Sequence record: NC_054920.1
Source of the DNA: Escherichia phage vB_EcoM_G9062
DNA: 64,000 nucleotides
Reading direction: 5' to 3' (one strand)
The first letter of the stretch is position 1. Each line of letters begins with the position of its first letter. The notes beneath the pieces were generated by a model. That model worked only from the letters and a program-made list of their open reading frames with translations. It searched no databases and was not told where the DNA came from. Shown piece by piece: positions 1-64,000 of the stretch. Both the position numbers and the translations under genes were made by a program.

Positions 1-2178
1 TTAGGCCGCAAGGGCCTTCATAGTTTTAGCGATTTGGGAAACTTCATCATCACTCAAAGAGTTACGATAACCGATGAAGTCGGAAACAATACGGAATTTC
101 TTGGTAAACTCAGCAACCATTTTATCACTATTTTTTGAAGCATTACGTGATAATTCATCAAAGAGATTAGTTACTGTCCAGATGTCATGACCGATGGTAT
201 CTTTTCCACCATTAAAATATACACCGCGCAATGAACTAACTATATTAGCGAGTCGTGTATATTCTTCAGAAACTTCATCTGTACTGAAGTACTTCATCAT
301 AAAATCTAGTTCAGGATACTTGATAATTTTATCAATATATCGTTGAGCTGAACTTGAATAACCTACGTACTTATCATAATCTACATCATCAAAAGCATCT
401 ACATATAAATCACGCAGAGTTTCAAAAATACATTGGCACTGACCGAGTTCTTTTACCTTTTTCTGCAAAAGCGGACGAATAACATAAAACTCATTAATGC
501 CAATAAGATTAGCCATACGAATCAAAATATTCATAGATGGATGACAAAGAGATGTAGTACCATCCATAGAGAAAATATCAGAACGATGCATATACGCTAC
601 ATACCCAGTAATTTCATCTGCTTCTGATGTGAGCGTAAATAATTCCTCTTTTTCCCAGCGCCCGTCTTTAATTTCAAACTTAAATGCTGTAGCAGCTTTA
701 GGACGAGGAGCTTTACTTTTAACTACCTTTGGAATATAGCTTTTAACTAAAGCTTCAATTTCTGACAAATAATGAATGTTAACTTCATCACTTTCAAACA
801 TCGCCATAATATCAGGAAGCAAATCAATCTGCGATTCTACTTCTGGATTAATAAACAGAAGGCGTTCGTTGTGATGAATATTCAAAGTGTTATTAAATTC
901 ACTATCATCTAACGCATGTGCTAATCCACGGACAATATTAACACGATTTTTAATATTATCAATAACGATATTAATTTTTGTTGTATTAATACCAAACAGA
1001 CGATAACTTGATGCAACGGCTGAAGTTTCATGACTTTGCTTAATGCGTTTCAGTCGAGGGTCAAGATTTACTTCATACACAACTCCCGCGTTGCATAACT
1101 TACTATCAGGTTCAAACATACTCTGCATCTTCTTATATGACAGATTTTTAGTCGTGAATTTGACTGAATTACTAATCATATAATCTCGAGCAGAATACCC
1201 CATCTTCATCAATTCACGATATGTGTGACGAGGAGATGTAGATTCTTTAAATCGTTTTACATCTTCATTAAATGCTTTCTCACTGAGTTCTTTAACTCGT
1301 TCAATAATATTTTTACGAGTGCGATCATCCAGTGAAAGAGCCTCGCGAGATGGAGCAATATCAAGTGAACCCATTGGAAACTTAATGTAATTCACTTCAT
1401 TGCGAATGCTTAGCCAGTTACGGTCTCTAATAACACCATCGATAGGATAAACAATACCGCCATAGATAGCATATAATCCACCACGATCTGGCCAGTATCT
1501 TTCTGGATTTACGCCATAATAATCATCAAAATCCGGAAAATAATCAATTTCGCGGTCAAGACCATTAATGATAGCCAAATCTTTGAACGGTCGCATGATA
1601 TAAGAAACTTCATAAGCAAAGTTTCTAAAGTCTTTTTCTTCAACTGGAACTACGATTTCAATACCAGTTTTATCATCTGGACCCATTTCTTTTACGAATG
1701 TAGGTTTAATCTGTGGGCCATCACCATCCATGTAAGCTACATAACCACGAATTTCACCTTTATGATACGAAGTAATACTAAACGTATCAGTATAACTAAA
1801 CGGAGATTTAGAACCTAAACCAAATCCGCCAATAAAGTCATTAGATTCAGCTTTAGATGAACTGAAGTATGAATTATACAACCCAGGAGAATTATCATCA
1901 CCTTGAATATCAAAATCACTCATACCCGGACCAAAATCTCGACAAACAAATCGTGGGTCTAAACGTCCAGGAACTTGTATGATAAATTTTTCAGGATTTC
2001 CATTGAGAGCATGGGCATCAATCATGTTGGTAATCAATTCACGGACTACTGCGCGAATTTTGTTTGTATACAAATCAGATGATAGAATTTTAAATACTTT
2101 AGGATTTGCTGCGATGCTAAATGCTTTTGATTTAGAACCATTACCAAGAATTGTTTCTTTTTCAGTGGTGATAATCAT
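1..2178 (-). CDS. rIIA: rIIA membrane-associated protein (725 aa)
   Basis: 725 aa as in T4 rIIA; N-terminal GHKL-type ATPase-like motifs; stop codon at positions 1-3 as at a T4-type genome origin. Confidence 0.9.
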
Positions 2179-2188
2179 AATTTCCTCA

Positions 2189-2392
2189 TTAATTCATATT
2201 GCGTTTAATAACTTCAGCAACTTCTAGTAGTTCATCTTTAGTTGCGGTGTCGGATTGAATTTTATCTCTAATATCTTTAAAGCGGTTTTTAAATTCTTCG
2301 GCTTCTCCCATATCGAAAAAGCGTTGAATGATTCTATATTCTCGATGAACTGCTTTATCAAAAAGTTCTAAATTTACTTTATATGATTTCAT
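2189..2392 (-). CDS. small hypothetical protein (67 aa), rIIA.1 position
   Basis: minus-strand ORF between topoisomerase gene and rIIA, directly downstream of an early promoter. Confidence 0.6.
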
Positions 2393-2416
2393 TTCAATAT
2401 CCTCATTTGCCCAATT

Positions 2417-2447
2417 AATTATACCACATCCTTGTGGTAAAGTAAAC
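2417..2447 (-). promoter_or_regulatory. T4-type early promoter
   Basis: minus-strand GTTTAC (2447-2442), 18 nt spacer, TATAAT-like (2423-2418). Confidence 0.5.
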
Positions 2448-4267
2448 TACTGGCTCATCCATTCTTTACGAAGGTCAGCATTATCTCCCATGAGCATTTC
2501 AAAAAGCTCTTTCCAGTTCTCAGGAAGTTTAACAACATCATATACTGGGTTTTGAATCATCTCACGATATTCAGATTTTTCCAAAGAGCCAAGTCCTTTA
2601 ATATAACGGATGCTATGTTTAGGTAGAGCATCTTTGGCACTCTCATATTCAGCGACTGTATAAAACCATTCTTGTTTTTTACCAATCTGAGCGATGATTA
2701 CAGGAGTTTTGACAAAACGAATTCGTCCTTGCTCAAACAATTCTGGCCAATTACTAAAAAATCCAAGCAGAGAAGGATAAATGCTTCCTAGACCATCATG
2801 GTCAGCATCAGTCATAATAGCAATATTATGATAATTCAAGTTTTCAGCTTTTTCACCGAGAACTAATCCAGTGATTGCGCAAATATCAAATAGTTCTTTG
2901 TTTTTAAGCATATCTGCATAAGACATACCCCAACTGTTGAGAACTTTACCGCGCAATGGATAACCACCGTGAAGTTCTTTATCACGAACATCAATAAGAT
3001 ATCCGATAGCCGAATCACCCTCAGTCAAGAAAAGAGTAGTGTCAGCATCTTTACCACAAAGATTCGCTTTGATATGTTTATGAACCTTAGCTTTAGAAGC
3101 CTTTTTAGCTGCTTTAGTTTCTGCTGCTTTTTCTGCCGCCAATTTACGAGCCAAAGCAGCTTCAATAATCGGCATTAGAATTGCTTCATTATTTAGAATA
3201 GCACGTGAAATCTTTTTAGCATCAAGCTGAATATGACTACGAATTTCGCCAAATGGAGAAGTCAAACGCTCTTTAGTTTGAGAATCAAATCGCATGTTTT
3301 TCATATCACGAACAAACATAACGATAGTCAAACATTCTTTAACACGCGCTTTAGTTACATCAATTTTGAACTTACGTTTGATTTGTGGAATAAGGTCTTC
3401 ACAAATATCATCCATAACACAGTCAATGTGATGGCCACCATTCTTAGTGTGAATGTTATTGACGTATGTTAATTGACGAAAACCATCCGGTGAACGACCA
3501 ACCGCAATAGAACAATTTTCTTGTTCTTGAACAATAGCATGCTCATCATATTGGCGTGCATATTTCTTAAAATTGCCCTGAACCTTTTTACCATTAAAGG
3601 TAAATTGAATATCAGGATAAACAACAGCAAGTGTCTGGAGACGATCTAATGTAATGTCAAGATAAACTTGAGATAATTCATTAGTTTCAAATGACATAAA
3701 ATCTGGAATGAAAGTAACACGAGTTCCTTTCCATTTTCCAGGAATAGTTTCCCATGATTTATTTTCCATGCCATTTGAACAACGAACTACAATATTATTT
3801 TGACCATCGCCAGTTTCACCGACAAACATCACAGAAAAAATGTTAGTTAAACTAGAACCAACACCATTCATACCACCGGTGACGCGTTCTTTATCATCAC
3901 CAAAGTTACCACCTGCTTTTGGAATAGTCCACGCAGCAACTGGACCAGGAATTTCTTCACCGGTAGGTGTTTTGACCATCGCTTGTGGAATACCACGACC
4001 GTTATCTTCAACTGTTACTTGATTGTTTTTAATAGTAACATTAATTTTATTTGCGAATTTAAACTTAGTACGAATACCTTCATCTACTGAGTTATCGATA
4101 ATTTCATCAATAAGCTTAACAAGACCAGGTACATACTGAACACTTTCCCATTTACCAAACAGAAAGCGCTCATGCATTTCATTAGCGGAAGAGCCAATGT
4201 ACATGCCGCTACGCTTTTTGATATGTTCAATATCGCTCAGAATTTTAATTTCATTCTTAATCATCAC
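2447..4267 (-). CDS. 39: DNA topoisomerase II large subunit, contiguous GyrB-like ATPase (606 aa)
   Basis: N-terminal GHKL ATPase motifs (GMYIGS, DNGRGIP), GyrB-like C-terminal half; single uninterrupted ORF. Confidence 0.9.
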   Translation of the reverse strand: MMIKNEIKILSDIEHIKKRSGMYIGSSANEMHERFLFGKWESVQYVPGLVKLIDEIIDNSVDEGIRTKFKFANKINVTIKNNQVTVEDNGRGIPQAMVKTPTGEEIPGPVAAWTIPKAGGNFGDDKERVTGGMNGVGSSLTNIFSVMFVGETGDGQNNIVVRCSNGMENKSWETIPGKWKGTRVTFIPDFMSFETNELSQVYLDITLDRLQTLAVVYPDIQFTFNGKKVQGNFKKYARQYDEHAIVQEQENCSIAVGRSPDGFRQLTYVNNIHTKNGGHHIDCVMDDICEDLIPQIKRKFKIDVTKARVKECLTIVMFVRDMKNMRFDSQTKERLTSPFGEIRSHIQLDAKKISRAILNNEAILMPIIEAALARKLAAEKAAETKAAKKASKAKVHKHIKANLCGKDADTTLFLTEGDSAIGYLIDVRDKELHGGYPLRGKVLNSWGMSYADMLKNKELFDICAITGLVLGEKAENLNYHNIAIMTDADHDGLGSIYPSLLGFFSNWPELFEQGRIRFVKTPVIIAQIGKKQEWFYTVAEYESAKDALPKHSIRYIKGLGSLEKSEYREMIQNPVYDVVKLPENWKELFEMLMGDNADLRKEWMSQ

Positions 4268-4316
4268 TTATCCTCGTTTGGTTTCGGGAATATTATACTC
4301 CGGTAATCATAAAGCT

Positions 4317-4334
4317 AAAGGCCCGAAGGCCTTT
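4317..4334 (-). terminator. intercistronic hairpin, C(UUCG)G loop on mRNA
   Basis: plus aaaggcccgaaggccttt; perfect stem with cgaa/uucg loop. Confidence 0.4.
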
Positions 4335-4603
4335 TATTTAAAACGAATAGTCGAATCCTTGAAGAATAGTCCAGAACATACTGTTCCTTCTACTTTCTGC
4401 CCAGTAGGTCCAATAGCACGAAATCCAGTATGTTGGAAATCATTTTCAGAACAACCGAACCAGTTATATCCAGTGATTTCAATATTAGTAAAACCGCTTG
4501 AAGACAAAACTTTGGTTGCATTATCAGCATCAGTACATCCTACTAAAGACACTGCTAATACTAATGCCGCGATAGAACGATTAATATATTTCATAATTTT
4601 CAC
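4334..4603 (-). CDS. small lipoprotein (89 aa)
   Basis: signal peptide with lipobox LVGC. Confidence 0.6.
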   Translation of the reverse strand: MKIMKYINRSIAALVLAVSLVGCTDADNATKVLSSSGFTNIEITGYNWFGCSENDFQHTGFRAIGPTGQKVEGTVCSGLFFKDSTIRFK

Positions 4604-4971
4604 TTAAATTTAATGGCTTGAAGAAGACTAATAATTCTCAAGCGACTTCCTTCATCTTTAACTGTAAAAGAAAGAGGGTCACCAGATTTCATAGTGATAG
4701 TGCATTCAAAAGCAAAACCTTCGGGAACTTCTTCGAAGAAGTCAAATTCTTCATCATAAATTAGAACATTACTCTGAAAACTGTGAAGAATTTTTCCGTC
4801 ATTTCCAGATGCTGTACTAATCATTGTAACATTATTACCTTTCATATCTTCAACGATAAATTCGCTTGTAGATATTACAGCATTAATAGAACCATTCCTA
4901 TAAATAGCAGAAAATAGATATTTCTTTTCTTCACCTTCGCGAATGCGATATTTCTTACCGATTTTAAACAT
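4600..4971 (-). CDS. hypothetical protein (123 aa)
   Basis: minus-strand ORF with overlapping stop/start to neighbours. Confidence 0.5.
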   Translation of the reverse strand: MFKIGKKYRIREGEEKKYLFSAIYRNGSINAVISTSEFIVEDMKGNNVTMISTASGNDGKILHSFQSNVLIYDEEFDFFEEVPEGFAFECTITMKSGDPLSFTVKDEGSRLRIISLLQAIKFK

Positions 4972-4973
4972 AA

Positions 4974-5150
4974 TTACCCTTTAAGTAAGTCGTAAAATCC
5001 GCCATTCACATGCTTAGGGGCAGAGACTAACCGAATAGCAATCCGATGACAATCAGGACATACATCAGTATCTCTTTCAGAAATTTTCTTGATTTTTTCG
5101 TATTCTTTTGCGCAGTCTTTTGATTGACATTTATAATCATAAAGCGGCAT
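4974..5150 (-). CDS. zinc-ribbon small protein (58 aa), not in ORF track
   Basis: my translation MPLYDYKCQSKDCAKEYEKIKKISERDTDVCPDCHRIAIRL..., CxxC...CxxC pattern, fills gap between 4971 and 5153. Confidence 0.45.
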   Translation of the reverse strand: MPLYDYKCQSKDCAKEYEKIKKISERDTDVCPDCHRIAIRLVSAPKHVNGGFYDLLKG

Positions 5151-5152
5151 AA

Positions 5153-5566
5153 TTATTCCTTAAAGTGAGCTTTCAACATCTGATACAAGGACCATGCCTG
5201 TTCATCATTTTCAATAGTAACTTTCATTACAGGGAATTTAGATTGATCAGTTATCGGTGCAGATTCTTCCTGCTCTTCAGCTGCCTGGTATGGATTTTCA
5301 ACTTCATTAAAGAATTCAGCTTCATTCGATGAAAGCCAAATAAAATCTTCATCCAAAATATCTTTACCAGAAGATAGTACTAAATTTCCAGCAAATGACA
5401 TAATTTTAATAGGACGCCCAAGAGCATCCACATCTAAAATTTTAAAAGGATGCATACCTAAACGGCGTGCATAGATTCCGTTATCAGTATGGTCTTTAAT
5501 AAAATTTTCTTGAGCTTGTTTATTTTTAAATTGATACCATTTATTAACTTCAAATTTAATAGCCAT
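5153..5566 (-). CDS. hypothetical protein (137 aa)
   Basis: minus-strand ORF, acidic C-terminal half. Confidence 0.5.
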
Positions 5567-5781
5567 TAATAAATTTCCTTCCAGTAAGTTGTACCATCTT
5601 CAGTGATTTCACGAAATACACCGTAAATTGGTTGTTTATCCCCAACCTTTTCATACACATAAACCGAAGTCAAGTGAGTAAACTTAGCAGTGTGTTCCTT
5701 TTGAACTACTACCAAATCTGGATCGAATAACACATCTTCAAATTCGTCATTAGTGCAGTTCTGAACAATTTTACGTTTCAT
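5566..5781 (-). CDS. hypothetical protein (71 aa)
   Basis: minus-strand ORF, start overlaps stop of upstream gene. Confidence 0.5.
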
Positions 5782-5880
5782 TACAATTTCCTCGTTAATT
5801 GAACATTGGAGCGATGCGTTTCAGAAGAGTAGCAGCACCTTTGGCAAATTTTCCATTTTATTCTCCAAATTATTTTCTAT

Positions 5881-5923
5881 ATCAGTAGTTGATATTGATA
5901 TAGTACCATAATCAACTACTGAT
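5881..5923. repeat. perfect 13-bp inverted repeat with 17-nt spacer
   Basis: atcagtagttgat (5881-5893) and its reverse complement atcaactactgat (5911-5923). Confidence 0.7.
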
Positions 5924-5953
5924 GTATATAGTTTTATGAAAAAATTTTAAACT

Positions 5954-6445
5954 TTATGCATAACGAGCTTTGCTGTAGTGTTTAATCCAACTTTCAGGAA
6001 TGACTTTGTATGTTCCTAAAAATACCGCGTTGTATAACTTAACGCCATCTTCTACCCATTGATCAGTAATGTATGCACACATAGCGCGAGTACGCCGAGG
6101 AAGTGGTTGTCCACCTTCGATAAATTCAAACTCATAAGGAGCAATGAACTTAATAGCTTGACCGAGTTTCCACTTAAAGTCTACACCTACATGCGAAGTA
6201 TCAATCGTTTCAATTCCTTTAGCGGGAACAGCTTTCAAAAACGCAGATTCAAGAAATTTCGCGCGAACATAACCAAACTGAGGTTTAGACTTTCCATCTT
6301 TAGGAATGATACGCACTTTTACTTCAGAATCTTCATCTTTAACGCCGTGTTTAAGCTGAATGCTTACAATTTCGACCAATTTTCCTGCTGCTTTAGAACG
6401 GGATTTATCAGATACACGAGCAATTTCACCAATATTAATAATCAT
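5954..6445 (-). CDS. motB: MotB-like protein (163 aa)
   Basis: length and position match T4 motB as I recall it; shares C-terminal motif with the next ORF. Confidence 0.45.
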   Translation of the reverse strand: MIINIGEIARVSDKSRSKAAGKLVEIVSIQLKHGVKDEDSEVKVRIIPKDGKSKPQFGYVRAKFLESAFLKAVPAKGIETIDTSHVGVDFKWKLGQAIKFIAPYEFEFIEGGQPLPRRTRAMCAYITDQWVEDGVKLYNAVFLGTYKVIPESWIKHYSKARYA

Positions 6446-6490
6446 AGTTATCTCTCACTTGTTAAAAAGATTTTATACTCCACAGGACCA

Positions 6491-6519
6491 TTATACTCTG
6501 GTCCCAAGAGTTTGTAAAC
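6491..6519 (-). promoter_or_regulatory. T4-type early promoter
   Basis: minus-strand GTTTAC (6519-6514), 17 nt spacer, GTATAA. Confidence 0.5.
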
Positions 6520-6521
6520 TA

Positions 6522-7067
6522 TTAATTCAAAATAGCTACCACCGCACTACGAGGTACTACACTAAAATCTCCTGCATGGACAACGTTCAGAAGCTCAACA
6601 CCATCTTCAATCCACTGGTCTGTTACCCAACCACAGATAGGATTATCAAAAGGACGACGGATAGACACAGCAGCACACAATAGGTCTGTAGGGTCTTGTT
6701 CCTCAACTTCTTGGAACAGGATGAACTCATCTTCATAAACCAGGTTTTTCTTTATTTTGTTATTATCTAACCGGCGACCGTGGATGACGTAAGATTTGTC
6801 AAACCACTCACTTTTGGCAAATTCTTCAACAATAAATTCGCCTTCGCCAAAAACATCAGTCAGAGTTTTATGACCAGAAATCAAGGCATTAGTTTTAATT
6901 TTAGGTTCAACCAGTTTGTAGGTTTTGCCGATTTCAATAGCGGTAGTCATAGTAGGTTCCTTAATTTCCAGTGGTTTAACAGGGCATACATAAGTGCTTA
7001 CAACATCAAAATCAATCAGTTTAGCTACCGGATTTGGTATGTATTCAGGATTATAATTAAATTTCAT
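6522..7067 (-). CDS. hypothetical protein (181 aa), paralog of MotB-like ORF
   Basis: shared motif VTDQWIEDGVEL vs ITDQWVEDGVKL. Confidence 0.55.
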   Translation of the reverse strand: MKFNYNPEYIPNPVAKLIDFDVVSTYVCPVKPLEIKEPTMTTAIEIGKTYKLVEPKIKTNALISGHKTLTDVFGEGEFIVEEFAKSEWFDKSYVIHGRRLDNNKIKKNLVYEDEFILFQEVEEQDPTDLLCAAVSIRRPFDNPICGWVTDQWIEDGVELLNVVHAGDFSVVPRSAVVAILN

Positions 7068-7069
7068 AA

Positions 7070-7609
7070 TTATCTCATTTCAATAAAATCTACGAGTTCA
7101 GCATGCGATTTGCGGAACATTACTTGGTGCCCACCAATGATAACTTCATCTTCAGGAACTTCGTATACAGCGAGATAAAATCCTTTAGAAGATAATTCTT
7201 CCCGCTCTTCTCGTGTGAACCATCTCATCATATCATACTCACTAGCGAAAGCAAAATGATAAAGAGCTATAAACCATCCTGGAATATGATATTCTACTCC
7301 AACATAATCTTTCTTGAACTTAGTATTAATTACTATATTAGCGTTTTTAACTAATAGTTTATCTTCGTGTGGTAAAGGAATTCTTTTATTATTATCGCTA
7401 TGATGCATAAAATTAGGTCTGTCATAACCTACGTGTAATAGCCACTCTTCGCTCCATGGATCTATTATACTCCTGTACGGCGTTATTTGAACACAAAGAT
7501 TTCGACGTATTGTTATAGCATCTTCATAATCAAGAATACTAAACGATGATTCAACACGATAAATTTTCATTTTATTATCCTCAGTAGCTATGGTGTTATA
7601 ATACCACAA
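7070..7609 (-). CDS. hypothetical protein (179 aa)
   Basis: minus-strand ORF directly downstream of an early promoter. Confidence 0.5.
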   Translation of the reverse strand: MWYYNTIATEDNKMKIYRVESSFSILDYEDAITIRRNLCVQITPYRSIIDPWSEEWLLHVGYDRPNFMHHSDNNKRIPLPHEDKLLVKNANIVINTKFKKDYVGVEYHIPGWFIALYHFAFASEYDMMRWFTREEREELSSKGFYLAVYEVPEDEVIIGGHQVMFRKSHAELVDFIEMR

Positions 7610-7627
7610 CTAACCGAGGAAGTAAAC
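7597..7627 (-). promoter_or_regulatory. T4-type early promoter
   Basis: minus-strand GTTTAC (7627-7622), 18 nt spacer, TATTAT. Confidence 0.5.
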
Positions 7628-7633
7628 AACTTT

Positions 7634-8317
7634 TTATCGTTTTGTTGGAAGAGATAGAGGATCGCAATCTTCCTCTGATGGAACATCTTCAAGACCCATA
7701 GCATATCGCAAAGCGTACTTCATCATCAGGATGTCTTTCGCACAGTCATGAATAGAATCATGCGCAACGAATCCATCTAAAGTTCCTTTTGGAAGAGGAC
7801 ACGTGGTCATATCACGAACAAGCAGAAGTGCTTCAATTCTGGTACGAATATCACGCTGATTCCAGAATTTACATGGTTCTAACTTAAATGTGTCAAGTTC
7901 ATTCTCAGAAACACCATTAAGACGTTGAATATCACGAATGAGATCGACTAAAATTGGAAAATCAAACGACATTCCACGGCACCAGCCTTGAGATTTCCAA
8001 GGATCGATATTATGTGCATTGATGTAATCATTAAATTTCGCAATACCGTCGATAGTGCTTACATCTTCATCGGACGGTGCAATATTTTTTCGAGCTTCAG
8101 GAGACTGATTTTTCCACCATTCGATAGTGCTTTTAGTAAAAAGACGATGTCCTTTTTGGCTTTTTAAATCAAATTTGATTTTAATGCCGCGTGAAACTAA
8201 TTCATCAAATGTTTCAACTACTTCTGGGTTAGGGTCAAAAGCAATTACAGCTAAATCAATAACAGCTGCTTTTTCACCACTTCCCATTGTTTCAAAATCT
8301 ATAATAAAATCAAACAT
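7634..8317 (-). CDS. dexA: exonuclease A, DnaQ-like 3'-5' exonuclease (227 aa)
   Basis: 227 aa as T4 DexA; N-terminal FDFETMG exonuclease motif. Confidence 0.85.
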   Translation of the reverse strand: MFDFIIDFETMGSGEKAAVIDLAVIAFDPNPEVVETFDELVSRGIKIKFDLKSQKGHRLFTKSTIEWWKNQSPEARKNIAPSDEDVSTIDGIAKFNDYINAHNIDPWKSQGWCRGMSFDFPILVDLIRDIQRLNGVSENELDTFKLEPCKFWNQRDIRTRIEALLLVRDMTTCPLPKGTLDGFVAHDSIHDCAKDILMMKYALRYAMGLEDVPSEEDCDPLSLPTKR

Positions 8318-8592
8318 TAAATTTTCCTCGCTAAATCGCGAATTTGGCCTACAGTATAGTCTTGAATATAAACTTTATTAATAGGTTCATCAATAAATTT
8401 TGCCATAGATTCAATATCTTTTTGCATCTCTTCAAGACTGTATATTATCTTTAAAGCTTTTTCGCGAATAGTAATATTTTCAGGACCAGAATTTTTCTCA
8501 ATGACAGCTTTAACATTTGTCATAAGAGATTTAAACTGACACCAACTTAATTCAATCATTAATAATCGCCTTATAAAGATAGCTAATTTCAC
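8317..8592 (-). CDS. hypothetical protein (91 aa)
   Basis: minus-strand ORF between dexA and dda. Confidence 0.45.
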   Translation of the reverse strand: MKLAIFIRRLLMIELSWCQFKSLMTNVKAVIEKNSGPENITIREKALKIIYSLEEMQKDIESMAKFIDEPINKVYIQDYTVGQIRDLARKI

Positions 8593-8812
8593 CTAAAACA
8601 TAATCACTGATTGTGACAGTTTTCACTTCACCACAAAAGAATTCTAACGCAATTAAATCTCGTTCAATTTCTTCTAATTGAAGCATCAACTTACTAGATT
8701 CAATTTTTACAGTTTCACGATTTTTACTATAAGCTATTTCATAAATTTCGCTCACTTTATCTTGAAGCAGATAAAACTGGTCTTTAGTTATTTCCACGAA
8801 TAGCTTCCTCAA
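8552..8812 (-). CDS. hypothetical protein (86 aa)
   Basis: minus-strand ORF between dexA and dda. Confidence 0.45.
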   Translation of the reverse strand: MRKLFVEITKDQFYLLQDKVSEIYEIAYSKNRETVKIESSKLMLQLEEIERDLIALEFFCGEVKTVTISDYVLGEISYLYKAIIND

Positions 8813-9044
8813 ATTTAATTAGTAATTTACAGACACTTTCATCTAGTGTAATTACCGTATCTGTATTACTGTGATATGATTGTTTTTCAATTCGTTTAAT
8901 TGCTAATATAGTATCACTTATAAGATAAAGCTTATGAAGGAGCTCAGCTCCTGTTACCATAACATCGAGATTATCTTGCTTATTAGTATGCTTCCTTATA
9001 CCATCTATTAGACGATTTAAATATTTTGAATTGATGTTAATCAT
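8784..9044 (-). CDS. hypothetical protein (86 aa)
   Basis: minus-strand ORF between dexA and dda. Confidence 0.45.
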   Translation of the reverse strand: MININSKYLNRLIDGIRKHTNKQDNLDVMVTGAELLHKLYLISDTILAIKRIEKQSYHSNTDTVITLDESVCKLLIKFEEAIRGNN

Positions 9045-9050
9045 ATATCC

Positions 9051-10370
9051 TCACACATAAAATACGTCATAACGACCACGGGTAACACCAACATAAAGAA
9101 GTTGTTGAGCCAATTCAGCATCTGCATAATGAATACAAGGTGTATAGATGAAAGCACGGTCTACAGACATACCCTGCGCTTTATGGAATGTTGATGCAGG
9201 AAGTGCTTTCACTTTACTAAACTGTGATTTAGCATCCCAAAAATCACTCCATGGAGCTTTTCCACCCTTATTCCAGTTTTTATAAGTTTCTGCTGTTTTA
9301 CCTAAAAATAGGTTAAACTTATATAGCTCTTCATCAGATGAAATTATTTTAATCTTTTCACGATAATATTCATCATCGCCGTAAGTTTCTACTGTTAAAT
9401 CCCAATGACGAATTAAGTATTCTCCAGAAACACCACGAGCTTTAACAAATGTTGATGTATACTCTGCTTCTATAATACGAACTAATTGTCCGTTATTAAA
9501 AATAATTTCTGACACAGGCTTTCCATCAATTTTATATGTTTTAATTAATGGTTCCTGCATTACAATAATTTCACCGACAATAAAATCTTTATCAGTTTCA
9601 AAAATCTTTTTACGAATAATGCTATTTAACTTGTCAACAGATTTATTCGTAAATGCCATTACGCGATTTTCAAACAAATCATCTAGAGATTTGACGATTG
9701 AAAAATAATTTACCATAAAATCGCGTAAAGCGGTATCACCAGTAAATCCACGTACTCCATGCCCGTCAACAACTTTATCATAAATCCACTTACCGTTACG
9801 AACGTCAGTAGCTACATCAATAATAGGAGCATTACTGCGTTTAACTTCAGTGAGTTCACACTGATAAAAATCTTTATGTGTAAAGAATGGACTGATATAA
9901 GCAGTATTTTCTCCTGGATCAACAGGTCTAATTTGCTTATTATCACCTATTCCAATTATAGTACACCAAGGTGGAATAGTTGAAAGCAGAATTTTAAATA
10001 GCTTTCTATCATACATTGACACTTCGTCGCAGATTAATACCCTGCATTTAGCTAAATCTGGTACTTCCTTCTGTTCAAAAAGAACGTTTTCTTCATACGT
10101 AACTGGGTTAATTTTAAGAATACTGTGAATAGTACTCGCTTCTTTCCCCGACAGTTTTGAAAGAATCTTTTTAGCTGCATGTGTAGGAGCTGCTAAAATA
10201 ATACCAGTTTCACCCGTAGATATTAAAGCTTCAATGATGAACTTAGTAAGAGTAGTCTTACCAGTACCAGCAGGTCCATTAATAGTTACATGATGTTTCT
10301 TTTCTTTAATAGCCCTCATAACGATGTTAAAGGCATTTTTCTGGCCTTCTGTCAAATCATCAAATGTCAT
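9051..10370 (-). CDS. dda: Dda DNA helicase, SF1 (439 aa)
   Basis: 439 aa as T4 Dda; Walker A GPAGTGKTT; Walker B LICDEVSM. Confidence 0.9.
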   Translation of the reverse strand: MTFDDLTEGQKNAFNIVMRAIKEKKHHVTINGPAGTGKTTLTKFIIEALISTGETGIILAAPTHAAKKILSKLSGKEASTIHSILKINPVTYEENVLFEQKEVPDLAKCRVLICDEVSMYDRKLFKILLSTIPPWCTIIGIGDNKQIRPVDPGENTAYISPFFTHKDFYQCELTEVKRSNAPIIDVATDVRNGKWIYDKVVDGHGVRGFTGDTALRDFMVNYFSIVKSLDDLFENRVMAFTNKSVDKLNSIIRKKIFETDKDFIVGEIIVMQEPLIKTYKIDGKPVSEIIFNNGQLVRIIEAEYTSTFVKARGVSGEYLIRHWDLTVETYGDDEYYREKIKIISSDEELYKFNLFLGKTAETYKNWNKGGKAPWSDFWDAKSQFSKVKALPASTFHKAQGMSVDRAFIYTPCIHYADAELAQQLLYVGVTRGRYDVFYV

Positions 10371-10678
10371 CGGAAAGTCCCTGCAATTGGAATACTAACA
10401 ATACGCCCAGTATCTAGAATTCGTTGATATAATCTTTGTGTATCTACATCAGGCTTAACATGTTTAACTTCTATTTTATTAAACCAAAACTTGCGTGGAG
10501 TCTCAACTAGTCTTGGAATTCCCATACCTAAAGCTAGTTTATATTGGTCTTTGAGAGTAGTAAAAACTCTATCAGCAATCTCTCTTTCAAAAAACACAGC
10601 AGGACGATGTTCATCAAGTGGAACTGGCGCCGTAAATCCGTCTTTGTCTCGGTAAACTATCGCATATACATAAACCAT
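10367..10678 (-). CDS. hypothetical protein (103 aa), dda.1 position
   Basis: ATGA overlap with dda start. Confidence 0.5.
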   Translation of the reverse strand: MVYVYAIVYRDKDGFTAPVPLDEHRPAVFFEREIADRVFTTLKDQYKLALGMGIPRLVETPRKFWFNKIEVKHVKPDVDTQRLYQRILDTGRIVSIPIAGTFR

Positions 10679-10679
10679 A

Positions 10680-11426
10680 TTATCCTCGGATAAGTTTAAA
10701 AATTGAACAATTTAGCGGGTATCCTCTTTTCAGTTTAAGTTTATCAATAAAAGACAAATTTTGATACCGCTCTACACCTTGAATAATTTTATCACACATA
10801 TCATATTGCATTTCTGCTTCTGACAGCTTTTTCACAATTTTCCAATCCGAGCCTTTAAGAAGAACGTTCAATTTAACAACTTCAGCGCCTTCTGCTATGC
10901 GAGAACCATCAATACGTGCTTTAAGTGCTATAATCCTTAGCTTAATGTCAGAGGTCTGTTTTGATTTAGAAAGCTGAGAAATGTGTTCAATTCGGTTTTC
11001 ACGTTTTTTCTGTATAGCTTTAATTTGATTATAAGTCTTTTTGATTTTAGCCCATTTCTTTTCATCTAAATTTAGTTTATGAACTTTTTTCGCAGATGAA
11101 CGACCAATTCGCAAAGCAAATAAATCACGCTTTTCAATCAACTCTTCTAAAGTATAATCAGAACGAAATGTATTATACTTTTTCTTTACTGCAATAACAT
11201 TCCCTTTAATGTATCCAACGTTATTATCAAAACGTTCTAATGATAATTTCTCTCCTTCAATACGATTATCAAAAGGTTCTCCCGAGTAAGCACAAACTTT
11301 TTGATCTAAAATGTTCTTAATGTAATTGAAGTCTAAGTTAAAATCTTTAGAACGTCTTTTTGCAGATGCCTGAGTATGCTCTAGACGACGTTTAATTTTA
11401 CGAATTTGGTTATTAGACAGCTTCAT
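10680..11426 (-). CDS. basic Lys/Arg-rich protein (248 aa), possibly Srd
   Basis: position between dda and modA and size about 29 kDa fit T4 srd from memory; sequence identity not verified. Confidence 0.5.
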   Translation of the reverse strand: MKLSNNQIRKIKRRLEHTQASAKRRSKDFNLDFNYIKNILDQKVCAYSGEPFDNRIEGEKLSLERFDNNVGYIKGNVIAVKKKYNTFRSDYTLEELIEKRDLFALRIGRSSAKKVHKLNLDEKKWAKIKKTYNQIKAIQKKRENRIEHISQLSKSKQTSDIKLRIIALKARIDGSRIAEGAEVVKLNVLLKGSDWKIVKKLSEAEMQYDMCDKIIQGVERYQNLSFIDKLKLKRGYPLNCSIFKLIRG

Positions 11427-11458
11427 ATTTTTCTCACATCTTACGGACGGTTAACTAC

Positions 11459-11492
11459 TTATACTATAACATTTTTACCTTAACTTGTAAAC
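11459..11492 (-). promoter_or_regulatory. T4-type early promoter
   Basis: minus-strand GTTTAC (11492-11487) with TATAGTATA upstream element. Confidence 0.5.
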
Positions 11493-11548
11493 AACTTTAT
11501 GAAAAATGCTTTAAAACTTTCATGGTATAATGAATCTAAGTCCTTCCA

Positions 11549-12151
11549 TTATAGATTAAATCCTTCAAAATCAAGAGTATAGATAGTGTATGTTGAATAC
11601 TTTTTATACTCGTATCTATCCGCAATTCTAAATACACTTCCAGCTGGTATCATTACTTCTTGTTCATCTGAAACTAATTCCATATTACGATAGCGATGGC
11701 TATCCGGAAACTTAAAACTCGGACTATATTCTTTACAACGTAAAGCTTTTATAGCATACTCCTGGAAATTAAACACCATAGGAGCTTTGAATTCAAAAAT
11801 AACTTGTGTGTTGTATTCTAATCCAGAAGCAAAATGTAGAGCTATATTTTTATCATATGAAGCTGATACTACTTTATCAAATGTAATAATATCAATTCCT
11901 TGATTTAACACCTGTTTAGTCTCAACTGGAACACCTCTCCAAAGAGGTTTATCGTTTGGAACCAAACGAGATTTGACTATTTCATTTAACCAAGAATGAT
12001 CGTCTGGTTTATTAGTAATACAATGAATTAAAAGTTCAATTTCAGATAAATTAAATCCTTCAGAAAGTAATTCTTCACGAATAGAAGCACGCACCGATGC
12101 ATCCATTGATTTGATTTTAAAATCTTTTAATTGCATTGCTGAATATTTCAT
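11549..12151 (-). CDS. modA: ADP-ribosyltransferase ModA (200 aa)
   Basis: 200 aa; R/S-x-S/E-x-E ART motifs (RGVP, SASYD, EQEVMIP). Confidence 0.8.
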   Translation of the reverse strand: MKYSAMQLKDFKIKSMDASVRASIREELLSEGFNLSEIELLIHCITNKPDDHSWLNEIVKSRLVPNDKPLWRGVPVETKQVLNQGIDIITFDKVVSASYDKNIALHFASGLEYNTQVIFEFKAPMVFNFQEYAIKALRCKEYSPSFKFPDSHRYRNMELVSDEQEVMIPAGSVFRIADRYEYKKYSTYTIYTLDFEGFNL

Positions 12152-12771
12152 TCAACTACCTCAATATCATACACTTTAAATGTTCCAAATGAATCGTGTA
12201 ATTTTTCTTTTGAAATAGAAGTTATTTTATACTTTCCAATTGGAATCATCCATTCTTGTTCACGTACAATCATCATTAAGTTATCAGTACGTTCTGAATC
12301 TAATCCATCAGTATCTTCATATGTATACTTAAATTCAGTATTAGGAGAAGAAAGTATAATATCGCTGATATGGTCAGAATAATTAAAAGCTTTATCAGTT
12401 TTTAAGCGAAATATTATTTCAGTGAAATACTCAACATAAGAAAAACCACATGCTGTGTGCAAACTAGTAGTAAATGAATCTACTCTGTTCGTTGAAAACA
12501 CTTCTCCGACTTGTAAATCTTTAATGAGTTCTTTTGTCGATTTTGATATACCACGATATAGCTGATAAGGCGATTTAGTTAAATGCTTTTTAACGATTTT
12601 ATTCAACTGCCGATGAAGAGCTTCATTCTTTTTGGCTTCCATACACTGCCAAAGAACTGACTGTTCAAAGTCAGTAAATTTTTCACATACCTTTTTATAC
12701 ATATCATATTGAAAATCAACGCTTTCAGCTTTTATAGATAACTGTTCAACATCTGCAAGATTAATAATCAT
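12148..12771 (-). CDS. modB: ADP-ribosyltransferase ModB (207 aa)
   Basis: 207 aa; ART motifs (YRGIS, FSTNR, EQEWMIP); paralog of ModA; ATGA overlap. Confidence 0.8.
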   Translation of the reverse strand: MIINLADVEQLSIKAESVDFQYDMYKKVCEKFTDFEQSVLWQCMEAKKNEALHRQLNKIVKKHLTKSPYQLYRGISKSTKELIKDLQVGEVFSTNRVDSFTTSLHTACGFSYVEYFTEIIFRLKTDKAFNYSDHISDIILSSPNTEFKYTYEDTDGLDSERTDNLMMIVREQEWMIPIGKYKITSISKEKLHDSFGTFKVYDIEVVE

Positions 12772-12796
12772 GATAGCCTCCGTATACTTCAGAAGC

Positions 12797-12827
12797 TATC
12801 ATATCATCGTTAGGAAGGAAAGTAAAC
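12797..12827 (-). promoter_or_regulatory. T4-type early promoter
   Basis: minus-strand GTTTAC (12827-12822), 17 nt spacer, TATGAT. Confidence 0.45.
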
Positions 12828-12838
12828 AACTTTTTGAA

Positions 12839-13021
12839 TTATTTTGCCCAGGGAGCCCAGGGCGGAGGGTCAAGATGGTATGAAGCTAGTTCTTCTAGAA
12901 GAGCATCTGGGGCTTCAATTCCATAATTCTGTAATACTATACGGTACTCTTTCTTATAATCACTAGAATCATTCTGGATATTCGTAGAATGATTATCTTC
13001 TAACATCTCAAATAAATCCAT
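12839..13021 (-). CDS. hypothetical protein (60 aa)
   Basis: minus-strand ORF; GC-rich 3' end. Confidence 0.45.
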   Translation of the reverse strand: MDLFEMLEDNHSTNIQNDSSDYKKEYRIVLQNYGIEAPDALLEELASYHLDPPPWAPWAK

Positions 13022-13029
13022 ATTAATTC

Positions 13030-13500
13030 CTAGCGATAAAAACCAAAATAACGATTAGCTTCAATAATCTTTCTTTCTTCTTCGGACATTCTCCAGCGTA
13101 GTCCAACATCAAAATGAGCCCAGACCATCTTAACAAATGCATTTATATCTTTAATATCTTCAATAATGAATGATTTACTTTTAGAAGGTTGACTCGCTAA
13201 TTTAACTTTATCGTCTTCAAACAGGTCAAAAAGACCATATTCATGGGCTCTTTTATAGCCTTTAATAGTTAAAGCTTCAGAAGAAGAAAAAGGTGAATCA
13301 GTATTCTGCAAAATATCTTCAGTATGCTTTATAATTAGAATAACATTTTCTGGATATTTTCTTTCTTTTATATCTTTAATTAAAATATCCGGATTTTCTG
13401 CTAAAGGAATAATTAATGAGCATTTTTTACCAAGAGTATTTACTGATTTACCTTCTTTAGACATAAATTCTATTGAATAATGTTTTGCTACTTCAATCAT
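13030..13500 (-). CDS. hypothetical protein (156 aa)
   Basis: minus-strand ORF; a further 49-aa ORF (about 13499-13648) appears coupled upstream. Confidence 0.5.
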
Positions 13501-13653
13501 GCGATTTCCTTTTGCCTACTAATGGACCGTCAGGAATTTTGTTTTCCTGGATATATTTCTCATTTTCTTCCATCATTTTACTACCGATTTTAAGAAGCAA
13601 ATCCATTGCTTCATTTGCTTTAGCTTTAGCCTCTTCTAATATCATATCTCTGT

Positions 13654-13857
13654 TCACGATTTATCCCCATAGATGTCTCTCATTAATTTAAGCGCTGAGC
13701 GTTCTAATTTCTTTTCTTTCTCAGCACTAATCATTGATTTCATCCATTCTTCCGATTCGTTCTGCATTTCTTTATTTGCTTGTTCAACCCAACCATCATC
13801 AATATACATCGAGTTTGGTCTATTGAACCATTCAAGCATCTTCTTCAGAGCTTTCAT
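13654..13857 (-). CDS. hypothetical protein (67 aa)
   Basis: minus-strand ORF. Confidence 0.45.
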
Positions 13858-14329
13858 TTGTTTTACCTAAAACAACAGTAGGAGCATCATCAAATTCATG
13901 AATTTTGAGCAAATTTGGATGTAAACTATTCCATACAGAAGAAATAAAGTATGATAAAGCATCTTCACTCGCAATTATAAATTTATTTCCTTTATCTATT
14001 TTCCAACTATATACTGAATCGTACGAATAAAAAGATAAAGGTTTATTATTATATTGTTCTGCGCTAACATTAATGTATTCTGATTTAGTAAATGCTTCAA
14101 TTGCTCTAAACGGAATATTTGGTACAGTTTCAATAATACCAATCTTTTTAAGTTTTATTTCAGCATCTTCTGGAACTGGCATTGAAACGAAATTTTCTAC
14201 GAGATACATTGGGTCACAATAACCCTTATCAATCATTACTGCTACGGTAATTGGAACGTCTTTAGCAAACGACATACTATTACTGCTAATATACATTTCA
14301 AACAAAATCGCTTCCATAATTTTCCTCAA
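13832..14329 (-). CDS. hypothetical protein (165 aa)
   Basis: minus-strand ORF. Confidence 0.5.
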
Positions 14330-14667
14330 TCACAAGATGTAGATGAACAACTAGAATCACAAGAACTTCCACATGAATCGCCTTCCCATACATGAACAGG
14401 AACATTAGTATCATATGAATCAGAACTAGACTGTGTATTCTGCGTATTAGATGATGTAGTAGGTGTTGACCAGCGCCAAGGATTTTTATAATATTCTTGG
14501 GCTTCTTCATAAGTCATAGTAACTGCTTCTACTGTTCCATCTCCCATATAAACATACTCAACTACAGTTAAAGGAAGGTAGTCATTTGAAATAGGAACTA
14601 CACCTTCCCCAGGAGTCGTAGAGAAAAAATCCGTAAAGAAACTTTTAAACCAATTAAAGATAAACAT
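14326..14667 (-). CDS. hypothetical protein (113 aa) with Cys/Ser-rich C-terminal tail
   Basis: C-terminus [20 protein letters not shown]; ATGA overlap. Confidence 0.5.
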
Positions 14668-14873
14668 TACAAAAAGCCTCTCTTGAATTCGACATGCTTT
14701 TCACCATAATCATATCGAATCTCTGCATTAAATTCGACAGAACCATCTGCGTACATCATAAATGAATGCACAACAACTTCTGTAGACCATGGCTGTAGTT
14801 CATATTTCTTCATTACATGCCGTGAAATGATAATATCTAAATCTTCATTTGGTTTAATCCAACGATTTAACAT
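14667..14873 (-). CDS. hypothetical protein (68 aa)
   Basis: minus-strand ORF directly downstream of an early promoter. Confidence 0.5.
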   Translation of the reverse strand: MLNRWIKPNEDLDIIISRHVMKKYELQPWSTEVVVHSFMMYADGSVEFNAEIRYDYGEKHVEFKRGFL

Positions 14874-14900
14874 AGTGCTCTCCTCTATAAGATAATTCTA

Positions 14901-14929
14901 TTATACCATACTCATTTTGGAAAGTAAAC
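14901..14929 (-). promoter_or_regulatory. T4-type early promoter
   Basis: minus-strand GTTTAC (14929-14924), 16 nt spacer, GTATAA. Confidence 0.5.
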
Positions 14930-14944
14930 CAGTAAAATGAAAAA

Positions 14945-14962
14945 GGACTCCCGAAGGAGTCC
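14945..14962 (-). terminator. hairpin downstream of soc, C(UUCG)G loop, followed by T-run on mRNA
   Basis: plus ggactcccgaaggagtcc flanked by A-run. Confidence 0.55.
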
Positions 14963-14968
14963 TTGAAT

Positions 14969-15214
14969 TTATTCACCAGTTACTTTCCACAAATCTTCAT
15001 TTGCAGCAATCCATTCAGTACGTTGATTTTCTTCATATACTGTAGAATATGCTGCTTTTTCTGAAGGGAATGTCTGGTAATGAGCACCAGAAATTTTGTG
15101 AACGTCAGAATAAAGAGGGAAAGCTACGGAAATTTCCTTTCCTTCAATTTTCTTATTTCCATCTAATTTCTGCTCAAATGTTTTAATATTAACATAACCG
15201 CGAGTACTAGCCAT
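14969..15214 (-). CDS. soc: small outer capsid protein Soc (81 aa)
   Basis: MASTRGYVNIKTFEQKLDGNKK... matches T4 Soc as I recall it. Confidence 0.9.
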   Translation of the reverse strand: MASTRGYVNIKTFEQKLDGNKKIEGKEISVAFPLYSDVHKISGAHYQTFPSEKAAYSTVYEENQRTEWIAANEDLWKVTGE

Positions 15215-15230
15215 GTAATTCTCCTTTTAT

Positions 15231-15440
15231 TTAAATTACATGATTATTTATAATAAATTCTCGCGGAACGTTAAAATACCCGATTTTAGTTAATATAACA
15301 ACATCGCCGTTAATAATTACCAGAGAATAATCTTCTGGAGCATTAAATTTCCAATGGGCTCTAATATTATATCCATCAGAACCAAATGCTCGAGTAGCTG
15401 GTCTCCCAGCTTTTTGCCATGCGTAGAAATCAAATTTCAT
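15231..15440 (-). CDS. hypothetical protein (69 aa)
   Basis: minus-strand ORF between soc and 56, where T4 carries segF. Confidence 0.45.
   Translation of the reverse strand: MKFDFYAWQKAGRPATRAFGSDGYNIRAHWKFNAPEDYSLVIINGDVVILTKIGYFNVPREFIINNHVI
15245..15252 (-). promoter_or_regulatory. late promoter TATAAATA upstream of soc
   Basis: plus tatttata is minus TATAAATA, about 30 nt upstream of soc ATG. Confidence 0.55.
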
Positions 15441-15631
15441 TTTGAATGCTCTATAATTAATTTTAAAGCTTCTTCACTGACAAAAATTTCGTCAGGACCT
15501 TCTATAACTTCAACCATACGAAGTTGATTAGTTAAGAGCTCACATACGAGCTCCTTGTTATAATCTTTAAATAGCTGGTCAATACGTTTCTTATGGGCTT
15601 TCTTGAGCTGACGTTTATTTAAACGAGCCAT
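15437..15631 (-). CDS. hypothetical protein (64 aa)
   Basis: ATGA overlap with preceding ORF. Confidence 0.45.
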   Translation of the reverse strand: MARLNKRQLKKAHKKRIDQLFKDYNKELVCELLTNQLRMVEVIEGPDEIFVSEEALKLIIEHSK

Positions 15632-16164
15632 TAATAGCCTCGGTCTTGACGAGCGAAGTTTTCAGCATTTTTCAGATAATAAAGTTTAAAGATTTCCTCA
15701 GCTGACATTCCAAGAGCAATGAATTTATTCATGAAAAAGTGAAATTGATCAATCAGTTCAAATTTAATTTCAAGTTGATCTTCAGGAGATAAATCTTGAA
15801 TTTTCTTGGATTGCATTTCAGAATAACGTTTCTTCCAAGGTTTCCATACAGCAGAAGCTTCTTTTTCGCCATTACTCATACCGCCAAGAGAAGTATATAA
15901 CTCGCGGGTTTCATCTGCGATATAATCGTCTTGGTTTCGCAACCAAGCAAGAACTTCTCCTGCAGTTTCAAGTGAATCAGGATGACGATTTGTTTCTGGT
16001 TTATCATTAGCCAAACGAATCTGTAAATGCCGCTGCATGTCAAGCATAACCTGCAGTGGGTCAATATTGTGCATAATATTCTCAGCATATGCACGATTTG
16101 CTTTATCAACACCTTCAATCAAATGAGCACATTCATTAAAGTGAGCCATTATTTTTCCTTTCAA
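15631..16164 (-). CDS. 56: dCTP pyrophosphatase gp56
   Basis: size and position match T4 gp56; likely true start at 16149 (MAHFNE) after SD AAAGGA. Confidence 0.75.
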   Translation of the reverse strand: MKGKIMAHFNECAHLIEGVDKANRAYAENIMHNIDPLQVMLDMQRHLQIRLANDKPETNRHPDSLETAGEVLAWLRNQDDYIADETRELYTSLGGMSNGEKEASAVWKPWKKRYSEMQSKKIQDLSPEDQLEIKFELIDQFHFFMNKFIALGMSAEEIFKLYYLKNAENFARQDRGY

Positions 16165-16183
16165 TTCATTAATAAGTTAAATA

Positions 16184-16209
16184 ATTATATCATTTGAATA
16201 TGTAAGCAA
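16184..16209 (-). promoter_or_regulatory. middle promoter (MotA box) for gene 56
   Basis: minus-strand TTGCTTACA (MotA box), 11-12 nt spacer, TATAAT. Confidence 0.5.
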
Positions 16210-17549
<1,340 letters not shown>

Positions 17550-17573
17550 TATATCATCCTCAGCAATTTATTT

Positions 17574-17604
17574 TATAATACCATAACAAGCTGAGAAAGT
17601 AAAC
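17574..17604 (-). promoter_or_regulatory. T4-type early promoter
   Basis: minus-strand GTTTAC (17604-17599), 18 nt spacer, TATTATAA. Confidence 0.5.
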
Positions 17605-17648
17605 AAATTTATGAAATTTGTGATAAATATTAATTTAAAGGAGGACAT

Positions 17649-17849
17649 ATGGCACAAAAATTAATGGCACTTGTTAATGCCATCAAAGGTAATAAGAAAC
17701 GTATAGCTTTTACTATTTCTGCTATGGTAGGAATTTTACTCTGGAACTTTATTTTATCACCAATTGCAATTGCGCATGGTGTTAATATTCCAGTAGTTAC
17801 TCTTGATACATTCGTAGATCTAGCATTTGCTTTAGTTGGGTTAATTTAA
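17649..17849 (+). CDS. small hydrophobic membrane protein (66 aa), only plus-strand gene called
   Basis: strong SD AAAGGAGGA 5 nt before ATG; two predicted hydrophobic helices; near-consensus late box GATAAATA about 18 nt upstream. Confidence 0.5.
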   Translation: MAQKLMALVNAIKGNKKRIAFTISAMVGILLWNFILSPIAIAHGVNIPVVTLDTFVDLAFALVGLI

Positions 17850-18874
17850 ATCTTGGCATATTTAGATAACCGCATTTTAGCCATTAACCCCTGGGCAATA
17901 TTATTTTTCATATATTCCATAATTTGTTCAGGGGTTGCACCTTCCTTTCTAATCATATCATTAACATCTTTTGATTTCCAGGGAGATTTATCCCAAAACA
18001 TAACCCTTTCTCCTACATCAACTAATTTAGTCATTCGCTTGATAGTGTCAGGGTGACGAGGTTCATTATCTAAAACCCACACTCGTCTATCTTTAAATGG
18101 AACAACTTCTAGGTCTAATTGACCACCCGTAATAGCTATACCATTTTCAATAAAAAGTGAATCTATAGGTCCTTCTAGAACATATACATCACCATCTTTA
18201 ACTCGTTCGACTCCATATATTTTTGTTGCCTCAGGATAAGCTTTGATGGTGATATATTTTTGAGGAGCATCTTTCTTTAATGCACGTCCTTGAAAAGACT
18301 CAGCTTTTCCATTAGCATTATAAATTGGAATAACAAGACGAGGCTCAGAAATTTCCTTTTTGTATGTTCCCGGTGCTATGCTATTAACTAATTTAGGCCA
18401 TTCGGTTGTAAACCAAAGATATTTCCATTTATCCTTTGGAATACAACGAGCTTTTACATATTTTATAATTGGATGGTCTTCCGCCAGTTTATCTAATCTA
18501 ACACATGACGGAAGAGATTTAATTATTTTCTTCTCAGGATGTTTAGGAAGTTCTTTAGGTTTTTCTACTGGACGACTTTTACCTTTTTCTTTTCTTATTT
18601 CAAAGATATACTCACGATATAAATCAGGTTCAAACTCCTTTAAATATATTCCGATTGGCGCATGATAGTTACAGTTATAACAATGAATATTTCCTTCATT
18701 ATTATCACCATAATACCATCCACGGGCTTTATTTTGGTCGGTTTTTGAATCTCCACAAACTGGGCATCTAAACCGTAATTTAAAAGTTGAACTATTATTT
18801 ACTTGTGTGAATTTAGGTAAATGAGCTAATGTACGATATGCAAACTCATTATCAATCCAAGGTATTGATGACAT
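17846..18874 (-). CDS. 61: DNA primase gp61 (342 aa)
   Basis: 342 aa; N-terminal zinc ribbon CPVCGDS...CYNCNYH. Confidence 0.9.
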   Translation of the reverse strand: MSSIPWIDNEFAYRTLAHLPKFTQVNNSSTFKLRFRCPVCGDSKTDQNKARGWYYGDNNEGNIHCYNCNYHAPIGIYLKEFEPDLYREYIFEIRKEKGKSRPVEKPKELPKHPEKKIIKSLPSCVRLDKLAEDHPIIKYVKARCIPKDKWKYLWFTTEWPKLVNSIAPGTYKKEISEPRLVIPIYNANGKAESFQGRALKKDAPQKYITIKAYPEATKIYGVERVKDGDVYVLEGPIDSLFIENGIAITGGQLDLEVVPFKDRRVWVLDNEPRHPDTIKRMTKLVDVGERVMFWDKSPWKSKDVNDMIRKEGATPEQIMEYMKNNIAQGLMAKMRLSKYAKI

Positions 18875-18877
18875 TCT

Positions 18878-19042
18878 TTACTCTTCTTTTTCTTTAGATT
18901 CCTCTTTTTTCTTTTTAGGAATCTGTTCAGGACCTTTATTTACTACAGCACCTGACGTTGTTCCAGTGGAGATATTTTCAGGATTACCACCTGAATCTCC
19001 AGCTACCATATCTTCTTTAATAAATTCTTTATATGTTTTCAT
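18878..19042 (-). CDS. small acidic/lysine-rich protein (54 aa), not in ORF track
   Basis: my translation MKTYKEFIKEDMVAGDSGGNPEN...; sits where T4 has 61.1. Confidence 0.45.
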   Translation of the reverse strand: MKTYKEFIKEDMVAGDSGGNPENISTGTTSGAVVNKGPEQIPKKKKEESKEKEE

Positions 19043-19043
19043 A

Positions 19044-19670
19044 TTAACCTCTATTCATAAAAGCATTAAAAATTTGGTCATCAATAGAAACATCTACTTT
19101 AGACTGTTTTTCTGATGGTAATTCATATCCACATATTACAATTTTGTGATCAATATCAAAATACACAGAAGCAATATGATTAATGATGTTTTCAGTAAAG
19201 TCTAAATCAACATCAATATCTTTTTGACCACAGCCCAAAGGATAAATAATGCGAGTAATTCGATTATCTTTAACAAAGATTCCACCGACATACTCTGTGC
19301 TGCGTTTAAAGTCTACACGCCAACGAAATGAAAAATATTCAGGCTCTTTATGAGCTCTGCTCATAGGACACAACGAGTAACTAGAATAAGAGATGTCAAA
19401 TCCTACGCCTTCAATATGAGCCAAAGTATCATGATTAAACCAATTATAATCGTACGCCAAATCCATTAGATTATAATATGTAAAAGGCACCGGATTAACG
19501 TCATTAATCACAAGCATGTAATTAGCAACTGCTATAATTTCATTGTTTTTAACGAATACAAACCGTGATTGATGCGAATGACCTGGACCCGCGTTTTCAC
19601 GATTAATGATATAACACTGGGCACCTTTATATTTGTATGTATCTTTGCACTTGTGCATTTGATAGAGCAT
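19044..19670 (-). CDS. hypothetical protein (208 aa), 61.2 position
   Basis: minus-strand ORF. Confidence 0.55.
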   Translation of the reverse strand: MLYQMHKCKDTYKYKGAQCYIINRENAGPGHSHQSRFVFVKNNEIIAVANYMLVINDVNPVPFTYYNLMDLAYDYNWFNHDTLAHIEGVGFDISYSSYSLCPMSRAHKEPEYFSFRWRVDFKRSTEYVGGIFVKDNRITRIIYPLGCGQKDIDVDLDFTENIINHIASVYFDIDHKIVICGYELPSEKQSKVDVSIDDQIFNAFMNRG

Positions 19671-19963
19671 TATTCACCTACCACTTCAGCGATGATATTT
19701 TTATTATTAAAGTTTTTATCGCAATACAGAACATAATTATACTGCATTACACCACCAGACTTAAGTTGTTTTTGCACTTTAGCTTTCATTTCAGGACGAT
19801 CGCGCTCAACGATATTCATAATATCCGCTTCAATTTGAGTTTCAACTTCAGTCTGATCTGCAGTCATAGACCATTCGCACAAATCTTTGTCATAACCCGC
19901 CATAGCAGGCTGAGCAGCGCAAGAAGATAAAGCAAAAATTGCAGCAAAGATAAATTTTTTCAT
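19670..19963 (-). CDS. sp: periplasmic Spackle protein (97 aa)
   Basis: 97 aa with cleavable signal peptide; position between 61 and 41. Confidence 0.75.
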   Translation of the reverse strand: MKKFIFAAIFALSSCAAQPAMAGYDKDLCEWSMTADQTEVETQIEADIMNIVERDRPEMKAKVQKQLKSGGVMQYNYVLYCDKNFNNKNIIAEVVGE

Positions 19964-20023
19964 GATAATCTCCTCAGTAGTTTATGTTTATATAGTATCT
20001 CAATTTCCAATAAAAGTAAACAG

Positions 20024-20281
20024 TTATTTTAAAACTTCTGCATAATCACATGTTACAAACTGTTTCTCTAACTTGGCGATTTTACGAAAGTATCTTTTGC
20101 ATTGACGAATCTGTCGCTTTGTAGGGCGCACAGCAAACTTAATAAATTCCACTCGACCAAATGGAGGGCTTTCTTCTGCCGGAATATCTAATACTAATTC
20201 CCACGTATCTGCAATAAGTGCTTTGAATTGAGTATTTTTCCTGACATTATACGGAGTAGGTTTAAATAAAACGATATGCAT
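20024..20281 (-). CDS. hypothetical protein (85 aa)
   Basis: minus-strand ORF. Confidence 0.5.
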   Translation of the reverse strand: MHIVLFKPTPYNVRKNTQFKALIADTWELVLDIPAEESPPFGRVEFIKFAVRPTKRQIRQCKRYFRKIAKLEKQFVTCDYAEVLK

Positions 20282-20282
20282 A

Positions 20283-20465
20283 TTATCCTCGGCAATCTAC
20301 TTCACATACTTTCTTGTCATCAATGAAAGCTTTAACTAATGCTTTATTAACTTCAGCATACTGAGTAGTAACCCATTGAACATCATCTTTCATCATTGCG
20401 GTTTCTTTAGTAAACATGCTTTCATTCTTAAACCACCCCATAAAAACTACCTTTACCAATTCCAT
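20283..20465 (-). CDS. dmd: Dmd antitoxin (60 aa)
   Basis: 60 aa MELVKVVFMGWFKNESMF... matches T4 Dmd as I recall it. Confidence 0.8.
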   Translation of the reverse strand: MELVKVVFMGWFKNESMFTKETAMMKDDVQWVTTQYAEVNKALVKAFIDDKKVCEVDCRG

Positions 20466-20494
20466 AACAATCTCCTCATTTAACCAACAAGACT

Positions 20495-20525
20495 ACTATA
20501 CCATAGTCTTGTCAGCTTGTAAACT
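20495..20525 (-). promoter_or_regulatory. T4-type early promoter
   Basis: minus-strand GTTTACA (20525-20519), spacer, GTATAG. Confidence 0.5.
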
Positions 20526-21951
20526 AAAATTTTAATTCATTCGCCAAAGCATCTAACTGAGCTCGAGTGGATTCATTTCTTTGATAGCGATTCTGCTCAG
20601 CCTGAATCTGTTGTGAACCTACTACTTCATTCACTTCAGTTGGAGTAGAATCTTGATCAATTTCTACCCATTTTTGATTTCCTTTTTGAACACCCATCAA
20701 AAACTTATTCCATTTATTCTTATCACCATATCGTGATTTGATTTGCTTAATGAGTTGTTGTTCAGCAGCTGCTAGCTCCTCGGTTTCAATGACCGCAAGC
20801 ATAAAATCGGCTGTTGCTGGAAGACCAGCAGATTCTGCGATATCGCTCATGTTAACATCGGAAGAGTCCCAAGCTTGTTTGCCGACCTGCGCTGCAGTCC
20901 AAAGAACAGTTTCGGTTTCAACAGCAAGAGCACGTAATTCCTCAGCAATGGCTTTAACAGTTGTGTAACTATTTTCTGAGTAAACTCTAATGCGGCAAGA
21001 TTTACAAATACCCAGATAGTCGACAATAATGATTGTTGGAACAAAATTCTTCTTGAGCTTCAATTCGTTTAAAAGTGATCGAAATGTATTAGCGTCTGCT
21101 CCACCAGTAGGATACTGTTTAACGATTAAACGACCAAGAGTAGATTTCTCACGCCATTTTTCCATTTTTCCTTTATACTCAGCGTAAGAAATATGCCCAT
21201 CATCAATGTCATCAAGAGAAACATCAAGCATATTAGCATCAATACGCTTAGCACAGACTTCTTCTGCCATTTCCATGGAAATGTAAAGAACATTATGTCC
21301 GAGCTGCAAATAATCTGCTGCCAATGAACACAATCCTAATGACTTACCAACGTTAACGCCAGCCATTAAAACGTTCAGTGTTCCAGTCTCAGCTCCGCCT
21401 TTAGTAATTTTGTTCAGAATTCTGAGTTTAAATGGAACCTTACGAGCTTTATTCATATAAGATAGCCAACGTGCTTCATAGTCATCCATCCAATCATGGC
21501 CAACGTAGCTATCAAATGAAATTGATAATGCTTGGCGCATGATGTCAGGAATAGCACCTACATCTGGCATTTTCTTATTTCGTTTTTCTGGAGGAAGCTC
21601 AGCATTAGTTTGAATTTCGATTATTTTAGACGTAGCATTAAACATCGCCCTTTGCTGAACATATTTTTCTGTTTCTTTTATTAACCAACTGTGGTCTTCC
21701 GGAGAATCAGCTAGTTTTGAAATAAGTGTTTTTACACCAGAATATTCTGTTTCAGTAAATGAACTATTTTCTAATGCAACATTTAACGCATTAATAGATG
21801 GAACGCTATGATACTCATTGACATGAGATTTAATTAATTTGAATGTATTTTTAGCTGGACCACTTTCAAAATATTCTGAATCCATATATGGCCAAACTTT
21901 TGAAAAATAAGCTTGATCAAATATGAGATGAGAAAGAATAATTTCTACCAC
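20524..21951 (-). CDS. 41: replicative DNA helicase gp41, DnaB-like (475 aa)
   Basis: 475 aa; Walker A GVNVGKS. Confidence 0.9.
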   Translation of the reverse strand: MVEIILSHLIFDQAYFSKVWPYMDSEYFESGPAKNTFKLIKSHVNEYHSVPSINALNVALENSSFTETEYSGVKTLISKLADSPEDHSWLIKETEKYVQQRAMFNATSKIIEIQTNAELPPEKRNKKMPDVGAIPDIMRQALSISFDSYVGHDWMDDYEARWLSYMNKARKVPFKLRILNKITKGGAETGTLNVLMAGVNVGKSLGLCSLAADYLQLGHNVLYISMEMAEEVCAKRIDANMLDVSLDDIDDGHISYAEYKGKMEKWREKSTLGRLIVKQYPTGGADANTFRSLLNELKLKKNFVPTIIIVDYLGICKSCRIRVYSENSYTTVKAIAEELRALAVETETVLWTAAQVGKQAWDSSDVNMSDIAESAGLPATADFMLAVIETEELAAAEQQLIKQIKSRYGDKNKWNKFLMGVQKGNQKWVEIDQDSTPTEVNEVVGSQQIQAEQNRYQRNESTRAQLDALANELKF

Positions 21952-21960
21952 ACTTACTCC

Positions 21961-22323
21961 TTAAAAGAATTTAAACTTTTTCTTTGACCTTTTATTAAAT
22001 GCATCTTGTAGTTGCATTGTAATACATTTTTCTACATGAGGAGCTAACTCAGCTTTTCTTTCTTGGTCAAGAACAGCAAAGTCCATTACGACTTTTCCAT
22101 CAACCCAATCTAATTTTGTCACATACACAATGTGTGTAGAACCATCTTCTAGTTTAATGACAATCTCCTGGATAACATTTTCCATGGCAGATTTAATTAT
22201 CTTAAGAGATTCATTAAAAAGACGTTCTTTTCTTTCTTCTTCCCCCTCCGAAGAGGGGGATTCATCGATAATTTCTAGATCTAAGTCTAAATCATCTTTA
22301 TTCATTAAATTCTTCCATATCAC
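21961..22323 (-). CDS. 40: gp40-like protein (120 aa)
   Basis: size and position between 41 and uvsX. Confidence 0.55.
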   Translation of the reverse strand: MIWKNLMNKDDLDLDLEIIDESPSSEGEEERKERLFNESLKIIKSAMENVIQEIVIKLEDGSTHIVYVTKLDWVDGKVVMDFAVLDQERKAELAPHVEKCITMQLQDAFNKRSKKKFKFF

Positions 22324-23479
22324 TTAACTGTTCGAGGTCAGTTTCTAAATCAGCAGCTGATTTACTTTTACTTTCTGGAGATTTAAATTTTTCAACCTTT
22401 GAGTTAATCAATTCATCAACTTCAGCTTCAACAATTTCATTACTATCAATAGCACCTAACTGATAAGCACGTTTAATAGCATCTCGGAATGGTTGATGCT
22501 TAAATAAAGGACCCCAGAATGTAGTGCAATTGGTATCTTTTGCACGCCAAGATTTTTCTTCGCGAATCATCTCGCCGGTTTCTTCATCAAGAAATTCACG
22601 AGCATACCAGCCATTTTTAGGTTTTACCACAAATCCTAATTCAAGAGCCATATCTAACAATCCAGAATAAGGATCGATGCCACCGTCAAATTTAACATCA
22701 ATAAAGAATTTACTTTTTTCTTTAACGGTACGAGATTTTTCTACATTTAGAACAAATTGATACCCCTGAAGATCAGAACCATCTTTAATCTGGCGCTTAC
22801 CGATAATGAATACAGTATCAGCCGAATACATTACGCCTGTACCACCTGTCATCACGGTTTTACTAAACATTTCAATTGTTTCAATTGTATGGTTAACCGC
22901 AACACATGGAATGTTTTTAATACTAAAATAAGGAGTAACAATACGGAATAATGACTTCAGTGATTTAGCACGAGTCATATCTGCCACAGATTTTTCATTC
23001 AAGGCATCTTCCGTTTCTTTCTTAGAAGCCATATTACCAATTGAGTCGATGAATACTATAACCTTTTCACCACGCTCAATAGCTTCAAGCTGATTCACCA
23101 TATCAATTTTCAGCTGTTCAACTGATTGAATTGGCGTATGAATTACACGTTCCGGGTCAACTCCCATGGATCGCAAATAAGCTGGAGTAATACCAAATTC
23201 GCTATCATAGAATAGACAAACCGCGTCAGGATATTTGTTCAAATATGCCGCAACCATAGTCAAAGACATATTTGATTTAAAGTGTTTAGAAGGCCCTGCG
23301 AAAATAGTTAAACCAGACTGCATACCGCCATCAATCGCACCAGAAATAGCAATATTAAGCATTGGAATTTTTGTACGAATTACATCCTTTTCATTAAAGA
23401 ATTTAGATGTAGTCAGTTCAGCAGTCATTTTAGAAGTGGAAGCTTTAATCAAACGGGATTTTAAATCTGCAATAGACAT
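22298..23479 (-). CDS. uvsX: UvsX recombinase, RecA-like (393 aa)
   Basis: N-terminus MSIADLKSRLIKASTSKMTAELTTSKFFNEKD as T4 UvsX; RecA-fold motifs. Confidence 0.9.
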   Translation of the reverse strand: MSIADLKSRLIKASTSKMTAELTTSKFFNEKDVIRTKIPMLNIAISGAIDGGMQSGLTIFAGPSKHFKSNMSLTMVAAYLNKYPDAVCLFYDSEFGITPAYLRSMGVDPERVIHTPIQSVEQLKIDMVNQLEAIERGEKVIVFIDSIGNMASKKETEDALNEKSVADMTRAKSLKSLFRIVTPYFSIKNIPCVAVNHTIETIEMFSKTVMTGGTGVMYSADTVFIIGKRQIKDGSDLQGYQFVLNVEKSRTVKEKSKFFIDVKFDGGIDPYSGLLDMALELGFVVKPKNGWYAREFLDEETGEMIREEKSWRAKDTNCTTFWGPLFKHQPFRDAIKRAYQLGAIDSNEIVEAEVDELINSKVEKFKSPESKSKSAADLETDLEQLSDMEEFNE

Positions 23480-23556
23480 TCATTTTTTCCATAGGCATCA
23501 TTATATTTTCCTCACTGGTTAAAGATAGAGTAATTATAACACAATAAATTTAGGCA

Positions 23557-24405
23557 TTAATCAACTGCTATTGGATGAATAGCATTAAACTTATGAAATG
23601 CTTCTGATTTTTCTTTACGCGAAACGCACATGCGAAGAACCTTTAATGGCTCGTCTTCTTCACCCAACGATTTTCGTTTTTCAATATTAGAAGTTTTCCA
23701 ACGAGCTTGCTCTGGAAACTCTCTATTGATTTGCTCAAGCGCTCTATTATGTTTAGAATTACTACGAATTGAACTACACCCGCCAGGAGCTTGTGCTTTT
23801 CCAGATACAACTAGATATTTGAACAAGGCCAAATGCGGATAACCTTGATTAATTAAATTGAGAAATGCATACATATCTTCGCATAAATCAATTTTTCCAT
23901 ACCCAATTTGTTCTGTCGTAAGTTTTCCGAGGTCATACCATGTATTCGTGAATCCATATGAATTTTCACGATAATTACCCCAAGATGAAGTAATTTTAAA
24001 AATTGATAGACGAGCATGACCGTGATAATACCCGCAATCCATGGCATCTTCAACATATTGAATCAATTCATAGAACTGTTCACGAGTTAATTGATTAATT
24101 TTATCTACGCGCCGTTTATCGTCTCTCTTTCGTATTGAACTCATACGGATAGTAGTATCATCGTCAATCATCCAGATTCGTTGACCTGCATACATATCAG
24201 TAATTGCTTTACGAGTACCGGCAATTCCATTAACATCATCAGGAATAGTTACAATTTTAGCTCTAGACCCATAGGCATCATAATAAGCTTTTTCTTCGTG
24301 TTCACGCACTATAATATGCGGTTCATAATCAGTCGGAAACATATCAAGGGCAGAAACTGCCCCGACACGTTGATAACTTGGAATTACGAATTGAATCATT
24401 TCCAC
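23557..24405 (-). CDS. GT-A-fold glycosyltransferase (282 aa) at the beta-gt locus
   Basis: N-terminal FVIPSYQR strand and IDDD (DxD) motif typical of GT2-like enzymes; lies between uvsX and 42. Confidence 0.6.
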   Translation of the reverse strand: MEMIQFVIPSYQRVGAVSALDMFPTDYEPHIIVREHEEKAYYDAYGSRAKIVTIPDDVNGIAGTRKAITDMYAGQRIWMIDDDTTIRMSSIRKRDDKRRVDKINQLTREQFYELIQYVEDAMDCGYYHGHARLSIFKITSSWGNYRENSYGFTNTWYDLGKLTTEQIGYGKIDLCEDMYAFLNLINQGYPHLALFKYLVVSGKAQAPGGCSSIRSNSKHNRALEQINREFPEQARWKTSNIEKRKSLGEEDEPLKVLRMCVSRKEKSEAFHKFNAIHPIAVD

Positions 24406-25136
24406 TCACCTTTATAGTCTTTTTTCACAATATGAGTTTCGCCAGTATTCCACCAATGATCAACCAAATAAAAATGACGAGAATATACATGAAGACTTCC
24501 AACATTCCATATAATAGAACCTGCTTTATACTGACGAGTTGAATCGCCTGCATTCAAATCAGATACTAATTTATCTAATACGTATTTTTGCCATGCATAA
24601 TCATTACGGAATCCGAAGACCACGTCATTTGAGCGCATGCTTACTACCGCATTGACTTTCTTATCACGAATCAAGTACTGTACTGTATTAGTACACATGA
24701 AATCTGACATACCATCTTTATTGTAGTCAAATTGCATGGATGGACGAGTATAAATCATGATACCACGTCGAGAATCAGGATTTTGACCAAGTTCAGCTAA
24801 ACACATATCATACTGGGCATAGTTATCTTCTGACCAGATAGCCCAACCATAATTCGAGTTAATTTCGCCTTTAGAAGATGCTACCTGCTGCCAAATCTTT
24901 GGTGTTTCACCTGGAATATCTTTAACAAACAAGCTCTTAGATTTATACCATTCAAGTTCACGCTGAATGTATTCATCATTAAGAGCGCCAAAAATAAACG
25001 GTTCATCTGCTACAAATGATGCGCCAATAATTTCAATAGTTTTAACACCAGTTTTATCAACTACGAAATCTTTTTCTTTTAATGCAAGCCCCAAATGAAG
25101 ACGGATTTCTTCAACTGTCATAGAGTCACTAATCAT
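24396..25136 (-). CDS. 42: dCMP hydroxymethylase gp42 (246 aa)
   Basis: 246 aa; thymidylate-synthase-like. Confidence 0.9.
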   Translation of the reverse strand: MISDSMTVEEIRLHLGLALKEKDFVVDKTGVKTIEIIGASFVADEPFIFGALNDEYIQRELEWYKSKSLFVKDIPGETPKIWQQVASSKGEINSNYGWAIWSEDNYAQYDMCLAELGQNPDSRRGIMIYTRPSMQFDYNKDGMSDFMCTNTVQYLIRDKKVNAVVSMRSNDVVFGFRNDYAWQKYVLDKLVSDLNAGDSTRQYKAGSIIWNVGSLHVYSRHFYLVDHWWNTGETHIVKKDYKGEWK

Positions 25137-25143
25137 TTAAACC

Positions 25144-25293
25144 TCAATTGATACATTCATATTTAACTTGTAACAGTAATAAACTCCAACCTAAAATAAT
25201 AGTTGGAATCATAAGAGGAACCGTTACACTATAGTATATACTTATTATAATCATCAAGATTAAAAGCAACACTGCTATAATTTTGCTTTTCAT
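25144..25293 (-). CDS. small membrane peptide (49 aa), not in ORF track
   Basis: my translation MKSKIIAVLLLILMIIISIYY...; ATG overlaps imm stop (ATGA). Confidence 0.4.
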   Translation of the reverse strand: MKSKIIAVLLLILMIIISIYYSVTVPLMIPTIILGWSLLLLQVKYECIN

Positions 25294-25541
25294 TCCTTCT
25301 CTCTGATGATAATTACCTGATTTGGTTGTGCAGACTTTTTAGTTTCACCCGCAATTGACCAAATAAATGTAATAAACCAACCAATAATTGACCAGTTAAA
25401 CAGTAAAGATGTGAAAAAGATTCCTACTGTCGATTTTGACCCACGCATCAAAGCAATAAACCATGGAAGCATGTATATAATAATAGCCAACACGCCTGAA
25501 ACTAAAACCATAAAAATTGAACCTGCTACTAAAGTTTCCAT
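25290..25541 (-). CDS. imm: superinfection immunity membrane protein Imm (83 aa)
   Basis: 83 aa, two hydrophobic helices, position between 43 and 42. Confidence 0.85.
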   Translation of the reverse strand: METLVAGSIFMVLVSGVLAIIIYMLPWFIALMRGSKSTVGIFFTSLLFNWSIIGWFITFIWSIAGETKKSAQPNQVIIIREKE

Positions 25542-25548
25542 GTTTTCC

Positions 25549-25929
25549 TCACTTAGTCAAATTTTTTACACATGAATTATAAGAATTCACTACATACTCC
25601 ATCGGAGCATTTTTACCGGTACGCCATTGGTAATTATTAGCCCAATTTGCCCAAAGCTCGGCGCAGTAGTTTTCAATTTTTTCTTCGCGTGTAATTACAT
25701 CAGAATTACGATATGCTTGAGCAGATTCATCTGGACGAATAGCCTCGTCAAAATTCGCCTGCATTTGTTCTACTGTCTGTTTTGGAGCTTCTTTATAACA
25801 CTTGACATTAGGATTATAAAACTTGCTTGAACAGTTTACAATTTTTCCTACATCAGACTGATTTACTACCGGTCCTTGAGCTACACAACCAGTAAGACCT
25901 AATGCAATAACCAAAATAGCGATTTTCAT
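25549..25929 (-). CDS. lipoprotein (126 aa)
   Basis: signal peptide with lipobox LTGC. Confidence 0.6.
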   Translation of the reverse strand: MKIAILVIALGLTGCVAQGPVVNQSDVGKIVNCSSKFYNPNVKCYKEAPKQTVEQMQANFDEAIRPDESAQAYRNSDVITREEKIENYCAELWANWANNYQWRTGKNAPMEYVVNSYNSCVKNLTK

Positions 25930-25939
25930 AATAATTTCC

Positions 25940-26176
25940 TCAAATGCAAGTAGTAATTACTCCAGTAGTGCTTATGCAGGTATTACCCATTTGCACACCT
26001 AAAGATCCATTTGTATTCACATGAAGATTATCATCAATTTTAACTGATATTTTACCATTAGTGTGAATAACAGTGCTAGATTCAATCACAGGTTGAGTAT
26101 CATTTTCAACACTAACAAATGGAACTGCTGCTAATGCAACTAAACAAACTGCTAAGCATCCCATAACAATTTTCAT
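25940..26176 (-). CDS. small secreted protein (about 78 aa)
   Basis: likely start MKIVMGCLAVCLVALAA at 26176 after SD GGAG; the longer track ORF runs into the promoter. Confidence 0.5.
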   Translation of the reverse strand: MKIVMGCLAVCLVALAAVPFVSVENDTQPVIESSTVIHTNGKISVKIDDNLHVNTNGSLGVQMGNTCISTTGVITTCI

Positions 26177-26212
26177 TTTATTCTCCAAATCCGTATCAGT
26201 AGTTGATAGTTG

Positions 26213-26243
26213 TATAGTACCATGGAAGAACATTCTTGTAAAC
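26213..26243 (-). promoter_or_regulatory. T4-type early promoter with conserved leader
   Basis: minus-strand GTTTAC (26243-26238), 16 nt spacer, GGTACTATAC, then conserved AACTATCAAC leader. Confidence 0.55.
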
Positions 26244-26330
26244 AGTTTTGTGAAAATTTTTTAGGGAATTCTAAATGTCCAGAATCATCTGTTTTTCATA
26301 AGTATAGATTTATATTACTTGTATGAAAAA

Positions 26331-26346
26331 GGAACCCGGAGGTCCC
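26331..26346 (-). terminator. hairpin downstream of gene 43
   Basis: plus ggaacccggaggtccc; stem with one G-U pair. Confidence 0.3.
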
Positions 26347-26359
26347 TAGATTTATTCTA

Positions 26360-29056
26360 TCAGCCAAACAGGAAGTCTAACGAAGCTTTTTCTTCATAGT
26401 CCATACCTGCCGATTCACACATACCAGCAAGCGGTTTAACAAACGATTTTTGGAACAAAGTTGAGTAGTCAATCCAAGACAGTACATCAGAACGAATTTC
26501 TTTTGGAAGTTCTGTACCCGACGGCCAAGCAATGCACTTATCACCAAATGGATTTCCTTCACGCAATGGAAGAACCATTACCTTATTTCCATCCAAAATT
26601 GGAGCTACACCTAAACCGCTAACAGCTCGACGATAAGTTAGCACACCACGAATATGGAACGGACATTTAAATCCTGGCCAACCTTTATCATCATATTTCG
26701 CTATATCGTTCGCAGTTTTTACTTCAGCAATAACTTTATAGTCAAGTTGACGATATTCTTTCTCGAAGTTCTTGTAATATTCTTGGACAGACTCTTCACC
26801 TTCCTGAAGAATACGACGAATACTTTCTTCGAGAGCTTCTTGGACCGCTTTAGGCGTTGAACTCTGCTGAGTTTCCATACCCATGATTTTTAGATGTGGT
26901 TCAGCAAAACGCTTATCTTCCATATCATAAACGTTCAGAGCATAACGCTTTTTCGCTTTCCAAAATCCACCAACGCCCTTTGAACCAAGTGGAGGGCAAG
27001 AAATAGCTTCACGGTCCATATGCATCAGATGCTCGCGGTTATTCATATAATCACATAACTCACGATATGCAACATCAATCATAGGTTCCATCTTTTTCTT
27101 ACCGAACTGATTCATAAATTCAACCAAATCGTTCTGCTCTTTGAATCGGTCAAGACCAACTTTTTCAATAACTTTATCTACACAAACATATACCGAATCA
27201 GTATCACCTGCTGCAATGAAATCTTCGCCATTAGTTCCGCATACTTTATTCAGATATTCATTAATTTTACGAGCAATCCACTGAATACCAACTTGGCCGA
27301 AAATTGTGATAGCAGTAGCATTTCGCAAATCATAGTAACGGAAATGAATATTACCAAGAGCACCATAAAGACTGTTAATAAGAATTTTACGGTTCAGCTG
27401 ATTTGTGTTAGCAAGTGTAGCCGCTTTTTCACATTCTTCAATCAAACTATTGAGAACAGATTCAGTATAATTCGATAGTTCATTTAAGAAATCATCACTG
27501 AACTTAACATATCGTTCAACTTCTGGTTTAGTTGAACAAGACCCTGCGCCTTTCATAATAATCTTTTTAATAGCTTCGGCATTCATTTCTTCAGCGAACA
27601 TTTTCTTTTTCCAGTCTTTACGCTGGAAAAATACTTTAGCGATTTCCTTTGGAATGATACCTTCTTGGTGCTTATCATACATCCATCCATTCGGAGAGCA
27701 AGAATATTCATCACTTGGCTTAGGAGCTGTTCCTGCGATATATTCATGAATTGGATGAACTTTAAACTGCCCACGAATAGTCTCAGGACTAATGTTAACC
27801 TGACGAATAATGCTAGGATACAGAGACGTCAAGTCAAAACTCATAATGTATCGACGAGCAATCGGTTTAGGTTCAAACACAAATGCACCTGGAAAACTCT
27901 GTTTAACGTGCGAACCTTGTTGAGGAATAACCTTATGTTCACCTTTCAGTGAGTTAAAAATAATAGCATCCCAAGTTTTAATAGGACTCATTACACCAGA
28001 AAAAGGCATTTTAGCGTAATAAGACATACTTAAAACTAGATCGATAAACCCGCGAATTTTATCAATTGCTTGAACTGATTCTACGTCAATGATGTTATAA
28101 CTAATGTATCGTTGATGATTAGTCTCACGAAGTTTATTAATAGGACCATCATACGGTAATTTACCTTTTTTGGTTTCATGTTGAGCAACTGATTCCAAAG
28201 AGAATGACGGCAAATTAGTAAAAGCGAATTTCTTGTACAAATCTAAATAATCAAGAATAGATACGCCATCAATAGAATAAATTTCTTTGCTACCGTACAT
28301 ATTTTGAATTAGTTTAGATTTTACTCGACCGATTGGAGAGAAGCGTTTCATACTACGTTCACCGAGAACCATTTTAACACGATTCATGATATACGGAACG
28401 TCAAATCCCTCAATATTCCAACCAGTAAAAATAGCAGGTCGTTTCTGTTCCCAGAGATTGATATATTCCATGAGCATATCACGCTCATTATCGAATGGCA
28501 TATAAATTACTCGGTCAAGAATTTCTTGAGGAACTTCATCACCACCTTCACAGTCAAGCTTAGCAGCTAACTTTGCATCCCATTTTGATACTGAACCGTA
28601 CATTGAATTCAAAAGGTCGAAAACATAAAAACGATCATCAATTGAATCATAATGAGTGATAGCATCAATTTCATATTCAGCTTTCATTGGATCAGGAAAT
28701 TTATCACCAGTAACCTCAATGTCACAGTTAGCTACACGAACAAATTTTCGGTCATAAACAATTTCTGAACCATACGTATCACTGATATAAGCGAGTTTAA
28801 AATCGTTCATACCAAGAGCTTCGAGACCGATGTCTTCCATTCGCTTCATCCAATCTCGAGCATCTTTCATTGATGGAAATTTTTGAGGAGCGCAATTTTT
28901 ACCATAGATGTCTTTGTACTTTGACTCTTCCTTACAATGTCTAAACATAGTTGGAAGATATTCTACTTCGCGAGTACGTTCCTTTCCATTTTCATCAATA
29001 TAACGTTCAACAATGTTATTTCCGACTGTTTCGATAGAGATATAAAATTCTTTCAT
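26360..29056 (-). CDS. 43: DNA polymerase gp43, family B (898 aa)
   Basis: 898 aa as T4 gp43; exonuclease and polymerase motifs (DIE, YGDTDS). Confidence 0.95.
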   Translation of the reverse strand: MKEFYISIETVGNNIVERYIDENGKERTREVEYLPTMFRHCKEESKYKDIYGKNCAPQKFPSMKDARDWMKRMEDIGLEALGMNDFKLAYISDTYGSEIVYDRKFVRVANCDIEVTGDKFPDPMKAEYEIDAITHYDSIDDRFYVFDLLNSMYGSVSKWDAKLAAKLDCEGGDEVPQEILDRVIYMPFDNERDMLMEYINLWEQKRPAIFTGWNIEGFDVPYIMNRVKMVLGERSMKRFSPIGRVKSKLIQNMYGSKEIYSIDGVSILDYLDLYKKFAFTNLPSFSLESVAQHETKKGKLPYDGPINKLRETNHQRYISYNIIDVESVQAIDKIRGFIDLVLSMSYYAKMPFSGVMSPIKTWDAIIFNSLKGEHKVIPQQGSHVKQSFPGAFVFEPKPIARRYIMSFDLTSLYPSIIRQVNISPETIRGQFKVHPIHEYIAGTAPKPSDEYSCSPNGWMYDKHQEGIIPKEIAKVFFQRKDWKKKMFAEEMNAEAIKKIIMKGAGSCSTKPEVERYVKFSDDFLNELSNYTESVLNSLIEECEKAATLANTNQLNRKILINSLYGALGNIHFRYYDLRNATAITIFGQVGIQWIARKINEYLNKVCGTNGEDFIAAGDTDSVYVCVDKVIEKVGLDRFKEQNDLVEFMNQFGKKKMEPMIDVAYRELCDYMNNREHLMHMDREAISCPPLGSKGVGGFWKAKKRYALNVYDMEDKRFAEPHLKIMGMETQQSSTPKAVQEALEESIRRILQEGEESVQEYYKNFEKEYRQLDYKVIAEVKTANDIAKYDDKGWPGFKCPFHIRGVLTYRRAVSGLGVAPILDGNKVMVLPLREGNPFGDKCIAWPSGTELPKEIRSDVLSWIDYSTLFQKSFVKPLAGMCESAGMDYEEKASLDFLFG

Positions 29057-29059
29057 AGA

Positions 29060-29097
29060 TATTCCTTAGTTTATAGCCCGAGTTATTAGGCTCTTGA
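29060..29097 (-). promoter_or_regulatory. gene 43 translational operator hairpin plus SD
   Basis: mRNA GAGCCUAAUAACUCGGGCUAUAAACUAAGGAAUAUCU before the 43 ATG, as I recall for T4. Confidence 0.5.
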
Positions 29098-29114
29098 TAT
29101 ATTATACTCCAAAT

Positions 29115-29132
29115 AAGGGGCCGAAGCCCCTT
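29115..29132 (-). terminator. intercistronic hairpin, C(UUCG)G loop
   Basis: plus aaggggccgaagcccctt. Confidence 0.45.
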
Positions 29133-29134
29133 GC

Positions 29135-29356
29135 TTAAATTAGTACTATTTGTCGGGTGAAAATTGTCAATCCATCTGCATTAATTGACTTAACGACTGC
29201 AGTAAAGTGTTTTTGTTCTGGGTGAACTAATTTTTGAAATTCTACCTGAAATTTTAGTTGAAGGTTTTCTGGTAAATCGAAAAGTGTTTCTGTTGCAGAA
29301 AGATTATATTTTTCTTTAAGAGACGCCATGTATTCTTGCGGAGTTATAGCAGTCAT
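29135..29356 (-). CDS. hypothetical protein (73 aa) between regA and 43
   Basis: ORF without a clear SD; may not be expressed. Confidence 0.3.
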   Translation of the reverse strand: MTAITPQEYMASLKEKYNLSATETLFDLPENLQLKFQVEFQKLVHPEQKHFTAVVKSINADGLTIFTRQIVLI

Positions 29357-29362
29357 ATTAAT

Positions 29363-29731
29363 TTAATTACCAATCGTATATTTAGGAACGAGTTTCCATT
29401 CATGTTTTTGTTTAAAAGAAATAACTCGGAAGTTATTAGTTAAATCTTTCATAAAAGTTCTTTGACCAGGAACGATTTCAATCAGTCCCCAATCTTCTAA
29501 TAGCCATGCAATCGAATCACGACGAACTTCATCTTCTTCTGTCATTTCAACCTGGCGACCATCCATACGAAGCATTTCTTTAAAATGAACGATATAGTAT
29601 AGTCCTTTTTTCTGAAGAATATGACAGGACTGATACAGAACTTTATCTTTATTATTAGCAATTCCCATACGAGTCAAAGTTTCTTTTACTTTCAGAAAAT
29701 CTTCAGGTTTTTTAAGAGTAATTTCAATCAT
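29363..29731 (-). CDS. regA: translational repressor RegA (122 aa)
   Basis: 122 aa; position between 62 and 43. Confidence 0.9.
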   Translation of the reverse strand: MIEITLKKPEDFLKVKETLTRMGIANNKDKVLYQSCHILQKKGLYYIVHFKEMLRMDGRQVEMTEEDEVRRDSIAWLLEDWGLIEIVPGQRTFMKDLTNNFRVISFKQKHEWKLVPKYTIGN

Positions 29732-29732
29732 T

Positions 29733-30296
29733 TTACCATTCCAATGCTAGTTTTTTGAGTTGTTTCTGTTCTTTTACGTTCTTAGTCACTTCTTTCAAAA
29801 AATCATCCGTGACTAAACCTTTTAGTTCTTTTAATACTAAAGGAAGTTTTCCATTTTTAGTAAGAATTGATTTATAGTTAATTGCATCATTTGTATTAAC
29901 TTGATACCGCTTAGCAAGTAACTTAATAATCAATACTTCGGTGGAATCTTCAACCAGTTTTGCCCATTTACCATATCTTTTACCACGAGGAACTGCAGCC
30001 ATTAGATAATTAAAATGAGCTTCATCACTTAATCCAGAACCGATTAAATTCATAGCATATACAGCTGGCATGCACTCTGGAAATTGTGATAATGCATTTT
30101 CAACCATGAATTTTGAATAATCTTTTTGAGCAATAGAGCATTTAGTTTTATTATTAATAGCTCCAATTATTTCAAAAAATTCATTTTCAGCTTTTTCTTT
30201 AAAAGAATCAGCAGCGGATTGGACAGCTGTCCAATCTTTTGAATACCAAGCAACTTGATGCTCGTTTAATTGAATATCATCTTCAAATAAGCTCAT
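29733..30296 (-). CDS. 62: clamp loader small subunit gp62 (187 aa)
   Basis: 187 aa; adjacent to 44. Confidence 0.85.
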
Positions 30297-30297
30297 A

Positions 30298-31272
30298 TCA
30301 CTTCCACTGCATTTCGCATGCTAATTGAATGAAAAGATAAGCTAAATGCAATTCAGTATTAGCTGCAATACCATGATACTGATTATTTTCGCCTACAATT
30401 TCGTACATACGAATAATACTCTGCGGAGTTACACGTGAATAGATTTCTTCGGCAAGTTTACCAACGAACCACGAATAATCAGCTGCATATTTTGGTGCTA
30501 AAGCTCTGAGTTGTTTAACATCTTTATTTTTGAGAGACTCAAGAACATCATCAATAGCACCACGATCGTTAGTAACCAGTGATAAAATACCAGCATCCAA
30601 AACACCTTTAGATGAATAACTATCGAGCTCGCCAATAGTTTTACGAAAATCAGGAAAATTCTTTTTAACCAAAGCTGCTACAACTTTCATATCAGCTATA
30701 GCAATTCCTTCATGCTTACAGATTTCAGTCAATCGACGAATCATCTGCTTCATCATTTCAATTTTATCTTCATCGGTCGGTTGACCGAACGTAATAACTC
30801 GGCAGCGTGACTGAAGTGGTTTAATAATACCATCAATATTGTTAGCAGTAATAATAATACTACAGTTTGAACTATAAGCTTCCATAAAGGAACGAAGATG
30901 TCGCTGAGATTCTGCTAAACCTGAACGGTCAAATTCATCAATAACGATTACTTTTTGACGACCATCAAATGAAGCGGCGCTGGCAAAATTAGTCAAAGGA
31001 CCACGAACGAAATCAATTTTACAATCTGAACCATTCACAAACATCATATCAGCATTTACATCATGACACAATGCTTTTGCTACAGTTGTTTTACCTGTTC
31101 CTGGAGAAGGAGAATGAAGAATAATATGTGGAATCTTACCTTTACTTGTAATAGATTTAAAGGTTTCTTTATCAAAGGCGGGAAGAATACATTCATCGAT
31201 AGTAGATGGACGATATTTCTGTTCAAGAATGTGTTCTTTTTCATTTACGGTAATCATAATTTCCTCATTCAA
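30298..31272 (-). CDS. 44: clamp loader ATPase gp44, AAA+ (324 aa)
   Basis: Walker [11 protein letters not shown]; Walker B VIVIDEFD; SRC motif. Confidence 0.9.
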
Positions 31273-31290
31273 GTTTTAGTGTAAATTATA

Positions 31291-31305
31291 AAGGGCCGAA
31301 GCCCT
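31291..31305 (-). terminator. intercistronic hairpin, C(UUCG)G loop
   Basis: plus aagggccgaagccct. Confidence 0.4.
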
Positions 31306-31308
31306 CTA

Positions 31309-31995
31309 TTAAAAATCATGGGTAGAATCAGCTTCAAGAGCTACTACATAATTCGCATGTTCACCTTCAAATTTAGCAGCGCCTTGTTTACCTTTTGCCC
31401 AAAGCAGAAGTTTATAATTTCCTGGTTGCATTTTCATATTTGCCATATTGATAATGAAATTAAATGTGTTTTCACCATCATAATCACCAAGAGTCAAAGA
31501 ATATTTAACACGAGTCAAAGCAGAATCTTCTACTTTATTAAAACCGTTAATTACGATTTTACCTTCTTTTACTGTGATAGCAATTGTATCAATCTGCAGA
31601 CCGCGAGATACACGCAACAACTGTTGAAGGTCTTCAGCTTTAATTTCGGTAACAACAGATGCTACCGGGAATGGAATTGGTTTATTAGGAGCAACTACTG
31701 TACTCGGATCGGCTGCTGGCCAAAAAATTGTTGAACGGGCATCAGCAATTTTAATATTTCCATCTTCTGACTGGGAAATTTCTGCATCATCATTAACTAG
31801 CGACAGAATACCGAGAAAACCGTTCAAATCGTAAATTGCTACATCAAAATCAATAACGTCAGAAATATTTGCTTCCGCGTAAGTTGTACCATTAACTGCG
31901 CGAGTCATAATAAATTGACCGGATTTAAGCATAATGCCAGAGTTAATAGTAGCGAAATTTTTAAGCAGAGCAGTAGTATCTTTAGACAGTTTCAT
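31309..31995 (-). CDS. 45: sliding clamp gp45 (228 aa)
   Basis: 228 aa; MKLSKDTTALLKNFATINSGIML... as T4 gp45. Confidence 0.9.
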   Translation of the reverse strand: MKLSKDTTALLKNFATINSGIMLKSGQFIMTRAVNGTTYAEANISDVIDFDVAIYDLNGFLGILSLVNDDAEISQSEDGNIKIADARSTIFWPAADPSTVVAPNKPIPFPVASVVTEIKAEDLQQLLRVSRGLQIDTIAITVKEGKIVINGFNKVEDSALTRVKYSLTLGDYDGENTFNFIINMANMKMQPGNYKLLLWAKGKQGAAKFEGEHANYVVALEADSTHDF

Positions 31996-32016
31996 GTAAT
32001 TTCCTTCAATTCAAAT

Positions 32017-32041
32017 GAGATTTAATTTTATAACTAATTTA
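32017..32041 (-). promoter_or_regulatory. middle promoter (MotA box) for gene 45
   Basis: minus-strand TTGCTTTA, 12 nt spacer, TATAAA. Confidence 0.45.
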
Positions 32042-32050
32042 ATAAAGCAA

Positions 32051-32440
32051 TTAACGATTAAAATCAGCCGCAATTGTTTCCGCAACAATTTGAGCAGCAA
32101 CAATTAGACGTTCATCTGCATTACCGCAATAATCATCTTCAAGACGTTCACCACATGAAGTCATAATAAATTTAGCACCGGCGTTTAGGGATTCTGTAGT
32201 ATGTTTGCGCATTAGTTCAATCCATTTATTACTTACTTCACGATCGATAGCTTCATAATACGCATGACGAGCAGGTGCAGATTTAATTTTGTTCTGAATA
32301 ACTTCCATTGCGTTATCAGAAAGAGACAAAACCCATGCTCGACGAATTTTATTTTGGTTTTGTGGATTTGATTCAGAACGCACGTGTTTTGGCTGAATAT
32401 CTTTTACATCAACAGTATAATTCACAGTAATTTTAGTCAT
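32051..32440 (-). CDS. rpbA: RNA polymerase binding protein RpbA (129 aa)
   Basis: 129 aa and position between 45 and 46. Confidence 0.75.
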
Positions 32441-32449
32441 AATACACCT

Positions 32450-32638
32450 TTAGTCATAATAATCAGTAACAGTCCAAGCTTCATTTCTATTGGACATTAT
32501 TTTTGTATATTCTGCTTTAAATGCATTCCTAAGCATAGATTCAGTAACTATATGCTCTTCATTAGAAAAATTATTTCTCAGAATATATCGTTTTATTTCA
32601 GGAATAGTTAATAGATGCTGTCCGGTTGAATATTCCAT
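32450..32638 (-). CDS. hypothetical protein (62 aa)
   Basis: minus-strand ORF. Confidence 0.45.
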   Translation of the reverse strand: MEYSTGQHLLTIPEIKRYILRNNFSNEEHIVTESMLRNAFKAEYTKIMSNRNEAWTVTDYYD

Positions 32639-32693
32639 GTTTTTCCTCCATAGAGATTATACTCTAATAAATTAAAGCATAATCTCTTATAAA

Positions 32694-34376
32694 TTAAACC
32701 ATTACAGTAAATCGACCAACTTTCTTCATTTGAAGATGCTGACCGTATGCTTGCGGGTCATGGTCTCTATGTGAAATAACAAAAACGTTAGTATTTTTTA
32801 AACTATCTAAAATAGTTGAAATAGCTTTTACACCTTCAACGTCGGTCGCTGAATCAAAAACTTCGTCAAGAATTAACGTGTTTATTTTAACACCTGAAAC
32901 TTTTTCAGCAATATCACGCCAAGTAAATAAAAGAGCAATATCAATTCGTGCTTTTTCACCTTGACTGAATGAAGCATAACTAAAATCTTCGCGACCACGG
33001 GATTTAATTGTCTCATTAAATTCTTCATCTAATGTAAACACATAATCCGCTTCCATTATTTTAAGATAATGGTTAATCTGCTTATTAAATAATGGAATGT
33101 ACTTTTTAATAATAGCACCTTTAATACCAGAATCTTTGAGCATATCAGTCAAAATTCCTCGGTGGTATTTTTCCATTACTAAATTAGTTTTTGTCTTAAC
33201 AATTTTATCAAGTTCTTCTTGAAGCAGTGCTATTTCATCAGCATGGTCAATAAACTCAGAAGATGCTTTTTCTATAGCCGCTTTAACCTTTTTAGCTTTA
33301 TCTACTGCTGCGATCAGAGATTGCTTTTTATTGCGAATATCATTTGCTAACGACTGTTGGGTTTTAATATTATCTCGGTATTCATCAACAAGAACTTTTA
33401 AATTATCACGATGTGTTGAAAGCTGTTCAAACGAATGCGTACATTCAGAAACTTTATCTTTAATTTTAGAAACAACTTTATCACCGGAACTCAATTGTGA
33501 CAAACAGGTTGGACATAATCCACCTTCGTGATACATATTAATGACTTTATTATACGAGTCAATTTTTGATTTAATTAAAACTGCTTCTTGACCGATTTTA
33601 TTAAATGCATCAGTCGGGTCTTCATCTAAAACAATATTAACTAATCTTTCATTAGCTTCTTCTATTTCCGATTTTAGCGTTCTAGCTTCTTTTGCCAAAT
33701 CATCATACATATTTTGCAGACGAGTAAGATTGTCACCCGTTAATTTTTTCTGGCGTTCAACGTTATCATTATATATTTTAATTTGTTGGATAATACTATC
33801 TTTTTTAACGTCAAGCACTTGGTTTTGTGAATTTAATTCACGTATTAGTGCTTTATTAAGCTTATCCATTTCAGCTAATGTTCCTACCTCAAGCAGGTCT
33901 TCCACAAGCTTTCTTCGCGCAGGGGTCGACAAACCCATGAAAGGGGTATACCCTGCTGTACCAAGGACAACAATCTGCTTGAAACTGGCATATGACATTC
34001 CGATAAGCTGTTCAAATTCTGCTTGGAAATCTTTACTGCTGGCAGATTCATTAAGACGTGTACCGTTAACGGTGATTTCAAAAACGTTCGGTTTTTGTCC
34101 TCTTTTGATATAGTACTTTTTCTCATCATATTCCATCCACAGTTCAACTAAAAGTTCTTTCTTATTTGTGCTGTTTATTAATTGACCTTTCTTTACATCA
34201 CGAAATGGCTTGCCAAAAAGCCCAAATGTGATGGCTTCTAACATAGTAGACTTACCACCGCCATTTCGTCCAGTAATAAGAGTTTTTTGAACCTTATCTA
34301 ATTGAATGTCAATAGGATTTCCACCTACTGACATTATATTTTGATACCTAACTCGGTTTAGTTTAAAATTCTTCAC
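32694..34376 (-). CDS. 46: recombination nuclease subunit gp46, Rad50/SbcC-like ATPase (560 aa)
   Basis: Walker A GRNGGGKST; long coiled coil with CPTC zinc hook; C-terminal LILDEVFD. Confidence 0.9.
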   Translation of the reverse strand: MKNFKLNRVRYQNIMSVGGNPIDIQLDKVQKTLITGRNGGGKSTMLEAITFGLFGKPFRDVKKGQLINSTNKKELLVELWMEYDEKKYYIKRGQKPNVFEITVNGTRLNESASSKDFQAEFEQLIGMSYASFKQIVVLGTAGYTPFMGLSTPARRKLVEDLLEVGTLAEMDKLNKALIRELNSQNQVLDVKKDSIIQQIKIYNDNVERQKKLTGDNLTRLQNMYDDLAKEARTLKSEIEEANERLVNIVLDEDPTDAFNKIGQEAVLIKSKIDSYNKVINMYHEGGLCPTCLSQLSSGDKVVSKIKDKVSECTHSFEQLSTHRDNLKVLVDEYRDNIKTQQSLANDIRNKKQSLIAAVDKAKKVKAAIEKASSEFIDHADEIALLQEELDKIVKTKTNLVMEKYHRGILTDMLKDSGIKGAIIKKYIPLFNKQINHYLKIMEADYVFTLDEEFNETIKSRGREDFSYASFSQGEKARIDIALLFTWRDIAEKVSGVKINTLILDEVFDSATDVEGVKAISTILDSLKNTNVFVISHRDHDPQAYGQHLQMKKVGRFTVMV

Positions 34377-34636
34377 AAAAGATTCCTTTTAATGTATCTT
34401 TTAGACCATTCTATCATATCATCATAATCTAAAAAGTATTCATCAAATTCAGCCATGCAAACAACGCCTTGTGCTGTTTTTGATGTAATATAAATTATTC
34501 CAACATATCTAGAATCTTCTTCGGTATAATCAATGTTTGCTATGAATTCATCATTAATGTCAAATGTCGAAAACTTCACAGTATGCATCCTTAATACAAG
34601 ATACGGCCATATCTCGTAATGATTTAGGTGTGTCAT
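34373..34636 (-). CDS. hypothetical protein (87 aa)
   Basis: ATGA overlap with gene 46 start. Confidence 0.45.
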   Translation of the reverse strand: MTHLNHYEIWPYLVLRMHTVKFSTFDINDEFIANIDYTEEDSRYVGIIYITSKTAQGVVCMAEFDEYFLDYDDMIEWSKRYIKRNLL

Positions 34637-34823
34637 TATCTAAAATGTTGAAGTTAAAAGATACAGCCCAGTCAGTGCAGACTGTAACCTTTTTAATACA
34701 ATTATCTTCAACCTCTAACGGTTCAAACCAATATTCAATAATTTCTTTATGCCCAATATCATCTTTTACTTCGCATTCAAAATGCTGACTCATCATAACA
34801 TTTTTAAATTCATCAAAAGTCAT
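34560..34823 (-). CDS. hypothetical protein (87 aa)
   Basis: overlaps neighbour in a different frame; start uncertain. Confidence 0.4.
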   Translation of the reverse strand: MTFDEFKNVMMSQHFECEVKDDIGHKEIIEYWFEPLEVEDNCIKKVTVCTDWAVSFNFNILDNDTPKSLRDMAVSCIKDAYCEVFDI

Positions 34824-35839
34824 TGTGTTGCCTCTACATATAGCTGATTTGCATATTGAATAAGTGCTTCACGGTCAGAATCAGTGATGTCTGGAATTGC
34901 ATTAATATACTCTTCCATTAATGTCTGAAGCGATTGGACTTCAACTTCTTCACTGTCATCTGACTCGACAGAGTTATCAATCTTTGACACAACTCGTAAT
35001 GAATGCACAACTTTCTCTAGTTCAGATTCAAACTTCGTCAGATTTTTGTCTACTTCAGTTACTATAACACGTACTGATAGATTTGTAAAATCTTTATAGT
35101 CAATTTTTCCTTTAAATGGATAATGAATTCTACGATGCCAGGTAGTATTGTTTGGAATAAATTCCATTCGTTCTGTTTCTGTATCAAACATCCAGAACCC
35201 GCGAGGGTCATTCTCGTCACCTGCAGTTAGTGTCCATGGTGTCCCAATATATCTGACGTTAGCAGCCTCAGAGATAGTATGGAAGTGACCAGACCACACT
35301 TCTTTATAAGTCTTAAGGAAATCAGGTTCAAGACCATGAGATTTCATTCCTTTATAAAAATAAAATCCATTCAGTTCCCAGTGACCAACACAAAAAGAAG
35401 CAGATGAAGTTTTGATGTGTTCAAGAATTTCACCAGTATTTTCTTCACACATCCAAGGAATTAAATCAATCAAACATCCGTCAAAATCTACTGTAGTAGG
35501 CTTATCATACACTTTAACATTATGATATTTAGCCAAAAGCTCAGTAGAAGCATTTGGATGCATTACATTTTTGTAGTGGAGATCGTGATTTCCTACAATA
35601 GTATGTAATGTGATTCCAGCGTCATCAAGCATTTGAACTATTTCACGGGCAAACTCCATAGTTTTATGTGTAATTGCTTTTCGCACATCAAAGATATCAC
35701 CATATTGAATCCATACAGTAATTCCATTTTTCTTAGAATATTCTATCGCTTGCTTAATTCCATCAATTTGAATACCGCGAATCCACTCATCATCAGCTTT
35801 AACGCCTAAATGCCAATCACCCAAGTTTAGTATTTTCAT
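34820..35839 (-). CDS. 47: recombination nuclease subunit gp47, Mre11/SbcD-like (339 aa)
   Basis: phosphoesterase motifs DWHLG, GDIFD, GNHD, GHWE. Confidence 0.9.
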   Translation of the reverse strand: MKILNLGDWHLGVKADDEWIRGIQIDGIKQAIEYSKKNGITVWIQYGDIFDVRKAITHKTMEFAREIVQMLDDAGITLHTIVGNHDLHYKNVMHPNASTELLAKYHNVKVYDKPTTVDFDGCLIDLIPWMCEENTGEILEHIKTSSASFCVGHWELNGFYFYKGMKSHGLEPDFLKTYKEVWSGHFHTISEAANVRYIGTPWTLTAGDENDPRGFWMFDTETERMEFIPNNTTWHRRIHYPFKGKIDYKDFTNLSVRVIVTEVDKNLTKFESELEKVVHSLRVVSKIDNSVESDDSEEVEVQSLQTLMEEYINAIPDITDSDREALIQYANQLYVEATQ

Positions 35840-36440
35840 GGTGTCTTTTCCATCCTAATTTAGCTGCTTTTGAAACCAGTTCTTTAATTTTTCCTTTTGT
35901 CCATTCAGGACCAGGAGGTTCATGACATAACATTTGCTTAACTCCGTTATTATACCATTTTTTACCTTTATTATGTGATGAAGCTTTAAATTTATTTGAC
36001 CTTCCTTTTACATAACCTTCTGGAATATAAGGCAAAAAGGCAGATTTTCCTGTTAATGGATCATGTGAATGTATATTTCCTTTACAATTATGAGAACCAT
36101 ATAATGGATGATTTTGTCCTTTATTATCTCTTCCAAATGAACCTTTTGGAGCAGCATATGACATATTAAAGAATAATGGATTTTTAACTGCATCATGCAA
36201 TCGTTGATAATATAACTCGCATTTAATAGCTTCTTCACGCGTATCAAATTCAGCTAAAATGCATGAATCAAATAAGTGAGGATTATCTGAAAGCTCTTTA
36301 TTATAAATTTTCTTATACTTTTTAGATAAAACTGAGCCATGATATCCAGCTAAATGCCTATCTAAAGACGTAGATCCAATATAAAAAGGAGGAAGTTTAT
36401 CTCCGCTATATATTGTTAAATAAGTTATATATTTTTTCAT
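35817..36440 (-). mobile_element. GIY-YIG homing endonuclease-like gene (207 aa)
   Basis: N-terminal KYITYLTIY...PFYIGST and CILAEFDTREEAIKCE (GIY-YIG core); Lys/His-rich DNA-binding tail; overlaps gene 47 start by 23 nt. Confidence 0.65.
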
Positions 36441-36577
36441 ATATCAAGAACCGTCATTGAAATGCAAAATAAAATTATTGAAATAAACCCATCTGGTGTG
36501 CTAAAGAACCCAATCCAACATGCTCTAGTGAATAGATAAAATGCGAGAAAAAGTATCACATATCCAAGAAATATCAT
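36437..36577 (-). CDS. hydrophobic peptide (46 aa) coupled to GIY-YIG gene, not in ORF track
   Basis: my translation MIFLGYVILFLAFYLFTRACW...; stop overlaps GIY-YIG ATG (ATGA); SD GGAG. Confidence 0.35.
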   Translation of the reverse strand: MIFLGYVILFLAFYLFTRACWIGFFSTPDGFISIILFCISMTVLDI

Positions 36578-36600
36578 TATATCAAACTCCGTATAAAGCT

Positions 36601-36618
36601 AAAGGGCCGAAGCCCTTT
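36601..36618 (-). terminator. hairpin downstream of alpha-gt, C(UUCG)G loop
   Basis: plus aaagggccgaagcccttt. Confidence 0.5.
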
Positions 36619-37819
36619 ATTTTGTAATAATGTCAAACTGTTCTTTAAAGCAGAAGCTTGAATCTTGATGTTGATACAAAAATTCATATGCTTTTTCTCG
36701 CTCACGGTCATAAAGAGCTCGGTCAGATGACAGTTCTTTAATACGTTCAAACGTTGATTCCATATCATTTTCATCAAACCAAATGATACCGCTATCATGC
36801 GAGGTCAAAGGAGTATTATCAACACGGAATTTTAAATTTTCGCCAGTAGATTTCCAAAATACCGGAATTGTTCCACATGCACCAAGCTCGAGATGAGTAT
36901 ATTCTAAAGAACGTTGTAGATATTTTTTGTCCAACTTACTCAGCTGATAACCAAAACCGGATTTACTCATGCGTTCAAGCATTTCGCTATTTACATAACG
37001 GTCAAGAATTTGCGTTGGCAAATTAGGAGCAATTTTAATTTGGTCTACTTGATGAAGACGATAATACTCGTATGGAATTCCCTTTTCTTTAATAGGAATG
37101 AACGCTGGAGAACGTTCCAGACCTTCCATAATAGTACTTAGTCCTGCAGGTTTAAGATGTTTTTCATGAAAATCAAACATCTGATAAAAACCTTTCCATG
37201 TAGTCGTACGACCAATCCAACGGTTGATATTCATGTTAATTTCAGAAACATCTTTCCAGTAGGTTGACCGAACCTTCGCAATATCCATAGGAGGCTGAAA
37301 GTTATATACTGTCGGTGCTTCTTCAATATCATCAAACAGAGAAACAGTTTCTGGATACCATTCTTTCATCAGAACTTTATTAAAATCACCATTATCAGAA
37401 TGACTAAAAATAACATCAGCTCGACGAACAGTTTCTTCTAATCCCAAATTTCGACGCAAAGAAAGAGAAGAATGGTCATGTTGATAAACTACAACACGAA
37501 CAGAAGGTTTAATGTTATCAATAATTTTTTTATAGTTATTAATAGTGTCTTCTTCAACCGAAGTAGCAGGAACTGAATTGATAATTAGAATATCACAATC
37601 ATTTACTAGCTTAAGTGTTTTATCATATTCTTTTGCCAATAAAACCGGAATTGAAAATGATTTATAATCATGCGCGCAATTACGAGTAAATGATTTATCT
37701 TTAGCATAAACCAAAGTTACTTCATGACCATTTTTAATAAACCAATCACGTTGCTCGAGTGAGAATTTTGTTACACCACAACCTTCAAGACCTCGAGCCA
37801 TAAAAATACATACTTTCAT
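36617..37819 (-). CDS. agt: DNA alpha-glucosyltransferase (400 aa)
   Basis: 400 aa; N-terminus ICIFMARGLEGCGVTKFSLEQRDWF as T4 alpha-gt. Confidence 0.9.
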   Translation of the reverse strand: MKVCIFMARGLEGCGVTKFSLEQRDWFIKNGHEVTLVYAKDKSFTRNCAHDYKSFSIPVLLAKEYDKTLKLVNDCDILIINSVPATSVEEDTINNYKKIIDNIKPSVRVVVYQHDHSSLSLRRNLGLEETVRRADVIFSHSDNGDFNKVLMKEWYPETVSLFDDIEEAPTVYNFQPPMDIAKVRSTYWKDVSEINMNINRWIGRTTTWKGFYQMFDFHEKHLKPAGLSTIMEGLERSPAFIPIKEKGIPYEYYRLHQVDQIKIAPNLPTQILDRYVNSEMLERMSKSGFGYQLSKLDKKYLQRSLEYTHLELGACGTIPVFWKSTGENLKFRVDNTPLTSHDSGIIWFDENDMESTFERIKELSSDRALYDREREKAYEFLYQHQDSSFCFKEQFDIITK

Positions 37820-37870
37820 TTAATATCCTCTTTGTTTTGGTTTATTTTACCAAAAATTTATAAAGCAATA

Positions 37871-37888
37871 TAGGAGCCGAAGCTCCTA
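37871..37888 (-). terminator. intercistronic hairpin, C(UUCG)G loop
   Basis: plus taggagccgaagctccta. Confidence 0.4.
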
Positions 37889-38077
37889 TCCACATAATAC
37901 GCCATACAGAGGCTCGTTAGAACTTTTAAATTTTATGCGCTTATATTTTATAGTTCCTTCTGCTTTAGCTTTATCATGAGACTCTTTAAAGCGTCTCATC
38001 ATTTCCTCTTGAGAGGAACGAATTTTATTATAATCTATTTCAGAAGTCTGGTGTTCATCTTTCATAACTGCCACCAT
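37886..38077 (-). CDS. hypothetical protein (63 aa)
   Basis: minus-strand ORF between alpha-gt and 55. Confidence 0.45.
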   Translation of the reverse strand: MVAVMKDEHQTSEIDYNKIRSSQEEMMRRFKESHDKAKAEGTIKYKRIKFKSSNEPLYGVLCG

Positions 38078-38268
38078 TTTTTGACTTGATAAGAATCAAC
38101 CCACACTTTCATATTGGGGTCTGCTCTTACAATAGGAGGATTAACTTCTTTAATTGAACTATCATGGTATTCTTTTTCAGAAATTTTCACACAAAGATGA
38201 CCATTCAAAGATTCAGTAAATCCTGCATTAATTTTAAGACGCTTGAATTTTACGTGTGTAAGCATCAA
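38062..38268 (-). CDS. hypothetical protein (68 aa)
   Basis: minus-strand ORF between alpha-gt and 55. Confidence 0.45.
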   Translation of the reverse strand: MMLTHVKFKRLKINAGFTESLNGHLCVKISEKEYHDSSIKEVNPPIVRADPNMKVWVDSYQVKKWWQL

Positions 38269-38551
38269 TCATATCCTCAATCTGCGATCTAGTAGTCTTC
38301 CAAAGAATACTGATGAGTTCATCGTTATATGGCTGTTTCAGAATATCCCGACTTTTCTTGATAGCATATTCGTATTGAGCAAAATTATTGTTTTCAGCTG
38401 CGATCTGAGCGTGCTTATAAAGACGATTCAGTTCGCGTTTGTTTTTAGACAATAACTTATTTGCTTTTCTTTCTGCTTCAAGACGGTTCTTTTCTTCAAT
38501 AGAAGAAATAAGCTTTTCCACTTCATCATTAATTTCGAGTTTATCAGTCAT
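38234..38551 (-). CDS. hypothetical protein (105 aa)
   Basis: minus-strand ORF, coiled-coil character. Confidence 0.45.
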   Translation of the reverse strand: MTDKLEINDEVEKLISSIEEKNRLEAERKANKLLSKNKRELNRLYKHAQIAAENNNFAQYEYAIKKSRDILKQPYNDELISILWKTTRSQIEDMIDAYTRKIQAS

Positions 38552-38552
38552 A

Positions 38553-38771
38553 TTATTTCTCTAATATAAAATAAAAATCATCATCTGTTAAATGATACCT
38601 GTAATTTAATTTTACACCATTAGATTTAAAAGCGGTATCATACGGATTTTCTGGATCAATATCAATGTCAAGAGCTAAAACTTCCCTGAGATACATTTTA
38701 AGTAAATAGGGAATAGCTTCAACTTCAGGTATTTCTTCCAAGAATCCGGAGAGGTTAATCGTTAGCCTCAT
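38553..38771 (-). CDS. hypothetical protein (72 aa)
   Basis: minus-strand ORF. Confidence 0.45.
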
Positions 38772-39318
38772 ATAAAAAATCCAAACTAGGAGAATCGTCT
38801 ACAACACTTTTCTTTTCAGCCCCCGGTGTTCTATAGGTTGATTCTTCGTAATGCGTCATTTTATCGTAGATGTCTTGAATAAAAGTTTCATCTACTAACG
38901 CAACCATATCGTCGTCACGGCTGTCATAGACATTGTGAACGAAGTAACTATATTTCTTTGCAACTTCCTTACGTTCTTTTTTAATACGTTGGACGAATGC
39001 ATTAAAACAAGCTTGAGTTATATACGCATGTGGGTTTTTATATTTCGTTTCATCAAAATTATGAAGCCCCTTAATAGAAGCTTCTATACCATCTGCAATC
39101 ATTTCTTGTTTCCAAGACTGGGTGTATCCTGAAAAGTTGAAACGTTTAGATAAGCCTTCTGCAATAAGCATAATGGCTAATCCGATAGTATCGTTCTGAC
39201 GAACTACTTTATTTGGGTCTTTATTATTTGCTAATTCTGTTTTCCAATCAATAATAGCTTGTAAAAGCTCTTTATTGTTTACGTAATTATATTTAGGCTT
39301 AGTTTCTGACATTTTCAC
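38755..39318 (-). CDS. 55: late transcription sigma factor gp55 (187 aa)
   Basis: size, position after alpha-gt, N-terminus as T4 gp55. Confidence 0.9.
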
Positions 39319-39390
39319 CTCTTAGCTCAATTCATAGATCTATTATATCATAATATTTGAAGATCTATCTTAAAGCATAGAGGATATCAG

Positions 39391-39660
39391 TTATCTAAGT
39401 AAACAGTATGCTTGGAACACTTTTTCCATCATCTTTTTAAATTCATGAATATCTATGTAATGACTAGTTAAATCAGCATGATATAAAAAGTCTAAAAACT
39501 TTTCATGTGTACTAACATATTCACTTTCATTTAATTCAGAAACATGGCTTTCCCAATATCCAACACCAGTCTTATTTGGGAAAAATGAAATTTTCATGTA
39601 TTTGTCAACATAGAAAATGCCATAATTTTCAATAGTAATAGAAATATTAATAAATTTCAT
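39391..39660 (-). CDS. hypothetical protein (89 aa)
   Basis: minus-strand ORF in 55-nrdH small-gene cluster. Confidence 0.45.
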   Translation of the reverse strand: MKFINISITIENYGIFYVDKYMKISFFPNKTGVGYWESHVSELNESEYVSTHEKFLDFLYHADLTSHYIDIHEFKKMMEKVFQAYCLLR

Positions 39661-39872
39661 ACATTCATCAACTTAGCCGCTTCAAGAGCTGCATCTAGTG
39701 AATCAAATTGATCAACATATTCAATCAATTCGCCGTAATTAGCATATAACCACCATTGGCTAAATTCATACTCAAGGATGAATCCGTTTCCTTCAATTTG
39801 AGTTAAACCAATGCCATTTGTATTTACTTCATACCCAGCAAGACGTAAATCGTTAATAAGAGCTTCGTTCAT
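39657..39872 (-). CDS. hypothetical protein (71 aa)
   Basis: ATGA-coupled ORF. Confidence 0.45.
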   Translation of the reverse strand: MNEALINDLRLAGYEVNTNGIGLTQIEGNGFILEYEFSQWWLYANYGELIEYVDQFDSLDAALEAAKLMNV

Positions 39873-39874
39873 AA

Positions 39875-40201
39875 TTATACCTTAGTAATTTTCAGGTCTG
39901 CAAATTTTTTCTTGCGTTGATTTTTCATGCGACGAATAGTTTTATCGGAAATTTCATGCTTTTGATAAGCTTTAGATTCTACACCAAAAGCTTTAACATC
40001 AAATTCTGACAAGATATATTGAACCAACAATTCACGGACAGTATTGCGTCCAATCTTCTGATCATTCTGTTTCATCGTCTGATGAAGCTCTTTTTCCCAT
40101 TTATCCAAAATTTGAGGAGTTACAATATCGCCTTTTTCTAGCAAAGAAACTACTTTATCATATGCGTAAGAATTAATGACGTTTTTAATTTGAATAGTCA
40201 T
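39875..40201 (-). CDS. hypothetical protein (108 aa)
   Basis: minus-strand ORF, basic C-terminus. Confidence 0.45.
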   Translation of the reverse strand: MTIQIKNVINSYAYDKVVSLLEKGDIVTPQILDKWEKELHQTMKQNDQKIGRNTVRELLVQYILSEFDVKAFGVESKAYQKHEISDKTIRRMKNQRKKKFADLKITKV

Positions 40202-40240
40202 ACATTATCCTCAATTACGTTAAAATTTTATTATCCAAAA

Positions 40241-40254
40241 AGGGCCGAAGCCCT
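40241..40254 (-). terminator. intercistronic hairpin, C(UUCG)G loop
   Basis: plus agggccgaagccct. Confidence 0.4.
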
Positions 40255-40454
40255 TAGCTAAACTTTTTGGCACCCTTCCAGCCTTCGTACATCATTGCGA
40301 CTGACAATGACAAAGCTCCTTCACATGCTGCATACTTATTATTCCAGAACCAATTTAGAAAAACTTCATCCTCAATACCATTGTGTTTCATGTTCTGGAA
40401 AAATTTGGCGCGTTCTTCAGCAATTCGCTGCGATAATTTAGATTCAGGATTCAT
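40254..40454 (-). CDS. hypothetical protein (66 aa)
   Basis: minus-strand ORF; a plus-strand alternative overlaps and is judged less likely. Confidence 0.4.
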   Translation of the reverse strand: MNPESKLSQRIAEERAKFFQNMKHNGIEDEVFLNWFWNNKYAACEGALSLSVAMMYEGWKGAKKFS

Positions 40455-40670
40455 TTAAATTTCCCAATTACCATTTTCATCAATAAATTTAATCCAGTCA
40501 TTTACTGACCACTTAGTTGTATCGCCTTTTGGAGTAGCATTTAAAGTATATAGCCCTTGCTTAAAAAGCATTCGTTTGATATTCATATTTTCCTCAGCTG
40601 TAACGATAGCACTCGTTTGATTTACGTTTAGCAACTCGTTGAGAAATATTATAATCAAAATCATCGTCAA
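40455..40670 (-). CDS. hypothetical protein (71 aa or shorter)
   Basis: minus-strand ORF; probable internal start. Confidence 0.4.
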   Translation of the reverse strand: MTMILIIIFLNELLNVNQTSAIVTAEENMNIKRMLFKQGLYTLNATPKGDTTKWSVNDWIKFIDENGNWEI

Positions 40671-40932
40671 TGTAAACTGATTTTTTCAACTTTCTTACTT
40701 CACCACGTAATTGACGATTCAATTCATTCTTAACCTCTGAATCAACACCTCGCATACGTCGCCATTTATCTGAGCGAAAAATGTTTTCAACCATATCTTT
40801 ATGACTTACACCGTCTGGAGCTTTACGCTTTCCAAAATAGTCATAATCACGCACTTTTAAGTCTTTACGACGATACGTTTTACCCATGGAGTTTAATTTC
40901 CTTAGCAACTGAACTAAATACAGCACGGTCAC
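40594..40932 (-). CDS. hypothetical basic protein (112 aa or shorter)
   Basis: minus-strand ORF, Arg/Lys-rich. Confidence 0.4.
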   Translation of the reverse strand: MTVLYLVQLLRKLNSMGKTYRRKDLKVRDYDYFGKRKAPDGVSHKDMVENIFRSDKWRRMRGVDSEVKNELNRQLRGEVRKLKKSVYIDDDFDYNISQRVAKRKSNECYRYS

Positions 40933-41062
40933 AAATCATGTGTTTATGTAACTTAAGTATAATATAGCAAACTTCAAAACTATTTACATGAGTAACACGA
41001 ACAGCATTACCATTAATGAGATAATACTGTCCCTTTTTAATTTCTTTATCAACCACAACCAT
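40880..41062 (-). CDS. hypothetical protein (60 aa)
   Basis: minus-strand ORF directly downstream of an early promoter. Confidence 0.4.
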   Translation of the reverse strand: MVVVDKEIKKGQYYLINGNAVRVTHVNSFEVCYIILKLHKHMICDRAVFSSVAKEIKLHG

Positions 41063-41090
41063 ATCAATTCCTCAAAGGTAATTCATGTGT

Positions 41091-41122
41091 TAATAATACC
41101 ATGGTTTGAACTTGTTGTAAAC
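41091..41122 (-). promoter_or_regulatory. T4-type early promoter
   Basis: minus-strand GTTTAC (41122-41117), 18 nt spacer, TATTAT. Confidence 0.5.
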
Positions 41123-41203
41123 AACTTTGTGAAAATTATTTTAGGGAATGATAAGAAGGGAACGATAGCTTAGAATGGTAATATACAGAATGCGAGAAAG
41201 AAA

Positions 41204-41217
41204 GGCCCAGAGGGCCC
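41204..41217 (-). terminator. intercistronic hairpin
   Basis: plus ggcccagagggccc. Confidence 0.35.
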
Positions 41218-41220
41218 GTC

Positions 41221-41544
41221 TTAATCTTCTATGATATCTCTATCATATCCAAGTGAAATGAGAGTTTCTTTGAAGTGTTTAATGTTCTTTTGTCTGGAAT
41301 CATTAATGAAAATGACTGGATAACGAATGTTAAGAGATGTGAATCCAGCACGTTTAGCAAGAGATACAATCAGTGGACGATCATACTCAATCTTACCATT
41401 ATTTGTAAGAACTTTATAGAAAGTAAAAGGAGCATTGAGCTCCTTTAGAAGTTTTGTAACTGATTGACATCCAGGACAACGACCTACTTCTTCGGGGATG
41501 CCATAGATTTCAATCTTATTCTTTAAGTTCGAGTTTTGTTCCAC
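41221..41544 (-). CDS. nrdH: NrdH-like glutaredoxin (about 100 aa)
   Basis: CPGC redox motif after KIEIYGIP; track ORF extends to 41673 but probable GTG start near 41544. Confidence 0.55.
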   Translation of the reverse strand: MEQNSNLKNKIEIYGIPEEVGRCPGCQSVTKLLKELNAPFTFYKVLTNNGKIEYDRPLIVSLAKRAGFTSLNIRYPVIFINDSRQKNIKHFKETLISLGYDRDIIED

Positions 41545-41827
41545 GAGAAATAATTCCTTGATAAGCCCAGTATGGCGGGTTAACAGAATCCTCACCAGAG
41601 TTTTCTTCAGGAAAATAAACCTGGATAACGAAGCCGGATTCATCAAAGGTGAAATAAGTAGTAGGCAGTTCACCTAACAAATCGGCACGAGCGTTGATTT
41701 CTTCGAGGTCTTGTTCACGTCCAGCCCAGAAGCTTGGGTTCAGACTACATTCATAGAAATAATAGTCATTACCGAACATATCAAAACCATTCCAACTCTC
41801 TACTACATACCGCTCAAAACTAATCAT
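41516..41827 (-). CDS. hypothetical protein (103 aa)
   Basis: minus-strand ORF. Confidence 0.45.
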   Translation of the reverse strand: MISFERYVVESWNGFDMFGNDYYFYECSLNPSFWAGREQDLEEINARADLLGELPTTYFTFDESGFVIQVYFPEENSGEDSVNPPYWAYQGIISRGTKLELKE

Positions 41828-41829
41828 AA

Positions 41830-42045
41830 TTAAGCCTTTTTATCAAGAACAGCATTCAGCTTGTTAGTAATTTTATCCAGACGCTCATTAAACTCACTAG
41901 AAGATAATCCCTTTTCTGGAGAAATTAAACTAATCACGAAAAATATAGCAATAAAAGGAATAAGGAAAATAGCTCCAACTGCCATAAACAGAAAGAATGT
42001 TACAGTTGTAAGAAAATCAGCTAAACCTTTACGAAATTTATACAT
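41830..42045 (-). CDS. small membrane protein (71 aa)
   Basis: central hydrophobic stretch FLFMAVGAIFLIPFIAIFFVISLI. Confidence 0.5.
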   Translation of the reverse strand: MYKFRKGLADFLTTVTFFLFMAVGAIFLIPFIAIFFVISLISPEKGLSSSEFNERLDKITNKLNAVLDKKA

Positions 42046-42160
42046 ATTTTACCCTTAATTAATTAACCAAGCATTGATAAGCACTAAACTATATTGGGAA
42101 TAAAATTCTGGACCAAAATGAAAAATCATATCATTTATAGTATCCATAATGTAATTCAGT

Positions 42161-42631
42161 TTAATCATGTTTCCACACCCCATCGGTATTTGACCAAAGT
42201 CGCTGATTATCTGATCCTCGCCACAGCTTTTTAGTCGGAAGATTTTTCTCATACTTCCCATCAATAATAACATCAACATATTTAAGCATTTCTAGCTGTT
42301 TAATATCTTCAAACTTATATCCTGTCCACAACCAAATGCTTTTATTGGGATAAAGATTTTTAATAGTTTGAACCACAGAGTGAATCACGTCTCTGTTATC
42401 AGGATAAAGAGGGTCACCTCCGGTTATAGTTAATCCTTCTATATAATCATTATTCAAACATTCAATCAATTGTTCTAGCGTTTCACCAGTGAATGGAATA
42501 CCATTTCTAGCATTCCATGTTGATTTATTATAACACCCTTCACATTTATGCAAACAACCTGTAACGAAAAGAACGACCCTGCAACCAGGGCCATTCACAA
42601 AATCACAAGGATAAAATCTATCATAATTCAT
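42161..42631 (-). CDS. nrdG: anaerobic ribonucleotide reductase activase NrdG, radical SAM (156 aa)
   Basis: 156 aa; Cys-rich radical SAM region CDFVNGPGCRVVLFVTGCLHKCEGCYN. Confidence 0.9.
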   Translation of the reverse strand: MNYDRFYPCDFVNGPGCRVVLFVTGCLHKCEGCYNKSTWNARNGIPFTGETLEQLIECLNNDYIEGLTITGGDPLYPDNRDVIHSVVQTIKNLYPNKSIWLWTGYKFEDIKQLEMLKYVDVIIDGKYEKNLPTKKLWRGSDNQRLWSNTDGVWKHD

Positions 42632-44445
42632 TGATGCTTAACCCTATGCATGATTTCTTTATTTTTACCGAGATTAAATCCGCGTTCGTTCGGGTTTCCA
42701 AGATATCCGCATGTTCTTCTTATTGTGTTCATCTTTTTAGGATCAGTTTCTCCACAAATAGAACAAACAAATCCGTTTTCAGTAGGAGTCATTTCATGGG
42801 TACTTCCGCATGTAAAACACTTATCTACTGGCATGTTAACACCAAAATAATCTAAATGTTGTACAGCATAATCCCATACAGCCTCAAGACCTTTTAGGTT
42901 ATTTTTCATATCAGGAAGTTCAACATAAGAAATGTGACCACCTGTCGCAATGAAATGATATGGCGCTTCACGAGAAATTTTTTCAAACGGAGTAATATTT
43001 TCTTCTACTGAAACGTGGAAACTATTAGTGTACCAGCCTTTATCGGTAACATCTTTTACACTTCCATATTTTTCTGTATCAAGTTTACAGAAGCGATAAC
43101 AAAGGTTTTCAGCAGGAGTCGAATATAAACTAAAAGCAAATCCAGTTCTTTCAGTCCACTGTTTAAGATGAGCATTCATTTTAGTTAAAATTTCTTGTCC
43201 AATATCACGACCGACAAGAATATTCAATTCGTGAATACCAATGTATCCTAGGGACACTGAACTTCTGCCGTTTTTAAATAACTCAATTATGTCATCATCA
43301 GGTTTAAGACGAACCCCGAATGCACCTTCTTGGTAAAGAATAGGAGCTACAGTTGCTTTAACACCCTTTAAAGAACTAATTCTACGCATCAAGGCTTCAA
43401 AGCACAGATCCATTCGTTCATTAAATAGCTCAACAAATTTCTGTTCATTGAACTGTGTTCCAATATAAGAATCTAATGCGATACGAGGAAGATTCAGTGT
43501 TACAACACCGAGATTATTACGTCCATCAAGAATTTCATTACCAGTCGAATCTTTCCATACGCTCAAGAAACTACGGCAGCCCATCGGAGAAACAGGAATA
43601 GATGAACCAGTGATAGCTTTATTGTTCTTAGCTGAAATAATATCAGGATACATCCTTTTGCTTGCACACTCTAGAGCAAGCTGCTTAATATCATAGTTCG
43701 GATCGTCTTTATAAAGATTAACACCTTCTTCAACGAACATAACAAGCTTAGGGAAAATAGGAGTTATCCCATCACGACCGAGACCTTTAATACGATTTTT
43801 CAGAATTGCTTTCTGAATCATTCGTTCAGTCCAGTCAGTTCCCGTACCAAATGTAATTGTTACAAAAGGTGTTTGCCCGTTTGAACTAAAGAGAGTATTT
43901 ACTTCATATTCATAAGCTTGAAATGCATCGTATACGTCTTTTTCTGTTTTAGATTGAGCATAATTCAACGCATCGGCGATTTGCCATTTTTCTGCATCCT
44001 CAATATGTTTTGCATAGGTGCGTTTAACATAAGGAGAAAGTACTTTATCTACATTCGCAAAAGTCGTTCCGCCGTATTGGTGAGAAGCAACCTGTGCAGT
44101 AATTTGTGCCATAATTGCAGTAGCAACGCCAATTGATTTAGGAGTTTCAATCTGTGCATTACCAAGCTTAAATCCGTTCTCAAGCATTCCTTTTAAATCT
44201 ACTAAACAGCAATTAGTAAATGGAAGAGCAGGGGAATAATCAATATCATGGAAATGAATAATTCCGCTTTCATGCGCTTTCATAATAAAAGACGGGACCA
44301 TATTTTTGGCAATGTGTTTAGACACAATACCAGCCATAAGGTCCCGTTGAGTTGGAAAAACACGAGAATCTTTATTAGCATTCTCGTTTAAAAGGTCTTT
44401 ATTAGTTTTATGAATCAATCCTTCAATTTCTTTTTCAATTGTCAT
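42628..44445 (-). CDS. nrdD: anaerobic ribonucleoside-triphosphate reductase NrdD (605 aa), uninterrupted
   Basis: 605 aa; C-terminal zinc ribbon CFTCGS...CSICG and glycyl-radical motif RRTCGYLG; ATGA overlap with nrdG. Confidence 0.95.
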   Translation of the reverse strand: MTIEKEIEGLIHKTNKDLLNENANKDSRVFPTQRDLMAGIVSKHIAKNMVPSFIMKAHESGIIHFHDIDYSPALPFTNCCLVDLKGMLENGFKLGNAQIETPKSIGVATAIMAQITAQVASHQYGGTTFANVDKVLSPYVKRTYAKHIEDAEKWQIADALNYAQSKTEKDVYDAFQAYEYEVNTLFSSNGQTPFVTITFGTGTDWTERMIQKAILKNRIKGLGRDGITPIFPKLVMFVEEGVNLYKDDPNYDIKQLALECASKRMYPDIISAKNNKAITGSSIPVSPMGCRSFLSVWKDSTGNEILDGRNNLGVVTLNLPRIALDSYIGTQFNEQKFVELFNERMDLCFEALMRRISSLKGVKATVAPILYQEGAFGVRLKPDDDIIELFKNGRSSVSLGYIGIHELNILVGRDIGQEILTKMNAHLKQWTERTGFAFSLYSTPAENLCYRFCKLDTEKYGSVKDVTDKGWYTNSFHVSVEENITPFEKISREAPYHFIATGGHISYVELPDMKNNLKGLEAVWDYAVQHLDYFGVNMPVDKCFTCGSTHEMTPTENGFVCSICGETDPKKMNTIRRTCGYLGNPNERGFNLGKNKEIMHRVKHQ

Positions 44446-44915
44446 TTTAAACTCTTTCTAAGCTGCTTCTTAAATGAAGCTATTAACTGTGTTTTGGTGT
44501 CAGATTCATTATATTCAAATCCTCTTTGAAGCATCTCGGCCATCATTTCCTCTTTTCCTAAACGAGAAAATTCCTTTGATTTATCTCCAACAAAGTTAGG
44601 GTGAATATTATTTTGGGTGTAATCGGATTTTAAATAAGTAAGTAAATTTTCTAACCATTCAAGATAATCAACACCTTGTCCCTTTAAGCCAGAACGATTA
44701 AATTTATGCTTCATTTGACCTTCTGCGGCATTGCAGAGATTACAAAGCAATCCACGTATCTTTCCTGCTTTTGGTCCATTTAATTCATGGTCATGATCAA
44801 GATGATTAGCTTGAACATCAGGATTTAGTTCTCGTTGGCAAATTAAACATTTACCGTTTTGTGCATCATAAAATTTCTGTTTTTCTTCTTTATATAATTT
44901 GCCAGTCAATAACAT
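44442..44915 (-). CDS. 49: endonuclease VII, Holliday junction resolvase (157 aa)
   Basis: 157 aa; zinc motif CLICQ...H...LCNLCN. Confidence 0.9.
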   Translation of the reverse strand: MLLTGKLYKEEKQKFYDAQNGKCLICQRELNPDVQANHLDHDHELNGPKAGKIRGLLCNLCNAAEGQMKHKFNRSGLKGQGVDYLEWLENLLTYLKSDYTQNNIHPNFVGDKSKEFSRLGKEEMMAEMLQRGFEYNESDTKTQLIASFKKQLRKSLK

Positions 44916-44954
44916 AATAAACCCTTACCTTAAATAGATAAGGGTATTTATTAT

Positions 44955-45243
44955 TTTTAAGTATTGTAAAACATTCGATGCAATCGTTTATACTGTCGAA
45001 TCATCTTTTTAGTAGGACGAGAATAGGTTCCTACGCAAGTGGTCATATGAGGGTCCGTAGAATGTCCTTTAATAAAAAGTTTCCAAACCTTACCGCCATT
45101 TAACTTTTCAGTATAAACCAATTCGGTTTTCATTAAAATGCCTTGTCAGAAAAAGAATTTTGAGTTTTTTCAAGTATTATAAAACATTTGATGCAATCGC
45201 TTATATTGCCGAATCATTTGGTCAGAAAAAGAATTTTGAGTTT
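44955..45243. repeat. nested direct repeats (about 50 bp and 23 bp)
   Basis: 44955-45008 resembles 45166-45220; gtcagaaaaagaattttgagttt occurs at 45146-45168 and 45220-45243. Confidence 0.7.
44957..45133 (-). CDS. small protein (58 aa), not in ORF track, sharing C-terminal tail with next gene
   Basis: my translation MKTELVYTEKLNGGKVWKLF...MIRQYKRLHRMFYNT; tail duplicated in 45170..45673. Confidence 0.4.
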   Translation of the reverse strand: MKTELVYTEKLNGGKVWKLFIKGHSTDPHMTTCVGTYSRPTKKMIRQYKRLHRMFYNT

Positions 45244-45673
45244 CAAGCCATTCAATATATTCTGCCGCAGCTTGCATCAGGTTACCTTCATAATCATCAA
45301 TATCTTTTTTCAATGCCACTTTAGCTAATGCATATGAAATACGTTCACCTTGAAAAGCGGCTTTAGGCTTCTTAACATCTTGGCTAGTTCTCTCTACAAC
45401 TTCCTCGATTTCACCATTTTCAACGGATTCAGTATTCCACAAACACCAATACGTAATTGGCTTATCATAGATGTTAATAATTTTTCCATCAGAAAGTTCA
45501 ATTTCAATAATTCCAGTGTCAGGCTCTATATCATCTTCACATTCTTTTGCAAGTTCACGAACTTTAAAGACAGTACCTGCACTAAGTTCCGGCCAGTAAT
45601 TACACAGCCCTGTATCAGCACGATTAATTCTAAACCACTTATCTACTGTAATCATGTCCCATCTCCATATCAA
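45170..45673 (-). CDS. hypothetical protein (167 aa or shorter)
   Basis: minus-strand ORF between 49 and nrdC, acidic. Confidence 0.5.
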   Translation of the reverse strand: MIWRWDMITVDKWFRINRADTGLCNYWPELSAGTVFKVRELAKECEDDIEPDTGIIEIELSDGKIINIYDKPITYWCLWNTESVENGEIEEVVERTSQDVKKPKAAFQGERISYALAKVALKKDIDDYEGNLMQAAAEYIEWLETQNSFSDQMIRQYKRLHQMFYNT

Positions 45674-45777
45674 TTAAGTCATTTATCGTTGGTTCATTAT
45701 ATACTGTTTCTTCATCAGTGTAAACCGGTTCTTCCGGCTCTGGCTCTACAGTTTCCCATCTAGCCGCCCACCAAGGT

Positions 45778-45972
45778 TTAACCCCGAAGCTTATTAAGTT
45801 CTTCATAATCAACCCAGGATTCTAATCCTGATGGCAGGTCACATTCAATTTCCCAAAGAAGTTCTTCAATTTTATGAAGACGATCTAATTCTTCAACAGG
45901 AATAGTAACCATTGATGGAGCTCTTGCTGCACTAATATCGTATATCATATTTACCCCAGTTTGACCATGCAA
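45778..45972 (-). CDS. hypothetical protein (64 aa)
   Basis: minus-strand ORF. Confidence 0.45.
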   Translation of the reverse strand: MHGQTGVNMIYDISAARAPSMVTIPVEELDRLHKIEELLWEIECDLPSGLESWVDYEELNKLRG

Positions 45973-46166
45973 TCACCGTATTTCCACTTAGAAATAGACT
46001 TTTCACCATTAGAATAATAAACTTCGAGTTTAGCACGATTATTTTTAATTTGAATAACCTTGGCTGTCATTAAAGTTCCATACCCATAGTAAACTGCAAC
46101 TTCATCACCTACATATACCGCGCTTCCGCGGTAATCATGGATATAATCAGTTCCTTCGAGCATCAT
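45951..46166 (-). CDS. hypothetical protein (71 aa)
   Basis: ATGA-coupled to nrdC. Confidence 0.45.
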   Translation of the reverse strand: MMLEGTDYIHDYRGSAVYVGDEVAVYYGYGTLMTAKVIQIKNNRAKLEVYYSNGEKSISKWKYGDCMVKLG

Positions 46167-46426
46167 TTAAAGTATTCCCGCAATTGGTCAAATCCACCAA
46201 TATGACTTCCATCAGGAGCAAATACCTGAGGCATTGTTAAGCCGATTTGAGTATCACGACCTAGTTTAGTCAGAAGCTCAGCGATTTTCTCATCATCAAA
46301 AACACCTTTTTCCGGCATAATGTTGATAAATTCAAACGGCTGTTTCTTCACGGTCAAAAGACGTTTTGCATTATCGCAATACACGCATTTGTGGATGTTG
46401 CTATCATAACCATATACTTTAAACAT
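46163..46426 (-). CDS. nrdC: thioredoxin/glutaredoxin NrdC (87 aa)
   Basis: 87 aa; CVYC redox motif. Confidence 0.8.
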   Translation of the reverse strand: MFKVYGYDSNIHKCVYCDNAKRLLTVKKQPFEFINIMPEKGVFDDEKIAELLTKLGRDTQIGLTMPQVFAPDGSHIGGFDQLREYFK

Positions 46427-46427
46427 A

Positions 46428-46670
46428 TTATTCCTTAATTCCTAATACTTGTTTAAAAGTCTCGTCGTAATCAAGACTTTGGCCTGTTTGTTCTTTATGT
46501 TTGTATATAATATCACTTACTTCTGATAGCATATTTTTATATGAACGAGTTAAAGCAGATTTAAGCACGCTGTATCTATCAGGAAATTTACCGTGTTCAT
46601 TATAATAAGCTATTGCTAATTCACGGACTGCCTTTTCAGCAGCCTCCATATATTCTTTACGCTTTGTCAT
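46428..46670 (-). CDS. hypothetical protein (about 81 aa)
   Basis: probable start [13 protein letters not shown]; the longer track ORF overlaps the upstream gene. Confidence 0.4.
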
Positions 46671-46971
46671 TTTCTTCTCGGTCAAATCGGTGTTTACAAT
46701 GGCGACATTTATAACGAAGATTACTAGTCTGCCAATGGACCAATTGCACCTGTTTAGTTCCACATTCAGGGCAATTAGGAACGTTTTTAGAAGCACGTTC
46801 GCGGCGTTCAACCATGACCATTACAGAATCCCAATTAATAGGGCTGCTATAATCATCACAACCATGAATCTTTCCACGCATTTCCAAATCGTCTTCTTCA
46901 CCGGCCATAATAATTTTAATTAAACTGGAATTACTTGAAGCTGCAATGTCTTCTAATAGACGCTTTTTCAT
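46657..46971 (-). CDS. zinc-ribbon protein (104 aa)
   Basis: CPECG...CRHCKH four-cysteine motif. Confidence 0.5.
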
Positions 46972-47897
46972 TTCAATACCTCAATAGCATTACGTAAACC
47001 ATTTGCTTTTGCATTAAGAGCTTTTAACAATTTGGTGTGTTCTGCAATTTGGGCTTCAACTTCAATCAAACGAGCATTGAGATATTCGCGTTCTTCACTC
47101 AGATTATCAATCTTTTCTACTTTAGGCTCTTTTACAACTGTCTTATATGTATTAGGGTTCTTCAGTTTAATTAGAATGCGTGAACTGTATAACATTGAAC
47201 CATTATCTTCGGTTTCGTCATACATTTCTACTACGTCCATGATTTTTAACATCATGCGGAGTTTATAAGACAACGAACGAATAGTTTTGTTGTGCTTATT
47301 AATTTCTTTAGCTGTCATGGTGCCAAGATTACGTGAGTAATAATAAGGAACCTGGATATTAATTAATACTGATGAACCACCTGGCTTGTGTGTTACTTCA
47401 TCAGCAATAACCCAGTCCTTAACATGAACTGTATTTGTACGGTCATCGCCCGCGGTAAATAGTTTGCGAGCATGCTTAAAAAGCATATTCACTTGGTCAT
47501 TGAATTGACAAGCAAATTTATCAGCAAATTTAGTTTCAGGAATGGTAGAAAACCAATCAGCCAAATGAGTCTTTTTAACATCATTAACAATAGTAAATTC
47601 AACCAAATCGGTTATAGATGTCTCAGATTTAATGAAGCTCGGCTTCATAAAGTTTTTAATGTTCTCATGAGCTACAGTAGAAGATAACATACGAGAACGT
47701 TTAAACCATTCAAGCAAATTGCCTAACGAATGAGAATAAGCGTTTTGAGTATCTTTACAGATATGATTTTCCTGACCAACATATTGAAGGAAATCACGAA
47801 GAATATTATTGATTACTGCTCTGTGCCCGATCTGATAATTACGGTGTTTAGTAATAAGACTGTCAAAATAATCAATATAATGTTTACGAGTTTTCAT
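46968..47897 (-). CDS. coiled-coil family protein, paralog A (309 aa)
   Basis: MKTR N-terminus; conserved central motif; C-terminal heptad coiled coil. Confidence 0.55.
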   Translation of the reverse strand: MKTRKHYIDYFDSLITKHRNYQIGHRAVINNILRDFLQYVGQENHICKDTQNAYSHSLGNLLEWFKRSRMLSSTVAHENIKNFMKPSFIKSETSITDLVEFTIVNDVKKTHLADWFSTIPETKFADKFACQFNDQVNMLFKHARKLFTAGDDRTNTVHVKDWVIADEVTHKPGGSSVLINIQVPYYYSRNLGTMTAKEINKHNKTIRSLSYKLRMMLKIMDVVEMYDETEDNGSMLYSSRILIKLKNPNTYKTVVKEPKVEKIDNLSEEREYLNARLIEVEAQIAEHTKLLKALNAKANGLRNAIEVLK

Positions 47898-47949
47898 ATT
47901 CTTCTCACTTGGTTAATGGTTTATACTCCGAGCCATCCTTGGCTTTAAA

Positions 47950-48951
47950 TTACTTAATTAACTGTAAAGCTTGTTCAAGACGATCAAGACGATTAACGGA
48001 TTCTTCCCAAATCTTTTTAGCCTGCTCATATTCTTTCTGCGCTTTATTAGAAATTTCTAGAACTTCTTTATAAGCTTTTTCTAGTGCAATAACTTCTGGA
48101 CGAATTTCTACTGGTTCAGGCGAATCGTCAAGACATTCCATTAGTTCCTCAAGGGTAGTTTCTTCTTTAGGAGTATTCACAATTTCATCACATTTTTGTT
48201 GGTAAATTTCTTTATCAGTCGGTGAGTACGCACACTTTACTTCACGGAGACTAACTACAATTTTATATCCTTCCCAACCGCATATATTCTTAAAAGGATA
48301 AGTATGAATATTTTCTACTGTTTCCATACAAAGTAATGCGGTCTCTAACTGACGAGTTATATCGCTAGCAATTGAGAAAAATTTATTAATGTTCTTTTGA
48401 TTAGCTTCTGGTGTAAAAAATTCATAATTCACAAAAATAGCTGCTTTATTTTTATCAAGCTCATATTCTTTTATGATAATCATATCAGAAGCCCAAGGAT
48501 GGATTTGACGATAATCACCATAGCATAATTTAGAAGCTGATTTTAGAATTTGCTTCTTGAAAAGTCTAAAATTACTAATCCAACGACGAGTAAAAATATT
48601 CTCAGGGTCTTCTTTATTATTAAGATGATAAGAATTAACATCACCGAACCAACTGTATCCTACTACATCTTTAGTTCGTTTAATTTCTTTCCCAAATTTA
48701 CCAAGAATATCTTGATTAACTAAATATGAAAGAAGACGAGAACCTTTAAAAGTTTCCTTAATATCATCTTTATATTCGCGACTAGAAATTTTATGAACTT
48801 CATGAATAAATTTGCTTGAAGAAACAATACTTGCATCAATATTATTGAGCCATTGATTGATAATGGAAATAACACTATTCTGACTAAACACAGGTTTAAC
48901 TTTATCATCAATAACGCTATTGAATGATTTGATATATTCGTTACGAGTCAT
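47950..48951 (-). CDS. coiled-coil family protein, paralog B (about 334 aa)
   Basis: start MTRNEYIK at 48951 after SD GAGGAG; motif RRWISNFRLFKKQILKSASKL. Confidence 0.55.
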   Translation of the reverse strand: MTRNEYIKSFNSVIDDKVKPVFSQNSVISIINQWLNNIDASIVSSSKFIHEVHKISSREYKDDIKETFKGSRLLSYLVNQDILGKFGKEIKRTKDVVGYSWFGDVNSYHLNNKEDPENIFTRRWISNFRLFKKQILKSASKLCYGDYRQIHPWASDMIIIKEYELDKNKAAIFVNYEFFTPEANQKNINKFFSIASDITRQLETALLCMETVENIHTYPFKNICGWEGYKIVVSLREVKCAYSPTDKEIYQQKCDEIVNTPKEETTLEELMECLDDSPEPVEIRPEVIALEKAYKEVLEISNKAQKEYEQAKKIWEESVNRLDRLEQALQLIK

Positions 48952-48980
48952 ATTAATCTCCTCAGTAGAAAGTAAGAACA

Positions 48981-49009
48981 TTATACCACATCCTTGTGGC
49001 AAAGTAAAC
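48981..49009 (-). promoter_or_regulatory. T4-type early promoter
   Basis: minus-strand GTTTAC (49009-49004), 16 nt spacer, GTATAA. Confidence 0.5.
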
Positions 49010-50028
49010 TAGTTTAGTGCATTTAGTGCATTGTTCAGTTTAGAACGTTGCTTCGTAAGATTTTTGACTTTTTCTTGAGCTTTTTCTAGCATCTTTTCAG
49101 CTTCTAACACTTCATTAGTTGCTTTAACGAGTTCATCATCTACTGCCTTGATAGACTTCTCAATCGCATCCGCGTGCCATTTTTCAACAGGTTTAAGACT
49201 CGGATTTTCAACAGGAAGAAAATTCACTTTGTTGAATTTCCATGTATCTTTATTACCTGAACTATACATCCAAAATTTAGGATCGTTTGATGAGTAATTG
49301 GATAAATTTAAGATATCTTGCACTTCCTGCTTTTTCTCTTGCGGGACTTCGTCCTTTCTCAAAAAATCGTATTTAAATGAAACGATCATATCAAGTTCAT
49401 ACGTTGTTGTATGTTCCCAATTTCGCTCAAAATGAGGTAAAATCTTAGACTGAACCGCGGCAACTACATCCATATACTTAAATGCTTCTGTCAACTGTGA
49501 TTTAAGGCATTCACAAATTGAAAGAGAATTTTTTGTATTAGGTTTAAAGCTAATTCGTGCAGTTCTGTTATTTTCTTTTAATGGTCTTACTTCCATCTGA
49601 AGAGTATAACCATCAAATTTCAGATTCTTTAAGTTAATATCAGAACCTTTTAATCGACTAGCCGTCGACAAAATTTGCTTTAATTGTTTACGGAATAGAG
49701 CAATAAATCTCCACTCAATACGATAATGATTTGGATTAAAAAATCCTGTTGATAAATCAACCTTACTCTGACCAACGCCTTGAACAAATAGAGGATTTTT
49801 ATAATCAATAGTTTTACAGAAATCGGTGAGCTGCTCACGAGCCGTCATTTGTGTAATATACCCCGCTTTACTAAAATGACGTAACCATTCACTGCTATTC
49901 ATATATTTAAAGTGAATATCACGATTAACTTTATCAGGGTCTAAATTATTTTGGCACAAAAATGTCATAACATCACGAGTATAACTGGCATTACGAACCA
50001 TATCTTCAATTTGAGAACGAGTTTTCAT
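49009..50028 (-). CDS. coiled-coil family protein, paralog C (339 aa)
   Basis: MKTR N-terminus; motif IEWRFIALFRKQLKQILSTASRL. Confidence 0.55.
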   Translation of the reverse strand: MKTRSQIEDMVRNASYTRDVMTFLCQNNLDPDKVNRDIHFKYMNSSEWLRHFSKAGYITQMTAREQLTDFCKTIDYKNPLFVQGVGQSKVDLSTGFFNPNHYRIEWRFIALFRKQLKQILSTASRLKGSDINLKNLKFDGYTLQMEVRPLKENNRTARISFKPNTKNSLSICECLKSQLTEAFKYMDVVAAVQSKILPHFERNWEHTTTYELDMIVSFKYDFLRKDEVPQEKKQEVQDILNLSNYSSNDPKFWMYSSGNKDTWKFNKVNFLPVENPSLKPVEKWHADAIEKSIKAVDDELVKATNEVLEAEKMLEKAQEKVKNLTKQRSKLNNALNALN

Positions 50029-50036
50029 GGTGTTCC

Positions 50037-50939
50037 TTAAAATTTAAGTAAATCAACGATTTTAATTAATTTTTCACGCTCAGATTTAGCTTTACTACTC
50101 AATCCAGATAGTCTGAAAATTTCATCATCATATTGCTGAATAGAAATATTTAGCTCTTCAATCTGTTTATTAAAATAATCAATTTGTTCAGAATGTTTTT
50201 CGTTACTACGAACTGGTACAGGTTTTGTAGGCAATTTAGTTGAACTGGATTCATCCGGGCGATAAATTAAAATACAACTTGAACCAATAGGGCATTTTGC
50301 ACCAGATGAATATTCTAATGTTCCGGCTTCTTTTAAAACTTCAAAAGCTAAACAGAGATGATGCCCCATATTGACATAATCTGTAGAGTGAGCTCTGATG
50401 TAATAATCATCTCCACGAGTACTAAATTTAAAGCATTTAAGGTCTTCTGTATTATTGGTCTTAAAAATCATTTGTTTATCTAGACCCTTAGCTAATCGAG
50501 CGCCTAATGCTAATAATCGTCGTTGATTTTCCCACAAATCCTCAATCATTTGATCGAATGATAATTTTGGCATTAGTCGACCATAAAGGTCATATCCTTT
50601 ATTATAATTACGAAGGATTTCACTCGCGTTAATACGAGACAACGCTCCAATTTTATTAAGGGCTTTCATAATGCGATTAGATAAACCCATTCCAGACCCG
50701 TTTGTTCGTTGTAAATGTTTTTCTAATCCAAACCCAATATCAACTTTAAATTTATCTAAAATTTCAGCATGAACGTCTCTGTCAATAACATTCAAATCCA
50801 AAGTTGGGTTAAATCTATGAAAAAATTTATCTGGCTCTCCACGACGAAGTACAGTCCATTCATTCAATTTTTTATTAACTAAAGATTTAATTACTGCATT
50901 GACATTATTAATTACTACTGACATATTTTCCTCACTCAA
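50037..50939 (-). CDS. coiled-coil family protein, paralog D (300 aa)
   Basis: motif WENQRRLLALGARLA; C-terminal coiled coil. Confidence 0.5.
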   Translation of the reverse strand: MSEENMSVVINNVNAVIKSLVNKKLNEWTVLRRGEPDKFFHRFNPTLDLNVIDRDVHAEILDKFKVDIGFGLEKHLQRTNGSGMGLSNRIMKALNKIGALSRINASEILRNYNKGYDLYGRLMPKLSFDQMIEDLWENQRRLLALGARLAKGLDKQMIFKTNNTEDLKCFKFSTRGDDYYIRAHSTDYVNMGHHLCLAFEVLKEAGTLEYSSGAKCPIGSSCILIYRPDESSSTKLPTKPVPVRSNEKHSEQIDYFNKQIEELNISIQQYDDEIFRLSGLSSKAKSEREKLIKIVDLLKF

Positions 50940-51340
50940 TTTTCAATTTTACTAAATACACAGAATATGATGGAACAGACTATATAAGCACCACACACAG
51001 ATTGAACTAATACCATTCCAAAGAACCAAACAATATTATCAAACAATGTCTGTTTTACGTCGAAAGGACGTAAACTTACAGTAATATTATCGCCTTTTTC
51101 TATTGATGAATACATCTCTGGTGAAATATATTCGCTAAATCTATAACCGTCTTTGAGTTCATATACGGCAATAAACGATAAACTAGACCCCTTTCCTTGA
51201 GTTCCTGTAAGGGTATTAACTACAGTAACATCATAATCTTTATAATGCATATAATCATTAATAGCATAATAACCATATGCAACTACTACACATAAACAAC
51301 ATATCAATAAATTCAATCTTTTAATTATCAACTGTTTCAT
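50936..51340 (-). CDS. membrane protein (134 aa)
   Basis: N- and C-terminal hydrophobic helices; ATGA overlap. Confidence 0.5.
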   Translation of the reverse strand: MKQLIIKRLNLLICCLCVVVAYGYYAINDYMHYKDYDVTVVNTLTGTQGKGSSLSFIAVYELKDGYRFSEYISPEMYSSIEKGDNITVSLRPFDVKQTLFDNIVWFFGMVLVQSVCGAYIVCSIIFCVFSKIEN

Positions 51341-51395
51341 AATAATCTCAATTAAAAGGGCTTAGAACCATTATACCATCCTTGGTATAAAGCGG

Positions 51396-51923
51396 TTATG
51401 CGAGTACCGTCTTTAACCGTTCTTCAAACTTCCGAAGAGTATTCTGGCGTTCAGCTCTTTGCTTTTTGTAAGTTTCAATACGCTCTGAAATGAGAGTGTA
51501 TCGTTCATTTACTGATTCTTTCATAAAATCAGGAATTTCACGAGAAGCTTTAATCTCGTCAAATTTATCAATAACTGCTTGCTCTTCAGCAATTAAGTTA
51601 TCATACATCAAAATATCTTTCTTGATGAACTCAATATCTTCTTGAGTTACACGAGATAATTTAGATGCTTTATCCTTTTTGTACTGTTCGTTAGTATCAC
51701 GAGACCAGTGTAATGTACGATTTTTATTCGTATTCTTGTAAATTTCTACAATACCAATCTCATCGATAATAACGATCCAATTCCAACGAGATTTGTAAAT
51801 TTGTCCTCCGTCAACCGTGATTTCACCTCCGATTGAGATGTCATTAAAGAACTTGCTTTGTGCTTCAGATTTAAATTTACCATCGTTGTAATTTACCAGG
51901 TTGAAAATATCTTTAGCGTTCAT
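51396..51923 (-). CDS. hypothetical protein (175 aa)
   Basis: minus-strand ORF with conserved GGAG leader downstream of promoter. Confidence 0.5.
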   Translation of the reverse strand: MNAKDIFNLVNYNDGKFKSEAQSKFFNDISIGGEITVDGGQIYKSRWNWIVIIDEIGIVEIYKNTNKNRTLHWSRDTNEQYKKDKASKLSRVTQEDIEFIKKDILMYDNLIAEEQAVIDKFDEIKASREIPDFMKESVNERYTLISERIETYKKQRAERQNTLRKFEERLKTVLA

Positions 51924-51950
51924 TTTGTGTTCCTCCGTAGTTGATAGTTG

Positions 51951-51981
51951 TATAGTACCACAGAGGAACAGTCTTGTAAAC
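51951..51981 (-). promoter_or_regulatory. T4-type early promoter with conserved leader
   Basis: minus-strand GTTTAC (51981-51976), 16 nt spacer, GGTACTATAC, AACTATCAAC leader. Confidence 0.55.
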
Positions 51982-51983
51982 CA

Positions 51984-52298
51984 CTAAAAGAAACTTCTTT
52001 CACAATTTTTTCCACTGAACCATGCGCTTACCGCTTTCTTAGTCTCAGGAGCAGTGTTATCCATAAACCATTCAAAGGCAGCCTTTTTATGATTCTGGAG
52101 GGCTTCTCGGGCTTTAATCTGCTCACGGTCTATTAACACTAACATATGAGCCTTTCTTGTCACCATGGGCTTCTTATGATTTTTTGAATACTCCCAGTCA
52201 TTTGTCCATCGCATTGTCGTTGCGAACTTAAATACTGCTTCTTTAATTTTAGTTTCGTAAATTTCACGAGCCTTTGAGTATAACATCATTACCTCCAT
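51984..52298 (-). CDS. hypothetical protein (104 aa)
   Basis: minus-strand ORF. Confidence 0.45.
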   Translation of the reverse strand: MEVMMLYSKAREIYETKIKEAVFKFATTMRWTNDWEYSKNHKKPMVTRKAHMLVLIDREQIKAREALQNHKKAAFEWFMDNTAPETKKAVSAWFSGKNCERSFF

Positions 52299-52388
52299 TC
52301 ACCAGTTTAATTCTAGTCATCTTTTTAATGGCAGTCCATATAATCTATTTCTGAACTGCCTTTTTGTCATAGAAGTCCTCTTATGAAT

Positions 52389-53357
52389 TTATTTCAGAAG
52401 AGTAACCTCAGCGATTTCTTCCCAACCGTTTTTGTCGGTCATAATAAAGTCAGCAAGATAAAGAGCAGTACGCAGTGAAACATTGCGTAAACGATTAACA
52501 TTAACTTTCATCCATGATAATGCTTTATAAGTTTCTTCATCAGAAAGACCGCGCTTTTGCATCATGTCGGTTGAAAGAATAACATCTTCAACCCTGACCA
52601 TAATTTCTTCATTAGTGTGAACACCCAAATCTAAATAAACTGAGCGGGACACTAATGCTTGTAAATGTGGAGCAAGTTTAGTACCGCGGTCTAATTCGCG
52701 GTCAATGTCAACGTTTGTGATAAAAACAATCGTTCCTTTAAATTCAAACTCACGGTCAATGCCTTTTTCTTCTAAGTAAGAAGATGCAGTGCTCCAGCAG
52801 ACTTTACGGGTCTCTCCAGTGTCCAGAGCAGCTTTTAGAAGATTAAGAATGTCCATATCAGAGAAAACATCCACATCATCAATCAAAAGGACAGAGTTCT
52901 CTTCACGATTATACCAAAGCTGCTCATAAAGACCAATACCAGAGATTTTACCATTAATGCTTTTATATTCAATGTATCCAATATCGTTTGCTTTATTTAA
53001 AGCTTTATCTAAAGAATACGTTTTACCAATACCTGCTGCGCCAGAGATAATTAATGAACGAATATTTCCATTAATAATACCATTCGTCATCATTCCCATA
53101 ACATTAAATCTTTTATTAATGCGGGTTTTCATATCTTCATATGATTCTTTAACTTCTTCAACTTTTACACCATCATATGAAATATCTGATTTGTAAACCC
53201 AAACACCACGACGTTTACCGTCAATTTCAACAAAAACTTTACCATCTCCTTGTGCATCTACCGGAGCATTATCTGGGAACCATTCGCCTAAGAGCTCAAA
53301 AGTTCCAGAGATTTCTTTACCGAAGTAGATACCCTTATTGATAGTTACAGTTTTCAT
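52389..53357 (-). CDS. P-loop ATPase (about 322 aa)
   Basis: Walker A GAAGIGKTY, Walker B VLLIDDVD; start MKTVTINKG after conserved GGAGAAUAAA leader. Confidence 0.55.
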   Translation of the reverse strand: MKTVTINKGIYFGKEISGTFELLGEWFPDNAPVDAQGDGKVFVEIDGKRRGVWVYKSDISYDGVKVEEVKESYEDMKTRINKRFNVMGMMTNGIINGNIRSLIISGAAGIGKTYSLDKALNKANDIGYIEYKSINGKISGIGLYEQLWYNREENSVLLIDDVDVFSDMDILNLLKAALDTGETRKVCWSTASSYLEEKGIDREFEFKGTIVFITNVDIDRELDRGTKLAPHLQALVSRSVYLDLGVHTNEEIMVRVEDVILSTDMMQKRGLSDEETYKALSWMKVNVNRLRNVSLRTALYLADFIMTDKNGWEEIAEVTLLK

Positions 53358-53391
53358 TTTATTCTCCAATCTCACATTTGTTTTGATAGGG

Positions 53392-53423
53392 TAATAGTAT
53401 CACACTACTACCCTTTTGTAAAC
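53392..53423 (-). promoter_or_regulatory. T4-type early promoter
   Basis: minus-strand GTTTAC (53423-53418) with GATACTATTA element. Confidence 0.45.
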
Positions 53424-53426
53424 AAT

Positions 53427-53690
53427 TTATTTTAACGTTCGCCAAATTTTTACTGCTTCACGGCGAGATACTTCTACAGCTCCAAGTTCTACAGCTTTTT
53501 GGCGTCGGCGAGCGTGTAAGTCATAATGTTTAATGCGTTTATCTTGAAACCAAGAACGTTTCATTCCTATTGCTTCTGCCATTTCATGAAGCTCTTCAAT
53601 ATCTCCATCAGTGAACATATGACAATTTTTAGTTGGATGACCGCGAAGTTTCCATCCATGATTCATTAAAACATCTACGTAAACTGTCAT
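53427..53690 (-). CDS. small conserved protein (87 aa), DUF4031-like
   Basis: pattern VYVD...GWKLRG...HYDL resembles a prophage-associated domain from memory. Confidence 0.4.
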   Translation of the reverse strand: MTVYVDVLMNHGWKLRGHPTKNCHMFTDGDIEELHEMAEAIGMKRSWFQDKRIKHYDLHARRRQKAVELGAVEVSRREAVKIWRTLK

Positions 53691-54007
53691 TGATTCTTCT
53701 CCAAATAAGTTTCGATAATTTTCTGAGCGAGATAAACTGCATTATCTTCAGTTGCATCTTCTAAGAAACTTTCAAAACACTCTGAAATTTCTTCTGTATC
53801 AATCAACTTTTTTACTTCAATTGGTGTAATTTTCATTTTGTTTTTCCGTTTAAGTGTTTGTTTTGATAGTTGTATAGTACCATAAAGCTTTATGCTTGTA
53901 AACAATTTTGTGAAAAATTTTTGAAATAAAAAAAGGGAGCCCGAAGGCTCCCTATCATTTATAATAACTTCGGTGGTTTTCAAGATAAACCCTCTCAAGG
54001 AAGTCAT
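53687..54007 (-). CDS. hypothetical protein (106 aa or shorter)
   Basis: minus-strand ORF; start uncertain. Confidence 0.4.
   Translation of the reverse strand: MTSLRGFILKTTEVIINDREPSGSLFLFQKFFTKLFTSIKLYGTIQLSKQTLKRKNKMKITPIEVKKLIDTEEISECFESFLEDATEDNAVYLAQKIIETYLEKNQ
53873..53903 (-). promoter_or_regulatory. T4-type early promoter with conserved leader
   Basis: minus-strand GTTTAC (53903-53898), spacer, GGTACTATAC, AACTATCAAA leader. Confidence 0.5.
53935..53952 (-). terminator. intercistronic hairpin, C(UUCG)G loop
   Basis: plus gggagcccgaaggctccc. Confidence 0.45.
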
Positions 54008-54941
54008 CCCAAAAACCCATGTCTACTTTTTGCTGCATACCGTTCTTAGAAGCTTCAGTAGATGCTGCTTCTACTTGATCGACCACATCTTCCAAAAACT
54101 CTTGAACCGTTTTAAATGGATGTTTACCCAACTTCACGTCGAGAATAAATGGAGCATCTTGGAGTGGATAAACCAAGTCACCAGTTTTGTAAATTTCCAA
54201 TAGTTGGAGTCCACCACGGCAAGCATGGCTCAGAGCTTTCCAGTCAATACCTTCATTGGCTTCGGCCTTACGAGCACGTTCACCGTATTCAGCATCTAAT
54301 TTGTTCAGTGACTGCTTAAGCTCAATAAGAGAAAGCGTTGTCTGATATTTACGACCCAACACTGTGTAGAACGTCTGTGGGCCTGTTTTCTCATGATTAT
54401 GGAACACCCATTCACAGAATTCGTTTTCTGGAAGACGATGCTTAATATCTTCAACTTTAGTACGACGCTGCTTAATAGAACCATCTTCTTGGTAATCAAC
54501 CCATTGCTCAGGGATTTGATTAACTACTTTCAATACATCACGTAATGCAGCCAAACGAGAACCCTTAACGCCGTATTTAGAAGCTTGCTTACGGACATAT
54601 CCTAAATAGGATTTCATGTTAGTCGTATAAAAACGAGAACGGTTGTCTTGAATAAACTTCCACACATCAGGCAAATCAGATTTAACCACTAGTTCAGGTG
54701 GAGTGTGAAGCATATCTAACGCTACAGTTTCACCATCTGCTGCTAATTTAAAGAAATATTTAAGACTGTATAGTTCATGGTCAATATCATCTTTAGTGTT
54801 TTTAGATGATGTGTTGTTAGTGTTTTTACTCATGTGCTCTTTAACATTTCCGATAAGAATATCACGAGCAGGAGGAACAAAGATTTCTTTAAAATCTACA
54901 TCAGATTCTGGGGGTAGAAGTTCCATAAAGATGACTACCAA
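53955..54941 (-). CDS. hypothetical protein (328 aa or shorter)
   Basis: minus-strand ORF; probable start MELLPPESD. Confidence 0.5.
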   Translation of the reverse strand: MVVIFMELLPPESDVDFKEIFVPPARDILIGNVKEHMSKNTNNTSSKNTKDDIDHELYSLKYFFKLAADGETVALDMLHTPPELVVKSDLPDVWKFIQDNRSRFYTTNMKSYLGYVRKQASKYGVKGSRLAALRDVLKVVNQIPEQWVDYQEDGSIKQRRTKVEDIKHRLPENEFCEWVFHNHEKTGPQTFYTVLGRKYQTTLSLIELKQSLNKLDAEYGERARKAEANEGIDWKALSHACRGGLQLLEIYKTGDLVYPLQDAPFILDVKLGKHPFKTVQEFLEDVVDQVEAASTEASKNGMQQKVDMGFWDDFLERVYLENHRSYYK

Positions 54942-54965
54942 AATAGCTTTTCATTACTGTTTTCA

Positions 54966-55427
54966 TCATTCAGCCTTATATTCAATAACAGGACATACTT
55001 TAGCTTTACGAGCTTTTAAAAATTCAACGATAATCGATTTCTTGGGTTGAATAGGAGGTAAACCTTTATACGCCCTATCAATATTTTCTACGTGTAAAGC
55101 ATAATCCTTTTTCCATTTATAATCTTTATATTTTTCACGCAGTTGTGCAGGAATAACAAATGAACCGATAATAAGTAAAACAAGCAAAATGGCAAGTATA
55201 AATGCTGATGGAATAAGAGTCCATAAACTACCAAAAATAAGCCATTTCTGTATGATTTCTGCGCAGATGATAGTTAGACCTACGAGTATAGTACATCCGA
55301 AAAAAGAAACGAAAAATGTAGGAATAACAATAGACCAAAAATACGCGCACAGTGTCTTAGGTCGTTTCCATTCATCATTAAACATTTTGAATAATTTATA
55401 ATGCCAAGAGTTTTCATTAATAATCAT
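54966..55427 (-). CDS. membrane protein (153 aa)
   Basis: at least three hydrophobic helices. Confidence 0.5.
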   Translation of the reverse strand: MIINENSWHYKLFKMFNDEWKRPKTLCAYFWSIVIPTFFVSFFGCTILVGLTIICAEIIQKWLIFGSLWTLIPSAFILAILLVLLIIGSFVIPAQLREKYKDYKWKKDYALHVENIDRAYKGLPPIQPKKSIIVEFLKARKAKVCPVIEYKAE

Positions 55428-55429
55428 AA

Positions 55430-55951
55430 TTATCCTTTCATTGAAGGTGTAACAGTTGTTAAATACTTAATCATAGCTTCAGCTTCTGATTTTGATAATG
55501 AAATTTCTCCATTGTTTTGACGAATAGAAATAAAATCCGGATGACGGTCACCACCAGCTTTTAAAACACACATATAAGTATCAGTTTCATCTTCAATATT
55601 TGAAATGATTGAAGCAGTTCCACATGAATGTGGTTTTTGATAAATCAATACAGCTTTTCTTCCACCGTTTGACTGTTCATAAACTTTTAACACATCAAAC
55701 AAATCACTTCTTTTATCAATAGCTAAGATGTTGTTTTCATCTTCAATGTTAAATCCTTCGGATACTTCATAAAGCGTTACCCATAAATCACCTATATCGA
55801 TAGTAGCATTTTCCTTTCCATGACTTTCAAGAGCATGACAAATTTTCTTGATTTCATCATAACTCATTTTAATAATATCATCTCCTTGAATAAGGAAGAT
55901 GTCATTTTTAAATTCAACACGAATTAAACCGCTTCCACTTGAAATAAACAT
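55430..55951 (-). CDS. hypothetical protein (173 aa)
   Basis: minus-strand ORF. Confidence 0.5.
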   Translation of the reverse strand: MFISSGSGLIRVEFKNDIFLIQGDDIIKMSYDEIKKICHALESHGKENATIDIGDLWVTLYEVSEGFNIEDENNILAIDKRSDLFDVLKVYEQSNGGRKAVLIYQKPHSCGTASIISNIEDETDTYMCVLKAGGDRHPDFISIRQNNGEISLSKSEAEAMIKYLTTVTPSMKG

Positions 55952-55957
55952 ATTTCC

Positions 55958-56524
55958 TCACTTTGAAATCATAGTTGGAATGGCAGAATCAAGATAAGTC
56001 TTTAGCGCAATAGCTTCGTCTTTTGTAAATGTAACAATATGTGCTCGAAAATCGTCAATTTGGCGAATAGTTAAGACATCTCCTTCTTCATAACATTTTG
56101 ATACATTTAAAACAGTTTCATCATTCTGATCGCACTGATCGCAAGCGTTAGTAATAATAGCATTGCAATTTTTGAGCCATTTTAAACTATGTTTTCTTTC
56201 ATTAGAATAATAAAAATATTTAATCTTAGCTATAAAACTATCCCAATGGATAACTGATAAACACATTGACTCACTTTTAATATTAAATCCTGGGCATGAA
56301 GAATAAAAATGAATTTTGTGCTCATCATTGATGCTTACTATTTTATCAGTATAAGGATATTCAATTTGGATTAAATGAACGATTTCACTAGGCGTAAAAT
56401 ATAGCATATCGTCTTCTTGCGTCAAACGATACATGTTATTTACTTTTTCTATAGCCAATTCACCAAAAAGCGGACTAACTTCTAATACTAATCGTTTCAT
56501 ATTGATTCTCTTCGACTCACTCAC
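55958..56524 (-). CDS. hypothetical protein (188 aa)
   Basis: minus-strand ORF; CDQCDQ motif. Confidence 0.5.
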   Translation of the reverse strand: MSESKRINMKRLVLEVSPLFGELAIEKVNNMYRLTQEDDMLYFTPSEIVHLIQIEYPYTDKIVSINDEHKIHFYSSCPGFNIKSESMCLSVIHWDSFIAKIKYFYYSNERKHSLKWLKNCNAIITNACDQCDQNDETVLNVSKCYEEGDVLTIRQIDDFRAHIVTFTKDEAIALKTYLDSAIPTMISK

Positions 56525-56660
56525 AATTACATACTCCTTTGAATAATATCAATAATGTTGTTCACCAGATTATAAGTAAACATTGGGTAATTATATTGAA
56601 TCATCACATACACAACAAACAAAACTTTCATTCTCTTCTCCTTGACCGTTGACAAGATTA

Positions 56661-56688
56661 CTATACCATAACCTTGTCAACTTGTAAA
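56661..56688 (-). promoter_or_regulatory. T4-type early promoter
   Basis: minus-strand GTTTAC (56688-56683), 15 nt spacer, GGTATAG. Confidence 0.45.
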
Positions 56689-56854
56689 CCATTAAATGAC
56701 GTTTTCAATAAAATTCTGAAGCTTTGTGTGAGCATCAACCATAATTTTCATTTCTTCCTTTGCGAAAGCTGTACCTCTTTCCCGAGCAGAATACTCATAG
56801 TCAGAAACTGCATTAGCATATTCTTCAATTAGCTTCATTAAAAACATTTGCTTT

Positions 56855-57085
56855 TCAGTTTTCATTATTCCACCTAATCATTTCAAGATATTGAACTAAC
56901 TTAGCTTTGGATTTATCCAAATCCTTTTTAGCTGCTTCTATACCGTCGTATGAATATCCTTCACAGTGCTCAACTGCCAATTGATATGAATCTATTTCAA
57001 TATCACGTGCTAATTTAATGATTTTTTCAAACTGTTCACGTGTTAGCATACTAAACTCTCGTATTATGATCAATAATTTCATCAA
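56855..57085 (-). CDS. hypothetical protein (76 aa)
   Basis: minus-strand ORF. Confidence 0.4.
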   Translation of the reverse strand: MMKLLIIIREFSMLTREQFEKIIKLARDIEIDSYQLAVEHCEGYSYDGIEAAKKDLDKSKAKLVQYLEMIRWNNEN

Positions 57086-57290
57086 GAAACATATCTAACG
57101 CTTCTAAAGCATTATCAACTTTAGCTTCAAATTTTTCAATACCTTTATTTGCAATGCCTGCCGAAAACCAAGCAAAGTCACTAAGTTCCTCATCTGCTTT
57201 GCGAATTAAAGCTACCAATTCTTTAATTTTATCTGCTTGTTCAATTCTAGTCATTATTCCACCACATATGAAAGAGAGAATATTGCACAC
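57051..57290 (-). CDS. hypothetical protein (79 aa)
   Basis: minus-strand ORF. Confidence 0.4.
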
Positions 57291-57487
57291 GCCATATGAG
57301 TTGCAGCTTCATCACACATATCATAACGTTTCTTAAGAAGTTCTACAAGTTCTTCACTAGTAACTTCATCCATGTCGACGAAAAAATCACCATTAATGAT
57401 GACGTAGATATTTCCTTCTTGATTGAGTGCTTCAATTTTCATGATGTTCTCCTCTTTATCCGATAGTTGTATAGTACCACAGCTCAA
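57254..57487 (-). CDS. hypothetical protein (77 aa or shorter)
   Basis: minus-strand ORF downstream of promoter. Confidence 0.4.
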
Positions 57488-57500
57488 ACGGAAAGTAAAC
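57470..57500 (-). promoter_or_regulatory. T4-type early promoter with conserved leader
   Basis: minus-strand GTTTAC (57500-57495), 16 nt spacer, GGTACTATAC, AACTATCGG leader. Confidence 0.55.
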
Positions 57501-57516
57501 CGGCAAAATGAAAAAA

Positions 57517-57532
57517 GTCTCCCGAAGGAGAC
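57517..57532 (-). terminator. intercistronic hairpin, C(UUCG)G loop
   Basis: plus gtctcccgaaggagac. Confidence 0.45.
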
Positions 57533-57537
57533 TAATG

Positions 57538-57924
57538 TTATTCGAGGGAAAGAAGATACTTACTCTGGTAAAACATTCCAGTAATATCATCTATCGTGCT
57601 TTGAATGGCTGGAGGCATTTCTTTATAAATGCTGTTAGATTGATCTAGTATGCGATCAATCATTTTAATTGTGTCGGTAGGAAGTTTACTGGCATCTGGA
57701 ATTGAAGGCGTGTATTTTCTACCAGAATACCCCAAATATTGCTCACCAAATTTATCAATCAAATCTGGCAACTCGGAGAAAATAAAATCGTATGCTTTGT
57801 GTCTAGCATAACTTTTAGTTTCAAAATGTGCAGAATGAAAATAAGCTTGTGCAGCCATTAATAAACCTAAGTATTCATCTGCCTTTGAAGGTTTTCCACT
57901 TTGTGAAAAGTCGCTGAATTTCAT
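57538..57924 (-). CDS. hypothetical protein (128 aa)
   Basis: minus-strand ORF. Confidence 0.5.
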
Positions 57925-58214
57925 TCAGTCTCCAATTTAATGTTCATAATTCTAGCGTATGATTGTGCCATCTCCGCGCCTCGCTCTATACATTCAAAAT
58001 CGGAAGAGCACGGGTCATTTTTATAAGTCGTTCGCATAAAACTATAGAACTGTTCAGATGATTCTACGCTTTTGTTTTCAAAAAGCATATAAACGTGTCT
58101 AATACCAGATTCCATAAATTTATCAAAATGAGAATCGACATTCGCTTCAATTGGTGGAGATAAAGCAAATGCTAATCCTAGCATGGCAAATAGTGCCGTT
58201 GCTTTTAAGGCCAT
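57921..58214 (-). CDS. secreted protein (97 aa)
   Basis: N-terminal signal peptide MALKATALFAMLGLAFALS. Confidence 0.5.
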   Translation of the reverse strand: MALKATALFAMLGLAFALSPPIEANVDSHFDKFMESGIRHVYMLFENKSVESSEQFYSFMRTTYKNDPCSSDFECIERGAEMAQSYARIMNIKLETE

Positions 58215-58222
58215 AAAGGCCT
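58208..58222 (-). terminator. intercistronic hairpin
   Basis: plus aggccataaaggcct. Confidence 0.3.
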
Positions 58223-58226
58223 CCTA

Positions 58227-58439
58227 TCATTTTTGTCCTGTATTTACTTTATGCCGATGCACGGCCTTAACTTTATCAAGGTATTTTTCAAAATTTCGCA
58301 ATCTAGTATAGTCTGCCGGAGATTGGTTGAGTGATACTTCTCGACGCAAAGCTGAAATGATATTTCCAACTTCCCTACGAATTTCATCTAATTGAAGAAC
58401 AGTAAGATTGCGAAGTTGCTTTTCAGTTAATTGTAGCAT
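58227..58439 (-). CDS. hypothetical protein (70 aa)
   Basis: minus-strand ORF. Confidence 0.45.
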
Positions 58440-58481
58440 ATATACCCCTTTAGTTAGATAAACCTATTTATAACTTTTGCA

Positions 58482-59063
58482 CTAACCGAGCTTTTTAGTT
58501 AATTCATTCCAATGTTTTCTACACAAAGAAACATAAATTTCATCACCAATACAGATTTGATTACCTTCTTTAACTGGTGTTCCATCTTCCATTAATCGAG
58601 CTGTTATAATAGCTTTTTTACCACAATGACAAACTGCCTTTAGTTCAATAAGTTTATCTGCAATCGCCAAAAGTTCTTTAGAACCTTCAAATAATTTTCC
58701 AGCGAAATCAGTCCTTAGCCCATAAGCCATAACAGGAACATTATATGTATCAACAATTCGACTTAATTGATGCACCTGTTCAGTTTTTAAAAACTGAGCT
58801 TCATCTACAAATACACAATGAATATCTTTTTGTGCTTCAGCCCATTTATAGAACTCAAAAATATCCATATCATCCGTAATAATATTCGCTTCCTGCTTAA
58901 TTCCAATGCGAGAAACGACTTCACAGACAGAATCGCGAGTATCAATAGCAGGCTTAAGAACTAATACACCCATTCCGCGTTCTTTATAATTATGTGCAGC
59001 AGTCAAAAGAGAAGCAGATTTTCCAGCATTCATTGCTGCGTAAGTAAAAATTAAACTCGCCAT
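58482..59063 (-). CDS. tk: thymidine kinase (193 aa)
   Basis: 193 aa; P-loop MNAGKS; C-terminal zinc motif CHCGKKA...C. Confidence 0.9.
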   Translation of the reverse strand: MASLIFTYAAMNAGKSASLLTAAHNYKERGMGVLVLKPAIDTRDSVCEVVSRIGIKQEANIITDDMDIFEFYKWAEAQKDIHCVFVDEAQFLKTEQVHQLSRIVDTYNVPVMAYGLRTDFAGKLFEGSKELLAIADKLIELKAVCHCGKKAIITARLMEDGTPVKEGNQICIGDEIYVSLCRKHWNELTKKLG

Positions 59064-59072
59064 ATCACCTTC

Positions 59073-59258
59073 TTAAAGCATATTCACATAAGCTATTAAT
59101 TCGTTTTCTTTCTTATCAAACCGATCAGCAAATTCTTCTTGCTGTTCGGGAGATAGCGGGCCGTATTCATCATAAAAGGTGTTTGCTTCTGTATGCTCAT
59201 CTAGAAGTTCATGGATAAGCTCAAACAATTTATCTTTTTGTTCTTTACTCAGACTCAT
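59073..59258 (-). CDS. hypothetical protein (61 aa)
   Basis: minus-strand ORF. Confidence 0.45.
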   Translation of the reverse strand: MSLSKEQKDKLFELIHELLDEHTEANTFYDEYGPLSPEQQEEFADRFDKKENELIAYVNML

Positions 59259-59424
59259 ATATTAATTTCCAGGAGTTTTAAAATAATTCGCTTTTGCTTA
59301 AATATTTCCATAGTTAAATGACCAGTATCTTTTTGACCGATTCCAATGGCAAAACCTTTATTGACAGCGAGTTCAATTAAATTATCAAGCTCACGTAACA
59401 CTTCATACTGTAACTCAAAACTAT

Positions 59425-59637
59425 TCATTTCGGTTTACCTTCTTTAACGAAATCTGGATAAGGATAAAATCCCGAATAAAATCCTTCACCTTTATGATTG
59501 ATGCATCCTTTATTAGAACAATAGCACCAATAATCGAAATCACAAGCCATTTCATCGTTGCATAAAGCAAAAACAACTGGCCATTTACACTTTTCACAAT
59601 GGGCATTTTTAAGAATACTAGTTTGGCTCATAACCAT
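59425..59637 (-). CDS. cysteine-rich small protein (70 aa)
   Basis: CEKC...C...C.C...C pattern. Confidence 0.45.
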   Translation of the reverse strand: MVMSQTSILKNAHCEKCKWPVVFALCNDEMACDFDYWCYCSNKGCINHKGEGFYSGFYPYPDFVKEGKPK

Positions 59638-59855
59638 GTAACCTTTAAGCAGTATTCTTCTACATGCTGTTTACGACCTTTCTTATCAATAAAGGTATAT
59701 TCAACGAATGTTCCAATGTAGTCTTTATCTACATCATGCGGACTATTAATTGGACATTTAGTACGGCAAATGCGTTCCCATTGACGAATAATTACTGCCT
59801 TATTCTTTGGGTCATATGGATGTGGATAATGTATATTCATAATAACGGTTCCCAA
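59628..59855 (-). CDS. hypothetical protein (75 aa)
   Basis: minus-strand ORF. Confidence 0.45.
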   Translation of the reverse strand: MGTVIMNIHYPHPYDPKNKAVIIRQWERICRTKCPINSPHDVDKDYIGTFVEYTFIDKKGRKQHVEEYCLKVTWL

Positions 59856-60304
59856 TCAACAATCACAATTTCTAATTTAGAGGAATATGTATCTAAAATC
59901 CCCTCAATAATATCCCAGTTCCCTTTACCTATGCCTGCACCAATCCTAGGCATATAGATTGTAGGTTTAATCAGTTTATTTTCACCAAACTCATTTAATT
60001 CTAACATACAATTCATTAAAGCGGAATACTCAAAATTTGGCCCTGGTTGAAATTGAGTATAAAGGTTGAAGCAATACGCTTTATGAGTCCTAAAATATTT
60101 TTCATAGACTGAGTAAGAACCGAGTTTAGTTACATCACCCCATTCAGTCTGTAATTTATCAGCTTCCAAAATTTTAGGGAAAGCTTTGGTTAATTGACCC
60201 GCTACGCCTGAACCCATAGTATGAAAACAATTGCATCCATGCGCAATATTTTTACCTTCAGCGAAAAGGGCGACAATATCGCCCTTGATATATTTTACAA
60301 TCAT
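59837..60304 (-). CDS. macro-domain protein (155 aa), putative ADP-ribose binding/hydrolase
   Basis: motif IAHGCNCFHTMGSGVAGQL (compare VNAAN...GGGVAGAI) and RIGAGIGKG glycine loop. Confidence 0.55.
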   Translation of the reverse strand: MIVKYIKGDIVALFAEGKNIAHGCNCFHTMGSGVAGQLTKAFPKILEADKLQTEWGDVTKLGSYSVYEKYFRTHKAYCFNLYTQFQPGPNFEYSALMNCMLELNEFGENKLIKPTIYMPRIGAGIGKGNWDIIEGILDTYSSKLEIVIVDWEPLL

Positions 60305-60642
60305 CTAGTACTCAATCCTCGATTATAAGAATCTACCAAACGGTCAACCATTGAATGACAAGCGGCTTTATCTTTCTCCTCCGCAACTGAACATTCTAAG
60401 GTATTCCACTTTTTAGCATATCGTTTTAATAATGTATCGTTTTTGTATCTGCTTGATTTATCTCTTTCTCCGTCTTTATATGCATATATTAATTTCTGCG
60501 CAAATTCAGCTTGGCATGCTTTATTTTTCCCACAATAATCTGCCGCAGTGCGATTTACATATTCTCTAATTTCAGTATATGATGTATCTGCTAACGCAGA
60601 AAATGAAATTAATCCTATACATAAAACCAAAATTTTAGTCAT
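60301..60642 (-). CDS. secreted protein (113 aa)
   Basis: signal peptide MTKILVLCIGLISFSALA; four cysteines. Confidence 0.5.
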   Translation of the reverse strand: MTKILVLCIGLISFSALADTSYTEIREYVNRTAADYCGKNKACQAEFAQKLIYAYKDGERDKSSRYKNDTLLKRYAKKWNTLECSVAEEKDKAACHSMVDRLVDSYNRGLSTR

Positions 60643-61180
60643 TTACTATTTCCAAAAGTTTATTATTTTTAAGGTAATTAGCCTTTTCTAGGACTTCAGA
60701 AGCATATTTAGAACCTGCTTTAACATTCCATCCCGAATTATAAGATGATATTGCTTTTCTTATATCGCCCTTATGTATATTTAACCAATAAGAAAGTTCA
60801 ATGTACGCCCAGGAAGCTGAATTGGATCGTTTATTCAACATTCTTTTTATTTCAGCATCGGTCATATTATAACCAAGTTCCTTAACTCTTGCTCGCATAG
60901 TAGGCAAATAATTTTGGAACATTCCATAAGCGTGATGCTTTGGTTTAGATTTTAAATTAACTCCGCCAGAGCTTTCTTGCCATAAAATAGCAGCCATTAT
61001 ATGACCTAATCCGCTCTTGTGGATATTTTTGTGTGTTTTATATTTTCCATCCTTAGAAAATTGTTCCCCGAATTGATACGCGTAACGCATGTTATCGAGT
61101 TGGACATTACTGAAAGTATGCTCGGAGCTATGTGCCATCATTGAAATGGCCAATAGACCAGCGAGTAGTGCTTTTCTCAT
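60635..61180 (-). CDS. secreted lytic-transglycosylase-like protein (181 aa)
   Basis: signal peptide; SLT-type motifs ILWQESSGG and AYGMFQ. Confidence 0.55.
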   Translation of the reverse strand: MRKALLAGLLAISMMAHSSEHTFSNVQLDNMRYAYQFGEQFSKDGKYKTHKNIHKSGLGHIMAAILWQESSGGVNLKSKPKHHAYGMFQNYLPTMRARVKELGYNMTDAEIKRMLNKRSNSASWAYIELSYWLNIHKGDIRKAISSYNSGWNVKAGSKYASEVLEKANYLKNNKLLEIVND

Positions 61181-61187
61181 GCTTACC

Positions 61188-61649
61188 TCATTGAGTTTTA
61201 ATTACTGCTTTAGAAGCCTTTCCTGGTAAACGACGACTGTTGATAATTGCCATCCTGCATTGAAGTGACGGGTTTTTGAACTTCTCATTAGGCTTACAAA
61301 CCGTAAATCCAAGCCAAAGATTTCCATCTGTGATTTCTAAACGTCCAGGACGATATTCAACCCCATCAATAAAATCCTCGTCAATGTCAGGACGCGGAGG
61401 CATACTCAGGAATTCATTAACTTCTAAAACATGGTCTTTTATTTTATGGAATAATTCAAAAACATATGTCTCATCAATCTCCCGTTGAATTGCACGATCA
61501 AGAAGATGTTGAGAATATTTTAGATGAAACGATGAGACTCCTGCTGCTTTTGATGCCTCACGAATCTCATTGTTAATTTGACGAAACTCCGACTCAAAAT
61601 GACGACGAAGCTTATTTCTACGGATAAAAACTTCTGTATTGATAGTCAT
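61188..61649 (-). CDS. regB: endoribonuclease RegB (153 aa)
   Basis: 153 aa; position between tk region and denV. Confidence 0.85.
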   Translation of the reverse strand: MTINTEVFIRRNKLRRHFESEFRQINNEIREASKAAGVSSFHLKYSQHLLDRAIQREIDETYVFELFHKIKDHVLEVNEFLSMPPRPDIDEDFIDGVEYRPGRLEITDGNLWLGFTVCKPNEKFKNPSLQCRMAIINSRRLPGKASKAVIKTQ

Positions 61650-61673
61650 GTTATTCTCCTCTTAACTGATAGA

Positions 61674-61705
61674 AAAATTATACCACAGTCAAGAGGAAAA
61701 GTAAA
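61674..61705 (-). promoter_or_regulatory. T4-type early promoter
   Basis: minus-strand GTTTAC (61705-61700), spacer, GGTATAAT. Confidence 0.5.
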
Positions 61706-61708
61706 CAG

Positions 61709-62029
61709 TTATTCTTTAAATCTAATCAATTTATTCATAGACTTTGTAACTTCTGCACGAACCTCATGTAAGTTTTTAAGCTGTTCAAGACTTTGCTCAT
61801 AGTAAGCAATTTCATCTTCTTCGAGGCAGTCCTGTGAATCTTCTTTAAGATAACGTGCATAGTCCTGGAAAGCTTTACGGACTACTTCCTGGAAGTCATC
61901 AAGACTTTGAATTTTCTTAGGAGCAACAGATACACGACGAGGGGCAGTATAATACTCATAACCAAACCCTGCGCTTAATTGAGCCATTAGTATTTTTCCT
62001 CTGGTTGGAACACTGCGCGACAAGCCCAC
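61709..62029 (-). CDS. hypothetical protein (106 aa)
   Basis: minus-strand ORF. Confidence 0.45.
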
Positions 62030-62253
62030 ATACTGGCTTCTTTGAGTTTCATTTTAGCAATAGTTAACTGATCGAGGCTTTCGGCGTAATTCTTCGCGAG
62101 TTCATCATCTTCACAGCTATCAAATGCTTCCCAGAATTCATCATATAAAGCATCAAAGATAAGCCCTAAACGAACTTCAGCATCTTTGATAGCATTCACT
62201 TTACTGATTTTATCGTCAGTATGTGGTTTATAACCTTTAATGTCTTCAATCAT
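61987..62253 (-). CDS. hypothetical protein (88 aa)
   Basis: minus-strand ORF. Confidence 0.45.
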
Positions 62254-62467
62254 ATTTTACTTCCTCACCTGTTCCCAAATCATATTCAACTAAACGAATA
62301 GGTTCATGAATGCCATATCCTTGAACAGAAATTTCTGTCGTAGGATAAATTCCATTAATATCACCCATGTTCCATGCTTCGTTAAATTGCTGTTCGCCTG
62401 AATTACTAAACCACTCGGCGAAAGCATTTAGCACATCTTCAGAACCTTCAATAATTATCTTTGCCAT
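62246..62467 (-). CDS. hypothetical protein (73 aa)
   Basis: minus-strand ORF, coupled to downstream gene. Confidence 0.45.
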   Translation of the reverse strand: MAKIIIEGSEDVLNAFAEWFSNSGEQQFNEAWNMGDINGIYPTTEISVQGYGIHEPIRLVEYDLGTGEEVKYD

Positions 62468-62829
62468 TACAAACTCTCGGTGAAGGTACGAGCGATAACG
62501 TCGCGCTGCTGTTCCGGAGTCAGAGAGTTAAAGCGAACTGCATAACCGGATACACGGATGGTCAGCTGCGGATATTTTTCCGGATGCTTAACTGCATCTT
62601 CCAGAGTTTCACGACGCAGAACGTTAACGTTCAGGTGTTGACCACCTTCAATTTTAACTGTAGGCTGTTGCTCAATTTCAATTTCACGGGCATGCAAACC
62701 ATAGAAAATTTCTGGGTCTACAAAAGAGTCCTCTTTAAAGGTTTTAGAGACAATAATTCGTGCTTGAATACCATCTTCAAAATAAATAGTACCTTTATGT
62801 GTGCCTTCAAGAATTTGATATGCTTTCAT
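62467..62829 (-). CDS. autonomous glycyl-radical cofactor, GrcA/YfiD-like (120 aa)
   Basis: C-terminal 60 aa [61 protein letters not shown] matches E. coli GrcA as I recall it; that half is visibly GC-rich. Confidence 0.8.
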
Positions 62830-62835
62830 ATAACC

Positions 62836-63216
62836 TCAATTAGAAAATAAATTTATCCAAGATTGTTCTTTAATTAAAAATGGCTCAGAATCATATGCCA
62901 TTAAACTCTGTGTGATTAGTCCTTTAAAAGGCCCATCAATAAATTCCATGGTAAAATATGGAATTTTATTCATTAGCCGTGCATTAGGAGCCGTGCACAA
63001 AACTCTGCATCCTTTGAATACGCCTTTTTGTAATTTGTATTGCTTGGGATAAAATTCGCTCAAAATGTTATTTTTTGCCAAAATTTCAAAATGATTCACC
63101 AATTTATTTTTAATAGTTTTTGGCGAAAAATAAAGATATTCGAAAAGCTGAGTGTCTGTCATCATTGCATTCCGATTACGAAAAACTGTGGACGAGTAAT
63201 ACCACCAATGCAACAT
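62836..63216 (-). CDS. hypothetical protein (126 aa)
   Basis: minus-strand ORF. Confidence 0.45.
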   Translation of the reverse strand: MLHWWYYSSTVFRNRNAMMTDTQLFEYLYFSPKTIKNKLVNHFEILAKNNILSEFYPKQYKLQKGVFKGCRVLCTAPNARLMNKIPYFTMEFIDGPFKGLITQSLMAYDSEPFLIKEQSWINLFSN

Positions 63217-63749
63217 TTAATATTACAGCAGCAGTGTACAGTGTCAATATGGACACTATAAATCTTATCCATATCAGGAGATTTGACAGGCTCATCAATT
63301 ATATACAAAATTCGCGAAAGCGATAAACCTCTGAACTTGCTTCCTTTATTACCAATAAAACTGCGCACAGAATCAGTAAATAAACGAAAACGTATATCAT
63401 CATTAGAATAACGCGAAAATTCCTTTTTAATATTATCTGCGGAAATTTTAGCGTAAGCTGAAGTATTAGAAAGAACAATAACTGTTCCACCGTCATACAA
63501 CCAATTAGCGGCAAAATTAGTTACTGCAGTTGATTTACCAGATTGACGCCCACCATCTAGTCGAAGTGTACAATACTGTTTAAGTAAGTCTTCAAATGGC
63601 GGGATATATTCGTTTTTACAAATTTCTTCTACTCTAGCATCAGAATGGTGTGTAAAAGCATTCATCAGGGATAGATAAGGACCAGTTAAAAATGTTCTCA
63701 TTTTGTTCTCTCTAGGTTTGGGCCATTCCATGGCGCATGAATTGTCCAT
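63162..63749 (-). CDS. hypothetical P-loop-like protein (195 aa or shorter)
   Basis: GGRQSGKST motif; alternative start MRTFLTGPY at about 63701. Confidence 0.45.
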   Translation of the reverse strand: MDNSCAMEWPKPRENKMRTFLTGPYLSLMNAFTHHSDARVEEICKNEYIPPFEDLLKQYCTLRLDGGRQSGKSTAVTNFAANWLYDGGTVIVLSNTSAYAKISADNIKKEFSRYSNDDIRFRLFTDSVRSFIGNKGSKFRGLSLSRILYIIDEPVKSPDMDKIYSVHIDTVHCCCNIKCCIGGITRPQFFVIGMQ

Positions 63750-63846
63750 TTCTGTATTTACCCATTACCGCACTTGGGCTCGACCTTATTACAGGTTGGC
63801 GGGAATCCCTCACAGAATCATGAGGTCCAGGTTATTCCCATGTTAT

Positions 63847-64000
63847 TTAAATGTAAATATTTTTGCCGTAATACTTATACCAGTGTGGCTTCATTAAAAT
63901 TTTTTCATCGAGTCGTTGTTGACTCAACTTAATAGCTGATTTGCATGGATTATAATCATTTTTCCATTCTACTGGAATATCGCTGATGTCAGGAACTTCA
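63847..64000 (-). CDS. denV: endonuclease V (pyrimidine-dimer glycosylase), C-terminal 51 codons only
   Basis: my translation ...[44 protein letters not shown]; 5' part lies beyond the window. Confidence 0.8.

Follow-up and report, generated by a model that had tools for sequence, protein, structure and literature searches.

Tk.4 (AdfM) of Escherichia phage vB_EcoM_G9062, a glutamine-type macrodomain and probable eraser of DarT2-made ADP-ribose from phage DNA

The tk.4 locus and its neighbourhood

The window analysed here, a 64,000-nucleotide stretch of DNA from Escherichia phage vB_EcoM_G9062 (sequence record NC_054920.1), is of Tequatrovirus origin and carries the gene tk.4, also named adfM, whose product is identical to Tk.4 of phage T4 (NP_049723) at 155 of 155 positions. 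The gene and its immediate surroundings are as follows:

59837..60304, minus strand: tk.4 / adfM coding sequence, 155 amino acids, a single macro domain, running from ATG to stop (ORF listing)
60301..60304, minus strand: ATGA overlap of the vs stop and the tk.4 start (read from the sequence)
59837..59840, minus strand: ATGA overlap of the tk.4 stop and the tk.3 start (read from the sequence)
60301-60642, minus strand: vs (ORF listing)
59628-59840, minus strand: tk.3, an ORF 100% identical to T4 Tk.3

These genes belong to a tightly packed block with the order regB - vs.1 - vs - tk.4 - tk.3 - ... - tk, and tk.4 keeps the neighbours that it has in T4, with tk.3 downstream and vs, vs.1 and regB upstream. 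GAGGA and GAG are found 7-16 nt upstream of the tk.4 ATG, and a ribosome_binding_site is among the features lying under the match in record X04567. The 2.2 kb around tk.4 are 100% identical in several Escherichia phages, in whose records the gene is variously named 'macro domain protein', 'Poa1p-like family protein' and 'ADP-ribose binding module protein'. In the T4 reference record Tk.4 is labelled 'phosphatase; contains A1pp phosphatase motif', and the A1pp match of the tk.4 orthologues was given in a 2006 comparison of T4-like genomes (PMC1524935). In a consensus-based scan of 58300-62600, promoter-like sites numbered 16 where 16.9 were expected, and terminator-like sites numbered three where 2.0 were expected, both at the level of chance; these scans are uninformative and we therefore build no claim about the expression of tk.4 on them.

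Unlike Tk.4 itself, other proteins of the two phages differ, with 97% identity for both ModA and Vs, and the tk.1-tk.2 segment of T4 has been replaced. Between tk and tk.3 (59064-59627) there is no DNA-level homology to T4, whereas the flanking genes are 98-100% identical. The place of T4 tk.1 and tk.2 is taken by three small minus-strand ORFs (59073-59258, 59255-59428 and 59425-59637), one of which is 54% identical to Tk.2, the other two being unrelated and 57 and 70 amino acids long; the 70-residue ORF is cysteine-rich (CEKC...C...C...CYC...C..H) and is possibly a zinc-binding protein. The product of vs, the valyl-tRNA synthetase modifier, has a two-residue deletion relative to T4 in its N-terminal signal-like segment, and according to a preprint on the HIDEN-SEQ method, no T4 gene is depleted more strongly than vs when minimal medium is used (bioRxiv 10.1101/2025.11.20.689424). 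The Vs.1 homologue (60635-61180, minus strand, 181 amino acids) likewise has a hydrophobic signal-like segment at its N-terminus, and weak matches to SLT transglycosylases have been documented for vs.1 orthologues (PMC1524935). Further upstream, a minus-strand ORF of 120 amino acids (62467-62829) with the glycyl-radical motif RVSGYAV corresponds by position to T4 vs.6, which is annotated as the autonomous glycyl radical cofactor GrcA.

Tk.4 is a macro domain of the ALC1-like class

A preliminary description of this DNA, made from its letters and ORF translations, had recognized a macro-domain signature in tk.4, namely N-x(5)-G-x-G-V-A-G-x-L followed by a downstream glycine loop. Both elements are present, and with the residue discussed below they map as follows:

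60191..60232, minus strand: first ADP-ribose-binding loop, N25-L38, reading N25-CFHTM-G31-S-G33-V-A-G-Q-L38, which is N-x5-G-x-G-V-A-G-x-L
60053..60055, minus strand: codon of Q84, at the position of TARG1 K84, DarG K80 and SCO6735 Gln85 according to profile alignments
59921..59950, minus strand: second glycine (phosphate-binding) loop, P119-G128, reading PRIGAGIGKG

The Pfam Macro profile (PF01661) matches Tk.4 with 27.7 bits, above its curated gathering cut-off of 22 (E 2.9e-6), over profile positions 2-113, that is 112 of 118, and Tk.4 matches PHROG 335 with an E-value of 1.3e-65. An AlphaFold2 model built from a 55-sequence alignment has a mean pLDDT of 95.3 and a pTM of 0.90, and displays the three-layer alpha/beta/alpha macro fold. 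The conserved Asn, the GxG loop and the second glycine loop that typify the fold are found as N25, G31-S-G33 and G122-A-G124, with conservation that is complete or reaches at least 90% among 117 relatives. From the Pfam, PHROG 335 and AlphaFold2 results it follows that the motif in Tk.4 is not a mere chance occurrence, and the macro-domain assignment holds, given a Pfam score above the cut-off, a confident model and a Foldseek search in which human TARG1/OARD1 (PDB identifier 4J5S) is the top match (E 6.6e-10). Among the 364 ORFs of at least 50 amino acids in the window there is no second macro-domain gene.

The closest structural neighbours of Tk.4 form the ALC1-like class (TARG1, DarG, SCO6735 and Poa1p), which stands apart from MacroD-type and PARG-type domains. 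In sequence, Tk.4 lies about equally far from BT1257/SCO6735, Poa1p, TARG1 and DarG, and its subfamily placement thus leaves the substrate unfixed.

A glutamine at the position of the catalytic lysine

The active site was compared by aligning the profile of the Tk.4 family to DarG, TARG1, BT1257, SCO6735 and gp104 of phage PhiKZ, for which the DarG sequences were taken from a PDB search with PhiKZ gp104 and SCO6735 from a search with BT1257, and TARG1 was checked against the PDB. Conservation was assessed over 117 members of the family, which span 34-98% identity. Q84, G33, A35, P119, I121, G122 and G124 are invariant in these 117 relatives, and N25 and H22 are conserved in at least 90% of them. 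N25 aligns with N22 of DarG, N27 of SCO6735 and N23 of PhiKZ gp104, the mutation of each of which lowers activity (PMC5179494, PMC9411070 and PMC13309987, respectively). The second loop of Tk.4 aligns with G117/G119 of DarG and G126/G128 of SCO6735. Q84 occupies the site at which DarG and TARG1 have their catalytic lysine, and G126 the site of TARG1 Asp125.

Many of the positions at which DarG contacts its ligand are identical in Tk.4. For example, the ADP-ribose contacts N22, V31, Q34, T79, G117, G119 and G121 of Thermus aquaticus DarG correspond, by profile alignment and residue count, to N25, V34, Q37, T83, G122, G124 and G126 of Tk.4. Similarly, Gln85, Asn27, His24 and Gly126/128 of SCO6735 are kept as Q84, N25, H22 and G122/G124. 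Neither of the lysines by which SCO6735 positions DNA is kept in Tk.4, which counts against an action on DNA: K34 is replaced by S32, and the loop corresponding to that of K89 is shorter and Lys-free. Tk.4 is mildly acidic, with a pI of 5.9 and a net charge of about -2, and this calculated acidity is not what one would expect of a DNA-binding enzyme.

For SCO6735, a water-mediated mechanism has been proposed in which Gln85 positions the distal ribose (PMC9411070). Since the catalytic lysine is absent from Tk.4 and an invariant Q84 is found instead, its chemistry would be expected to follow this SCO6735-type, water-mediated and Gln-dependent route, with an active-site geometry as read from the alignments. 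Q84 and N25 are hence the residues that we single out for mutation.

Protection against DarTG2 and a proposed mechanism

DarT ADP-ribosylation of phage DNA is a widespread bacterial defence, and phage-encoded erasers reveal a route of escape from it. DarT2 targets thymidine in single-stranded DNA, and the modification is reversed by the DarG macrodomain, for which Lys80 (equivalent to TARG1 Lys84) is essential, the K80A variant being inactive (PMC5179494). As the vB_EcoM_G9062 protein is 100% identical to T4 Tk.4, the genetics of T4 on DarTG2 hosts transfer to it directly. In the HIDEN-SEQ study, a preprint of November 2025, a T4 transposon library was grown on E. coli with DarTG2; tk.4 was the only significant T4 gene on this host, a clean tk.4 knockout rendered T4 sensitive to DarTG2, and the gene was renamed adfM, for anti-DarT factor, macrodomain (bioRxiv 10.1101/2025.11.20.689424). 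Its authors write that stripping of ADP-ribose from DNA by Tk.4 'seems likely', and the available text of the preprint reports neither complementation of tk.4 nor a catalytic-mutant control. The literature searched holds no biochemical assay of Tk.4 and no in vitro hydrolysis of DarT-made thymidine-ADP-ribose by it. The suggestion of the preliminary description that this protein might counter host ADP-ribosylation agrees with the genetics of the identical T4 protein, both the HIDEN-SEQ match and the clean deletion. The gene was already known, being annotated as A1pp/macro in the T4 record and since 2006, and its defence role has been public since late 2025.

Two other observations are in line with this role. 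T4 lacking AdfN, the NADAR protein encoded by gene 30.3, still resists DarTG2, and AdfN acts only on the guanosine adducts made by DarT1 (PMC11825919). Phage T5, the DarTG2-sensitive control in both DarTG papers, has no ORF of the Tk.4 family, the best of its 710 ORFs reaching an E-value of 0.022 with the Tk.4-family profile. In the T5 genome we also note T5.105 (L007, 7789-8295; 168 amino acids), which the T5 record labels 'Sir2 (NAD-dependent deacetylase)'; its N-terminus, IIFLDIDGVLN, resembles the DxDG motif of HAD phosphatases rather than a sirtuin, and the annotation may be wrong.

From homology and the published phenotype we infer, as the best-supported model, that Tk.4 is a Gln-type, lysine-independent thymidine-ADP-ribose glycohydrolase. 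As a counter-defence eraser it would hydrolyse, in a Gln84-dependent manner, the thymidine-ADP-ribose made by DarT2 on phage DNA, a reading to which we assign a probability of roughly 0.75. Host DarT2, from the DarTG2 system, places ADP-ribose on thymidines of single-stranded phage DNA and blocks replication. Tk.4 would most likely bind the ADP-ribose moiety in the canonical cleft formed by N25, G31-G36 and G122-G128, and would most likely cleave the bond between thymidine and ribose, restoring normal DNA, with Q84, held in place by N25, standing in for the lysine that is catalytic in DarG and TARG1. Reversal of thymidine-ADP-ribose is documented within the same macrodomain class for DarG (PMC5179494), SCO6735 (PMC9411070) and PhiKZ gp104 (PMC13309987). 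Phage-encoded erasers are also relevant to the choice of phages for therapy.

Broader, non-catalytic and small-molecule readings

A wider version of the eraser model can be considered, in which Tk.4/AdfM is a broad-spectrum, lysine-independent ADP-ribosyl eraser that uses a water-mediated Gln84/Asn25 mechanism to remove thymidine-ADP-ribose plus other adducts. These could include acidic-residue ADP-ribosylation of proteins, RNA ADP-ribosylation of the CmdTAC kind and the products of ModB. We hold this version to be doubtful; if true, about 5% of sequenced phages would owe to one small protein a general protection from ADP-ribosylating defences.

It is also conceivable, if unlikely, that Tk.4 protects mainly without catalysis, either by binding and inhibiting DarT2 or by shielding ADP-ribosylated sites. 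The catalytically dead Q85A variant of SCO6735 still inhibits DarT in vitro, and does so more than dead DarG or TARG1 (PMC9411070), and full-length DarG inhibits DarT by binding as well (PMC5179494). The absence of the catalytic lysine from Tk.4, and the cautious wording about hydrolysis in the available preprint text cited above, are also compatible with such a role. However, the Tk.4 family shows no or almost no variation at the counterparts of the SCO6735 catalytic residues Asn27, Gln85 and Gly128, and this strict conservation of catalytic-type residues argues for enzymatic activity of Tk.4. Moreover, the isolated DarG macrodomain carrying K80A does not inhibit DarT (PMC5179494), and the C-terminal DarT-binding domain of DarG has no counterpart in the 155 residues of Tk.4, which match positions 2-146 of the 338 in the DarG model.

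The hydrolytic eraser model also has to be weighed against a main substrate that is a small ADP-ribose derivative, such as ADP-ribose-1''-phosphate, O-acetyl-ADP-ribose or an NAD-derived immune signal, and the processing of soluble ADP-ribose derivatives or NAD signals has been put forward as a generic proposal for phage Macro domains (PMC9503650). We consider this quite improbable for Tk.4, whose sole reported phenotype, in the available text of the preprint, concerns DarTG2 specifically, and this system modifies DNA (bioRxiv 10.1101/2025.11.20.689424). The 'phosphatase' label of Tk.4 reflects a domain-name match and not an assay, and the T4 NADAR protein, once proposed to act on a soluble substrate, proved to act on DNA (PMC11825919). 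A small-molecule side activity could nevertheless exist alongside a role on DNA.

Distribution of the family and the phage ADP-ribosyltransferases

In tblastn searches of 50,697 phage records, 2,749 records proved to have a member of the Tk.4 family, among them 293 Salmonella, 184 Pseudomonas and 129 Vibrio phage records, whereas 1,009 records had a ModB-like gene and 1,221 an Alt-like gene. The records with ModB- or Alt-like genes are almost all of enterobacterial, Acinetobacter or Aeromonas T4-like phages, and neither Pseudomonas nor Vibrio figures among the ten leading genera for ModB or for Alt. The Tk.4 family being far commoner than Alt and ModB, most phages that carry this macrodomain do so without those transferases.

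Two homologues of Tk.4 have been deposited under bacterial metagenome-assembled genomes (MAGs) assigned to Bacilli and Culicoidibacterales (L004, 1927-2397, and L005, 6001-6480). The contig of each is of T4-like phage type, with genes for RNA ligase 1, a Dda-like helicase, polynucleotide kinase, dCMP deaminase and a T4 spanin, and these contigs are probably phage DNA that was binned into bacterial genomes. No DarT family is listed near either homologue. An origin of Tk.4 as an orphan or recently captured antitoxin was also considered and finds no evidence here, both MAG-labelled homologues being in phage contigs devoid of DarT.

The preliminary description had pointed out ModA and ModB in this genome, and both are encoded within the window. 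They are located as follows:

11552-12151, minus strand: modA, found by tblastn with T4 ModA, 97% identity over the full length
12151-12771, minus strand: modB, found by tblastn with T4 ModB, 96% identity over the full length

The two are adjacent paralogues that cross-match at 26-30% identity, and their coding regions meet at 12151 in the tblastn coordinates. Alt is encoded by T4 at a position outside the window. The co-occurrence of these genes had led to the suggestion that Tk.4 reverses or tunes the ADP-ribosylation made by Alt, ModA and ModB, and it is true that the activity of SCO6735 and TARG1 extends to ADP-ribosylated acidic residues of proteins (PMC9411070, PMC10789625). This suggestion is unsupported and we regard it as highly improbable: homologues of Alt and Mod are annotated in public records as NAD:arginine ADP-ribosyltransferases, and the removal of arginine-linked ADP-ribose is the work of ARH/DraG enzymes and not of human macrodomains (PMC10789625); the Tk.4 family outnumbers ModB and Alt as given above and is common where those transferases are rare or never found, as in Pseudomonas, Vibrio and Salmonella phages; tk.4 adjoins none of alt, modA and modB; and the only tk.4 phenotype reported, in the preprint text available, is the DarTG2 requirement (bioRxiv 10.1101/2025.11.20.689424). 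The genes modA and modB are given here as context only.

Comparison with known macrodomains

With the gene and its phenotype already on record, what the present analysis adds, namely the Gln-type active site of Tk.4 and its separation from the AdfM of PhiKZ, are modest refinements. They emerge from comparison with known systems. The DarG macrodomain (Mycobacterium tuberculosis, PDB identifier 5M3I; T. aquaticus, PDB identifiers 5M31 and 5M3E) has the catalytic Lys80, whereas Tk.4 has Gln84, as do all 117 of 117 relatives, and DarG has a C-terminal DarT-binding domain, which Tk.4 lacks. Against the NCBIfam DarG model (NF048014) Tk.4 scores 30.3 bits where the cut-off is 250, with the match limited to model positions 2-146 of 338, and against the PADLOC model (PDLC02990) it scores 36 bits over positions 2-145 of 329. 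No darT adjoins tk.4, whose neighbours are vs and tk.3. Classification of Tk.4 as a DarG-type protein was accordingly rejected, as it falls below the threshold and has neither the C-terminal domain, nor the lysine, nor an adjacent darT. A caution follows for those working on the T4 family, to which the mechanistic details or inhibitors of DarG should not be carried over.

The Gln-type members of the ALC1-like class, SCO6735 of Streptomyces coelicolor (PDB identifier 5E3B) and BT1257 of Bacteroides (PDB identifiers 2FG1 and 2AFC), are about 26-29% identical to Tk.4 and have the same replacement of Lys by Gln. SCO6735 cleaves DarT-made thymidine-ADP-ribose efficiently and rescues cells from DarT, and its Q85A variant is dead and its N27S variant nearly so (PMC9411070). 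It differs from Tk.4 in having a longer mobile loop together with K34 and K89, and in being encoded on a bacterial chromosome, Tk.4 being carried by a phage. Human TARG1 belongs to the same class, but its K84/D125 dyad corresponds to Q84/G126 in Tk.4; TARG1 is credited with reversing the thymidine-ADP-ribose made by DarT (PMC8501950, PMC9411070). Yeast Poa1p (PDB identifiers 6LFQ-6LFU), an ADP-ribose-1''-phosphate phosphatase, matches Tk.4 in sequence mainly over the N-terminal 98 residues, and it acts on small-molecule substrates, an activity not known for Tk.4.

A second phage protein with this name is gp104 of PhiKZ, which was independently named 'AdfM' (Cell Rep 2026, PMC13309987) and which removes DarT2-made ADP-ribose from DNA in vitro, in a paper that claims that no macrodomain Adf had previously been reported (PMC13309987). 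Tk.4 and gp104 are both stand-alone macrodomains of phages, and both give protection from DarTG2. However, gp104 is a true DarG-like protein and a close relative of DarG, matching M. tuberculosis DarG with an E-value of 9e-25, carrying the lysine in its FPTKDNWR motif, and reaching 133 bits with the PADLOC model of DarG and 138 bits with that of NCBIfam, whereas Tk.4 belongs to a different subfamily. BLASTP of gp104 against Tk.4 aligns only a 23-residue stretch around the first loop, with seven identities and an E-value of 0.005. This comparison of sequences suggests that the two proteins that share the name AdfM may represent lineages acquired independently within one macrodomain class.

Follow-up and report, generated by a model that had tools for sequence, protein, structure and literature searches.

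A GrcA homologue in a T4-type phage with a putatively host-converted radical domain

The gene vs.6 of Escherichia phage vB_EcoM_G9062 very probably encodes the orthologue of T4 Y06I, a spare part for pyruvate formate-lyase (PFL), and appears to be an older phage homologue of grcA whose 3′ half was converted by host DNA. This reading is drawn from sequence comparisons of a 64,000-nt stretch of the phage genome (NC_054920.1), hereafter the window. While vs.6 and its role in PFL repair are already known, the comparisons reported here concern the origin of its 3′ half, which carries a block of 169 bases identical to the present-day E. coli gene.

Results

Identity of the gene

In the list of ORFs, an ATG-to-TAA frame of 120 amino acids occupies precisely 62467..62829 (minus strand), where the initial annotation had placed a GrcA-like gene. 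By sequence identity, this ORF is the orthologue of vs.6/Y06I from phage T4, a correspondence that the initial annotation did not recognise. The two proteins are identical at 118/120 residues (98.3%), with Q54P and R73H as the only changes in T4, and in both phages the gene lies between vs.7 and vs.5 and carries the same host-identical 3′ tract. The window phage is a different Tequatrovirus from T4. At the 3′ end, its tract stops about 9 nt short of where that of T4 does, and it lacks the R73H change of T4, so that its radical domain has exactly the host sequence. Other Tequatrovirus genomes, including ACG-C40 and Sf21, match the window gene with 100% DNA identity, and the copy in ACG-C40 is annotated as 'autonomous glycyl radical cofactor GrcA; similar to T4 Vs.6'. 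Across many further records the labels given to vs.6 vary, and include 'hypothetical protein', 'pyruvate formate-lyase', 'HNH homing endonuclease' and 'unknown function' (PHROG 1209).

The only Pfam domain in the protein is Gly_radical (PF01228), which spans residues 60-101 with a score of 67 bits (cut-off 22.2). The protein is thus a small, stand-alone polypeptide of the ~14 kDa class that combines a glycyl-radical domain with a short N-terminal region, as is characteristic of the GrcA type. Its best match in the PDB is GrcA itself (6OWR, E 9e-42). E. coli GrcA/YfiD (PDB 6OWR; TIGR04365; InterPro IPR011140) is likewise a stand-alone protein of ~14 kDa, with an identical C-terminal 60 residues and a homologous N-terminus. 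Against the NCBIfam equivalog TIGR04365 (spare_glycyl) the vs.6 protein scores 154.9 bits, below the curated cut-off of 170, compared with 233.9 for E. coli GrcA; the shortfall arises because the N-terminus has diverged, and residues 20-120 alone align. The predicted radical glycine, Gly95, lies within the RVSGYAV loop (residues 92-98; Gly95 codon at 62545..62547, minus strand). It is equivalent to G102 of GrcA and G734 of PFL, and is invariant in 26/26 aligned phage and bacterial homologues. A single-sequence AlphaFold2 model of the protein had a mean pLDDT of 34.8 and was unusable.

The gene belongs to a tightly packed string of minus-strand genes. Upstream lies vs.7 (62836..63165, minus strand; PHROG 2049, function unassigned), as mapped to the window from the ACG-C40 annotation, and a Shine-Dalgarno-like GAGG read from the sequence (62834..62837, minus strand), which may serve vs.6, is located 4 nt upstream of its ATG and overlaps the vs.7 stop codon. 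Downstream lies vs.5 (62246..62467, minus strand; 73 aa, PHROG 1986, function unassigned), whose ATG overlaps the vs.6 stop codon (TAATG). A scan of 61600-64000 for promoters and terminators was uninformative: promoter-like sites numbered 10 (8.2 expected), and terminator-like sites two (1.5 expected).

The 3′ tract matches E. coli grcA

The part of the gene that encodes the structured glycyl-radical domain (gene nt 179-363; 62467..62651, minus strand) matches the 3′ 185 nt of E. coli grcA, with 180/185 positions identical (5,426/5,426 complete E. coli genomes). Within this host-derived tract, a core of 169 consecutive bases (gene nt 179-347; 62483..62651, minus strand) aligns with E. coli grcA at 169/169 positions. 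The core is at least 99% identical in 5,156/5,432 matching E. coli records, and 100% identical in the first four of the eight matches listed. At the protein level, the initial annotation had noted a near-exact match of the C-terminal 60 residues to GrcA, and residues 61-120 indeed equal residues 68-127 of the E. coli protein at 60/60 positions, RVSGYAV included.

Among 82 bacterial grcA genes, the closest to the tract is that of E. coli, with 183/192 nt identical as opposed to at most 169/192 for any other genus (81 species). Furthermore, at the sites that separate E. coli from K. pneumoniae grcA, the window tract possesses 22/23 E. coli alleles. On these alignments, the donor of the tract is specifically E. 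coli. The E. coli grcA gene diverges from those of other enterics in both of its halves; it is thus inherited vertically in bacteria, and the direction of transfer was from host to phage. The C-terminal glycyl-radical domain of PflB (PDB 1H16, residues 693-759) is the part that a spare-part protein replaces; the DNA donor, however, is grcA, and pflB was rejected in this role, with only ~80% identity to the tract.

The initial annotation had proposed a recent capture of host DNA, unless conservation of the protein could explain the nucleotide identity. In phage Margaery the C-terminal protein sequence is the same bar one residue, yet there are 27 synonymous codon differences, and 160/192 nt are identical. 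Protein conservation therefore cannot account for the nucleotide identity of the tract, and the capture of host DNA is upheld, both by this comparison and by the 169/169 core.

The composition of the tract points in the same direction. Its GC content is 0.492, in comparison to 0.337 for the 5′ part of the gene and 0.343 for the whole window (z = 3.77 against 185-nt segments, only 0.06% of which are as GC-rich), in agreement with the GC enrichment noted originally. GC3 (0.47 vs 0.24, z 3.6) and the fit of synonymous codons to phage usage (z = -3.7) are outliers as well. Codons of host preference, among them CTG and CCG, are retained, and 55/60 codons equal the E. coli codon, where 24.9/60 would be expected under phage usage; the probability of all 60 matching under that usage is 1e-30. 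The tract is thus a discrete segment of host composition within a gene of phage composition, as in mosaics of the psbA type. Only one other 185-nt stretch of the window, at 20749-20955, is equally GC-rich. It was rejected as a second host tract, since it belongs to the ORF of a gp41-like helicase and matches no E. coli DNA.

The N-terminal half is a diverged GrcA N-terminus

Upstream of the tract, the gene is AT-rich and of phage type (gene nt 1-178, residues 1-59; 62652..62829, minus strand), with phage codon usage and a remote similarity to the N-terminus of host GrcA, relative to which the phage protein is 7 residues shorter. The initial annotation regarded this half as unrelated to GrcA and the gene as chimeric. 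A host grcA fragment would in that case have been joined to an unrelated phage N-terminus by illegitimate recombination, thereby generating a new fusion protein. Such an origin would be in keeping with the very sharp 5′ junction, since nucleotide identity to grcA is ~45% upstream of it and 100% downstream, and with an N-terminal similarity that is weak by eye.

However, the N-terminal halves prove to be homologous over their whole length. Aligned alone by BLASTP, they share 35% identity over 40 aa (E 5e-6), while hhalign matched a profile of phage N-termini to a profile of bacterial GrcA N-termini across 63 columns, with a probability of 93.6% and an E-value of 2.1e-7. Based on these alignments, the N-terminal half of vs.6 and the N-terminus of GrcA are homologous, though diverged, and the protein as a whole is a GrcA homologue. 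An N-terminal motif is common to T4-like phages, Slopekvirus and jumbo phages, and conservation of the phage-type N-terminus extends to many phage families. The corresponding region of YfiD, residues 1-60, is disordered, helps to bind cleaved PFL, and is needed for efficient activation (PMC8683613).

Phages that lack a host tract provide a second argument against a fusion. Margaery, phiKp_19, GEC-3S, the T5-like phages, SE_PL and Aswh_1 all possess the same two-part architecture, with phage-type codons in the 3′ half, which implies that the full-length gene predates the tract. The position of the junction is a third. It marks the start of nucleotide similarity between phage and host (GAAGGTGGTCAACACCTGAA...), and coincides with the beginning of a stretch that is conserved even in distant phages, and that in Aeromonas phage Aswh_1 includes 19 identical nt in a row; a homologous crossover at this point would leave no trace. 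The tract starts at the same position of grcA, nt 200, in ~637 phage records, and the host 5′ half of grcA was found in no phage record. A fusion is thus largely refuted and must be considered improbable. Since the N-terminal halves are homologous, the tract is better explained by gene conversion of a grcA homologue that the phage already possessed, the 3′ half of which would have been replaced by homologous recombination.

Function of the vs.6 protein

YfiD and T4 Y06I have been reported to restore oxygen-cleaved PFL after installation of a radical by PFL-AE (Wagner et al. 2001, BBRC 285:456, as described in PMC8683613; also cited in PMC13450708), and T4 Y06I is described in PMC8683613 as having been purified and studied. 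The reported activase, PFL-AE, and the reported target, oxygen-cleaved PFL, are thus the same for GrcA/YfiD as for the phage protein. Residues 61-127 of YfiD duplicate residues 693-759 of PFL (PMC8683613). Similarly, residues 58-120 of vs.6 match PFL residues 697-759 (E 5e-26), with ~78% identity to the PFL C-terminus. Given its 98% identity to T4 Y06I, the window protein is predicted here to follow the mechanism that has been reported both for Y06I and for YfiD/GrcA of E. coli. Oxygen would cleave host PFL at its radical glycine, G734; the vs.6 protein would then bind the cleaved enzyme, with its C-terminal domain standing in for the lost C-terminus of PFL; and PFL-AE from the host would generate a fresh radical at position G95 of vs.6, whereupon PFL activity would return. 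The phage may benefit in that acetyl-CoA, ATP and formate would still be made in a micro-aerobic infected cell.

Repair of glycyl-radical enzymes had been suggested in the initial annotation with two possible targets, PFL and the phage's own NrdD. While the first agrees with the available description of Y06I, the second does not withstand comparison. The phage anaerobic ribonucleotide reductase NrdD (605 aa; 42628..44445, minus strand) has an NRDD domain scoring 569 bits in Pfam, together with a Gly_radical domain, and has the C-terminal sequence ...CGETDPKKMNTIRRTCGYLGN... Like PFL, NrdD is cleaved by oxygen at its own radical glycine, which counts in favour of vs.6 being, or also being, a spare part for NrdD rather than for host PFL. 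Gene neighbourhoods likewise favour this role, as the homologue in jumbo phage SE_PL lies between nrdD and nrdG, and that of Aeromonas phage Aswh_1 adjoins nrdG and nrdC. A part in nucleotide metabolism was also speculated upon in a comparative study from 2006 (PMC1524935).

Nevertheless, vs.6 has no significant similarity to the phage NrdD (BLASTP E = 4), and is thus no duplicate of its radical domain. The NrdD loop, RRTCGYLG, follows a Zn-ribbon and is unlike RVSGYAV, whereas the radical domain of vs.6 is 100% GrcA and closely resembles the C-terminus of PFL. The activity reported for Y06I, as far as it is described in the source cited above, is the rescue of PFL. Moreover, class III ribonucleotide reductases of the formate type use formate as their reductant, and the nrd neighbourhood is equally well explained by PFL supplying it. 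NrdD is for these reasons a very unlikely target, and repair of host PFL is the favoured function. Formate from PFL may in turn serve the phage NrdD, as suggested by the gene neighbourhoods of the two distant phages and by what is known of class III reductases.

Age of the tract

A comparison of the window phage with RB69 bears on the age of the tract. The flanking genes of the two phages are 72-76% identical, and the 5′ part of vs.6 differs at 18/177 positions, as opposed to 2/165 in the tract (p = 3e-4), which indicates that the tract is far younger than the phage DNA on either side of it. This has consequences for the idea that host grcA was captured once, whole and long ago, after which a disordered and weakly constrained N-terminal half would have diverged fast while purifying selection froze the C-terminal half. 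The C-terminal protein sequence is, in fact, extremely conserved in all homologues, as such a history would predict. However, purifying selection on the protein does not keep synonymous sites unchanged, and the tract contains no synonymous difference in 56 codons, while other phages with nearly the same protein contain 24-34. In addition, the tract retains host GC3 and host codons, its youth relative to its surroundings runs counter to an ancient origin, and there is no indication of a nucleotide-level constraint shared by host and phage, such as RNA structure. Ancient single capture is, judged by the synonymous sites of the tract, refuted, and retains hardly any probability.

Host contamination or a chimeric assembly, for which nothing speaks beyond the unusual perfection of the identity to host DNA, is already refuted and can be dismissed, given that ~637 phage records from independent sequencing, among them the reference genomes of T4 and RB69, share the same junction, that the reading frame is intact, and that the T4 protein is described as purified and studied.

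Probable conversion in other phages and the 3′ boundary

The allele of the host is closer to the tract than that of other bacteria or phages, and the direction of transfer can be assigned, as in mosaics of the psbA type. The same is seen with a different host in Klebsiella phages, in which the K. pneumoniae allele is present at 16-17 of the 23 sites that tell the two hosts apart, and whose tracts reach 98% identity to the K. pneumoniae gene. One of them, KPV15, has a single difference from K. pneumoniae grcA in about 157 nt, and 106 phage records are 95-99% identical to that gene. By their alleles, the E. coli-type and Klebsiella-type tracts are clearly independent events. A further, probable Haemophilus-type patch was found in the uncultivated phage L123. 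As a control, Salmonella and Enterobacter grcA were compared with all phages, and gave no tract above 90% identity, bar one record at 90-95%. Host tracts were likewise not found in the homologues from T5-like phages, Krischvirus, Slopekvirus, Margaery, jumbo phages and Aeromonas phages, in which the longest identical runs are ~35 nt or less.

At its 3′ end, the tract gives way to phage sequence within the gene. The last 16 nt of vs.6 (62467..62482, minus strand) contain five phage-type synonymous sites (TTc ACc GAg AGt tTG), and the same alleles are present in Klebsiella and Citrobacter phages, and are thus the ancestral phage state. These 16 nt overlap the translation-initiation region of vs.5, which comprises the TAATG overlap and GAGAG at 62474-62478, a putative vs.5 Shine-Dalgarno sequence. 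Among sibling Tequatroviruses the 3′ boundary varies within the last ~21 nt, giving rise to a staircase of haplotypes in near-identical phages. In the small sample of E. coli phages, these variable endpoints fit either repeated conversion by the host or later recombination between phages; the Tequatrovirus/Mosigvirus tract in ~20 sequences may similarly reflect independent conversions, or one conversion spread by phage-phage recombination.

Discussion

Together, these comparisons support a history in which the phage has long carried a full-length, AT-rich GrcA homologue. In Tequatrovirus and Mosigvirus, the 3′ ~185 nt, encoding the structured radical domain, were very probably overwritten by homologous recombination (gene conversion) with the chromosomal grcA of E. 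coli, and in Klebsiella phages the same process very probably occurred independently with K. pneumoniae grcA as the donor. Host-templated conversion looks recurrent, as in cyanophage psbA. It is likely that the radical domain has been re-copied repeatedly from the current host (E. coli in Tequatrovirus/Mosigvirus, K. pneumoniae in Jiaodavirus, and a Haemophilus-type donor for the patch in an uncultivated phage), and that strictly lytic, T4-type phages thus undergo ongoing host-templated gene conversion. A stronger version would hold that this is adaptive 'host tracking', whereby the domain is kept perfectly matched to PFL and PFL-AE of the host.

T4-type phages are usually described as having no DNA homology to their hosts. 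They also degrade cytosine-containing host DNA, and recombination between host and phage would therefore be expected to be rare, which counts against a history of conversion. In the searchable part of the literature on vs.6/yfiD/Y06I in phages, no discussion of host-derived DNA was found, nor any description of repeated re-copying of vs.6/grcA from the host.

The closest parallel is provided by psbA and psbD of cyanophages, in which intragenic recombination between host and phage has been described (Zeidner et al. 2005; Sullivan et al. 2006, PMC1484495). Here, too, a host-like metabolic gene is carried by T4-like phages, with patchy %G+C, segments exchanged with the host, and phage sequences that cluster by host. 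Unlike psbA and psbD, vs.6 encodes a glycyl-radical repair factor of enterobacterial phages, the hosts being E. coli and Klebsiella and not marine cyanobacteria. Its tract also differs in that it forms a single block over one structural domain, equal to the present-day host allele at 169/169 nt.

The gene itself is nothing new, vs.6/Y06I being one of just two spare-part proteins that have been validated biochemically. Of some value is the evolutionary pattern, namely a 169-nt perfect host block in a virulent T4-type phage, and a block of Klebsiella type that Klebsiella phages carry independently in this gene. The vs.6 tracts represent a clean case of gene conversion from host to phage, open to experiment, in the phage-host pair that has been studied best. 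This case could be used to gauge how frequently lytic phages recombine with the chromosomal genes of their hosts, and to examine whether it is recombination, rather than point mutation, that keeps auxiliary metabolic genes in step with the host.

Identity and Context of the Vs.6 Gene

The phage is T4-like, of the genus Tequatrovirus, and the open reading frame at 62467..62829 on the minus strand (120 codons, ATG to TAA) corresponds to vs.6. A 701-nt segment around the gene is shared at 100% identity by phages ACG-C40, Sf21, DalCa and others, and matches 792 phage records. The same gene in ACG-C40 carries the annotation 'autonomous glycyl radical cofactor GrcA, similar to T4 Vs.6', and lies in the string vs.8-vs.7-vs.6-vs.5-vs.4-vs.3-regB. 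The T4 reference protein, which is the Y06I of the biochemical literature, differs from the window protein at two residues (Q54P and R73H). Both gene and function have been described before.

Gly_radical is the sole domain detected by a Pfam search (67 bits; cut-off 22.2), and among solved structures E. coli GrcA matches best (6OWR, E 9e-42) and the C-terminus of pyruvate formate-lyase second best (PFL; residues 697-759, E 5e-26). Owing to its N-terminus, the protein scores below the cut-off of the NCBIfam equivalog TIGR04365 (154.9 bits against 170), and most of its defining features place it in the GrcA family. A total of 1,587 phage records contain GrcA-like genes, T5-like and Aeromonas phages among them. 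PHROG 1209, the vs.6 family, is listed under unknown function, and the GenBank labels for vs.6 conflict: 'hypothetical protein', 'pyruvate formate-lyase', '2-ketobutyrate formate-lyase' and, in ZCEC14, 'HNH homing endonuclease'. A promoter-like TTGACA-16 nt-TAATAT (63220-63247, minus strand) immediately precedes the start of the longest vs.7 ORF; the promoter scan as a whole performed no better than on shuffled sequence, and this site is thus no more than a lead for the start of vs.7-vs.6-vs.5 transcription.

The 3′ Half of Vs.6 Closely Matches Host GrcA

As the initial annotation had noted, the C-terminus of the protein matches GrcA: its last 60 residues are identical to GrcA 68-127 (60/60), including the loop RVSGYAV with the predicted radical glycine, G95. 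The DNA encoding this region, gene nt 179-363 (62467-62651), is 97.3% identical to grcA in each of the 5,426 complete E. coli genomes. The alignment contains 169 consecutive identical bases (gene nt 179-347, 62483-62651), and of the 5,432 E. coli records that match this core, 5,156 do so at 99% identity or more. Five differences, all synonymous, fall in the last 16 nt of the gene, and upstream of the tract identity is only about 45%.

The DNA identity of the tract exceeds what protein conservation would give. In Citrobacter phage Margaery, the C-terminal 63 residues are the same apart from one, and 27 codons of the gene differ synonymously from those of E. coli grcA (160/192 nt, longest identical run 17 nt); seven further phage lineages show 24-34 synonymous differences, and the window gene shows none over 56 codons. 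Codons equal to those of E. coli number 55/60, as compared with 24.9/60 expected under phage synonymous usage. Furthermore, the GC content of the tract is 0.492, against 0.337 in the 5′ part and 0.343 in the window (z 3.77), a level reached in only 0.06% of 185-nt windows. GC3 (0.47 against a phage mean of 0.24, z 3.6) and the fit of synonymous codons to phage usage (z -3.7) are likewise outliers. The proposal of a GC-rich, host-derived 3′ half is thus borne out on both counts that might have told against it, identity being higher than expected and the GC shift being present.

Elsewhere in the window, a single 185-nt stretch (20749-20955) is equally rich in GC; it has no DNA match in E. coli, lies inside the ORF of a gp41-like replicative helicase (475 aa, 20524-21951, minus strand), and was rejected as a second host tract.

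Donor and Mode of Acquisition

When grcA from E. coli and 81 other bacterial species was compared with the phage tract, the closest was that of E. coli (183/192), followed by Escherichia sp. (181) and by Citrobacter and Trabulsiella (169). E. coli grcA diverges from that of other enterobacteria in both halves, which are alike in GC (0.47 and 0.49); the E. coli gene is thus of vertical descent among bacteria, and the tract passed from host to phage. With only ~80% identity to the tract, pflB was rejected as the donor.

The N-terminal half had been considered unrelated to GrcA, a view that is not upheld. The N-terminal halves alone match by BLASTP (35% identity over 40 residues, E 5e-6), and profile-profile comparison of nine phage with 12 bacterial GrcA N-termini aligned 63 columns (probability 93.6%, E 2.1e-7). 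The phage-type N-terminus is common to Tequatrovirus, Mosigvirus, Jiaodavirus, Slopekvirus, Krischvirus and one Salmonella jumbo phage, and the two-part, full-length protein is already present in phage lineages without the host tract. A complete, diverged GrcA homologue therefore predated the tract in the phage, and the event was a replacement via homologous recombination rather than a fusion of host DNA to a foreign sequence. The stretch GAAGGTGGTCAACACCTGAA..., which begins at the 5′ junction, is nucleotide-conserved even in distant phages, and a crossover there would be traceless. In ~637 phage records the tract starts at the same grcA position, and the 5′ half of host grcA was absent from every phage record searched.

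Recency and the 3′ Boundary

Between the window phage and RB69, the neighbouring genes vs.7 and vs.5 are 76% and 72.5% identical, and vs.6 itself has 18 differences in 177 nt of its 5′ part as against two in 165 nt of the tract (Fisher p = 3e-4). The split of these genera thus long predates the tract, which was either acquired separately by the two or passed between them. In Mosigvirus the tract shows a few additional third-position changes, nearly always from GC to AT, consistent with amelioration towards phage composition.

Among Tequatroviruses whose 5′ parts scarcely differ (identity of 176/180 or more; 169-177/177 for IMG/VR loci), the reach of host sequence into the final codons varies. 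Relative to the host codons ACC TTT ACT GAA AGC CTG, there is one phage-type difference in OES_C-2, two in fFiEco06 and T4, four in ECML-134, five in the window phage, six in MLF4 and seven in AREG1. Since phage-type 3′ alleles also occur in Klebsiella and Citrobacter phages, they are ancestral.

At this end, the vs.6 stop and vs.5 start overlap in TAATG, and the phage-type G of GAg AGt makes GAGAG six nt upstream of the vs.5 ATG. Because this G is kept in every phage examined except T4, and is the sole difference from the host in OES_C-2, selection on vs.5 translation may keep the extreme 3′ end phage-type. The length of vs.5 is 177 nt in T4 (L003:963-1139, the T4 locus) and 222 nt in the window (62246-62467) and most relatives.

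Recurrence in Other Phages

At 23 positions that discriminate E. coli from K. pneumoniae grcA, E. coli phages carry E. coli alleles at 22, while Klebsiella phages KP182 and Wolf_ER13 carry K. pneumoniae alleles at 16-17. The K. pneumoniae 3′ half matches 106 phage records at 95-99% identity, and KPV15 differs from it once in ~157 nt. The Klebsiella phages are thus an independent case of a host tract. Between the sibling Jiaodaviruses KP182 and Wolf_ER13 there are two differences in 177 nt of the 5′ part and 10 in 165 nt of the tract (gene nt 180-345, all synonymous); in E. coli phages the pattern runs the other way. The Klebsiella pattern suggests separate or partial conversions from differing Klebsiella alleles. 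Relative to KP182, KPV15 (KY000080.1) has a 1-nt deletion at gene nt 123 that breaks the frame after 49 codons. Either the gene is a pseudogene or the deletion is a sequencing error; RefSeq annotates the locus as GrcA despite the broken frame.

A third, weaker, independent case of host conversion is probable in a 393-nt grcA-like gene on an uncultivated phage contig (L123:201-593, IMGVR_UViG_3300008607_000007). Here a patch of ~70 nt has the Haemophilus grcA state at 10/10 sites separating the contig from its sibling L121, and the run identical to Haemophilus grcA is 56 nt, versus 23-29 nt in siblings.

As a control, Salmonella and Enterobacter grcA were compared with all phages, and yielded no such tracts; nothing exceeded 90% save one record at 90-95%. 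Nor was a host tract found in the homologues of T5-like, Krischvirus, Slopekvirus, jumbo and Aeromonas phages. Among short IMG/VR 'viral' contigs (L171-L182 and L127), several carry pflB C-termini of bacterial composition (GC ~0.52), and L127 has a full bacterial-type, Yersinia-like grcA; such contigs probably represent flanks of prophages or bacterial fragments that were misclassified.

Implications for Function

PFL is cleaved by oxygen at G734, and both E. coli YfiD and T4 Y06I restore activity to the cleaved enzyme once PFL-AE installs a glycyl radical on the bound small protein (PMC8683613). Residues 61-127 of YfiD share the fold of PFL 693-759, and its disordered residues 1-60 aid binding, raising activation approximately fourfold (PMC8683613). 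Given its 98% identity to Y06I and a radical domain identical to that of GrcA, we infer that the window protein would act on cleaved PFL in the same manner and so repair it. The converted tract begins at GrcA codon 67 and covers almost exactly the structured domain; the phage kept its own version of the N-terminal binding region.

The phage's NrdD (42628-44445, minus strand), initially put forward as an alternative repair target, finds no support: its radical loop is unlike that of vs.6 and is preceded by a Zn-ribbon, and the two proteins of the window phage show no significant similarity. In two distant phages, however, Salmonella jumbo phage SE_PL (L008:595-957) and Aeromonas phage Aswh_1 (L011:454-813), the grcA-like gene lies directly between or beside nrdD and nrdG (and nrdC), which suggests that PFL repair and anaerobic dNTP synthesis are functionally connected, perhaps by way of formate. 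Formate, which is made by PFL, is the reductant of the formate-type class III ribonucleotide reductases, a point attributed to Mulliez et al. (1995). We prefer a metabolic rather than a structural link between vs.6 and NrdD, whereby keeping PFL alive might feed the phage's anaerobic dNTP synthesis.

No description of host-templated conversion for vs.6 and grcA was found in the searchable literature; key primary papers fell outside that search, and we do not claim that it is unreported. The vs.6 pattern resembles that of cyanophage psbA and psbD, in which host-phage intragenic recombination is accompanied by patchy %G+C (PMC1484495). With the gene itself familiar, its remaining interest lies in what would be recurrent, host-templated gene conversion in virulent phages.
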